A stretch of DNA of 14,088 nucleotides from a virus (Duplodnaviria > Heunggongvirae > Uroviricota > Caudoviricetes), in IMG/VR virus record IMGVR_UViG_2695420814_000008. One strand, written 5' to 3'. The position numbers were made by a program, and so were the translations under genes. Under the pieces are notes generated by a model. That model searched no databases, had not been told where the DNA came from, and was given only the letters and a program-made list of their open reading frames with translations. Positions 1-14,088 of this stretch are shown here, piece by piece; positions within the stretch are counted from its first letter, which is position 1, and each line of letters opens with the position of its first letter.

Positions 1-79
1 GCCTTCAGGGAAAAATATCATCAGATGGCTGCTTAAAAAAAGAACAAATGGTAGTGTCCGCTATTGCCAGTACACCTCA
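1..79 (+). mobile_element. Right end of an IS3-family (IS600-like) element, including the last 11 codons and stop of its orfB (1..36); the element presumably continues left of the window
   Basis: Positions 1-79 match 5868-5946 (3' end of the transposase ORF 5085..5903 plus terminal sequence ending ...CACCTCA); sequence diverges at 81. RC of the end is TGAGGTG..., the TG...CA terminus typical of the IS3 family. Confidence 0.8.
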
Positions 80-206
80 GGGTATAAGGGGTTATGGCCA
101 CCGGACTACCAAACGGCTGCCAGCCCTCTTTCAGTTTATGTGTCAGCTTTTCCGCAAGATCTGACGGCGGCGCCGCCCTGACAACATCATAGTGTTTAAA
201 TGCCAT
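80..206 (-). pseudogene. 5' part of a small phage-associated gene (MAFKHYDVVRAAPPSDLAEKLTHKLKEGWQPFGSPVAITPY...) truncated by the IS600-like end; resembles small DUF1737-type prophage proteins (from memory)
   Basis: ATG at 206 preceded by GGTGGAAAG (SD-like); reading frame runs straight into the IS end at 79/80 (track ORF 33..221), so the native C-terminus is lost. Confidence 0.3.
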
Positions 207-466
207 GGTTCTTTCCACCATCTGAAAAATAATTCTTTAAAATACCTGACATGTAATACAGAAAAAACACAAAACCATACCTTAAATAAAAACCTGATTA
301 TCAAGCAGATATGCATGGATAAACTACAAGACGAGATATAAACCACCCTGCATTTAAATAAACAATAAACAACATCAGAAAAATAATTCTGCTCTATGGT
401 TTACATTCAAAAATATCATTTATACTTTTCAGAACATCACCAGCAAGGCATAAACAAGGAAACTAA

Positions 467-802
467 ATGAAGTGGATTGTGATTGATACAGTTATCCAGC
501 CATCATGCGGAATATCTTTTTCAGTCATATGGAGTAAAATAAAATTAATAATCTGGTATCAATCGGATGCTTTCTTACCTCCTGAAAGTATATTTACACT
601 GACTCACACAGGCATCATGCTCAATAACAAAGTGCTACCTGTAACCATTTACAACGTAGTACCATTCAATAAAACATTCTGGAATTCAATCAAAAATAGC
701 CAGGAATGCCCTACAAATACAGATAACGTATTGAATGAATGCTTTAATAACCGTTGCACTCTGCAAATATGTCCTTATGGACTAAAACAACAAAGTCCAT
801 AA
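467..802 (+). CDS. Hypothetical 111-aa protein in AT-rich DNA, C-terminal third Cys-rich; no family recognised
   Basis: ORF track; AAGGAAA about 7 nt upstream of ATG; long open frame in a block visibly AT-rich where stops are frequent by chance; followed by a strong hairpin at 837-858. Confidence 0.35.
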
Positions 803-836
803 GGAGTTTACTCACATCTGACAAAATCAATATAAA

Positions 837-858
837 CAGCCCCTCCGGAGAGGGGCTG
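837..858 (-). terminator. Perfect 9-bp GC-rich stem-loop (CAGCCCCTC-CGGA-GAGGGGCTG); U-tract only on the minus-strand reading
   Basis: Inverted repeat read directly; on the minus strand it is followed by TTTATATTGATTTT, on the plus strand it lacks a T-run. Confidence 0.4.
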
Positions 859-1249
859 GAGAGTGGCGCTATGTGCCATTGCATGGTGCCGGGTGCCTCC
901 CGGTGAATTCAGTACCAGCACCTGAATCCGCGATTATCCCATATACCTACTCGCTGATTGCCCCTCCGCACAGGGGGATTCACCATGCCAGTTTCTTTTA
1001 ACAAACTCCCCGCAAACCAGACAACAGTCAACCGCCTGAATTGTGAAGTATTTAAAAATTTCTCCCGCTAACTGATACCCGGCTAACAGTCTGGCGTTTT
1101 CTTTTTCAGCAACGGGAAAGCAACAACCACCACACCCGCCACCAGCACACCGTCAGCCAGCACTGACATTATCCGGCTGCTGCAATGCCATTCACAAAAA
1201 CAGTAAGCAATCACTTTTTACCGTAACAGGTGATAATCCAGATATGTAT

Positions 1250-1603
1250 CTACCCCAGATGAGTAATCCGAAGTTCATCCATACCACAGGTCCTGGCTAT
1301 TCTGTTGTACTCCTGAACAAGAGCAAATAATTCTGAATTAGCAACCATGAACTCATCGCAAACCCTCTGTATAGCATCACTATTCAGAATAATAACGTCT
1401 CTTCCCGAAAGACGATCAGGAGTACAGAACAAAACTGTCAAACGGCTGAAGGCCTTTGCTCGTGCTGCATTGACTATATCAATACGCTGCCTAAGGATGA
1501 AACACCCCGACGCCTCATCAATATTCACTCTACCCACACCATATGAATGATAAATATTTAATGCTGAAAAAACCATTAGACCGTATAACAAACACTCAAT
1601 CAA
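1250..1603 (-). CDS. Hypothetical protein (117 aa from TTG at 1603; 108 aa from first ATG at 1576); not recognised
   Basis: ORF track; lies just downstream (minus strand) of the phage tRNA pair in the position where lambdoid phages carry moron genes; no convincing SD, and an overlapping plus-strand ORF (1347..1550) exists, so coding strand is uncertain. Confidence 0.3.
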   Translation of the reverse strand: MIECLLYGLMVFSALNIYHSYGVGRVNIDEASGCFILRQRIDIVNAARAKAFSRLTVLFCTPDRLSGRDVIILNSDAIQRVCDEFMVANSELFALVQEYNRIARTCGMDELRITHLG

Positions 1604-1713
1604 TACTTAACAGAACTTTTATTTTTGACAAACATAAAATATTTTCAACAATATCCTGAGCCAGGTATATTTCAGTATAAGGCTCTGCCGGAAGGAATCT
1701 GGAAGAATGAATA

Positions 1714-1790
1714 TGGCGCGCTGTACTGGATTCGAACCAGTGACCGATTGCTTAGAAGGCAATTGCTCTGTCCGGCTGAGCTAACAACGC
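1714..1790 (-). tRNA. tRNA-Arg, anticodon UCU (phage-type, argN-like)
   Basis: RC reads GCGTTGTTAGCTCAGCCGGACAGAGCAATTGCCTTCTAAGCAATCGGTCACTGGTTCGAATCCAGTACAGCGCGCCA: 7-bp acceptor stem (one G-U), GCTCAG D-arm, anticodon stem ATTGC/GCAAT with loop CTTCTAA, GGTTCGAATCC T-arm, encoded CCA. Confidence 0.85.
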
Positions 1791-1890
1791 TGAATACCGA
1801 TAATGGACCGCCATCGGGGACCCGCCCCCGCACCAACAACCCTGTTATCGTGTCGTCTGCTCTTCCTGATAAGCTAATGGCGGTTTGTGA

Positions 1891-1966
1891 TGGTGGCCCT
1901 TGCTGGATTTGAACCAGCGACCTGGCGATTATGAGTCGCTCGCTCTCACCACTGAGCTAAAGGGCC
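1891..1966 (-). tRNA. tRNA with CAU anticodon, most similar to tRNA-Ile2 (ileX/ileZ type, lysidine-modified) rather than tRNA-Met
   Basis: RC reads GGCCCTTTAGCTCAGTGGTGAGAGCGAGCGACTCATAATCGCCAGGTCGCTGGTTCAAATCCAGCAAGGGCCACCA: 7-bp acceptor stem, anticodon loop CTCATAA, T-arm GGTTCAAATCC, encoded CCA; overall close to remembered E. coli ileX. Confidence 0.8.
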
Positions 1967-2007
1967 GGGAGCAGAATAATAACGGTCCGTAATTAATTCC
2001 GCAATAA

Positions 2008-2034
2008 AAAACCCGCTCGGCGGCGGGTTGTAGA
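2008..2034 (-). terminator. Rho-independent terminator about 35 nt downstream of the Q-like gene (candidate tR'-type site or plain operon terminator)
   Basis: Plus strand AATAAAAAA-AACCCGC-TCGGCG-GCGGGTT; on the minus strand a 7-bp GC-rich stem is followed by UUUUUUAUU. Confidence 0.6.
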
Positions 2035-2068
2035 AACTCTTCTAACGTCAGGCATAAAACGCCCATAG

Positions 2069-2923
2069 TTATGACGAATTTACCACAGATTCCGGAAAAA
2101 TCAACCTAGTTACCTTTTTTAACTGCCGCTCAGCCCATGCTTCTTCAATATCAAACCGAGTCACCAGCGCATCATAGAATTTCTTAACTGTTTTTTCCCA
2201 TGACGCGCGTGTTATCTGGTTTGTCACCTCGCATATAGCATTAAATGCCTCCGTTGATGGTAGTCTTTCATAGCCACGACCACCACAACGCTGGCAGTCT
2301 CTGATAACAGGCATACCACGTTTTACCGACTCTTCACGATGAATGGCGACACCACGCCCACGGCAATCCTTACAGGCGGTGGAAACCTCACCCTTTCCGC
2401 CACACTCCGGACAGGCAACTTTTACCACCTCCCTGACTTTTTTCCATTCTTCCCAGTAAGACGGATACACACCTTTCGTACACTTTGCCCATACCGGCGG
2501 CTTACCATCCGGATACTGGACCTTGTTTGTAAAAACTACGCTTTCAATAAATTTTTCCCCATAGCAACAAGGGCACTGCTTTTTACTCGCTGCGCTGCGG
2601 GCATAATCCTCAAAAGCGTACGAAGCCATAATGCGCATCACTACCGGTTTTATTTCTGCCGGAAGTTTTCTCAACGCCGCCACACGATCGCACCGACTGA
2701 GTGCATAATCTGCCAGTAATTCTGTTGCCCGCGCCCTGTCATTCATACTGATGCCCATTTTCCCCAGGAACGCAGAAAACCCCATCTCAGCCCGATTCTG
2801 TGTCATGCCCTGCGCGGCCATCACATCAGTGATACTCAGCGCATCTTTTGACGTTGAGGCCGATGCATCGGTCAGGCAAGGGGATTTTGGGGAGTAGTAT
2901 TTCGGTAAATCTTCCAGTTTCAT
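2069..2923 (-). CDS. Lambdoid late-region regulator, putative Q-like antiterminator, carrying four DnaJ-type zinc-finger repeats (CPCCYGEKF, CPECGGKGE, CKDCRGRGV, CQRCGGRGY)
   Basis: 284-aa ORF; start ATG overlaps the rusA stop (ATGA); immediately downstream of rusA and upstream of a terminator and phage tRNAs, the canonical Q slot. Product assignment is by position plus motifs, not by recognised sequence identity. Confidence 0.55.
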   Translation of the reverse strand: MKLEDLPKYYSPKSPCLTDASASTSKDALSITDVMAAQGMTQNRAEMGFSAFLGKMGISMNDRARATELLADYALSRCDRVAALRKLPAEIKPVVMRIMASYAFEDYARSAASKKQCPCCYGEKFIESVVFTNKVQYPDGKPPVWAKCTKGVYPSYWEEWKKVREVVKVACPECGGKGEVSTACKDCRGRGVAIHREESVKRGMPVIRDCQRCGGRGYERLPSTEAFNAICEVTNQITRASWEKTVKKFYDALVTRFDIEEAWAERQLKKVTRLIFPESVVNSS

Positions 2924-3294
2924 TTTTTGACCTGCTCTTCATGCATTATGGGGTAAATCTTCACCCCCAGACGTCCACCAGATACTGGCTGACCACGAAC
3001 GATATTGATTTCATCAAACTGCTCATCGTCCATTAACACTCCCGCATGTGTCAGTGCATCCAGTGGTGCTTTCAGGATATTGTCCAGGTCACGACGGCGC
3101 TTATCCGGTGGCTCTGCAATAATCTTTATCGCCAGTCTTCCGGACAGGCTTAATTTCAGTCGCTGCTGACGGACAATAAGCGCCACATCCCGGCGATAAC
3201 GCTCACCGGCTTTTGATACAAAATATGTGTTGTCACGACGTCGCCAGTAAGTATTCACCGTCGGCGGATAAGGTAAAATAAACTCATGGCGCAT
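2920..3294 (-). CDS. rusA: RusA-family Holliday-junction resolvase (prophage crossover junction endodeoxyribonuclease)
   Basis: 124-aa ORF with ...PPDKRRRDLDNILKAPLDALTHAGVLMDDEQ..., matching the RusA catalytic-core motif (D-RRRDLDN) as remembered from E. coli RusA; typical nin-region location. Confidence 0.85.
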   Translation of the reverse strand: MRHEFILPYPPTVNTYWRRRDNTYFVSKAGERYRRDVALIVRQQRLKLSLSGRLAIKIIAEPPDKRRRDLDNILKAPLDALTHAGVLMDDEQFDEINIVRGQPVSGGRLGVKIYPIMHEEQVKK

Positions 3295-3551
3295 CAGCGC
3301 AGCACCTCCTGCACCAGTTTTTCAAACTTTCCGACTCTGGTTTCCAGCTCTGCCACACAGTCCACCAGCTCATCTACTGCTTTCTGTGCGCGATGCTTCG
3401 CCTGCATCAGTTCCCGAAGCGCGGGTACCATATCTTTACGGATAGCGTCTTTTGTTATGCCCGTTTTTTCGAGTTGTTCAGCATGACGCAGCATTTCCTG
3501 CGCGTGTTTACGCAATTGTTCAGGGGTAAAAGTCATTGTCTGGTTGTTCAA
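3294..3551 (-). CDS. Small hypothetical nin-region protein (85 aa from TTG at 3551; alternative ATG at 3536), predicted helical
   Basis: ORF track; stop overlaps rusA start by 1 nt (TGATG); GGAG 9 nt upstream of the TTG. Confidence 0.5.
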   Translation of the reverse strand: MNNQTMTFTPEQLRKHAQEMLRHAEQLEKTGITKDAIRKDMVPALRELMQAKHRAQKAVDELVDCVAELETRVGKFEKLVQEVLR

Positions 3552-3587
3552 AAGAAACGCTCCATCTTACTGCTGTCAGTTCGTTTA

Positions 3588-3671
3588 TTACTGTATCTGC
3601 GCGGATTGCCGGGCTTCATGGGAGTGGAAAGCACCCGTGCACTTTCCTGGTCCACAGGCAGAAAATGTCCG
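3588..3671 (-). pseudogene. 3' remnant (last 27 codons, ...RTFSACGPGKCTGAFHSHEARQSAQIQ*) of an upstream phage gene cut by the IS2 left end
   Basis: The open frame runs from the IS2 boundary at 3671/3672 to a stop at 3588; the track ORF 3588..3806 is this frame fused to IS2 sequence. Confidence 0.3.
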
Positions 3672-3826
3672 TAGACTGGCCCCCTGAATCTCCAGACAAC
3701 CAGTATCACTTAAATAAGTGATAGTCTTAATACTAGTTTTTAGACTAGTCATTGGAGTACAGATGATTGATGTCTTAGGGCCGGAGAAACGCAGACGGCG
3801 TACCACACAGGAAAAGATCGCAATTG
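3672..3826 (+). mobile_element. IS2 5' fragment: left terminal repeat (TAGACTGGCCCCCTGAATCTCCAGACAACC...) plus first 18 codons of orfA, then abruptly joined to an IS21-family end
   Basis: Matches remembered IS2 left end; 3773-3827 equal 5948-6002 of the longer IS2 copy; junction at 3826/3827 (±1, one shared base). Confidence 0.85.
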
Positions 3827-3885
3827 TGTCAACGCCACGATGTTTGACCGTTATTTGCCATTTTCATGCCCGCTAAATACTTTCG

Positions 3886-4890
<1,005 letters not shown>

Positions 4891-5946
4891 AGAAAAGGGC
4901 TCGGTACTCCTGGTTCCCGCACGGTGGCTGAACTGGAATCTGAAATTCTGCAACTGCGTAAGGCGTTAAATGAAGCTCGCCTTGAGCGAGATATATTAAA
5001 AAAAGCAACAGCGTATTTTGCACAGGAGTCGCTGAAAAATACGCGTTAATCGAACAATGGCGACAACAATTTCCCATTGAAGCGATGTGTCAGGTATTTG
5101 GTGTATCCAGGAGCGGTTATTACAACTGGGTACAGCATGAACCCTCAGACAGAAAACAAAGTGATGAGCGGCTAAAACTGGAGATTAAGGTGGCACATAT
5201 CCGCACTCGCGAAACATATGGAACCCGGCGGCTCCAGACGGAGCTGGCAGAGAATGGCATCATCGTTGGTCGTGACCGACTGGCACGTCTTCGTAAGGAG
5301 CTAAGGCTACGCTGTAAGCAGAAACGCAAGTTCAGAGCGACTACGAACTCGAACCACAATCTGCCAGTTGCGCCAAATCTGCTGAACCAGACGTTCGCTC
5401 CTACAGCACCAAATCAGGTCTGGGTGGCGGACCTGACGTATGTTGCCACACAGGAGGGATGGTTGTACCTCGCTGGCATCAAAGATGTTTATACGTGCGA
5501 AATTGTCGGCTACGCCATGGGAGAGCGCATGACAAAAGAGCTGACAGGTAAAGCCCTGTTTATGGCGCTCAGGAGCCAGCGCCCACCTGCCGGGCTAATC
5601 CACCACTCTGATCGAGGTTCACAGTACTGCGCATACGATTACCGGGTCATACAGGAGCAGTCTGGTCTGAAAACATCAATGTCGCGTAAAGGTAACTGTT
5701 ACGACAACGCTCCGATGGAAAGCTTCTGGGGAACGCTGAAAAATGAGAGCCTGAGCCACTATCGTTTTAATAACCGGGATGAAGCCATCTCAGTAATACG
5801 GGAATACATTGAGATTTTCTACAATCGTCAGCGTCGTCACTCTCGTCTGGGGAATATCTCCCCGGCAGCCTTCAGGGAAAAATATCATCAGATGGCTGCT
5901 TAAAAAAAGAACAAATGGTAGTGTCCGCTATTGCCAGTACACCTCA
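4891..5946 (+). mobile_element. IS3-family (IS600-like) element lacking roughly its first 200 bp: orfA 3' part (4891..5049), slippery A-run, orfB, right end
   Basis: orfA frame reads ...RKGLGTPGSRTVAELESEILQLRKALNEARLERDILKKATAYFAQESLKNTR*; orfB product has the DDE-integrase core; 3' end identical to 1..79. Confidence 0.8.
5085..5903 (+). CDS. IS3-family orfB DDE transposase domain (probably made as an OrfAB fusion by -1 frameshift at the A-run 4998-5005)
   Basis: 272-aa ORF with ...WVADLTYV..., HSDRGSQY, ...[14 protein letters not shown]... (D, D, E core); orfB frame is open back across the A7G slippery run and is -1 relative to orfA. Confidence 0.85.
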
Positions 5947-5947
5947 G

Positions 5948-6313
5948 ATGATTGATGTCTTAGGGCCGGAGAAACGCAGACGGCGTACCACACAGGAAAA
6001 GATCGCAATTGTTCAGCAGAGCTTTGAACCGGGGATGACGGTCTCCCTCGTTGCCCGGCAACATGGTGTAGCAGCCAGCCAGTTATTTCTCTGGCGTAAG
6101 CAATACCAGGAAGGAAGTCTTACTGCTGTCGCCGCCGGAGAACAGGTTGTTCCTGCCTCTGAACTTGCTGCCGCCATGAAGCAGATTAAAGAACTCCAGC
6201 GCCTGCTCGGCAAGAAAACGATGGAAAATGAACTCCTCAAAGAAGCCGTTGAATATGGACGGGCAAAAAAGTGGATAGCGCACGCGCCCTTATTGCCCGG
6301 GGATGGGGAGTAA
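5948..6313 (+). CDS. insC: IS2 OrfA (InsC), HTH transposase N-terminal protein
   Basis: [41 protein letters not shown]...; the track ORF starts at an upstream in-frame ATG (5915) that lies in IS600-like sequence; slippery A AAA AAG at 6265-6271. Confidence 0.9.
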
Positions 6314-7176
6314 GCTTAGTCAGCCGTTGTCTCCGGGTGTCGCGTGCGCAGTTGCACGTCATTCTCAGACGAACCGATGACTGGATGGATGGCCGCCGCA
6401 GTCGTCACACTGATGATACGGATGTGCTTCTCCGTATACACCATGTTATCGGAGAGCTGCCCACGTATGGTTATCGTCGGGTATGGGCGCTGCTTCGCAG
6501 ACAGGCAGAACTTGATGGTATGCCTGCGATCAATGCCAAACGTGTTTACCGGATCATGCGCCAGAATGCGCTGTTGCTTGAGCGAAAACCTGCTGTACCG
6601 CCATCGAAACGGGCACATACAGGCAGAGTGGCCGTGAAAGAAAGCAATCAGCGATGGTGCTCTGACGGGTTCGAGTTCTGCTGTGATAACGGAGAGAGAC
6701 TGCGTGTCACGTTCGCGCTGGACTGCTGTGATCGTGAGGCACTGCACTGGGCGGTGACTACCGGCGGCTTCAACAGTGAAACAGTACAGGACGTCATGCT
6801 GGGAGCGGTGGAACGCCGCTTCGGCAACGATCTTCCGTCGTCTCCAGTGGAGTGGCTGACGGATAATGGTTCATGCTACCGGGCTAATGAAACACGCCAG
6901 TTCGCCCGGATGTTGGGACTTGAACCGAAGAACACGGCGGTGCGGAGTCCGGAGAGTAACGGAATAGCAGAGAGCTTCGTGAAAACGATAAAGCGTGACT
7001 ACATCAGTATCATGCCCAAACCAGACGGGTTAACGGCAGCAAAGAACCTTGCAGAGGCGTTCGAGCATTATAACGAATGGCATCCGCATAGTGCGCTGGG
7101 TTATCGCTCGCCACGGGAATATCTGCGGCAGCGGGCTTGTAATGGGTTAAGTGATAACAGATGTCTGGAAATATAG
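6271..7176 (+). CDS. insD: IS2 OrfB (InsD), DDE transposase catalytic protein, 301 aa
   Basis: ORF track; -1 frame relative to insC; sequence matches remembered InsD. Confidence 0.9.
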
Positions 7177-7187
7177 GGGCAAATCCA

Positions 7188-8752
<1,565 letters not shown>

Positions 8753-8811
8753 CGAAAGTATTTAGCGGGCATGAAAATGGCAAATAACGGTCAAACATCG
8801 TGGCGTTGACA

Positions 8812-9218
8812 ACAGTACAGGACGTCATGCTGGGAGCGGTGGAACGCCGCTTCGGCAACGATCTTCCGTCGTCTCCAGTGGAGTGGCTGACGGATAATGG
8901 TTCATGCTACCGGGCTAATGAAACACGCCAGTTCGCCCGGATGTTGGGACTTGAACCGAAGAACACGGCGGTGCGGAGTCCGGAGAGTAACGGAATAGCA
9001 GAGAGCTTCGTGAAAACGATAAAGCGTGACTACATCAGTATCATGCCCAAACCAGACGGGTTAACGGCAGCAAAGAACCTTGCAGAGGCGTTCGAGCATT
9101 ATAACGAATGGCATCCGCATAGTGCGCTGGGTTATCGCTCGCCACGGGAATATCTGCGGCAGCGGGCTTGTAATGGGTTAAGTGATAACAGATGTCTGGA
9201 AATATAGGGGCAAATCCA
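8812..9218 (+). mobile_element. insD: IS2 3' fragment (last ~407 bp: InsD C-terminal 132 codons plus right terminal repeat), a second copy of 6781-7187
   Basis: Direct identity to 6781-7187 by inspection, including the terminal GGGGCAAATCCA; the track ORF 8800..9207 is this insD fragment with a spurious start. Confidence 0.85.
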
Positions 9219-9220
9219 CG

Positions 9221-9355
9221 GGGATACCAGTTCAACCGAAAACGCCAGAGGAGGGGATTACCCGCTGGCAGGGTAAATCTGTGGTTTTTGATGCCAGCTA
9301 TAACGTGTTTGACGATAAAGTATTACGAAAGAACTTTAATGAGTTCATGGAGTAA
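9221..9355 (+). pseudogene. Orphan 3' end of an unrecognised gene (...GIPVQPKTPEEGITRWQGKSVVFDASYNVFDDKVLRKNFNEFME*) cut off by the IS2 right end
   Basis: Frame is open from the IS2 boundary to a stop at 9353-9355; no start codon or RBS of its own. Confidence 0.3.
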
Positions 9356-9498
9356 TTCGTTAAAGTAATTTACAACGCTATCCTTTTGCAAAGGAAACTT
9401 TCAGAAAATAACCCCAGGGTAATCACCTGGGGAAGGAACACAGTGTTATTATTGGATAATAAATTATTACTTGTTTTAAAGTTACACTAATGCAATAT

Positions 9499-10584
9499 CT
9501 ACTGATACTGGATGCTTGAATGTTTCATCCCTGCTGCGGAAAAGGGCAATATCCAGGGCCAGATATATTCACCGTTCATATTTCTGCATTTCTGTACAAT
9601 TTCCTCAGAAAGTGTCTTGTCAATTCTTTTCCACAGGTGCTCCTGCTGTCTTAAAATACTTTCGCATATTTCGAAATCATCTTCCTGAATCAGCATTTCG
9701 GCGCATTTAATGATTTCTGATCGTTCATGCAGCACGGAGGAATGGTTATAGAGCCAGTTTACAAACAGCAATGCTTCCGGATATTGTCCCCATAATGGTG
9801 AGTATGTTGCATAGTAATCTTCTGCCGTATCCAGAGAGCCGGAGAAGTCATGCCACACAGCAAGTGGAAATGGATGCAGATTTCCGCACAGCATTTCTGC
9901 GATGTAAGTGTTTGTGGCAAAGCCATGGCGAAAAGCTGTGGCGGCCTTAACATGTTCCCCGTTCAGAAAATGCAGGAGACCGAGTTCATACCAGTAAGGT
10001 GAAAATTCATCAGCATGCTCTTTCAGTACACTGAAGGCTCGCTCATGATCGCCGGTGCGTAACAGCTCTGAACCCAACAACCAGCGAGCCCCCTGATTAT
10101 CTTCAGGATTGTATGCCAGTATTTTATCAGTGAGCATAACCGCATCCTGATGGCGCTGTAAGTGCACATTTGCGAGAATTGCTGCATAAAGCGCGCGCAG
10201 ATAAGGCCGGTTTTCGGGATGCATCCAGATTATTTCACCACAGAAACTTTCCGGGATGATACGATTACCTGCCGCCAGTCCTTTAAGAGAGGCGTTCAGT
10301 GCCTTACGCGGGGCATTCTGTTCCAGAAATGCATATGCCAGATGAGCGTGTATATCAATAAAGTCCGGCTCCCGTTGAGCAAGGCGTCGGAGTTTGTTGA
10401 TGTAACTCGTCTCGCTGATTTCATCAGCGTCGTATGCATCAAGCACTTCTTCAAACTCCCCCAGCAATGGGCCAAACCAGGTATCCGGAAATACGAAATA
10501 ACCCTTGTTATCGTGCACTTCAAAGCATAATCTATCGTTCATTTCTGAGCCTGTAAAACATGTGGTGATATAGTCTGAGAGCAT
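9499..10584 (-). CDS. Hypothetical island cargo protein, ~361 aa from first ATG (374 aa if the GTG at 10623 is used; another ATG at 10542); alpha-helical, possibly TPR-like; no catalytic motif recognised
   Basis: Long ORF in track (9499..10623); same orientation as and immediately downstream of int; flanked on both sides by AT-rich DNA. No start candidate has a good SD, so the start is uncertain. Confidence 0.6.
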   Translation of the reverse strand: MLSDYITTCFTGSEMNDRLCFEVHDNKGYFVFPDTWFGPLLGEFEEVLDAYDADEISETSYINKLRRLAQREPDFIDIHAHLAYAFLEQNAPRKALNASLKGLAAGNRIIPESFCGEIIWMHPENRPYLRALYAAILANVHLQRHQDAVMLTDKILAYNPEDNQGARWLLGSELLRTGDHERAFSVLKEHADEFSPYWYELGLLHFLNGEHVKAATAFRHGFATNTYIAEMLCGNLHPFPLAVWHDFSGSLDTAEDYYATYSPLWGQYPEALLFVNWLYNHSSVLHERSEIIKCAEMLIQEDDFEICESILRQQEHLWKRIDKTLSEEIVQKCRNMNGEYIWPWILPFSAAGMKHSSIQYQ

Positions 10585-10871
10585 AAAAGTTGAGATTCTG
10601 TGTATCAAGTCCTGTCTTGGCACCGAATGAATATTGCTTACGAAGCCCCTTCATGCTTTCCTTGAGAACAATAATTTTATCTTTATGTGAATCTCATTTT
10701 TTATAATGATGTCAGATGATTGAAATGCTAAATTATATCTGAATCAACTTTTCCTTTGCTAAAGGTATCGAAATAACTGCAAGGCTGTATTTTGTAATTG
10801 CCAATTTAAAAATGTCAATTTGTTTTTAATTATGTTTTTGTAATAAGTTTGAAGACGCAAAAAAAATAATA

Positions 10872-10908
10872 TAATAACAAAAATCCTCCAGCCTTGTAGG
10901 CCAGAGGA
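10872..10908 (-). terminator. Probable int terminator: imperfect 10-bp stem-loop followed by a U-run on the minus strand
   Basis: Plus strand TAATAACAAAAA-TCCTCCAGCC-TTGTA-GGCCAGAGGA; 8 of 10 stem pairs form; about 46 nt downstream of the int stop. Confidence 0.5.
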
Positions 10909-10953
10909 TAAAATACTTAATTGAGGAAAATATCAGGGAAAAGTATTTCTGAC

Positions 10954-12138
10954 TTAACTTTCCCGGCTGGAGAGTGAATCAATGTAATCAGCGTACCATT
11001 GCATCATTTCACGGCGGCCATCGAGATACAGGGCATGATTATAGGTACCCCTGATGGAATTTTTATCCACATGAGCTAACTGCATTTCAATCCAGGCGGA
11101 ATTAAAGCCTTGTTCATGCAGAATTGTACTCATGGTGTGTCTGAAACCGTGCCCTGTGAGTCTTCCCTTATATCCAAGTAATTCAATTACTTGGTTAATG
11201 CTTTCCTTACTAATTGGTTTGCGGGGATCATTTCTACCGATAAAGACTAGGGGATGATGTTTTGAGATTGGTTCAAGCTGCTTAAATAGCATAATGACCT
11301 GCTCAGAGAGCGGCACAATATGAGGTCGCTTCATCTTCATTACTTCTGCCGGGATCTCCCACAATTTTGTCTCAAAATCGATATCTTCCCAGCGTGCAAA
11401 ACGCAGTTCTTGTGTTCGTACGCCGGTTAACATAATGATCTGAGTAGCTGTCTTAGTGATTATACTTCCGGTATAACCCGCCAGATCGTTGAGGAAGTGG
11501 GGAAGTTCATTAGCAGTAAGAAAGGGAAAATGTACTTTTTTCGGTGTAGCTAAAGCACTGGCAAGATCGGGGGCTGGGTTATAGTCTGCCCGGCCAGTAA
11601 CAATTGCATAGCGGAACACCTCACCACAGCGCTGGCGGACCTTGCGCATTTTCTCCAGAGCTCCACGTTTTTCCATTTTACGCAGTGCTTCCAGTAACTC
11701 CATTGGTTTGATTTCGGCAATAGGGCGCTTGCCAATGTAGGGAAAAATGTCTTTTTCAAAGGTATCAATGATTTCATCACGATAGCGTAATGACCACCGA
11801 TCAGCTTTTGACTGGTGCCATTCGCGAGCAATAGCCTCGAACGTATTTTTCAGACTCATTTGCTGCGCGATTTTTTCTTCCTTTTTTGCCTCCCCTGGAT
11901 CGCCTCCAGCAGCGAGGAGTTTCCTGGCTTCACTGCGTTTCTCGCGAGCATCGGCTAGCGTTACATCGGGGTATACGCCAATAGAAAGCATCTTTTCTTT
12001 ACCAGCAAAGCGGTACTTCATGCGCCAGTATTTAGAACCATTAGTGTTAATCAGTAGATACATACCGCCGCCATCAGCAAGCTTATAGGGTTTGTCTTTG
12101 GGTTTTGCGGTTTTCACTTTGATATCGGTTAATGCCAT
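10954..12138 (-). CDS. int: P4-family tyrosine integrase (394 aa), apparently intact
   Basis: N-terminus MALTDIKVKTAKPKDKPYKL... typical of tRNA-associated P4-like integrases; catalytic-region motifs ...TGVRTQELRFARWEDID..., GHGFRHTMST (HxxR), ...RGTYNHALY (Tyr); strong SD GGAGG 5 nt upstream of ATG; sits beside the 3' end of selC. Confidence 0.9.
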   Translation of the reverse strand: MALTDIKVKTAKPKDKPYKLADGGGMYLLINTNGSKYWRMKYRFAGKEKMLSIGVYPDVTLADAREKRSEARKLLAAGGDPGEAKKEEKIAQQMSLKNTFEAIAREWHQSKADRWSLRYRDEIIDTFEKDIFPYIGKRPIAEIKPMELLEALRKMEKRGALEKMRKVRQRCGEVFRYAIVTGRADYNPAPDLASALATPKKVHFPFLTANELPHFLNDLAGYTGSIITKTATQIIMLTGVRTQELRFARWEDIDFETKLWEIPAEVMKMKRPHIVPLSEQVIMLFKQLEPISKHHPLVFIGRNDPRKPISKESINQVIELLGYKGRLTGHGFRHTMSTILHEQGFNSAWIEMQLAHVDKNSIRGTYNHALYLDGRREMMQWYADYIDSLSSRES

Positions 12139-12437
12139 GACATCCTCCGGCTTTTGATGAATTCATGTTCCTGAGGGGGATTTCTGCCAGTAACTAACCT
12201 GATACCCCCAATACACCCCTTGTATAACAAAGATATTGTTAAAAGCCGTTGTTATGTATCACATTTTTCCTATTATGGGGGTGCTTGTATTTCAATAGGA
12301 AATAACACCCCCTAAAGTACCCCCAAAAGAAACTTGATATGGGGTGAAGTAGGTTGACCTCAGGATACAAATAAATACTGATATACAAGGGATTAGAAGA
12401 GATTTATTGACATTGGGAGAGTTCAGAAGAGGTAAAC
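12139..12437. promoter_or_regulatory. int-selC spacer: attachment-site arm and int promoter region with repeated G5/C5-containing decamers in both orientations
   Basis: TATGGGGGTG-like motif at 12284-12293 and 12346-12355 (+), and as reverse complement at 12213-12220, 12222-12229, 12305-12313, 12319-12325; the pair at 12289-12313 forms GGGGTG...CACCCC around an AT-rich spacer. Confidence 0.4.
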
Positions 12438-12532
12438 TGGCGGAAGATCACAGGAGTCGAACCTGCCCGGGACCGCTGGCGGCCCCAACTGGATTTGAAG
12501 TCCAGCCGCCTCACCGGAGACGACGATCTTCC
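12438..12532 (-). tRNA. selC: tRNA-Sec (selenocysteine, anticodon UCA), 95 nt including encoded CCA
   Basis: RC reads GGAAGATCGTCGTCTCCGGTGAGGCGGCTGGACTTCAAATCCAGTTGGGGCCGCCAGCGGTCCCGGGCAGGTTCGACTCCTGTGATCTTCCGCCA, the E. coli selC sequence as remembered, with the long extra arm and 8-bp acceptor stem typical of tRNA-Sec. Confidence 0.95.
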
Positions 12533-12562
12533 GCGCCTCGATTGCTACATGGAGGCGGGGCG

Positions 12563-12568
12563 CATTAT
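12563..12568 (-). promoter_or_regulatory. Candidate -10 hexamer (TATAAT on the minus strand) for selC
   Basis: Perfect TATAAT about 30 nt upstream of the tRNA 5' end; no good -35 identified. Confidence 0.3.
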
Positions 12569-12824
12569 AGCTACTTCCTTGAGTTTCTACATCCCCCAGA
12601 TCAGTTTTTTCCGCCTAATACACGCAGCGTATTATCACGAAAGCATTATAACTCATATAAAACCCATATTTTACAATGATATATGAGCGGAATTAACGCT
12701 ACCACGATCACATAAAACAAGAATCATAAATTAATAACCAGATATCGGAATATTCGCTCTCACAGGGATGGTTTACAAAATGCGTTATCGGTCTCAGCAC
12801 CCCTATAGCATCAAGGAAAAGCAG

Positions 12825-14026
12825 ATGAAGAGTGAAGTGTTGTCCGTTAAAGAGAAAATTGGTTATGGCATGGGAGACGCCGCCAGCCACATTATTTTCG
12901 ATAACGTAATGTTATATATGATGTTCTTTTATACCGATATTTTTGGCATTCCTGCCGGATTTGTCGGAACCATGTTTTTGGTCGCTCGTGCACTGGATGC
13001 GATTTCCGATCCTTGCATGGGGTTGTTGGCCGATCGAACGCGCTCTCGCTGGGGTAAATTTCGTCCGTGGGTACTGTTTGGCGCACTGCCATTCGGGATC
13101 GTCTGTGTACTGGCCTATAGCACGCCAGATCTCAGTATGAACGGCAAAATGATCTATGCAGCAATTACTTACACCCTACTTACCTTACTTTATACCGTCG
13201 TCAATATCCCTTACTGCGCATTGGGTGGTGTAATCACCAATGACCCGACTCAGCGTATCTCGCTGCAATCCTGGCGTTTTGTGCTGGCGACCGCGGGAGG
13301 CATGCTTTCTACTGTTCTGATGATGCCACTGGTTAATTTAATTGGCGGTGATAATAAACCACTCGGTTTCCAGGGCGGTATCGCGGTCCTTTCCGTGGTG
13401 GCATTCATGATGCTGGCATTTTGTTTCTTCACCACTAAAGAACGCGTTGAAGCACCACCTACAACAACGTCTATGCGGGAAGATTTACGTGATATCTGGC
13501 AAAACGACCAGTGGCGGATTGTCGGTTTACTAACCATTTTCAATATCCTGGCGGTGTGCGTACGCGGTGGGGCGATGATGTATTACGTCACATGGATTTT
13601 GGGCACGCCGGAAGTGTTTGTCGCTTTTCTCACCACTTATTGCGTGGGTAACCTGATTGGTTCCGCACTGGCAAAACCTCTGACCGACTGGAAATGTAAA
13701 GTCACTATCTTCTGGTGGACGAACGCCCTGCTGGCAGTGATTAGCCTCGCGATGTTCTTTGTTCCCATGCAGGCCAGCATCACTATGTTTGTCTTCATCT
13801 TCGTGATTGGTGTGTTGCATCAACTGGTGACACCTATCCAGTGGGTAATGATGTCCGATACCGTCGACTACGGCGAGTGGTGCAATGGTAAACGCCTGAC
13901 CGGGATCAGTTTTGCTGGCACGCTGTTTGTGCTCAAACTGGGGTTGGCCTTCGGCGGCGCTCTTATCGGCTGGATGCTGGCTTATGGCGGATATGATGCG
14001 GCAGAAAAAGCGCAGAACAGCGCCAC
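12825..14026 (+). pseudogene. yicJ: yicJ-like GPH-family sugar:cation symporter, 3' end interrupted by IS1 (about 400 native codons, then 6 IS1-derived codons and a stop at 14046-14048)
   Basis: Start MKSEVLSVKEKIGYGMGDAASHIIFDNV... with AAGGA 8 nt upstream; multi-pass hydrophobic protein with the GPH N-terminal signature (GYGMGD...); divergent from selC as in E. coli K-12; the frame runs into the IS1 terminal repeat. Confidence 0.8.
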
Positions 14027-14088
14027 GGTGATGCTGCCAACTTACTGATTTAGTGTATGATGGTGTTTTTGAGGTGCTCCAGTGGCTT
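14027..14088 (+). mobile_element. IS1 left end (terminal inverted repeat and start of the element), continuing beyond the window
   Basis: GGTGATGCTGCCAACTTACTGATTTAGTGTATGATGGTGTTTTTGAGGTGCTCCAGTGGCTT matches the remembered IS1 IRL. Confidence 0.85.

Follow-up and report, generated by a model that had tools for sequence, protein, structure and literature searches.

The window analysed here is a 14,088-nt stretch of DNA from a Caudoviricetes record (IMG/VR IMGVR_UViG_2695420814_000008), whose first part carries, between the end of an insertion sequence and a tRNA gene, iraL, an STnc100-family sRNA gene, a DUF3927-encoding gene and a further gene designated here as orf92 (Table 1). All of the features listed by an earlier sequence-only reading of this region, i.e. 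two ORFs of opposite orientation, a GC-rich hairpin, an AT-rich block and an IS600-like end, were found to be present. The hairpin lies within an Rfam match (E=1.5e-29) and both ORFs possess conserved homologues, and these features are therefore not due to chance. The 43-aa DUF3927 gene and the membership of the hairpin in an sRNA gene had been missed by that reading.

Table 1. Features identified between the IS end and the tRNA-Arg gene of the window
Feature	Position (nt)	Strand	Basis
IS3-family (IS600-like) element end, cutting the esterase gene	1-80		100% identical to window 5868-5947
DUF1737/sialate-esterase (nanS-p-like) N-terminal fragment, IS-cut	81-221	-	Pfam DUF1737, 57 bits
Cassette B (iraL), inserted in the tRNA-STnc100-esterase backbone	208-837		L010 comparison
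iraL promoter, AT-rich, with 33-nt leader; transcription start 434	230-466	+	GC 0.287; 5'RACE match
iraL, IraM-family RssB anti-adaptor, Shigella allele, L74S relative to CFT073	467-802	+	NCBIfam NF007393
STnc100-family sRNA gene	828-1017	-	Rfam RF02076
Intrinsic terminator of STnc100 (predicted hairpin)	837-858	-	Minus-strand terminator scan
42-aa ORF antisense to STnc100; RefSeq (PGAP) pseudogene fragment	873-1001	+	Wholly within sRNA gene
Cassette A (orf92 and DUF3927), inserted between tRNA-Arg and the sRNA block	1059-1700		L010 comparison
DUF3927 small hydrophobic protein, 43 aa	1083-1214	-	Pfam PF13064
orf92, 92-codon conserved core, GTG start; uncharacterised prophage protein	1250-1528	-	dN/dS, phrog_2873
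Candidate N-terminal extension or upstream peptide of orf92	1529-1603	-	In frame in window and CFT073
tRNA-Arg (UCU), region boundary	1714-1790	-	ARAGORN, Rfam

The IS600-like end is real, since the first 80 nt are identical to a sequence that follows an IS3-family transposase ORF (5085-5903) elsewhere in the window. Homology with other prophages begins at position 77, and the DUF1737/esterase gene is truncated at approximately position 80 by the IS3-family end, the remaining fragment being 88.6% identical to the 5' start of the SASA-family esterase gene of an O157-type prophage (L010). The Q gene and both tRNAs are encoded on the minus strand, so that the plus-strand ORF at 467-802 indeed runs opposite to the late direction. 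The proposal that this ORF is located inside a late operon holds only historically, as the late genes have since been removed by an IS, leaving a 3.7-kb, IS-flanked phage remnant within an IS-rich island adjoining selC.

iraL and the convergent STnc100 sRNA

The plus-strand ORF encodes a 111-aa protein with five cysteines from an ATG start. In contrast to the statement that none of the products resembled anything that could be named, this protein corresponds to the experimentally characterised IraL. As a member of the iraL/iraM/rssC anti-adaptor family, it matched NF007393 with 162 bits (cut-off 121) across residues 1-110, and its coding sequence is identical to that of iraL of CFT073 (c1429; Hryckowian et al. 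2014, PMC4045071) at 334 of 336 nt (99.4%), where the published operational definition of iraL requires at least 95% nucleotide identity to the CFT073 gene across the whole CDS. At the protein level 110 of 111 residues are identical, the sole difference being S74 in the window and L74 in CFT073. The exact protein represents the common Shigella allele, for which the database name is IraM [Shigella].

Comparison with the structure of K-12 IraM (b1160) in complex with RssB (PDB 8TWD; E=6e-31) revealed that the two proteins, which are 61% identical, share the family and PmrD-like fold region, the four C-terminal cysteines and the RssB-contact residues I4, I6, C14, F18, W22, K26, W30 and I42, with conservative changes at two further contact positions (T13S and L75I, from IraM to the window IraL). 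The L74S change adjoins the latter contact position (L75 in IraM). The allele standard in Shigella is the one with S74, and deleting iraL from Shigella sonnei produces a phenotype.

The AT-rich block noted earlier was confirmed, with a GC content of 0.287 across 230-466 and 0.345 across 467-802, compared with 0.49-0.55 in the flanks. The 5'RACE sequence published for CFT073 iraL (PMC4045071) matches window positions 434-465 at 31 of 32 bases, and the region from -100 to +33 is identical at 131 of 133 positions (98.5%), while at least 96% identity over the -100 region is demanded of an iraL-type promoter. We read TATACT at 421-426 as the probable -10 element. In CFT073, iraL possesses a sigma-70 promoter of its own and a mapped transcription start, and IraL binds RssB and lengthens the half-life of RpoS; deletion of iraL in S. 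sonnei or CFT073 lowers sigma-S levels in log phase (PMC4045071). From the near-identity of the two proteins we infer the same mechanism for the window copy: iraL would be transcribed from its own sigma-70 promoter at position 434, and IraL would bind the adaptor RssB such that RpoS is not passed to ClpXP and builds up during exponential growth. The promoter and transcription start are the same as those of CFT073, and so are the neighbours (DUF1737 fragment, STnc100, DUF3927, orf92, tRNAs and Q); taken together, the 1.9-kb module is 98% identical. The CFT073 module, however, resides in an intact prophage at potB and includes two tRNA-Arg genes, whereas that of the window is located in the remnant adjoining selC and includes one.

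Downstream of iraL and convergent with it, the STnc100 gene matched RF02076 over the full model (1-206), scoring 132.4 bits against a gathering threshold of 47. Conservation continues beyond the gene to position 1058 (838-1058 being 98.6% identical in L010), the published STnc_100 qPCR primers find exact matches, and the block is present in 3409 of 5426 Escherichia coli genomes. STnc100 copies are transcribed, one having been verified by Northern analysis in EDL933, and a copy located downstream of stx2B in EHEC is overlapped by EcOnc27, an sRNA bound by Hfq (PMC5331693, PMC12711010). The family is described as related to PasD sRNAs and is overlapped by EcOnc27 in EPEC/EHEC prophages. In prophages the family is known from the interval that follows Q/tRNA (or stx2B) and precedes a sialate esterase gene, and the window copy has the same place; the window differs from the usual map in that iraL lies between the sRNA and the esterase, and orf92 with DUF3927 between the tRNAs and the sRNA.

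The hairpin, described earlier as GC-rich and perfect, consists of a 9-bp stem with seven G-C pairs and a 4-nt loop. Rather than being a separate element, it represents the terminal stem of the RF02076 model, and it leads into a T-run (TTTATATTGATTTTG) only when read on the minus strand. The STnc100-family sRNA (from approximately 1017 to 828) is thus predicted to end at a rho-independent terminator. No convincing -35/-10 pair was identified in the 41 conserved nucleotides upstream of the Rfam model start (1018-1058), and the 5' end of the sRNA may be generated by processing. RNA duplex prediction between STnc100 and the translation-initiation regions of iraL, orf92 and DUF3927 yielded no duplexes better than those of shuffled controls. 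The 42-aa ORF antisense to the sRNA did not match any Pfam, NCBIfam or PHROG entry, and is probably not a gene.

Two alternative assignments were considered for this part of the locus. The NCBI protein name IraM, together with a PhoP-box-like TGTTTA-N5-TATTTA sequence at 355-371 (63-79 nt upstream of the transcription start), could indicate an orthologue of K-12 iraM, induced through PhoP upon Mg2+ starvation rather than expressed in log phase; induction by Mg2+ starvation is described for IraM, and expression in log phase for IraL (PMC10844676, PMC4045071). We consider such orthology highly improbable: identity to CFT073 IraL is 99%, far above that to K-12 IraM, and only the CDS aligns with the K-12 iraM locus, the promoter and flanks of which are unrelated to those of iraL in the window. 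The PhoP-box candidate was rejected, as it is a single one-mismatch site and at least one such match occurred in 37 of 200 shuffled sequences. An ancestral pairing of iraM with the sRNA was also rejected, since no STnc100 gene lies near K-12 iraM and the flanks of the two loci are unrelated. It is also unlikely, in our estimation, that the hairpin serves mainly as the iraL terminator or as a bidirectional terminator common to both convergent genes. Its position 34 nt after the iraL stop codon, its symmetric G+C-rich stem and an A-run preceding it on the plus strand are compatible with such a role; however, the plus strand continues with GGAGAGTGGCGC and lacks a U-tract, the terminator scan yielded a match on the minus strand alone, and the stem belongs to the STnc100 covariance model. 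Moreover, the stem is retained together with the sRNA block in prophages lacking iraL, where homology ends at position 838. An iraL gene convergent with an STnc100 gene that carries its own terminator is the preferred assignment.

orf92 and the adjoining DUF3927 gene

The minus-strand ORF at 1250-1603 is present as described (117 aa), remaining open up to a TTG codon at position 1603. Its coding strand had been left undecided by the sequence-only reading, which had taken a lack of homologues with conserved reading frames as grounds for dismissing the ORF. Such homologues were found: within the 92-codon core starting at GTG, the frame is intact, without stop codons, in three lineages that are 67-72% identical at the nucleotide level over the coding core, with dN/dS values of 0.26-0.27 and twice as many changes at third positions as at positions 1 or 2, which argues that the ORF is real. 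The antisense frame exhibits equally low dN/dS values (0.25-0.39) because its third positions are shared with the coding frame, so that the strand was called from stop codons, the boundaries of the alignments and distant homologous proteins. By these comparative sequence data the question is settled in favour of the minus strand, and orf92 is a real gene under purifying selection.

The orf92 product matched phrog_2873, represented by hypothetical proteins of the WP_001017777.1 type, across all 92 residues (1-92; E=5.6e-58). The family is narrow, enterobacterial and prophage-borne, and has no function attached to it. Profile searches identified distant relatives of 91-106 aa and 21-40% identity in Citrobacter and elsewhere, and a narrower family alignment returned four loci related to orf92. 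At all loci examined, the gene has the Q/tRNA module on one side and the lysis genes on the other and is co-oriented with both; in CFT073, L007 and the window it comes just after prophage tRNAs. In phage mEp460_ev081, Q is followed by the pair of orf92 and DUF3927; this was the only phage retrieved when phage genomes were searched by tblastn with distant members of the orf92 family. Approximately one-fifth of complete E. coli genomes carry orf92, which RefSeq annotation leaves out in almost all cases. The one PGAP-annotated homologue found, in ETEC6333, is 63% identical to orf92, whereas the gene of the window lineage is usually unannotated.

The implicit RefSeq/PGAP view would be that the ORF is a chance open frame in a non-coding spacer. 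Nearly all of the 1183 E. coli genomes carrying this stretch have no PGAP feature at the position, the ORF does not match Pfam or NCBIfam, and in the window lineage the GTG codon is preceded by a weak Shine-Dalgarno sequence. The comparative data nevertheless disfavour this view strongly, to the point that it seems scarcely tenable: the frame has withstood 28-33% nucleotide divergence over the coding core, sequence conservation begins and ends precisely at the start and stop codons, relatives of the same length are found down to the lowest identities recovered by profile search, an AGGAG Shine-Dalgarno sequence precedes the gene in the L002 lineage, and the phrog_2873 match covers the entire product. 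A different matter is the start site, as the true product could be a 108-118-aa form initiating at 1603 or 1576, with a hydrophobic N-terminus and membrane association. In the window, CFT073, L007 and L009 no stop codon interrupts the frame up to 1603, gene callers return products of 108-118 aa, and the L003 lineage shares the first 13 codons, with a TCA to AGC change that keeps Ser and four synonymous changes among them. In L003, however, the upstream peptide is read in another frame, the TGA stop codon of which overlaps the GTG (GTGA overlap), while the L002 upstream sequence is unrelated and its AGGAG lies just before the GTG. Furthermore, distant relatives of 91-95 aa start at the aligned position, the hydrophobic run comprises only ~12 residues and no Shine-Dalgarno sequence was seen before the TTG. 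The longer form thus appears doubtful, and the 92-codon form starting at GTG is retained here.

An AlphaFold2 model of the 92-residue product depicted a two-helix hairpin (pLDDT 84.6), and orf92 is thus predicted to encode a soluble helix-loop-helix hairpin protein, which, we infer, may act by binding another macromolecule. Foldseek searches against PDB and BFVD retrieved generic helical hairpins only, with no match at E≤0.001, and Pfam searches with nine members of the family produced scattered single-member noise and no match to PF10073. The Caulobacter nucleoid-associated protein GapR (DUF2312; UPF0335) is of similar size, and its first helix and the following loop align with orf92 across 48 columns with the motif xLxxRIExxxxE+AxxxxxLxxVY...G.DV+IL. 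The scores of this comparison are below threshold (E=0.054 in an hmmsearch against PDB; 38.9% probability in hhalign with the GapR family alignment), and the second half is predicted to form one long helix in orf92, compared with two in GapR. The likeness is accordingly a lead rather than a family assignment.

The DUF3927 ORF matched PF13064 with 95.6 bits (gathering score 25) as well as phrog_1470, and PGAP calls the gene in CFT073 and strain 042. A search of the literature on DUF3927 and TciB yielded nothing usable. Located upstream of the sRNA on the late strand and separated by 35 nt, orf92 and the DUF3927 gene are probably co-transcribed. Since the phage DNA has been reduced to an IS-flanked remnant, late-promoter-driven expression of the pair is not to be assumed, and promoter-like sites for either gene were found at consensus level only.

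Accessory cassettes in the stx position

The region from 81 to 1700 is very probably a mosaic of accessory ('moron') modules (iraL; STnc100; orf92 with DUF3927) left over from a lambdoid prophage. These modules occupy the interval from the Q/tRNA module to the esterase and lysis genes, the position of stx in Stx phages. The reference for this comparison was L010, in which tRNA-Arg, STnc100 and the esterase gene follow one another. Where the window carries cassette A, L010 has 23 nt only and no orf92 or DUF3927 gene; cassette B takes the place of a 232-nt L010 segment located after the sRNA terminator and before the start of the esterase gene. Both cassettes are discrete and sharp-edged, one on each side of the sRNA, and the flanking blocks are 88.6-98.6% identical to L010.

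The interpretation of the region as modular prophage cargo is supported by these two additional cassettes, each of which is discrete and missing from a collinear relative. The expectation of an independently expressed, low-GC gene on the opposite strand holds for iraL, which combines its own sigma-70 promoter and mapped start (PMC4045071) with a deviant base composition (GC 0.29-0.35, compared with ~0.49). A PADLOC search with orf92, IraL and DUF3927 did not identify any match to anti-phage defence systems. Most of the contents of the region, namely iraL, the STnc100 sRNA and DUF3927, were already known. As for orf92, it is conceivable, if rather improbable, that it is the first member of an unstudied family of helical-hairpin proteins, small and soluble and encoded in the late-transcribed stx slot, whose target would be host DNA or a host protein, perhaps through GapR-like DNA binding, and which would thereby alter host physiology or superinfection. 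The same low-probability reading would place this family in enterobacterial lambdoid prophages, paired in E. coli with the DUF3927 membrane peptide, and would have it escape notice because routine annotation passes over it.

The eye-catching AT-rich, Cys-rich ORF on the opposite strand is thus resolved as IraL, which is known to regulate RpoS stability and shows enrichment in Shigella and UPEC, and the hairpin as part of a widespread prophage sRNA. RefSeq systematically omits orf92, which is under purifying selection, yet annotates a pseudogene antisense to the sRNA. The resulting map depicts cargo cassettes stacked on both sides of STnc100 in the stx slot. At this Shigella-type locus, IS elements surround the 3.7 kb of phage DNA in which the iraL module persists, and the retention of the module in such a decayed remnant fits selection for iraL after prophage decay.

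An anti-adapter gene in the AT-rich block

The 111-aa plus-strand ORF (467–802), whose product the sequence-only reading could not recognise, is iraL. The deduced protein matched NCBIfam NF007393 ('anti-adapter protein IraM') with 162 bits against a cut-off of 121, and is labelled IraM by RefSeq in hundreds of E. coli genomes. IraL is known from the potB prophage of UPEC CFT073, where it was described as a paralogue of IraM; it binds RssB, by which RpoS is stabilised in exponential phase, and deletion of iraL in S. sonnei results in less sigma-S in log phase (PMC4045071). Compared with CFT073, 334 of 336 nt of the coding sequence, 131 of 133 nt of the −100 to +33 region and 110 of 111 aa were identical, the protein carrying S74 in the window and L74 in CFT073. 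The published 5′RACE sequence ACATCACCAGCAAGGCATAAACAAGGAAACCA (PMC4045071) mapped to 434–465 with one mismatch, indicative of a 33-nt leader. The exact protein sequence corresponds to 'MULTISPECIES: IraM [Shigella]' (S. sonnei and S. flexneri), found on at least 999 contigs. Codon 74 (686–688) encodes Ser in the Shigella allele and Leu in both CFT073 IraL and K-12 IraM, and this residue adjoins an RssB-contact position (L75 in IraM).

IraL and K-12 IraM share 61% identity, a likeness confined to the CDS, whereas the promoter and downstream DNA of the K-12 iraM locus are unrelated to those of iraL. Alignment with the IraM–RssB crystal structure (8TWD) covered IraL residues 1–78 (E 6e-31), with conservation of the RssB-contact residues listed for IraM. 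The four C-terminal cysteines of IraL (residues 81–102, window 707–772; spacing C-x10-C-x4-C-x4-C) are conserved in K-12 IraM; this tail, which was taken off IraM for the crystal structure, could represent a metal-binding knuckle. As IraL is cytoplasmic, the signal-peptide and disulfide prediction proposed earlier is inapplicable. The sole one-mismatch match in the window to the PhoP box (TGTTTA-N5-TATTTA), at 355–371 on the minus strand and 63–79 nt upstream of the iraL transcription start, was not significant (37 of 200 shuffles).

The STnc100 sRNA and its terminator

The hairpin at 837–858 was confirmed, with a perfect 9-bp G+C-rich stem and a 4-nt loop, but had been misattributed: it is the terminal stem of the STnc100 sRNA model (RF02076), which matched the minus strand at full length (132.4 bits, gathering score 47; E 1.5e-29). 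A T-run accompanies the hairpin on the minus strand only, and the hairpin is the sRNA terminator. Published qPCR primers for STnc_100 matched the window exactly. According to the literature, Stx2 phages carry STnc100 ~75 nt beyond stx2B, and the sRNA has been related to the PasD sRNAs of EPEC; eleven copies have been reported in EDL933, transcribed and with one Northern-verified, and in EHEC the Hfq-bound sRNA EcOnc27 overlaps a copy downstream of stx2B. Of 5426 complete E. coli genomes, 3409 contained the STnc100 block, at up to 13 places each.

A 42-aa plus-strand ORF (873–1001), positioned wholly antisense within the STnc100 gene, is treated by RefSeq/PGAP as a pseudogene fragment ('hypothetical protein'), had no family match in Pfam, NCBIfam or PHROG, and is regarded as spurious. 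The same fragment was found antisense to STnc100 in an O157-type prophage (L010) and two further loci (L001 and L004).

Coding evidence for orf92

Both ORFs were present as first listed, the one at 1250–1603 comprising 117 aa from TTG, and its previously undecided coding strand is minus. Diverged copies were identified in ETEC6333 (annotated as WP_001017777.1) and isolate 07-4299, with 71–76% identity in BLAST matches and 67–72% over the 279-nt coding core, and both retain a 92-codon minus-strand ORF from GTG (orf92). In this frame, pairwise dN/dS was 0.26–0.27, internal stops were absent from all three lineages, and third-position changes outnumbered those at positions 1 or 2 about twofold. 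In the antisense frame sharing third positions the ratio was similar, but stops break this frame in two of the three lineages; the remaining frames displayed ratios near 1. Nucleotide similarity extends from the GTG (window 1528) to the stop codon. The ORF is a real minus-strand gene, with a 92-aa core that is certain and a possible N-terminal extension.

In the window lineage no stop interrupts the frame as far as 1603, and the first 13 codons of the extended frame appear conserved with the 07-4299 lineage. The 25 codons at 1529–1603 resemble this lineage at the amino-acid level (MI[ED]C..Y.L.VFS), including a TCA/AGC Ser–Ser change. In 07-4299, the upstream peptide is in a different frame, its end overlapping the GTG start codon (GTGA), whereas in the window it is fused in frame; in ETEC6333, the upstream sequence is unrelated and AGGAG directly precedes the GTG. 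This segment may encode either an N-terminus that varies or a peptide upstream of orf92.

The orf92 protein matched phrog_2873, a profile with no function attached (E 5.6e-58). When 1.84 billion representatives were searched exhaustively with a profile, only 21 clusters emerged, which include relatives of 91–106 aa with 21–40% identity and conserved R23, P37, N64, Y74 and N75. AlphaFold, using a three-sequence alignment, predicted a two-helix hairpin (H3–35 and H50–81; pLDDT 84.6), for which Foldseek against PDB and BFVD retrieved generic coiled-coil hairpins only; PADLOC returned nothing. Helix 1 and the loop are marginally similar to GapR/DUF2312 (E 0.054; hhalign 39%), a likeness that is unproven. 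In every locus examined (CFT073, strain 042, E. coli L007, Citrobacter braakii L005 and phage mEp460_ev081), orf92 is prophage-borne, with the Q/tRNA module on one side, the lysis genes on the other and all in the same orientation; it directly follows the tRNAs in CFT073, L007 and the window. Of the 1183 genomes that carry the stretch, nearly all lack a PGAP annotation for it; the selected orf92 is skipped, yet the fragment antisense to STnc100 is annotated.

Cassette organisation and late transcription

Features of the window and block comparison with the O157-type prophage L010
Feature	Position	Strand	Evidence or comparison
DUF1737 fragment	33–221	−	
iraL	467–802	+	
STnc100	828–1017	−	
DUF3927 protein, 43 aa	1083–1214	−	Pfam 95.6 bits; phrog_1470
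orf92 core	1250–1528	−	
tRNA-Arg (UCU)	1714–1790	−	
tRNA-Ile2 (CAU)	1891–1966	−	
Q antiterminator	2069–2923	−	Pfam Antiterm, 184 bits
374-aa ORF	9499–10623	−	no NCBIfam match
P4-type integrase, beside selC	10954–12138	−	
tRNA-Sec (selC)	12438–12532	−	
Block: tRNA-Arg	1800–1701		matches L010
Block: orf92 + DUF3927	1700–1059		extra cassette; 23 nt in L010
Block: sRNA	1058–838		98.6% identical to L010
Block: iraL cassette	837–208		in place of 232 nt of L010
Block: esterase start	207–77		88.6% identical to L010, then IS

The moron interpretation was right in kind. The low GC content (0.29 at 230–466 and 0.35 at 467–802, compared with ~0.5 in the flanks) was confirmed, as was the orientation of iraL opposite to the late genes, the minus-strand Q, tRNA and DUF1737 genes defining the late direction. 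Relative to L010, with its bare order of tRNA-Arg, STnc100 and esterase, two cassettes are extra. The region thus consists of separately acquired cassettes stacked about a conserved sRNA, at the site that stx occupies in Stx phages. The DUF3927 gene lies 35 nt downstream of orf92, and the pair occurs without iraL right after Q in mEp460_ev081 (4001–4446), the only orf92-carrying record among 50,697 phage genomes; the pair thus travels independently of iraL.

The tRNA-Ile2 gene is called tRNA-Met (CAU) by ARAGORN, and its homologue tRNA-Ile by RefSeq (lysidine type, like the Stx-phage gene ileZ). CFT073 carries two tRNA-Arg genes, the window a single one. About 40 nt past the Q stop codon and ahead of the tRNAs, a strong hairpin that resembles a terminator and has a T-run (2010–2029, minus strand) gives the arrangement expected of a lambdoid pR′/tR′ late-control leader; its sole Rfam match was a weak 'Trp_leader' look-alike.

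The IS600-like end is real: positions 1–80 exactly copy 5868–5947, the terminus of an IS3-family element ending at 5947, and cut short the DUF1737/esterase gene. Past 3.7 kb lies an IS graveyard of IS21-like, IS2 and IS3-family pieces, a dense mosaic spanning 3760–9207 with fully complementary 1068-nt arms (3827–4894 and 7744–8811) carrying IS21-like istB, and IS2 tnpA/tnpB accompanied by duplication of a 300-nt piece. Of the phage, a remnant is left (81 to ~3760), the late genes that once lay downstream being gone. At the far end, where the integrase adjoins selC, 9499–12532 looks like a selC-inserted island.

Work by others on near-identical sequence has shown that a sigma-70 promoter of its own drives iraL, and that IraL bound to RssB blocks RpoS delivery to ClpXP, raising RpoS in log phase. 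Given 99% identity and the phenotype of the S. sonnei deletion, the iraL of the window would be expected to act in the same way. STnc100 transcription, convergent with iraL, would halt at the hairpin; in an intact prophage, polymerase modified by Q would pass it, running antisense over iraL and on to the esterase and lysis genes; orf92 and DUF3927 would share one late-strand transcript. Most of the region is already known, as iraL and the STnc100 terminator; the exception is orf92, a conserved small gene that annotation generally passes over.

Follow-up and report, generated by a model that had tools for sequence, protein, structure and literature searches.

A Shigella sonnei-type remnant of a lambda-like prophage, cut down by insertion sequences and carrying Q, a late promoter and rare-codon tRNA genes

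The window, that is the whole stretch of DNA that was analysed, is 14,088 nucleotides long and comes from a virus record of the Caudoviricetes (IMG/VR IMGVR_UViG_2695420814_000008). Towards its start lies a group of phage genes and regulatory elements between two insertion sequences (IS), with the following features.

1..82, strand not given: end of an IS600-type (IS3-family) element, the left boundary of the fragment
33..221, minus strand: DUF1737 gene with its 3' end truncated by the IS (PF08410, 57 bits)
467..802, plus strand: putative IraM-family anti-adaptor homologue, 111 aa, very AT-rich (NCBIfam NF007393)
828..1017, minus strand: STnc100 prophage sRNA, terminator hairpin at 858-837 (Rfam RF02076)
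1083..1214, minus strand: DUF3927/TciB-like small protein, 43 aa, in the cargo slot
1250..1576, minus strand: phage ORF of phrog_2873, 108 aa from Met10 of a 117-aa ORF, in the cargo slot
1714..1790, minus strand: argO-type tRNA-Arg(UCU), predicted to read AGA (ARAGORN; Rfam, 68.0 bits)
1803..1884, minus strand: decayed relic of a middle tRNA at the argN position (alignment and fold)
1891..1966, minus strand: tRNA-Ile2-type tRNA with anticodon CAU, ileZ (ARAGORN; Rfam, 72.5 bits)
1976..2004, minus strand: candidate promoter of the tRNA cluster, TTGCGG, 17 nt, TATTAT, followed by GC-rich sequence ahead of the tRNA 5' end
2003..2029, minus strand: tR'-type intrinsic terminator, stem 2029-2010 followed by a U-run (hairpin prediction and fold)
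2065..2104, minus strand: late promoter pR' of lambda type, overlapping the end of the Q gene (alignment with lambda J02459)
2069..2923, minus strand: Q antiterminator of the lambda Q family, 284 aa (PF03589)
2920..3294, minus strand: RusA Holliday-junction resolvase, end of the nin region (PF05866, 61 bits; phrog_34)
3294..3671, minus strand: 85-aa ORF and upstream phage DNA, cut by IS2 (phrog_2565)

The initial annotation, made from the sequence alone, had placed a Q gene, a terminator and tRNAs with anticodons CAU and UCU at 1714-2923, and its coordinates equal the calls of ARAGORN, Rfam, PF03589 and hairpin prediction exactly. Q, the terminator and both tRNAs are carried on the minus strand, so that the window reads backwards.

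The genomic setting is that of Shigella sonnei, as window positions 1-4894 have 99.92-99.98% identity to S. sonnei chromosomes. On the left, positions 1-82 match the terminal part of several IS copies found in S. sonnei, the matching element being annotated as IS600 family, and homology to a prophage of E. coli 042 starts at position 77. On the right the left end of an IS2 starts at about 3672, with IS2 matches beginning at 3671/3672, and homology to the Stx2a-converting phage Stx2_EH1910 stops at 3672. The genes at both edges are incomplete, with the DUF1737 gene matching phrog_2036 over positions 1-48 of 67 only and the 85-aa ORF matching phrog_2565 over positions 121-203 of 204 only. What remains is thus a 3.6 kb remnant of a lambda-like prophage that was cut down by insertion sequences in a S. 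sonnei-type genome. Lysis genes, which the initial annotation proposed to look for further left, are not present there in this genome, IS600 having truncated the fragment near position 82; S. sonnei chromosomes have an IS after DUF1737 and no lysis genes beyond it, and such genes are present in intact relatives only. Since IS600 and IS2 removed the rest of the prophage the fragment cannot lyse the cell, and its remaining output would be at most two tRNAs, one sRNA and one IraM homologue. None of the complete E. coli genomes has the whole window, and a search of contigs with one genome per species gave no exact match to the prophage/IS2 junction. In H51, the best whole-window match among complete E. 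coli genomes, the common parts are only the IS elements and the selC side, and the prophage fragment is not shared.

The product of the Q ORF matches the Pfam family PF03589 'Antitermination protein Q' with 183.6 bits (cut-off 26.7), and phrog_127 'anti-termination protein Q-like' covers its residues 1-273. An assignment of PF03589 to the family of the phage 82 Q was ruled out by a search of the PDB, where the match is to lambda Q (7ubm/4mo1, E=1.8e-40) with both halves of lambda Q aligned. The zinc-finger cysteines of the two proteins align, CRDC...CGRC with CKDC...CQRC, and relative to lambda Q the protein contains a zinc-ribbon insert of about 68 aa. Identity is 98.9% to the Q of 042, 91.2% to that of Stx2_EH1910 and 31% to that of lambda. 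The exact protein sequence is recorded as Shigella sonnei or Shigella, and this Shigella form of 284 aa has 11 C-terminal residues more than the E. coli form of 273 aa because of an 8-bp deletion; a frameshift in an A-run was ruled out as the cause of the longer ORF by the alignment, in which the 8-bp deletion has taken away the stop codon. The natural early promoter upstream of Q has been lost to IS2, and therefore the Q protein may not be produced at all in this IS-bounded copy.

Alignment with lambda points to a late promoter just past Q that has a promoter-proximal, sigma-70-dependent pause element, with a terminator beyond it. The promoter consists of a -35 element TTGATT (2104-2099) and a TG-extended -10 element TAAATT (2082-2077), with a -10-like pause element AACTAT followed by GGG at 2070-2062 on the minus strand; the counterpart in lambda pR' (J02459) reads TTGACT, TAAATT and AACGAT GGG, and the spacer is 16 nt in the fragment and 17 nt in lambda. 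No Q-binding element is recognisable from the sequence, because Q is only 31% identical to that of lambda. The terminator hairpin has 7 pairs, 5 of them G-C, and then a T-run, lies 40 nt past the Q stop codon and is common to 042, mEp460, 640R1 and Stx2_EH1910. A Q of the lambda family would be expected to join RNA polymerase where sigma-70 makes it pause, immediately after pR'. Without Q, transcription from pR' should end at the terminator at 2029-2010 to give a leader of about 66 nt, resembling lambda 6S RNA or StxS, and with Q it would pass the terminator and continue over the tRNAs and the cargo and, where the phage is intact, on to the genes for lysis and structure.

Both tRNAs are called by ARAGORN and by Rfam, the two Rfam scores being well above the gathering score of 29 of the tRNA model, so the check that had been proposed for them came out as hoped. 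The tRNA-Arg(UCU), which probably reads AGA, is identical in 042 and mEp460 and has one difference from the copy in Stx2_EH1910. The CAU tRNA is identical to the copies in Stx2_EH1910 and PPompW and forms a valid cloverleaf with both programs. With an anticodon CAT in the DNA and a tRNA-Met label both from ARAGORN and in the records ON470612, LC567834 and PV340570, it might be taken for a methionine tRNA that brings no gain in AUA decoding. The pairs C4-G69 and C5-G68 separate tRNA-Ile2, where they are TilS determinants, from tRNA-Met, which has U4-A69 and A5-U68. The fragment keeps C4-G69 and C5-G68 as in K-12 ileX, to which 68 of its 76 bases are identical, the stem differences being largely paired on both strands; metT and metU are a poor match at about two thirds, with different acceptor and anticodon stems. 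It is also annotated as tRNA-Ile in RefSeq and as tRNA-Ile/ileZ in Min27. A methionine tRNA is thus very improbable, and a tRNA of the ileX type should read AUA once TilS turns C34 into lysidine.

The initial annotation also suggested looking for a third tRNA. No live one is called in the 100-nt spacer between the two genes, where ARAGORN makes no call and the Rfam tRNA model has no match even at E<=10, but alignment places a decayed homologue there. It aligns with tRNA-Arg(TCG) of Stx2_EH1910 and with tRNA-Lys(TTT) of PPompW, retaining the acceptor and D arms; the anticodon arm has 4 additional nt and the T-loop motif is gone, so that the element at the argN position has neither the 7-nt anticodon loop nor the T-loop of a functional tRNA. 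From its sequence the spacer is homologous, though decayed, to the tRNA that stands in the middle of the cluster in Stx phages. A form of this middle element in a Stx2g prophage has an intact T-arm and an expanded anticodon arm. In the spacer or the leader, sub-threshold matches to YrlA (16 bits), isrK (15 bits) and the Trp leader (25.7 bits) were taken as chance.

A candidate promoter for the cluster directly follows the terminator. Its -35 element TTGCGG agrees with the consensus at only 3 of 6 positions, and it went unreported in a simple scan for promoters. Invariant across six lineages, which have four different upstream contexts, are the TTG of this -35, the -10 TATTAT and the spacing of 17 nt. 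In Sakai Sp5 a start site that drives the tRNAs has been mapped experimentally between tR' and stx2AB (PMC7547250). A conserved promoter in this position would allow the tRNA cluster to be expressed in a lysogen without Q.

As tRNA genes are common attachment sites for prophages, the pair could also be host genes that served for integration and not phage cargo. The window itself has selC beside an integrase, at 10954-12532, and a recent preprint takes tRNA matches near prophage sRNAs as integration sites (10.64898/2026.05.13.724894). Yet in the phage genomes of mEp460, 640R1, Stx2_EH1910, Min27 and PhiR49_2 the tRNA pair is internal, with Q on one side and the lysis genes on the other, and adjoins no integrase or prophage end, whilst ileX and argU of K-12 are single genes at unrelated loci and copies of the cluster reach 13 per genome. 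An origin as an integration site is therefore extremely unlikely, and tRNA matches within prophages are not automatically attachment sites.

Beyond the tRNAs, which are better regarded as phage cargo, the initial annotation had seen AT-rich DNA and unrecognised ORFs. The former was borne out, with a GC content of 0.30-0.36 over 201-800 and of 0.34 over 1501-1700; the latter was not, as the genes belong to known families (phrog_2873, DUF3927/TciB-like, IraM and DUF1737), with the STnc100 sRNA in addition. What lies between the tRNAs and the genes for lysis appears to be a cargo slot, filled by stxAB in Stx phages and by the phrog_2873 gene together with the DUF3927/TciB-like gene in the lineage of the fragment. 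The 108-aa ORF matches phrog_2873 over its full length (E=3.8e-70), whereas the 117-aa ORF has no match in Pfam or NCBIfam. It is left unannotated in 042, and a homology search returned only close E. coli/Shigella relatives and no function, the homologues being proteins that are named for E. coli/Shigella or unnamed, with identities down to 56%. The DUF3927 gene is recognised from its annotation in 042, from PF13064 on the S. sonnei gene and from phrog_1470 (E=7.8e-13).

After the slot come STnc100 and the IraM-family gene, both in the Stx phage and in the lineage of the fragment. STnc100 scores 132.4 bits against RF02076 (gathering score 47) over model positions 1-206 of 206, and in Stx2_EH1910 it is found directly 3' of stx2B. 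It has been described as a prophage sRNA related to PasD, and PasD has been found near PF03589 Q genes (10.64898/2026.05.13.724894). The probable IraM homologue, which is transcribed convergent to the late transcript, matches NF007393 over its full length with 162 bits (cut-off 121), and the same annotation is found in E. coli 042, phage 640R1 and Stx2_EH1910.

The closest relatives of the fragment are non-Stx lambdoid phages and prophages. The prophage of E. coli 042 has 98% nucleotide identity over 77-3297, and in this prophage, in mEp460 and in vB_EcoS-640R1 the gene order is that of the fragment, including phrog_2873/DUF3927, STnc100, iraM and DUF1737. On one side these intact relatives also have genes for holin, YdfR, lysozyme, Rz and terminase, and upstream, on the other, DUF968/YdfU and replication genes, whereas the fragment is cut by IS on both sides and has the 8-bp deletion that lengthens Q. 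It is this non-Stx lineage from which the fragment originates. The segment 77-3297 is colinear in 788 of 5426 complete E. coli genomes, with about 98% identity among the matches listed. The tRNA cluster is found in 3061 of the 5426 (56%), with up to 13 copies per genome, and behind at least four different Q genes.

The initial annotation called the locus Stx-phage-type and noted that this arrangement precedes stxAB in Stx phages. That order is indeed found in Stx2_EH1910 and Min27, so the layout is shared; it is not special to Stx phages, given the 56% of E. coli genomes with the tRNA cluster. Direct alignment with Stx2_EH1910 gives the same succession of rusA, Q, terminator, tRNA cluster, cargo slot, STnc100 and iraM, with the lysis genes next in the phage, and there stx2AB and its flanks (L003 5088-6455) stand in place of window positions 1047-1705. 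The late-region order of a Stx-converting phage is therefore present, its lysis part in intact relatives only, and stxA and stxB are not. Might the fragment be a former Stx phage that lost stx by deletion? The shared order, which includes STnc100 and iraM past the toxin genes, would agree with this, and S. sonnei is able to acquire Stx phages. Against it, non-Stx prophages and mEp460, which have the same phrog_2873/DUF3927 in the slot, match the 3.2-kb stretch at about 98%, whereas identity to the Stx2a phage sharing this Q type reaches only 89.6% for Q and rusA, 88.5% for the tRNAs and 69% for the iraM region. Moreover tblastn with Stx2A, Stx2B and the adjacent methylase against window positions 1-3700 gave chance matches only (E>=0.5), and blastn of Stx2_EH1910 against the window gave no match within 1047-1705. 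Loss of the toxin genes is thus very unlikely. Of the two possibilities initially put forward, a cousin with different cargo or a remnant that had lost its cargo, the first fits best, and the fragment is a remnant only in that it was truncated by IS elements.

The suggestion that the tRNAs may supplement the decoding of rare codons fits the codon counts. AUA is used 13.7 times per 1000 codons in prophage genes and 4.2 times in core genes (about threefold), and AGA 8.5 and 1.7 times (about fivefold); stx2AB has 36.8 AUA and 14.7 AGA per 1000 codons, and the iraM homologue 54 AUA. These counts agree with a rare-codon supplement, as a correlation and not as proof that the tRNAs limit translation.

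Taken together, window positions 83-3671 are very probably an IS-bounded piece of a common lambdoid prophage, in which the nin region ends and the late operon begins, with non-Stx cargo and with rare-codon tRNAs that have a candidate promoter of their own. Whether such a piece still does anything for its host can be argued in two directions. It may be inert debris of this same origin and without present function, persisting only through the clonality and youth of S. sonnei. IS elements flank it on both sides, DUF1737 and the gene upstream are incomplete, decay has reached the middle tRNA, and Q lacks its upstream promoter region and has an altered C-terminus; a wide presence in S. sonnei assemblies could stem from clonality alone. 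On the other hand little or nothing has changed in the tRNAs, their promoter, pR', tR', STnc100 and the iraM homologue when they are set beside those of relatives whose late region is complete, mEp460 among them, and tRNA genes with their own promoter need nothing more from the phage. Inertness is a serious possibility on this evidence, if somewhat unlikely. More doubtful still is that the fragment is kept in S. sonnei as a small domesticated cassette, which would supply, from its own promoter, AUA and AGA tRNAs for AT-rich genes of horizontal origin, for example on the virulence plasmid, and in addition STnc100, an extra RpoS stabiliser of the IraM type and possibly the 66-nt pR'-tR' leader as a trans-acting sRNA like StxS.

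As an IS-bounded piece of a lambdoid late region the locus carries little weight as a discovery, and its value lies in annotation. The tRNAs after Q, ileZ-argN-argO upstream of stx, the design of the late promoter and terminator, STnc100 and the prophage iraM are all already described or routinely annotated. Q together with rare-codon tRNAs is the mark not of a toxin locus but of a general cargo slot in the lambdoid late region, which over half of the complete E. coli genomes have; the copy in this fragment is a dead-end, trimmed by IS in a Shigella background.

Compared with the Stx-phage late region of the 933W/Sp5/Min27 type, the fragment shares the conserved tRNA promoter but has no stx, no DNA methylase between tR' and the tRNAs and a decayed argN, and the lysis genes of these phages are missing from it because of IS600. 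Min27 has the classic order Q - ileZ - argN - argO - stx2AB under those gene names, with a Q of the 144-aa 933W/H19B type, whereas the fragment has a lambda-family Q. PMC3636060 credits Schmidt et al. 1997 with an ileX-like tRNA adjacent to stx2.

Lambda itself has a Q that is homologous over its whole length, including both CxxC pairs, and its promoter shares TTGAnT, TAAATT and the AAC(G/T)AT GGG pause element with that of the fragment. By analogy with lambda a short terminated leader is likewise expected for the fragment; the lambda leader is 194 nt long, against the roughly 66 nt predicted here. In lambda, by contrast, the interval from tR' to S is free of tRNAs and nearly free of cargo. 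Genes for tRNAs downstream of Q have been reported for SfI, Sf6, ST64T, PS3 and P21, where their position in the genome and their proposed rare-codon role are the same as in the fragment, although the tRNA species are different, being Asn-GUU and Thr-UGU (PMC3636060).

Both the coordinates and the description of the Q gene, the terminator and the tRNA pair in the initial annotation proved exact by ARAGORN, Rfam, Pfam and hairpin prediction. Comparison supports the locus as a cousin of the late region of Stx phages, one that carries a different, already catalogued cargo and in this genome is also a remnant trimmed by insertion sequences (IS). The phage features are all on the minus strand, thus the window reads backwards.

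Late region from Q to the tRNAs (pR' is the lambda-type late promoter; tRNA genes called by ARAGORN, Rfam tRNA-model scores against a gathering score of 29)
2923-2069, minus: Q, an ORF of 284 aa (Pfam PF03589 'Antitermination protein Q', 183.6 bits)
2104-2099, minus: pR' -35 hexamer, TTGATT (TTGACT in lambda)
between the hexamers: pR' spacer of 16 nt with TG at its end (17 nt in lambda)
2082-2077, minus: pR' -10 hexamer, TAAATT in window and lambda alike
2070-2062, minus: pR' pause element six bases after the -10, AACTAT GGG (AACGAT GGG in lambda)
2029-2010, minus: terminator-like hairpin and T-run, 40 nt past the Q stop
2004-1999, minus: candidate tRNA promoter -35, TTGCGG, directly past the terminator T-run
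1981-1976, minus: candidate tRNA promoter -10, TATTAT, 17 nt after TTGCGG
1891-1966, minus: tRNA with CAT anticodon (72.5 bits)
1803-1884, minus: putative decayed middle tRNA, from alignment with the middle tRNAs of other clusters
1714-1790, minus: tRNA-Arg(tct) (68.0 bits)

A PDB search shows the window Q to be homologous to lambda Q (structures 7ubm and 4mo1, E=1.8e-40), to which it is 31% identical. Lambda Q aligns with it in both halves, both zinc-finger CxxC pairs included, and the two halves are parted by an extra insert of ~68 aa (residues 114-181) that carries further CxxC motifs. The Shigella form of Q found here (284 aa) is 11 aa longer than the E. coli form (273 aa), because an 8-bp deletion at 2099-2115 (minus strand) of GTAACAAG, which is present in E. 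coli 042, took away the stop codon and added the residues LIFPESVVNSS; the lost stop had been a short way before the -35 hexamer of pR', and the extended frame also ends shortly before it. The exact 284-aa Q is found on at least 1000 contigs, and the databases name it for Shigella only, as 'antitermination protein [Shigella sonnei]' or 'MULTISPECIES [Shigella]'.

The promoter was located by taking lambda 43500-46500, the pR' region of which aligned with the sequence where the window Q ends. In lambda, polymerase that contains sigma-70 is held by the -10-like pause element at +16/+17, the site of Q loading, and the AACGAT of lambda is also found in E. coli 042 and Stx2_EH1910, a Stx2a-converting phage. 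By homology transcription would start at ~2070 and end at ~2003-2010, giving a leader of ~66 nt in the predicted fold of which the terminator (tR') is the last hairpin. This predicted pR'-tR' leader (2003-2070, minus strand) would be produced constitutively, as are lambda 6S RNA and StxS; its Rfam match to isrK is sub-threshold only (15 bits, E=2.6).

Both tRNA genes are called by tRNA tools, with ARAGORN labelling the CAT gene 'Met'. That it is a methionine tRNA is contradicted by direct comparison, as K-12 metT and metU differ from it all through the acceptor and anticodon stems, whilst 68 of its 76 bases are identical to K-12 ileX, with stem differences that are largely paired on both strands (e.g. 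pair 6-67, T-A here and C-G in ileX) and the ileX acceptor pairs C4-G69 and C5-G68 retained. RefSeq annotates the gene as tRNA-Ile, and the tRNA trio of phage Min27 is named ileZ, argN and argO. Given the ileX-type body and this naming, the 'Met' label is a mere default reading of the anticodon and the gene is of tRNA-Ile2 type, the lysidine-modified form of which should read AUA. The UCU tRNA is just ~75% identical to K-12 argU, and its copy in Stx2_EH1910 differs by one base.

The search for a third tRNA gave no functional gene, the 100-nt spacer between the pair having no ARAGORN call and no match to the Rfam tRNA model even at E<=10, but the spacer can be aligned with the tRNA in the middle of other clusters. 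The relic retains the acceptor stem, D arm and 3' CCA, but its anticodon arm is four bases longer, and its T-loop has GCG where TTC would be. The same enlarged anticodon arm, with the T-arm intact, is found in the Stx2g prophage of E. coli 06-00048 (L018 2624-2704), where the element is 'tRNA-OTHER' in RefSeq and is not called by ARAGORN. The simplest reading of the alignment is a tRNA disabled by the change in its anticodon arm that later decayed further in the window lineage. The tRNA in this position is Arg-TCG in Stx2_EH1910 but Lys-TTT in PPompW, so the middle tRNA is evolutionarily unstable.

Between the TATTAT of the candidate tRNA promoter and the mature tRNA 5' end is a 9-nt GC-rich stretch. 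The TTG of the -35, the -10 hexamer and their spacing are constant in six lineages whilst the surroundings vary, and the motif accompanies the cluster whether the upstream neighbour is tR', the gene for a methylase or some other sequence. Experimental mapping in Sakai Sp5 placed a transcription start that serves the tRNAs between tR' and stx2AB (PMC7547250). The tRNAs can thus probably be made in a lysogen without Q, and at a higher level when Q permits read-through. In the window, which is without a methylase, tR' directly adjoins this promoter. The methylase precedes the tRNAs in Stx2_EH1910 (L003 6756-7814), the Stx2g prophage and PhiR49_2 (L021 1411-1689), and Min27 DNA just upstream of the promoter (L020 1650-1690) resembles its 3' end; the cluster may originally have travelled together with that methylase.

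The ORFs after the tRNAs, at first thought unrecognised, belong to recognised families (PHROG, Pfam, NCBIfam and Rfam-type matches).

Recognised families in the cargo slot
108-aa phage protein, function unassigned (phrog_2873, E=3.8e-70)
43-aa protein, DUF3927/TciB-like
STnc100 sRNA (132 bits)
IraM-family protein, encoded on the other strand (162 bits; cut-off 121)
DUF1737 gene

Homologues of the phrog_2873 protein are found only among proteins named for E. coli or Shigella, or unnamed. According to a 2026 preprint (10.64898/2026.05.13.724894), STnc100 is prophage-encoded and related to PasD, which lies near PF03589 Q genes. The non-Stx phage vB_EcoS-640R1 has two STnc100 copies (L002 6752-6940 and 7216-7409) and lacks most of its tRNA-Arg(UCU), lost where a recombination breakpoint falls within that gene (L002 7600-7760), thus the cargo slot is rearranged even between close relatives.

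That the tRNAs may supplement the decoding of rare codons agrees with the codon counts as far as correlation goes.

Codon use per 1000 codons
18 core genes: AUA 4.2, AGA 1.7
29 genes of the E. coli 042 prophage: AUA 13.7, AGA 8.5
stx2AB: AUA 36.8, AGA 14.7
iraM homologue: AUA 54, AGA 0

AUA and AGA are enriched in the prophage genes, which fits, as a correlation only, the long-standing idea that such tRNAs offset biased codon use in the genes of phage and cargo.

Window 77-3297 occurs as a single colinear block in 788 of 5426 complete E. coli genomes (~98% identity among the matches listed), and the tRNA cluster alone in 3061 of the 5426; single genomes have as many as 13 copies, and nearly all copies are chromosomal. 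A rival reading of the tRNAs is a host tRNA attachment site, and the same preprint (10.64898/2026.05.13.724894) takes tRNA matches that lie no more than 10 kb from prophage Pas sRNAs for hot spots of integration, undetectable in phage genomes. Direct comparison contradicts an attachment site for the present locus. The block runs on into a class II holin, YdfR, lysozyme, Rz and terminase in E. coli 042, vB_EcoS-640R1 and mEp460. In contrast to the preprint, the loci examined have the clusters as internal phage cargo by PF03589 Q genes, and such internal clusters are also found in phage genome records.

In this genome the phage DNA extends from ~83 to 3671 only. On the left DUF1737 is truncated by an IS600-type element, and on the right an IS2 left end from ~3672 cuts the gene upstream of rusA.

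Remainder of the window
3672-9218: dense IS mosaic (IS2 left end, IS21-family istB, cut istA, second IS2, second istA/istB piece)
9499-10623: TPR protein, beyond the integrase
10954-12532, minus: tRNA-Sec (selC, 83.8 bits) and P4-type tyrosine integrase (394 aa)

Chromosomes bearing the exact 284-aa Q match window 1-4894 at 99.92-99.98% identity. An IS600 sits inside istA (insertion at ~4891), the IS2/IS21/IS600 mosaic being followed by the selC-linked island, with yicJ on the other side of selC. The arrangement of 3672-9218 is absent from eight S. sonnei chromosomes and all complete E. coli genomes, and the junction of fragment and island from these and from species-representative contigs, which suggests a strain-specific IS-mediated rearrangement. 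Islands linked to selC, as here, are seen in ETEC H10407 and STEC strains. Lysis genes were sought further left, but of the genes called beyond the IS in the S. sonnei loci none is recognisable as a holin, a lysozyme or an Rz type, and the only Pfam matches there are Dam and resolvase. In these loci (L010-L017) an IpaH-type effector gene (LRR_TTSS and NEL domains) lies ~7-9 kb upstream of Q and tail-fibre assembly remnants are also near; the fragment is therefore part of a prophage region that is larger and heavily broken up by IS.

The reading as a late region of Stx-phage type without stx is supported by blastn of the window against Stx2_EH1910.

Aligned segments
window 2006-3297, Stx2_EH1910 8287-9585: rusA, Q, pR' and tR' (89.6% identity)
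window 1706-2006, Stx2_EH1910 6456-6755: tRNA cluster (88.5%)
window 77-1046, Stx2_EH1910 4139-5087: STnc100, iraM and DUF1737 start (69%)

The Q proteins are 91.2% identical. Stx2_EH1910 differs by two extra blocks. In one, a hypothetical gene and the DNA methylase separate tR' from the tRNAs; in the other, stx2AB plus flanking DNA (5088-6455) takes the position of window 1047-1705, with STnc100 immediately 3' of stx2B. A decayed Stx phage would share this order of genes, but is contradicted by direct comparison, and tblastn of Stx2A, Stx2B and the methylase gave only chance matches in the window. Between the two origins first proposed, a cousin with different cargo holds; a remnant holds too, but through IS trimming in this genome rather than loss of toxin genes. 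Transfer RNA genes after Q have been reported in SfI, Sf6, ST64T, PS3 and P21, and an ileX-like gene adjoining stx2 already in 1997 (PMC3636060). Min27 has the textbook order but a Q of a different, 144-aa type, and in PPompW and PhiR49_2 the same tRNA cluster is preceded by two further Q types.

Follow-up and report, generated by a model that had tools for sequence, protein, structure and literature searches.

A lambda-family Q protein with four cysteine motifs and its late promoter region in a Shigella prophage

In lambdoid phages, rusA usually lies immediately upstream of Q, and a gene in that slot raises the question of whether it encodes an antiterminator. Such a gene, found on a 14,088-nucleotide stretch of tailed-phage DNA (IMG/VR virus record IMGVR_UViG_2695420814_000008; the whole stretch is called the window here), encodes a protein with four cysteine motifs. 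A first-pass annotation had read it as a late-region regulator, with an antiterminator call made on synteny, or else as an unusual zinc-finger protein embedded in a regulatory slot. We asked which of these descriptions fits, what the cysteine motifs contribute, and in what state the gene and its prophage are. The gene and its neighbours are as follows:

2069–2923, minus strand: Q antiterminator gene (Q-lambda family, long-arm form), an open reading frame of 284 amino acids plus stop
2920–3294, minus strand: rusA (Holliday-junction resolvase), just upstream of Q, from profile matches and gene order
1891–1966, minus strand: tRNA with CAT anticodon (tRNA-Ile in the E. coli 042 annotation), the first gene past the terminator
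1714–1790, minus strand: tRNA-Arg (TCT anticodon), the second gene past the terminator

The ATG of the Q reading frame overlaps the stop codon of rusA (ATGA). With rusA on one side and a lambda/P22-like late promoter, pause element and terminator on the other, the gene does sit in the Q position. The corresponding segment of E. coli 042 is 98% identical to the window, and the order there is DUF968, rusA, Q, tRNA-Ile, tRNA-Arg, DUF3927, DUF1737, holin, lysozyme, lysis protein and terminase. Two further features were observed in the late region. A match to the STnc100 sRNA family of Rfam (828–1017, minus strand; 132 bits against a cut-off of 47) lies past Q and the tRNA genes and overlaps a terminator-like hairpin at 858–837. 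On the opposite strand, a 111-amino acid open reading frame (467–802, plus strand) is named 'anti-adapter protein IraM' in E. coli 042, and its counterpart in the Shigella loci has a PmrD-family Pfam match.

Family membership and domain layout of the protein

With Pfam PF03589 (Antiterm), which is equated with the Q-lambda family (PMC9388147), the window protein scored 183.6 bits (E = 7e-55), the cut-off being 26.7; it also matched PHROG 127 ("anti-termination protein Q-like") at E = 1e-110. With the window protein as the query, the best match among solved structures was lambda Q (7UBM; E = 1.8e-40), and the alignment falls into two collinear blocks, in which query residues 1–113 correspond to lambda Q residues 1–113 and query residues 182–273 to lambda Q residues 116–207. 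An AlphaFold model of the protein (75 sequences; pLDDT 78) matched lambda Q in the NusA-containing loading complex in a Foldseek search (7UBN_Q; E = 1.4e-13, TM 0.72). By sequence and by model, the window protein is clearly a member of the lambda Q family. Two of the checks that had been proposed for the antiterminator call, an HMM search against the phage Q families and structure prediction, returned PF03589 far above threshold and the lambda Q fold, respectively; the call is borne out by the profile score, the end-to-end alignment, the fold and the genomic context and does not rest on synteny alone. Homology to a non-regulatory family in place of a Q-family match, which the first-pass annotation had allowed for, is contradicted by the PF03589 score. 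The antiterminators Q21 and Q82 do the same job at the same genome position as lambda Q (PMC9388147), Q21 being a functional analogue of lambda Q rather than a homologue and Q82 a third family without obvious sequence similarity (PMC9388147); neither Q21 (PF06530) nor Q82 (PF06323) gave a Pfam match to the window protein, even at E up to 1. The protein is also a known, annotated member of a known family: its exact 284-amino acid sequence already bears the name "MULTISPECIES: antitermination protein [Shigella]" and occurs on at least 1000 contigs, and without its last 11 residues it is 98.9% identical to Q of phage mEp460.

Aligned with lambda Q, the gene divides into six segments:

2744–2923, minus strand: residues 1–60, equivalent to the N-terminal segment of lambda Q (lambda Q alignment)
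2585–2743, minus strand: residues 61–113, first half of the helical 'body' (lambda alignment and model)
2381–2584, minus strand: residues 114–181, an insertion absent from lambda and P22 Q that holds motifs 1 and 2 (alignment and model)
2270–2380, minus strand: residues 182–218, equivalent to the zinc-ribbon 'arm' of lambda Q (lambda alignment)
2105–2269, minus strand: residues 219–273, second half of the body, with a helix-turn-helix and the C-terminal helix, ending in VTR like lambda Q
2072–2104, minus strand: 11-residue tail LIFPESVVNSS, in the Shigella copy only (comparison with E. coli 042)

The cysteine motifs within these segments are:

Motif 1: CPCCYGEK, starting at residue 117 (cysteines C117/C119/C120)
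Motif 2: CPECGGKG, starting at residue 171 (C171/C174)
Motif 3: CKDCRGRG, starting at residue 184 (C184/C187)
Motif 4: CQRCGGRG, starting at residue 210 (C210/C213)

The N-terminal segment, body, two-motif arm and VTR end of lambda Q (PDB 4MO1, 7UBJ–7UBN; PF03589) and of P22 gp23 are collinear with the window protein, which shares the lambda Q fold at 40% identity. Unlike lambda and P22 Q, the window protein carries 68 inserted residues, between lambda positions 113 and 116, with two extra cysteine motifs; unlike lambda Q, it also ends in the 11-residue tail. The N-terminal segment of lambda Q, itself disordered, refolds together with NusA to form a 'nozzle' inside the RNA-exit channel (PMC9388147); in the model of the window protein, pLDDT is low at residues 12–27. 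Motifs 3 and 4 (C184/C187 and C210/C213) align with the lambda zinc ligands C118/C121/C144/C147, and lambda Q has CxxCxGxG motifs of its own there (CRDCHGTG and CGRCKGVG). Residues 114–152 of lambda Q form the zinc-ribbon arm, which binds positions 11–13 of the Q binding element, touches sigma region 4 and swings by ~75 degrees on DNA binding, while residues 110–112, 117 and 122–126 contact the beta' zinc-binding domain (PMC9388147). For motifs 3 and 4, this homology bears out the earlier suggestion of a zinc module that contacts RNA polymerase or DNA.

The description of the protein as carrying four CxxCxGxG repeats needs one amendment: three of the four motifs have the exact pattern, whereas motif 1 is CxxCxG only, with K replacing the last G (in most homologues, motif 1 reads CxCCxGxG). 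The four motifs themselves are real. Shuffled versions of the protein held on average 0.03 CxxCxG matches and none of 20,000 shuffles reached four; therefore, the motifs are not an effect of composition. Moreover, C171, C174, C184, C187, C210 and C213 are invariant in 75/75 aligned homologues, and C117 and C120 are kept in 74 of the 75.

Late promoter, pause element and terminator

The elements immediately downstream of Q are:

2077–2104, minus strand: late promoter pR', from the register match to lambda/P22 pR' and annotated P22 features
2104–2099, minus strand: -35 element TTGATT
2098–2083, minus strand: 16-nt spacer TTTCCGGAATCTGTGG, the presumed Q binding element
2085–2077, minus strand: extended -10 element TGG+TAAATT (TAAATT at 2082–2077)
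2062–2070, minus strand: sigma-dependent pause element AACTATGGG, six bases after TAAATT
2004–2029, minus strand: intrinsic terminator, the tR' equivalent (hairpin 2029–2010, T run to ~2004)

The late promoter was placed by alignment with lambda and with the annotated features of P22, and a generic promoter scan of the window did not list it. For the comparison with other phages we used named phage records; the viral contigs scanned with the family alignment yielded only near-identical loci (93% identity or more), which were of no use for this purpose. In lambda and P22 the layout is TTGACT, 17 nt, TAAATT, six bases and AACGATGGG, and the window has the gene position of these phages and the same succession of promoter, AACGAT-type pause element and terminator, although its promoter spacer differs from that of lambda (16 nt vs 17). 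The pause element reads AACGATGGG in E. coli 042 as in lambda and P22, and its core is AACTAT in the window, AACGAT in strain 042 and AATGAT in mEp460. The P22 record annotates the late promoter, the qut site and the +1 position at the first A of AACGAT, with the late terminator 30–58 nt beyond +1, a distance similar to that of the terminator in the window. By analogy, the transcript is presumed to start near 2070 and would, unless Q acts, end as a leader RNA of ~67 nt. The terminator, which the first-pass annotation had located at 2008–2034, has a stem of 7 bp, five of them G-C, closed by a 6-nt loop and followed by a T run, and the match of the whole layout to lambda and P22 supports its earlier reading as the target of Q.

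The spacer core TTTCCnGAA-CTG is shared by the window and its close long-form relatives (mEp237 and the Erwinia phage) and is unlike that of lambda, which, at the level of sequence, fits the spacer as a candidate Q binding site. In the leader RNA only the terminator hairpin stands out; the leader as a whole folded no better than shuffled sequence (z = -0.56). In lambda and P22, the gene contains an antisense promoter box of the CII/C1 type (TTGC-N6-TTGC). We found none inside the window Q gene, and matches to this box across the window were fewer than expected by chance.

The long form, its insertion and the likeness to DnaJ

The four-motif protein is not the unusual zinc-finger protein that it had seemed, as E. 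coli K-12 and many phages have Q proteins that share its motifs. QuuQ/YdfT of the K-12 Qin prophage (250 amino acids) is 40% identical to the window protein and has the same four motifs, which are also present in Q of mEp237, Stx2c-converting phages, mEp010 and an Erwinia phage; in ES18 gp73 and in the Q proteins of Salmonella phage FSL SP-016, a Yersinia phage and a Klebsiella phage the motifs are arranged alike, except that motif 3 is CxC. QuuQ/YdfT and the Q proteins of ES18, mEp237, the Stx2c phages and FSL SP-016 are 34–54% identical to the window protein, and a lambda-like promoter, AACGATGGG and a terminator follow their genes. The FSL SP-016 record already cites a DnaJ-class zinc-finger COG for its Q protein. 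Closest are mEp460 Q and a 273-amino acid E. coli prophage 'antitermination protein' (WP_000762891.1, strain 042), both 98–99% identical to the window protein and encoded at loci with the same neighbours, promoter, terminator and tRNA genes. Among 40 phage matches sampled at even steps from 249 ranked records, about half were long and half of lambda length. Among representatives of 50%-identity clusters, three to four CxxC motifs were present in 24 of the 27 proteins of 240–300 amino acids, and only two proteins (205–210 amino acids) were clearly of the lambda-type two-motif form. By these sequence counts, the long form is common and makes up most of the sequence diversity of the Q-lambda family, and the four-motif arm is a common family trait.

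Three database entries deserve comment in passing. The mEp460 record (L089, 1568–2617) gives the name 'Phage antitermination protein Q' to the DUF968/YdfU-like gene upstream of rusA as well, which looks like an annotation error. Of the homologues, P0001 (337 amino acids) contains an internal repeat of the insertion region and in P0008 (253 amino acids, named for Shigella sonnei 53G) two stretches diverge out of frame; damage to copies of the same gene, or errors of assembly, may account for both.

In the alignment with lambda Q (PMC9388147), the insertion falls at the hinge of the arm and at the contact patch for the beta' zinc-binding domain. It is modelled as a long beta hairpin (strands 125–136 and 159–170), which motif 1 immediately precedes and motif 2 immediately follows; the loop that joins the strands is modelled at lower confidence. 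Among homologues, the insertion ranges from ~35 to 72 residues, with a variable loop and conserved knuckles and flanking strands. Two compact four-motif relatives, P0141 and P0154 (233–234 amino acids; motif starts 118/132/145/171), lack the long hairpin, have motifs 1 and 2 just 14 residues apart and may represent a minimal form of the second zinc site. From the lambda homology (motifs 3 and 4) and the strand layout of the model, we infer two tandem zinc sites, 1+2 and 3+4, of which the first would hold a second zinc that clamps the long beta hairpin; together they would form an enlarged arm resembling the DnaJ cysteine-rich domain. Because the insertion is placed among the hinge and beta'-contact residues of lambda Q, it most likely stiffens or extends the beta' contact. 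We also considered the insertion as a duplicate of the arm and rejected this, as profile–profile alignment joined the two over only nine columns at one knuckle (17% probability). In the literature searched, nothing relevant was found on QuuQ/YdfT, on mEp460 or on a second zinc site in Q proteins.

The motifs had been called DnaJ-type, and it is the resemblance that holds, not membership. DnaJ_CXXCXGXG (PF00684) matched residues 171–218 over profile positions 1–52 of 65 at 29.2 bits (E = 1.2e-6), below the Pfam cut-off of 32.7, and the TIGR02349 DnaJ profile reached 28 bits against a cut-off of 377 (E = 1.3e-6). A model of residues 108–225 alone was weak (pLDDT 65) and matched DnaJ cysteine-rich domains. 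We consider the resemblance real but modest and covering motifs 2–4. In the DnaJ cysteine-rich domain (PF00684; 1EXK) the pairing is nested (1+4 and 2+3), in contrast to the tandem pairing proposed for the window protein, and motif 1 of the latter comes from the N-terminal side, opposite to the fourth repeat of DnaJ. This domain and anti-TRAP (2BX9) were compared with the window protein as resemblances only. One might go further and regard the protein as a DnaJ-like zinc-finger (co-)chaperone that sits by chance in the Q position, given the two profile E values, the match of the module-only model, one homologue (P0033) named 'chaperone protein DnaJ' and one phage record that cites COG0484. However, the DnaJ profile matches remain under their curated cut-offs and within residues 163–218, neither a J domain nor the DnaJ C-terminal substrate-binding domain was among the Pfam matches listed at E up to 1, and the remainder of the protein is collinear with lambda Q. 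A chaperone is therefore rejected at the level of sequence and fold, and we consider it extremely improbable.

A different proposal accepts the Q identity and concerns only the insertion, which would be no passive brace but a regulatory or partner-binding module (for NusA, the beta' zinc-binding domain or upstream DNA) that changes the loading requirements relative to lambda Q, or a switch that responds to redox state or zinc, a behaviour of which the DnaJ cysteine-rich domain is capable. The location between beta'-contacting residues and at the arm hinge, the conservation of the insertion cysteines and strand residues while loop length varies, and the spacer core shared beside close long-form Q genes and unlike that of lambda would all suit a module of this kind; yet the proposal is built by analogy, differing spacers are expected for any diverged pair of Q proteins, and lambda and P22 Q function without the insertion. 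On balance, we think it rather unlikely. Equally tentative, and to our minds also unlikely, is the broader conjecture that a two-zinc DnaJ-like arm is the norm in the Q-lambda family and possibly its older condition, that the lambda ribbon was cut down from it, and that the extra hairpin alters the loading of Q onto RNA polymerase; if true, such a change could come, for instance, from an arm held at a fixed angle, from a further contact to beta', to NusA or to DNA, or from a changed dependence on NusA.

In the explanation that we favour, the window protein is very probably a late-gene antiterminator of the Q-lambda family that acts like lambda Q, with an enlarged two-zinc arm. By homology to lambda Q, its binding site would lie in the spacer of the late promoter that follows its gene, and there it would meet RNA polymerase paused by sigma at the AACTAT element. 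Motifs 3 and 4 would serve as the zinc-ribbon arm, whose lambda counterpart makes contact with the DNA site, with sigma region 4 and with the beta' zinc-binding domain, and motifs 1 and 2 would hold their zinc and hairpin at the base of this arm. The N-terminal 60 residues would fold with NusA into the nozzle in the RNA-exit channel, and the polymerase would then ignore the terminator at 2029–2004 and read into the two tRNA genes and the remaining late region. Antitermination, antipausing and NusA dependence are thus predicted functions of the window protein, and so, for this genome, is its activity.

State of the Shigella copy and its prophage

The length of 284 amino acids, noted in the first-pass annotation, is that of an open reading frame that is indeed present; the usual length among relatives is 273. 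Relative to E. coli 042, 8 bp (AGGTAACA) are missing from the window in the region 2072–2108, where two AGGTAAC-like repeats flank the gap. This deletion removes the TAA stop codon, so that the frame runs through the promoter to a TAA at 2071–2069 and gains LIFPESVVNSS, whereas Q of mEp460 and of strain 042 ends at VTR. The 11 added codons are the late promoter itself, from -35 to +1. Because the last 12 residues of lambda Q refold and its residues L202 and T206 contact the flap-tip helix (PMC9388147), the tail could, by analogy, matter for function. Apart from the tail, alignment revealed three substitutions relative to mEp460 Q. The exact 284-amino acid protein is common in Shigella sonnei.

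On the other side of rusA, the DUF968 gene is cut to 85 codons (3294–3551), and an IS21-family element abuts the prophage at about 3886; in Shigella genomes with the exact protein, an IS element follows DUF1737. The prophage around Q is an IS-truncated remnant. The first 4.9 kb of the window are 99.9% identical to those Shigella genomes, and past 4894 the arrangement of IS elements differs. The nest of IS elements at 3886–9218 contains inverted copies of an IS21-family IstB (3886–4686, minus strand; 7952–8752, plus strand), an IS3-family transposase (5085–5903) and a further IS3-family element (HTH_Tnp_1 reading frame 5915–6313 and integrase-core reading frame 6271–7176, with a partial repeat at 8800–9207). 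Farther on, a tRNA-Sec gene (12438–12532) adjoins a tyrosine integrase (10954–12138) and a 374-amino acid TPR protein (9499–10623); the segment 9499–12532 looks like an island inserted at tRNA-Sec and joined to the prophage remnant through IS elements.

With the 11-residue tail and the IS-truncated prophage, the Shigella Q may be weakened or have little left to regulate. Carried further, this would make the gene a relic here, its allele inactive or irrelevant through the extended C-terminus and through the loss from the prophage of the promoters that express Q and of the late genes under Q; such a reading concerns the functional state of the gene and not its identity, and it is compatible with a lambda-type Q. 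It gains from the loss of the stop codon at a C-terminus that is functionally important in lambda Q, from the IS element and DUF968 truncation on one side and the IS element after DUF1737 on the other, and from the out-of-frame 253-amino acid homologue (P0008) with which S. sonnei 53G is credited. Against it, the reading frame is intact with just the three substitutions outside the tail; the core of the switch downstream (promoter, pause element and terminator) and both tRNA genes have survived intact and differ little from E. coli 042; and the allele is carried on at least 1000 contigs, though perhaps merely by clonal descent. We regard a relic as quite possible, if somewhat short of probable. 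In S. sonnei, the two tRNA genes are the only intact genes recognised immediately behind the terminator and would offer a simple read-out of whether function remains.

For the window, the gene is best described as an ordinary Q of the lambda type, accompanied by a promoter, pause site and terminator of its own, rather than as an odd zinc-finger protein in a borrowed slot. For the family, lambda and P22 Q, on which work has centred, appear to be the minority short form, while the extra knuckle pair of the long form, seemingly unexamined, sits on a surface that is important in the lambda Q loading complex. The role of the extra zinc hairpin is a reasonable small question for research on Q proteins and not a surprise. 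Stx phages have their stx genes beyond Q and under the late promoter (PMC6266700); because Stx2c-converting phages carry the long form, the properties of this Q may bear on toxin expression.

Follow-up and report, generated by a model that had tools for sequence, protein, structure and literature searches.

[quoted passage not shown] We lean, without pressing the point, towards an overall explanation in which this shiA gene encodes a protein with a TCF25-type fold, travels as cargo of mobile elements, and acts as a scaffold inside the bacterium. The superfamily fold, the mobile-cargo distribution and the coupling to recombinases change which experiments on ShiA make sense.

Identity of the open reading frame

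Both published shiA/sis primers match the window exactly, the forward one at 10301-10320 (minus strand) and the reverse one at 10029-10054 (plus strand). The predicted amplicon is 292 bp, as published (Lloyd et al.), and no such matches are expected by chance. The exact 347-aa sequence is a multispecies Shigella protein present on at least 1000 contigs, and the protein in the window is 99.7% identical to that of S. flexneri SFBU1023. The E. coli homologues of shiA are sisA and sisB (shiA-like inflammation suppressors); published identities to S. flexneri ShiA are 83.3% for SisA, 96.8% for SisB and 97% for the ShiA-like protein of REL606. In E. coli nomenclature, the allele in the window is of the sisB type.

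The location of the gene supports the same identification. The shiA gene lies within the first 2,877 bp of SHI-2 (PMC6174562), and the int-shiA block beside selC in the window fits the published layout of that island. Furthermore, a 1,044-bp gene that PGAP labels "tetratricopeptide repeat protein" was shown in published work to be SisA, which also supports the assignment. When compared with ShiA of S. flexneri SHI-2, the gene has the same position (selC, int, shiA), its product is identical to the multispecies Shigella protein, the diagnostic primer sites match exactly, and nothing of substance differs. The alleles at pheV and pheU share 84-92% DNA identity with shiA of the window and also show a tRNA-int-shiA-like layout, and the pheU locus retains a convergent transferase gene. 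SisA and SisB are known from UPEC CFT073 and from the LAA and SE islands of STEC.

The preliminary description of this DNA had presented the frame as unrecognised. The primer match and the exact Shigella protein overturn that statement, and at the level of gene identity they place the frame confidently in a known effector family; the "unknown" frame is an already named gene. The same description had proposed it as the best candidate for an accessory function that is uncharacterised. The first part stands, in that shiA is a conserved accessory gene and virulence was among the roles listed, but as a gene it is not uncharacterised, since shiA is named and has published phenotypes. According to the literature as cited in later papers, shiA, sisA and sisB dampen host inflammation in vivo, and the only phenotypes documented by experiment are on the host side (inflammation and recruitment of T cells and PMN); they were defined in rabbit ileal loop, murine lung and murine UTI models. 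Anaerobic induction of shiA in S. flexneri M90T and expression of sisA in patients are also reported. The shiA/sis genes serve as a PCR virulence marker, which is in wide use for Shigella, UPEC, EAEC and LEE-negative STEC, and reviews continue to describe ShiA, misleadingly, as a "quinone reductase" or a "transporter".

Gene structure and locus

The features of the shiA locus are as follows.

9412..9432, minus strand: intrinsic-terminator-like hairpin (7-bp stem with 6 G-C pairs, then TTATTTT)
9499..10542, minus strand: shiA coding sequence, 347 aa plus stop, 1,044 bp, predicted start ATG 10542
10789..10818, minus strand: candidate sigma-70 promoter (TTGACA, 18-nt spacer, CAAAAT; 10/12 matches in a consensus scan)
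10883..10909, minus strand: terminator-like hairpin (12-bp stem plus T-run), directly 3' of the integrase stop
10954..12138, minus strand: P4-type tyrosine integrase of the selC island, 394 aa (ORF list, RefSeq at the identical locus, 100% tblastn match)
12438..12532, minus strand: tRNA-Sec (selC), the island integration site (ARAGORN, RefSeq annotation)

As first described, the frame on the minus strand at 9499..10623 is open without interruption and encodes 374 aa when counted from GTG. The functional start is almost certainly ATG 10542, which gives 347 aa, because the RefSeq start in identical loci (the equivalent of ATG 10542, 1,044 nt), the N-termini of homologues and the published lengths all agree. 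All 43 of the 43 homologues compared in the family alignment (A1) start at the Met equivalent to ATG 10542, and the published ShiA-like and sisA genes are 347 aa, or 1,044 bp, long. The upstream GTG 10623 of the 374-aa version is probably unused. The N-terminus read directly from the translation is hydrophilic, and the ShiA sequence shows no obvious secretion signal. ShiA is predicted to be a soluble 347-aa protein that has neither a signal sequence nor a catalytic motif.

The order in the window is tRNA-Sec, int and then shiA, which bears out its description as the first gene next to a tRNA-site integrase. The GC content is about 0.48 within shiA, compared to 0.33 (10501-11000) and 0.38 (9251-9750) in the flanks, and IS2 DNA abuts at about 9218, so the AT-rich flanks and IS debris noted at the outset were found as well. 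The candidate promoter, which is a match to the consensus alone, lies ahead of shiA, within the AT-rich spacer. The hairpin at 9412..9432 lies approximately 65 nt past the shiA stop codon, and the hairpin at 10883..10909 parts int from shiA. With its own promoter-like site and putative terminators on either side, shiA reads as a monocistronic gene, in agreement with its earlier description as a single gene.

Fold and conserved residues

Pfam returned only weak TPR-type matches in ShiA, at about residues 129-206 (~80 of the 347 residues). ANAPC3, with 32.2 bits, exceeded its cut-off of 27.2, TPR_19 just missed its own (24.9 bits, cut-off 25), and the other TPR models fell below threshold. No enzymatic domain was found in ShiA in the Pfam and NCBIfam searches, which agrees with the initial impression of TPR-like helices lacking an enzymatic motif. 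A PDB sequence search with the single ShiA sequence gave matches at chance level only, the same search with the ShiA family profile gave generic TPR matches only, and PHROGs and a viral fold library gave nothing specific for ShiA. In PADLOC-DB 2.0, there was no family match at E<=1 for either ShiA or the integrase. None of these searches points to ShiA as a known defence or phage protein.

The AF2 model of ShiA (pLDDT 92.9, pTM 0.88) predicts an N-terminal beta-hairpin packed against a solenoid of about 17 helices that includes a few TPR-like repeats. Residues N111 and D148, which are 37 residues apart, are invariant in 44 family sequences and are placed by the model beside the single beta-sheet of the protein. 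Conservation is also seen in the inter-helix loops ENRPYLRAL (around N111), NPxDNQGxR (around D148), RxGFxxNxYIAE (205-216) and PLAxWH (224-231), and in a C-terminal extension of about 80 residues that ends in IWPW. Generic TPR scaffolds such as MamA, the OGT TPR domain, CDC27/APC3 and Hop/Sti1 have a helical-hairpin architecture like that of ShiA, and 2-3 of the ShiA repeats score as TPR. However, the matches to these scaffolds span just 110-190 ShiA residues with scores below that of Rqc1, and the conserved residues of ShiA lie in the inter-repeat loops and in the beta-hairpin, which is absent from canonical TPR arrays.

Relationship to TCF25 and Rqc1

ShiA probably belongs to the TCF25/Rqc1 superfamily as a distant bacterial relative, because a transitive chain of profile comparisons and the fold both point to this family. 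In hhalign, the ShiA family (A1) matched an alignment of 13 prokaryotic/archaeal proteins (A2) with a probability of 99.9% and an E value of 1e-33. All 13 of these proteins pass Pfam Tcf25, and A2 matched genuine eukaryotic TCF25 (A3) with a probability of 98.3% and an E value of 2e-14. The direct comparison of A1 with A3 was marginal (probability 31.6%, E 5e-4), and it was colinear over 260 columns in the same register. ShiA does not match Pfam Tcf25 (PF04910) at threshold, and weak matches to this model were seen in 2/44 members of the ShiA family (best E 0.0044). Rqc1 is the best structural match to ShiA in the PDB and also has the highest Foldseek query-normalised TM-score, 0.55, the Rqc1 chain in 9ofv being an AlphaFold model fitted into low-resolution density. 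Among the papers searched, none links ShiA, SisA or SisB to TCF25/Rqc1.

The core fold common to ShiA and TCF25/Rqc1 consists of one small beta-sheet packed on an alpha-solenoid, and the two share colinear motifs (PDFID, ENRPYLRAL and NPEDNQG in ShiA; PYHVD, ENRSFYLAL and EPDEDPL in TCF25). The most conserved residues of Rqc1 are N423 and D461, which are 38 apart, and N423 contacts the only beta-sheet of the protein (bioRxiv preprint). The pair N111/D148 in ShiA mirrors this pair and aligns with ENR and PDED of TCF25, and in A2 the corresponding N114 and D152 are invariant and 38 apart. The A2 proteins are short (250-305 aa) Tcf25-domain proteins of prokaryotes and archaea, for example of Thermoplasmata, Chthoniobacterales and Chitinophaga, that are homologous to ShiA residues 9-264. 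Invariant F...ENRPFLRALH...D motifs are common to both, whereas the A2 proteins differ from ShiA in passing Pfam Tcf25 and in lacking its C-terminal extension. The prokaryotic and archaeal Tcf25-like family is large, with 2,362 clusters at 50% identity (E<=1e-10), and it may bear on the origin of a eukaryotic RQC component.

ShiA is half the size of TCF25 and retains the structural core only. Having just 5 residues ahead of its beta-hairpin, it lacks the polybasic ribosome-binding N-terminus of TCF25 and the RING-binding helices (human aa 188-202 with F195; yeast F214/D215). In hhalign, the ShiA hairpin aligns from residue 6 of TCF25 isoform P0220, which begins just upstream. Counted on the full-length human sequence, this isoform presumably begins after the RING-binding helices. 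The alignment ends at ShiA residue 286 and at residue 311 of the 481-residue isoform; the ubiquitin-contact residues of Rqc1, E637 and E657, fall beyond the alignable region of ShiA, and the C-terminal extension is a feature of ShiA that TCF25 does not share. TCF25 binds the Listerin RING domain and acceptor ubiquitin. Bacteria have no Listerin/ubiquitin system, and the known activity of TCF25 therefore cannot be the native role of ShiA.

Distribution and mobile-element contexts

Homologous DNA was found in 1965 of 5426 complete E. coli genomes (about 36%), with full-length copies in 1919 of them, and the dN/dS between shiA alleles was 0.14-0.24, which indicates purifying selection. The conservation that the preliminary description proposed to check is thus present, and shiA is a genuine, conserved accessory gene, far beyond a chance open reading frame. 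The family comprises 197 clusters at 50% identity (E<=1e-30). A copy is present in the laboratory strain BL21, and homologues occur in environmental or plant-associated genera, among them Massilia, Rubrivivax, Sphingobium, Rhizobium and Pseudomonas.

Across Proteobacteria, members of the ShiA family travel as lone cargo genes on mobile elements, which include tRNA islands, transposons of the Tn3 family, conjugative elements and plasmids. At selC, pheV and pheU, 320-450 bp separate the Escherichia/Shigella gene from the P4-type integrase upstream of it, and the two are co-directional. Arsenophonus, Pseudescherichia, Morganella, Serratia and Pseudomonas amygdali have Tn3-family transposons in which the homologue is placed between tnpA and tnpR and shares 7-34 nt at its 3' end with the start of the resolvase gene, and this arrangement is kept despite divergence of the ShiA-like proteins to 60% identity. 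In betaproteobacterial conjugative elements the homologue adjoins TraG/DtrJ and Tra genes, and 81 plasmid records carry a homologue, 46 of them conjugative. One homologue adjoins an OLD-ATPase/UvrD-helicase pair that is Gabija-like as judged by eye, and two are overlapped by a Fic gene. Clustering of the neighbours at 23 distant loci gave no partner gene conserved family-wide and showed local patterns only (Tn3 tnpA/tnpR, Fic, RNase G). On the earlier question of whether homologues sit in integrase-adjacent hotspots, those of Escherichia/Shigella do, whereas most betaproteobacterial chromosomal homologues have no recombinase within 8 kb. Overall, the ShiA family is mobile-element cargo in many non-pathogens and is often physically coupled to site-specific recombinases. 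A role as integrase cofactor was considered and rejected, given that adjacency to a P4-type integrase is limited to Escherichia/Shigella and that a strong terminator lies between int and shiA.

Proposed mechanism and alternatives

On the basis of the fold, the conservation and the distribution, we tentatively propose that ShiA is a non-enzymatic scaffold inside the bacterium, a proposal that we judge slightly less likely than not. ShiA would stay in the bacterial cytoplasm and bind one or more proteins non-enzymatically, with its conserved inter-helix loops serving as the binding surface, and would in this way change some conserved process of the cell. The reduced host inflammation would then be an indirect, downstream result of the action of ShiA in the bacterium. 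An intrabacterial role is suggested by the hydrophilic N-terminus, by the copies in BL21 and in environmental or plant-associated bacteria, and by the mobile-element contexts. A more specific version, in which ShiA, SisA and SisB work as TCF25 does and serve as adaptors by holding a partner protein in place on a conserved machine, seems to us unlikely. By analogy, the site may be the bacterial ribosome or proteostasis, in which case an RQC-related prokaryotic activity would be older than the eukaryotic complex; or the protein may be delivered to the host and act on ubiquitin or RING-ligase machinery, which would account for the 20-year-old inflammation phenotype.

It is also conceivable, though unlikely, that ShiA serves the mobile element and not virulence, by helping the element to become established, by countering defence or by assisting the recombinase. 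It would then be produced together with the recombinase, or shortly afterwards, on entry to a new cell. The co-directional position past the P4-type integrase at three tRNA sites, the conserved place between tnpA and tnpR with its overlap of the resolvase, the conjugative neighbours and plasmids, and the single Gabija-like and two Fic associations are all consistent with such a role. However, PADLOC gave no match and PHROGs none that was informative, the terminator between int and shiA in the window is strong, most betaproteobacterial chromosomal homologues have no recombinase nearby, and the integrase-proximal place may be mere hitch-hiking of DNA beside attL. We know of no TPR-only anti-defence or directionality factor of the ShiA kind. 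A quite unlikely account is that ShiA is delivered to host cells, where it mimics TCF25, disturbs the building of ubiquitin chains, RQC or the RING E3 ligases, and thereby lowers inflammatory signalling. The homology to TCF25/Rqc1, the binding of TCF25 to Listerin and ubiquitin and the documented host-inflammatory phenotypes of shiA and sisA/sisB agree with this account, as does the fact that other Shigella immunomodulators hit host ubiquitination, for example OspI on UBC13 (cited in PMC4229854). Against it, ShiA starts at the beta-hairpin and thus lacks both the RING-binding and the ribosome-binding regions, the C-terminal ubiquitin-contacting region of TCF25 cannot be aligned to it, and its sequence has no evident secretion signal. 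Moreover, BL21 carries a member of the family, as do free-living bacteria of soil and water that have no animal host, and the Tcf25-like family of prokaryotes is ancient and extends to archaea, which points to a prokaryotic function.

Membership of a known class of TPR chaperones or regulators, either type III secretion class II chaperones (IpgC/SctY-like) or RRNPP-type peptide sensors (Rap/PlcR-like), is very unlikely. The weak NCBIfam match to SctY (E 1e-5) that would favour a chaperone reached 26 bits against a cut-off of 70, and the structural matches to these classes span just 127-175 residues and are no better than those to dozens of unrelated TPR proteins. Type III class II chaperones are about half the size of ShiA, and the family is also found in organisms and strains that lack type III secretion. 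For a peptide sensor, neither an HTH or phosphatase domain nor a recurring adjacent short peptide gene was seen among the loci examined. The older fold-recognition label of quinone reductase or NAD(P)H oxidoreductase has as its sole support a statement that later papers (PMC6174562, PMC7545054) ascribe to Moss et al. 1999. The predicted structure is all-alpha but for one beta-hairpin and has no Rossmann or flavodoxin-like sheet, and the Pfam, NCBIfam, PDB sequence and fold searches gave no oxidoreductase match, so that this label is effectively refuted.

The IS2 side of the locus

Two further features lie beyond the 3' end of shiA.

5945..9218, plus strand: IS2 copy (blastn to intact IS2 in loci L004 and L005, Pfam on ORFs, junction sequence)
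9227..9352, plus strand: remnant of a YjgX/YhbX-type phosphoethanolamine-transferase gene, convergent with shiA, last 42/557 codons

The preliminary description had raised the question of what the IS2 insertion at 9218 might have severed from shiA. The right end of IS2 (~9218) truncates the convergent phosphoethanolamine-transferase gene, which is not a shiA partner, and an operon partner of shiA cut by IS2 was rejected on the same ground, the remnant being the tail of this convergent gene. In tblastn, the remnant corresponds to residues 516-557 of the intact transferase genes at two other loci (L082 and L084), with 74-86% identity; it does not match the transferase gene of IAI39, which is of a different, 500-aa type. 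Beyond shiA, the rest of the island is replaced in the window by IS elements and a prophage fragment, and the left 9.3 kb was found contiguous with the island in no complete E. coli genome. The exact Shigella protein and the number of IS elements hint at a Shigella genome as the source of the window. The IS2 copy is itself split at about 7188-8806 by a partial IS21/IS100-like element (the C-terminal part of istA plus istB). In E. coli O111:H21 15A, the transferase remnant is annotated as a partial pseudogene.

Identity and expression of the gene

The ORF at 9499-10623 on the minus strand is shiA, an already known gene with the E. coli homologues sisA and sisB. A preliminary description had called it unrecognised, which does not hold, because primers, protein match and position all lead to the named gene. 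The shiA PCR primers quoted in PMC3256949 from Lloyd et al. 2009 have exact matches in the window, on the minus strand at 10301-10320 and on the plus strand at 10029-10054, and enclose 292 bp, the published product size. The exact 347-aa protein is a multispecies Shigella protein present in at least 1000 contigs of the protein collection, and the 83% cluster bears the UniProt name "ShiA-like protein". In a scan of one genome per species, matches in S. flexneri, E. coli and E. ruysiae were reported as 100% identical, and tblastn of the same loci gave 99.7%. A study of selC islands places shiA within the first 2,877 bp of SHI-2 beside selC (PMC6174562). The ShiA-like protein of E. coli REL606 has 347 aa and 97% identity to M90T ShiA (PMC3256949), and a 1,044-bp PGAP "tetratricopeptide repeat protein" was shown in a 2026 paper to be SisA, the identity to ShiA being 83.3% for SisA and 96.8% for SisB (PMC13340028).

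Features of the shiA region
10623 (GTG) to 9499, minus: shiA ORF, longest frame, 374 codons
from ATG 10542, minus: shiA from its likely start, 347 aa, 1,044 bp
9412-9432, minus: second terminator-like hairpin, after shiA
10789-10818, minus: candidate promoter-like site, TTGACA-18 nt-CAAAAT (consensus match)
10883-10909, minus: terminator-like hairpin after int
10954-12138, minus: P4-type tyrosine integrase, 394 aa; shiA is the first gene after it
12438-12532, minus: tRNA-Sec, preceding the integrase, with yicJ on its other side

The feature itself is real and had been correctly described as a clean, integrase-proximal ORF with AT-rich flanks, TPR-like character and no enzymatic motif, since the ORF, its neighbours, the base composition (GC of 0.33-0.38 in the flanks and ~0.48 within the gene) and the domain searches agree. 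Searches of Pfam and NCBIfam yielded no enzymatic domain and nothing beyond weak TPR-type matches spanning ~80 residues. The real start is almost certainly ATG 10542, because it is the RefSeq annotation in 99.9%-identical loci, every homologue in the 44-sequence family alignment starts at the equivalent Met, and published papers give 347 aa or 1,044 bp for the gene family. The frame stays open for 27 codons 5' of this ATG, to the GTG (10543-10623). As all homologues in the alignment lack this extension, it is probably an untranslated leader.

Wide carriage, selection, transcription signals of its own and published expression together show that shiA is a working gene. Of 5426 complete E. coli genomes, 1965 contain homologous DNA, among them the laboratory strain BL21, with up to five copies per genome. 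The gene is conserved under purifying selection, with a pairwise dN/dS of 0.14-0.24 among the selC, pheV, pheU and other alleles. With a hairpin after int, a promoter-like site of its own and a hairpin at its end, shiA looks monocistronic. In M90T transcriptomics shiA was induced under anaerobiosis (PMC4229854), and sisA was expressed in the urine of 6 of 8 UTI patients (PMC2978726). According to papers citing the original work, shiA, sisA and sisB reduce inflammation in animal models.

Predicted fold and relationship to TCF25/Rqc1

An AlphaFold2 model built from the 44-sequence alignment (pLDDT 92.9, pTM 0.88) opens with a beta-hairpin (residues 6-17) and continues with ~17 helices, a confident prediction of an all-alpha scaffold fold. 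This predicted fold contradicts both the label "putative quinone reductase", repeated in reviews, and the listing of ShiA under transporters in one paper. Both labels go back to a 1999 fold-recognition guess.

The gene identity was known already; what is new here is the probable deep homology of ShiA to TCF25 and to Rqc1, its yeast counterpart. Scanning genomes for the family motif [ED]NRP[YF]LR recovered short proteins (250-305 aa) from Thermoplasmata, Chthoniobacterales, Chitinophaga and others, and all 13 that were aligned pass Pfam PF04910 "Tcf25" (best E 3e-17). In hhalign, the ShiA family matched these 13 with a probability of 99.9% (E 1e-33) over ShiA residues 9-264, and the 13 in turn matched eukaryotic TCF25 with a probability of 98.3% (E 2e-14). 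The eukaryotic set held only the database sequences returned by a bait, not the bait itself, which we took to be a stretch of human TCF25 and which turned out to be 100% identical to a database entry. The direct alignment of ShiA with TCF25 was marginal (probability 32%, E 5e-4) and was colinear in the same register, pairing PDFID with PYHVD, ENRPYLRAL with ENRSFYLAL and NPEDNQG with EPDEDPL. ShiA fell below the Pfam Tcf25 threshold, with weak matches in only 2 of the 44 family members. A 2026 preprint names N423 and D461, 38 apart, as the most conserved residues of Rqc1, N423 touching its only beta-sheet; the invariant N111 and D148 of ShiA are 37 apart, and its single beta-hairpin carries invariant F7, G14 and F16. 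In PDB entry 9ofv the Rqc1 chain comes from an AlphaFold model placed in density of low resolution. On this evidence we consider it likely that ShiA and TCF25/Rqc1 are homologous. In the literature searched, no paper mentions both TCF25/Rqc1 and shiA, sisA or sisB.

TCF25/Rqc1 binds the 60S subunit through a disordered polybasic N-terminus and the Listerin RING domain through helices that directly precede the beta-sheet (human aa 188-202 with F195; yeast F214/D215), and holds the acceptor ubiquitin with C-terminal residues. ShiA, in contrast, starts five residues before the hairpin, and its alignment with TCF25 stops well short of the ubiquitin-contacting end, which makes it a core-only relative; a conserved C-terminal extension of ~80 residues is its own. 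Since the 2026 preprint assigns the conserved Asn and Asp of Rqc1 a structural role, they give no indication of a catalytic site in ShiA.

Many short bacterial and archaeal proteins exceed the threshold of Pfam Tcf25, which is generally regarded as a eukaryotic family (comparison loci L032, L035, L036, L044, L045, L048, L051, L055, L068, L072, L074, L078-L080). They include Thermoplasmata, Micrarchaeota, Verrucomicrobiota, Bacteroidota and Nitrospirota, with ENRPFLRALH and NPxDxxG as common motifs. Some relatives, as in Streptomyces and Sphaerochaeta, have long unrelated N-terminal regions.

Genomic context and possible function

At E<=1e-30 the exhaustive profile search counted 197 clusters (50% identity); at E<=1e-10 the number rose to 2,362. 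Whether homologues occupy integrase-adjacent hotspots had been asked, and the neighbourhood survey bore this out for E. coli, where selC, pheV and pheU share the layout tRNA, P4-type integrase, shiA-like gene, with different cargo beyond; elsewhere they lie mostly in mobile DNA. A convergent transferase gene follows the shiA-like gene at selC, pheU and a fourth locus, the last without an integrase beside it. Outside Escherichia/Shigella, the P4-type integrase is absent beside homologues. Tn3-family transposons of Arsenophonus, Pseudescherichia, Morganella, Serratia and Pseudomonas amygdali carry the gene between tnpA and tnpR (L006 8001-9577; L007, whose resolvase has an internal stop; L092 3325-4901; L098 5001-6577; L100 5001-6577). 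There the 3' end of the ShiA-like gene runs 7-34 nt into the start of the serine resolvase, and the pairing is kept although the proteins have diverged to 60% identity. Toxin-antitoxin passengers occupy the same position in other Tn3 transposons. ShiA-like genes also lie beside TraG/DtrJ and Tra genes in betaproteobacterial conjugative elements, adjoin an integrase and KfrA in Pseudomonas putida, and turned up in 81 plasmid records, of which 46 are conjugative; Rhizobium, Sphingobium, Aeromonas and Yersinia ruckeri are among the carriers. Comparison of the neighbours revealed no partner gene conserved family-wide.

ShiA lacks enzymatic and secretion signatures, and the mobile-element distribution of its family includes non-pathogens. 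We infer that ShiA may be a cytoplasmic protein-binding scaffold presenting a conserved loop surface (around N111, D148, 205-216 and 224-231), of which the host phenotype would be an indirect effect. The recombinase coupling would also suit a protein serving the mobile element itself, in establishment, anti-defence or as a recombinase accessory; the terminator after int and the lack of PADLOC or PHROG matches make this rather unlikely. That ShiA is a translocated TCF25 mimic acting on host ubiquitination is improbable, given that it lacks the RING-binding part, has no evident secretion signal and belongs to a family found in free-living bacteria.

A T3SS chaperone or RRNPP-type sensor is very doubtful, the SctY match reaching 26 bits against a cut-off of 70, and the historical quinone reductase, at odds with the predicted fold, is scarcely credible. 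The mechanism of shiA is a long-standing gap, which keeps this known gene of interest; the relationship to TCF25/Rqc1 and the link with mobile elements and recombinases seen in this analysis point to concrete experiments.

Some neighbourhoods had further genes. At L010 (1194-3397) and L011 (6691-8999) the ShiA-like gene is immediately preceded by one for a Fic-domain protein (motif HPFxDGNGR), the stop of the first gene and the start of the second overlapping by 4 nt. In the Sphingobium locus (L025 2877-8978) it is preceded by genes for a Fic protein, an OLD-family ATPase and a UvrD-type helicase; the ATPase and the helicase, identified by eye, look like a Gabija-type pair. The E. coli C5 chromosome and IncF conjugative plasmids (L083 4908-8766; L099 3910-7764) carry a three-gene module of an AraC/HTH regulator, a ShiA-like gene (82-85% identical) and a GGDEF diguanylate cyclase, flanked by IS66 on IncF plasmids from sheep farms.

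The IS2 junction and the DNA to the left of shiA

Features to the left of shiA
9227-9352, plus: phosphoethanolamine-transferase remnant, YjgX/YhbX-type, last 42 of 557 residues
about 5945-9218: IS2 copy, split at ~7188-8806 by an IS21/IS100-like istA-C-terminus/istB segment
5085-5903: IS3-family transposase
3886-4686, minus: IS21-family istB
2920-3294, minus: RusA
2069-2923, minus: antiterminator Q
1891-1966: tRNA-Met(CAT)
1714-1790: tRNA-Arg(TCT)

IS2, whose right end lies at ~9218, had been suspected of severing something from the ORF; what it cut is a convergent phosphoethanolamine transferase, of which the tail remains. This remnant shares 74-86% identity with complete convergent genes found at pheU and at one further E. 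coli locus, and the annotation of E. coli O111:H21 15A lists it as a partial pseudogene. What was lost is thus a convergent neighbour of shiA, no operon partner. The junction is common to E. coli O111:H21 15A, E. ruysiae, E. coli ECMA0423 and S. flexneri SFBU1023 (L001, L003, L004, L005), so the insertion is either old or moved together with the int-shiA block.

Positions 3886-9218 form a nest of IS elements, and 1-3300 is a lambdoid prophage late-regulation fragment, free of stx genes, with best matches to mEp460-like and Stx-converting phages. This fragment and the selC island, contiguous in no complete E. coli genome, are linked here by the IS elements.

Follow-up and report, generated by a model that had tools for sequence, protein, structure and literature searches.

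An intact P4-family integrase gene at selC in a Shigella sonnei scaffold, very probably on the stub of an eroded SHI-2-type island

Islands at selC that carry a P4-type integrase

A P4-type integrase gene beside selC is already a known configuration, found in SHI-2, Tia-PAI, LPA (GIselC17584/1), PAI I536 and the LEE, and because islands of this kind are textbook cases, the locus described here holds little new biology. SHI-2 (PAI iuc/iut) is selC-associated in Shigella flexneri (Moss 1999 and Vokes 1999, as cited in passages of PMC7545054 and PMC1550401). There, a P4-type integrase gene (int) lies about 300 bp downstream of selC, shiA follows, and many IS are present. In ETEC H10407, the Tia-PAI island is 45.3 kb long; a second copy of a 24-nt selC repeat, TTCGACTCCTGTGATCTTCCGCCA, ends the island and is followed by K-12 downstream sequence with setC-yicL-nlpA. 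A 24-bp selC repeat has also been described together with a 16-bp repeat (PMC6174562), in agreement with the 24-nt repeat of H10407, and repeats have been noted for PAI tia and PAI I536 (PMC7545054). In LPA/GIselC17584/1 of LEE-negative STEC, shiA falls within the first 2.9 kb after selC, and a phosphoethanolamine-transferase gene comes next (PMC6174562).

We compared these systems with a window of 14,088 nt, by which we mean the whole stretch of DNA analysed. The likeness to SHI-2 lies in the order of selC, int and a shiA-like gene and is seen through E. coli copies with an identical int, which carry iucABCD-iutA. In our contig, by contrast, selC has no linked aerobactin genes and no linked shiB-G, and all that is left before an IS2 is int, the shiA-like gene and a gene fragment. 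Tia-PAI has the same selC-int-TPR-phosphoethanolamine transferase module, with an Int 96.5% identical to ours and the same GGGGGT repeats in the spacer between selC and int. However, H10407 retains the whole 45-kb island, both 24-nt selC repeats and an intact transferase gene, whereas the S. sonnei copy is truncated. With LPA/GIselC17584/1, the locus shares the first ~2.9 kb (int and the probable shiA) and the transferase gene that follows; the 16/24-nt repeats and the spacer repeat TTTGGGGGTACTTTAGGGGGT described in PMC6174562 are also present in that system, but those islands are complete and repeat-bounded and carry other cargo. Relatives carrying espI were among the matches. The LEE-associated selC integrase of O157:H7 occupies the same site in the same orientation, its gene having 89.5% nucleotide identity to ours. 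It differs in its cargo, the LEE type III secretion island, and in its spacer, which in O157:H7 493/89 is without 105 bp that include three of the four GGGGGT motifs conserved in other alleles.

From the evidence set out below, we conclude that the locus is very probably the selC-proximal (attL-type) junction of an island of the SHI-2/pic-sat-iuc type that has been eroded in the S. sonnei lineage.

Three scaffold pieces in one window

The window is identical to draft scaffold CXFC01000151.1 (GCA_001253355.1), of the Shigella sonnei lineage, save at two positions:

4891, no strand: scaffold gap, N in CXFC01000151.1 and A in the window
7188, no strand: scaffold gap, N in CXFC01000151.1 and A in the window

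These gaps fall on the junctions IS21/IS600 and IS2/IS21, both of which were missing from all of the closed-genome loci that we fetched, while all other junctions of the window were found in those loci. Because the two junctions are N gaps, the ORFs that run across them (7161..7955 and 4706..5077) returned no record in the collection look-up. The 132-aa ORF at the IS600/IS2 junction, looked up in the same way, led to CXFC01000151.1. The window is thus made of three scaffold pieces, and only 7189..14088 is contiguous with selC. The first piece (1..4890) is 99.96% identical to, and collinear with, a lambdoid prophage remnant of closed S. sonnei genomes, and in it an IS21-like element adjoins the remnant. 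The second (4892..7187) contains an IS600-IS2 junction that also occurs in CP000038.1 and other genomes, at the yaiO/mhp locus. The third (7189..14088) consists of an IS21-like fragment, the right end of IS2, the island stub, selC, a truncated yicJ and an IS1 end. A 1068-bp perfect inverted repeat in the window (3827..4894 and 7744..8811) comprises two right-hand parts of the IS21-like element and exists because two scaffold pieces each run into a copy of the same IS. Synteny across 4891 and 7188 is invalid, because the N gaps were rendered as A, and the practical outcome is that gene order read across these positions is not usable.

These results bear on the claim, made in a preliminary description of the window, that everything to the left of selC is probably island cargo. 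That claim was not borne out, given the N gaps, the position of the prophage elsewhere in closed genomes and the later arrival of the IS. In closed S. sonnei genomes, 2.2-2.7 Mb separate the prophage remnant (77..3670) from selC; in HE616528.1, the prophage locus is at 1.31-1.33 Mb and selC at 4.06-4.08 Mb. On the basis of the gaps and this distant position, the lambdoid remnant was rejected as island cargo. The remnant and the central IS block are neighbours of the island in the scaffold only.

The selC junction and the DNA joined to it

The piece that is contiguous with selC contains the following features:

7189..9217, plus strand: IS21-like element (partial, to 8811) inside IS2, then the right 412 bp of IS2 (8807..9217)
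9218..9355, plus strand: phosphoethanolamine-transferase gene, 3' fragment cut by IS2 (RefSeq annotation in relatives)
9499..10542, minus strand: gene for a TPR protein of 347 aa, probably a homologue of shiA of SHI-2 (weak Pfam TPR matches; position)
10883..10909, minus strand: terminator-like hairpin downstream of int (consensus scan; a pattern match only)
10954..12138, minus strand: intact P4-family tyrosine integrase gene, 394 aa (Pfam; P4 Int BLASTP; catalytic residues)
12139..12437, minus strand: island arm of 299 bp between selC and int, with four GGGGGT motifs
12438..12461, minus strand: att core at the proximal junction, formed by the final 24 nt of selC
12438..12532, minus strand: selC, tRNA-Sec gene, UCA (ARAGORN; Rfam RF01852; K-12 alignment)
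12825..14027, plus strand: yicJ, backbone, truncated (sequence; IS1 left end at 14028..14088)

ARAGORN called a tRNA-SeC with anticodon TCA at 12438..12532 on the minus strand, the Rfam tRNA-Sec model (RF01852) scored 83.8 bits there against a gathering score of 47, and alignment showed the sequence to be identical to K-12 selC. The preliminary description had the 3' end of selC (12438) facing an intact P4-type int 299 bp away, and the ARAGORN, Rfam, ORF and Pfam results agree with it. It had also placed an island boundary at selC with yicJ as backbone on the other side, and had proposed a comparison with an island-free relative. In that comparison, with K-12 MG1655, yicJ, the intergenic region and all of selC were fully identical, and the match ended at 12438, which in the alignment with the empty site is the final base of selC. 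Both placements are therefore upheld, although yicJ is cut by an IS1 end at 14027/14028. Because K-12 identity breaks at 12438 and H10407 carries a 24-nt repeat, 12438..12461 is taken as the att core of the proximal junction. The integrase gene adjoins the 3' end of selC in the same orientation across a 299-bp gap, the break in identity with the island-free relative is sharp, and the GC content is 0.35-0.47 over 9200..12200 versus ~0.50 in the yicJ region. Together, these sequence comparisons support the selC/int junction as a genuine boundary between island and backbone. Fixed to the base, the boundary and the att core are usable for typing selC occupancy.

The identical truncated YicJ product is present in closed S. 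sonnei chromosomes, including HE616528.1, CP019689.1 and CP044151.1, and, being indexed in 2253 collection blocks, it is a lineage marker. The next gene after yicJ, yicI, is also split in the closed S. sonnei loci (locus coordinates 11258..14734), by an IS4-family element. At the K-12 empty site, an annotated pseudogene, yicT, lies 109 bp downstream of selC (K-12 locus coordinates 3426..3557).

The claim that the integrase gene is intact, with catalytic motifs and a good Shine-Dalgarno sequence, also stood. The ORF starts with ATG, 5 nt after a GGAGGA Shine-Dalgarno sequence. Pfam recognised Arm-DNA-bind_3 (PF13356, 2.8e-30), Phage_int_M (PF22022, 4.6e-36) and Phage_integrase (PF00589, 5.5e-28), and the catalytic residues are complete (R241, K268/K270, H330, R333, H356 and Y366). 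In BLASTP, residues 1-387 aligned with residues 5-406 of P4 Int (NP_042035) at 45% identity (E 2e-115), and the protein is full length relative both to P4 Int and to identical RefSeq proteins. The catalytic domain, the arm-binding and central SAM-like domains and the full-length similarity to P4 Int place it in the P4 family (DUF4102-type); the closest phage integrases, of the Sf6/IntS type, are about 50% identical. P4 Int has the same three domains and catalytic residues, but P4 integrates at leuX and has its own excisionase, ORF88, whereas no excisionase is linked to int here.

E. coli 15A and cM8a have integrases of the same amino-acid sequence (100% identity), and the exact protein is found on at least 1000 contigs. 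Int plus spacer was present at >=80% coverage in 1517 of the 5426 complete E. coli genomes, BL21 among them, so that the module is missing from most. The perfect conservation relative to the E. coli copies could reflect retained function, but a recent common ancestor alone could also account for it.

The four GGGGGT motifs of the spacer (12204, minus; 12277, plus; 12307, minus; 12319, minus) make up four of the five in the whole window. Alleles with as little as 87% nucleotide identity keep the motif cores and vary in the adjacent bases, and in the H10407 island a GGGGGT pair likewise lies 75 bp in from the distal end. By analogy with the annotated arm repeats of P4 attP, which lie on both sides of its core, the motifs are plausible candidates for arm-type Int binding sites.

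Native island DNA joined to selC amounts to only ~3.2 kb (9218..12437) and comprises int, the 347-aa TPR gene and the last 138 nt of the phosphoethanolamine-transferase gene. The preliminary description had counted a 374-aa ORF as island cargo. A TPR gene does lie in the native stub, but it is called as 347 aa; the mechanical ORF reaches 374 aa by running to an upstream GTG at 10623. Records with exactly this TPR sequence name it as a Shigella protein. An S. sonnei shiA homologue has been described in a short region beside IS21 (PMC5447701), and from its position and the statements of this paper and PMC6174562, the TPR gene is probably shiA. One review, however, describes ShiA as a putative quinone reductase, which is an ill fit to a TPR protein.

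From the transferase fragment to the end of yicJ (9218..14027, a 4.8-kb selC region), the window shares 99.9% identity with E. coli O111:H21 15A and cM8a. In these two strains the same selC module is followed by pic, sat and iucABCD-iutA, and in E. coli OkiPb01676, as in H10407, an intact transferase gene (500 aa in OkiPb01676) is followed by tia/leoABC. The aerobactin operon iucABCD-iutA, whose linkage to selC characterises SHI-2, was absent from the 14-kb contig in searches of its ORFs and with Pfam.

The IS21-like/IS2 part (7189..9217) is collinear with closed S. sonnei genomes and gives Pfam IstB/rve matches. In closed chromosomes of the 53G type, an IS2 carrying an IS21-like insertion sits within the transferase fragment, flanked by a target duplication. 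Comparison of the 53G-type locus with the uninterrupted 15A sequence gives this duplication as CGGGG, 5 bp, at 9218..9222. The IS21-like element and IS2 are later insertions into the island and not its cargo. Beyond IS2::IS21, the 53G-type locus is collinear with the 15A island at 98.4% identity and ends in a 5' fragment of pic. This fragment (locus 21..623, minus strand) holds the first 197 pic codons, 100% identical to 15A Pic, and is cut by IS600; S. sonnei has been described as without pic (PMC5447701).

Erosion of the island and the standing of its integrase

We propose that an ancestral island with a P4-family int entered the last 24 nt of selC by site-specific recombination. As with other P4-family integrases, Int would have recombined selC with an attP core of the same sequence as the selC 3' end, which would have regenerated an intact tRNA gene and put int ~300 bp downstream, where it is now observed. 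IS2, itself struck by the IS21-like element, would later have entered an already truncated transferase gene 3.2 kb from selC, and on the backbone side yicJ was truncated by IS1. IS-mediated inversions would have relocated the rest of the island, at least in some strains. Still linked to selC are int, the shiA-like TPR gene and the gene fragment.

The preliminary description had held that the island may still be excisable if the other att site survives, and had suggested a search for a direct repeat of the selC 3' end. Three probes (a 26-mer, the published 16-mer and another 16-mer from the extreme 3' end) were run against the 14-kb contig with as many as 3 mismatches tolerated, and none revealed a distal repeat; they matched selC itself and, by chance, one 3-mismatch site inside IS2. 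The S. sonnei loci that we fetched did not contain such a repeat either, and no excisionase (Xis/AlpA-like) ORF was found in the stub. Left flanks beyond the IS21-like element vary among closed S. sonnei genomes. In some of their loci (locus coordinates 1..5930), the immediate left neighbour of the IS21-like element at the stub is gor-dinQ-arsRBC backbone, which an IS-mediated inversion with one endpoint inside the island could explain. In S. sonnei Ss046, an inversion has unlinked SHI-2 from selC (PMC1550401). Because the contig has no distal 24-nt repeat and no excisionase gene, and because of the Ss046 inversion, the island is unlikely to be excised as a unit.

With no partner att site or excisionase nearby, int would be stranded and without function in cis. 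Judged from its sequence context, it is most likely a stranded recombinase at a decayed island junction, and the S. sonnei selC locus would then be a clear example of IS-driven erosion leaving such an integrase behind.

A stranded Int might nevertheless be active in trans, at other att sites, on a new selC element arriving beside the stub or on other P4-type islands. The intact int ORF, 100% identical to widespread E. coli copies, would allow this, as would an intact selC that offers a full core site and the conserved candidate arm sites. Against it, a simple promoter scan found no sigma-70-like promoter on the int strand of the selC-int spacer, and int is dispensable: in 53G-type S. sonnei loci (locus coordinates 7353..9314) it is split by IS1 into pieces of 341 aa and 43 aa, so an intact int is not required in S. 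sonnei. We regard activity in trans as unlikely. If the GGGGGT motifs were uncharacterised selC-Int arm sites and the S. sonnei Int were active, elements that target selC could still be captured or exchanged at the stub, eroded as the island is, a proposal that we consider unlikely.

Very unlikely, in our judgement, is an intact and potentially excisable selC island whose cargo would include the TPR ORF, the IS cluster and the prophage remnant. The integrase is indeed intact with its catalytic residues complete, the identity break does fall at the selC 3' end, and the related H10407 island does retain both 24-nt repeats. However, scaffold gaps interrupt the window at 4891 and 7188, and the prophage remnant lies elsewhere in all of the closed S. 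sonnei genomes examined, which largely refutes the part of this reading that concerns cargo. The contig lacks a distal repeat and an excisionase-like ORF, and the strain-dependent left flanks, gor-arsRBC backbone among them, together with the inversion reported for Ss046 (PMC1550401), also speak against an excisable unit and fit the eroded junction that we favour.

We give almost no credence to the proposal that int belongs to a phage or satellite prophage at selC, represented by the lambdoid remnant on the left, and not to a pathogenicity island: the best phage relatives of Int, of the Sf6/IntS and P4 types, are ~50% identical and a Q antiterminator, RusA and tRNA genes do lie within the same window, but the remnant, rejected as the owner of int for its gaps and distant locus, is connected to it through N gaps and IS copies only, closed genomes place it in another prophage locus beside an LRR/NEL effector gene, and the E. 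coli copies of int lead into shiA, phosphoethanolamine-transferase and tia/pic/sat/iuc cargo and not into phage genes.

The prophage piece (1..4890) has a gene content of its own, comprising a DUF1737 gene, a PmrD/IraM-like gene, an STnc100 sRNA, tRNA-Arg, tRNA-Met, Q and RusA. In closed S. sonnei genomes the remnant lies near an LRR_TTSS/NEL (ipaH-type) gene. Within it, tRNA-Arg(TCT) and tRNA-Met(CAT) stand directly downstream of the Q antiterminator gene (1714..1966, minus strand; 2069..2923, minus strand). Q followed by tRNA-Arg/tRNA-Met is the layout upstream of stx in Stx phages; no toxin genes follow the Q/tRNA block in this remnant. The STnc100 sRNA (828..1017, minus strand) is a full-length match to RF02076 at 132 bits. 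A 111-aa ORF of the PmrD family occupies 467..802 on the plus strand, and for an E. coli match over the same region the annotation lists 'anti-adapter protein IraM'.
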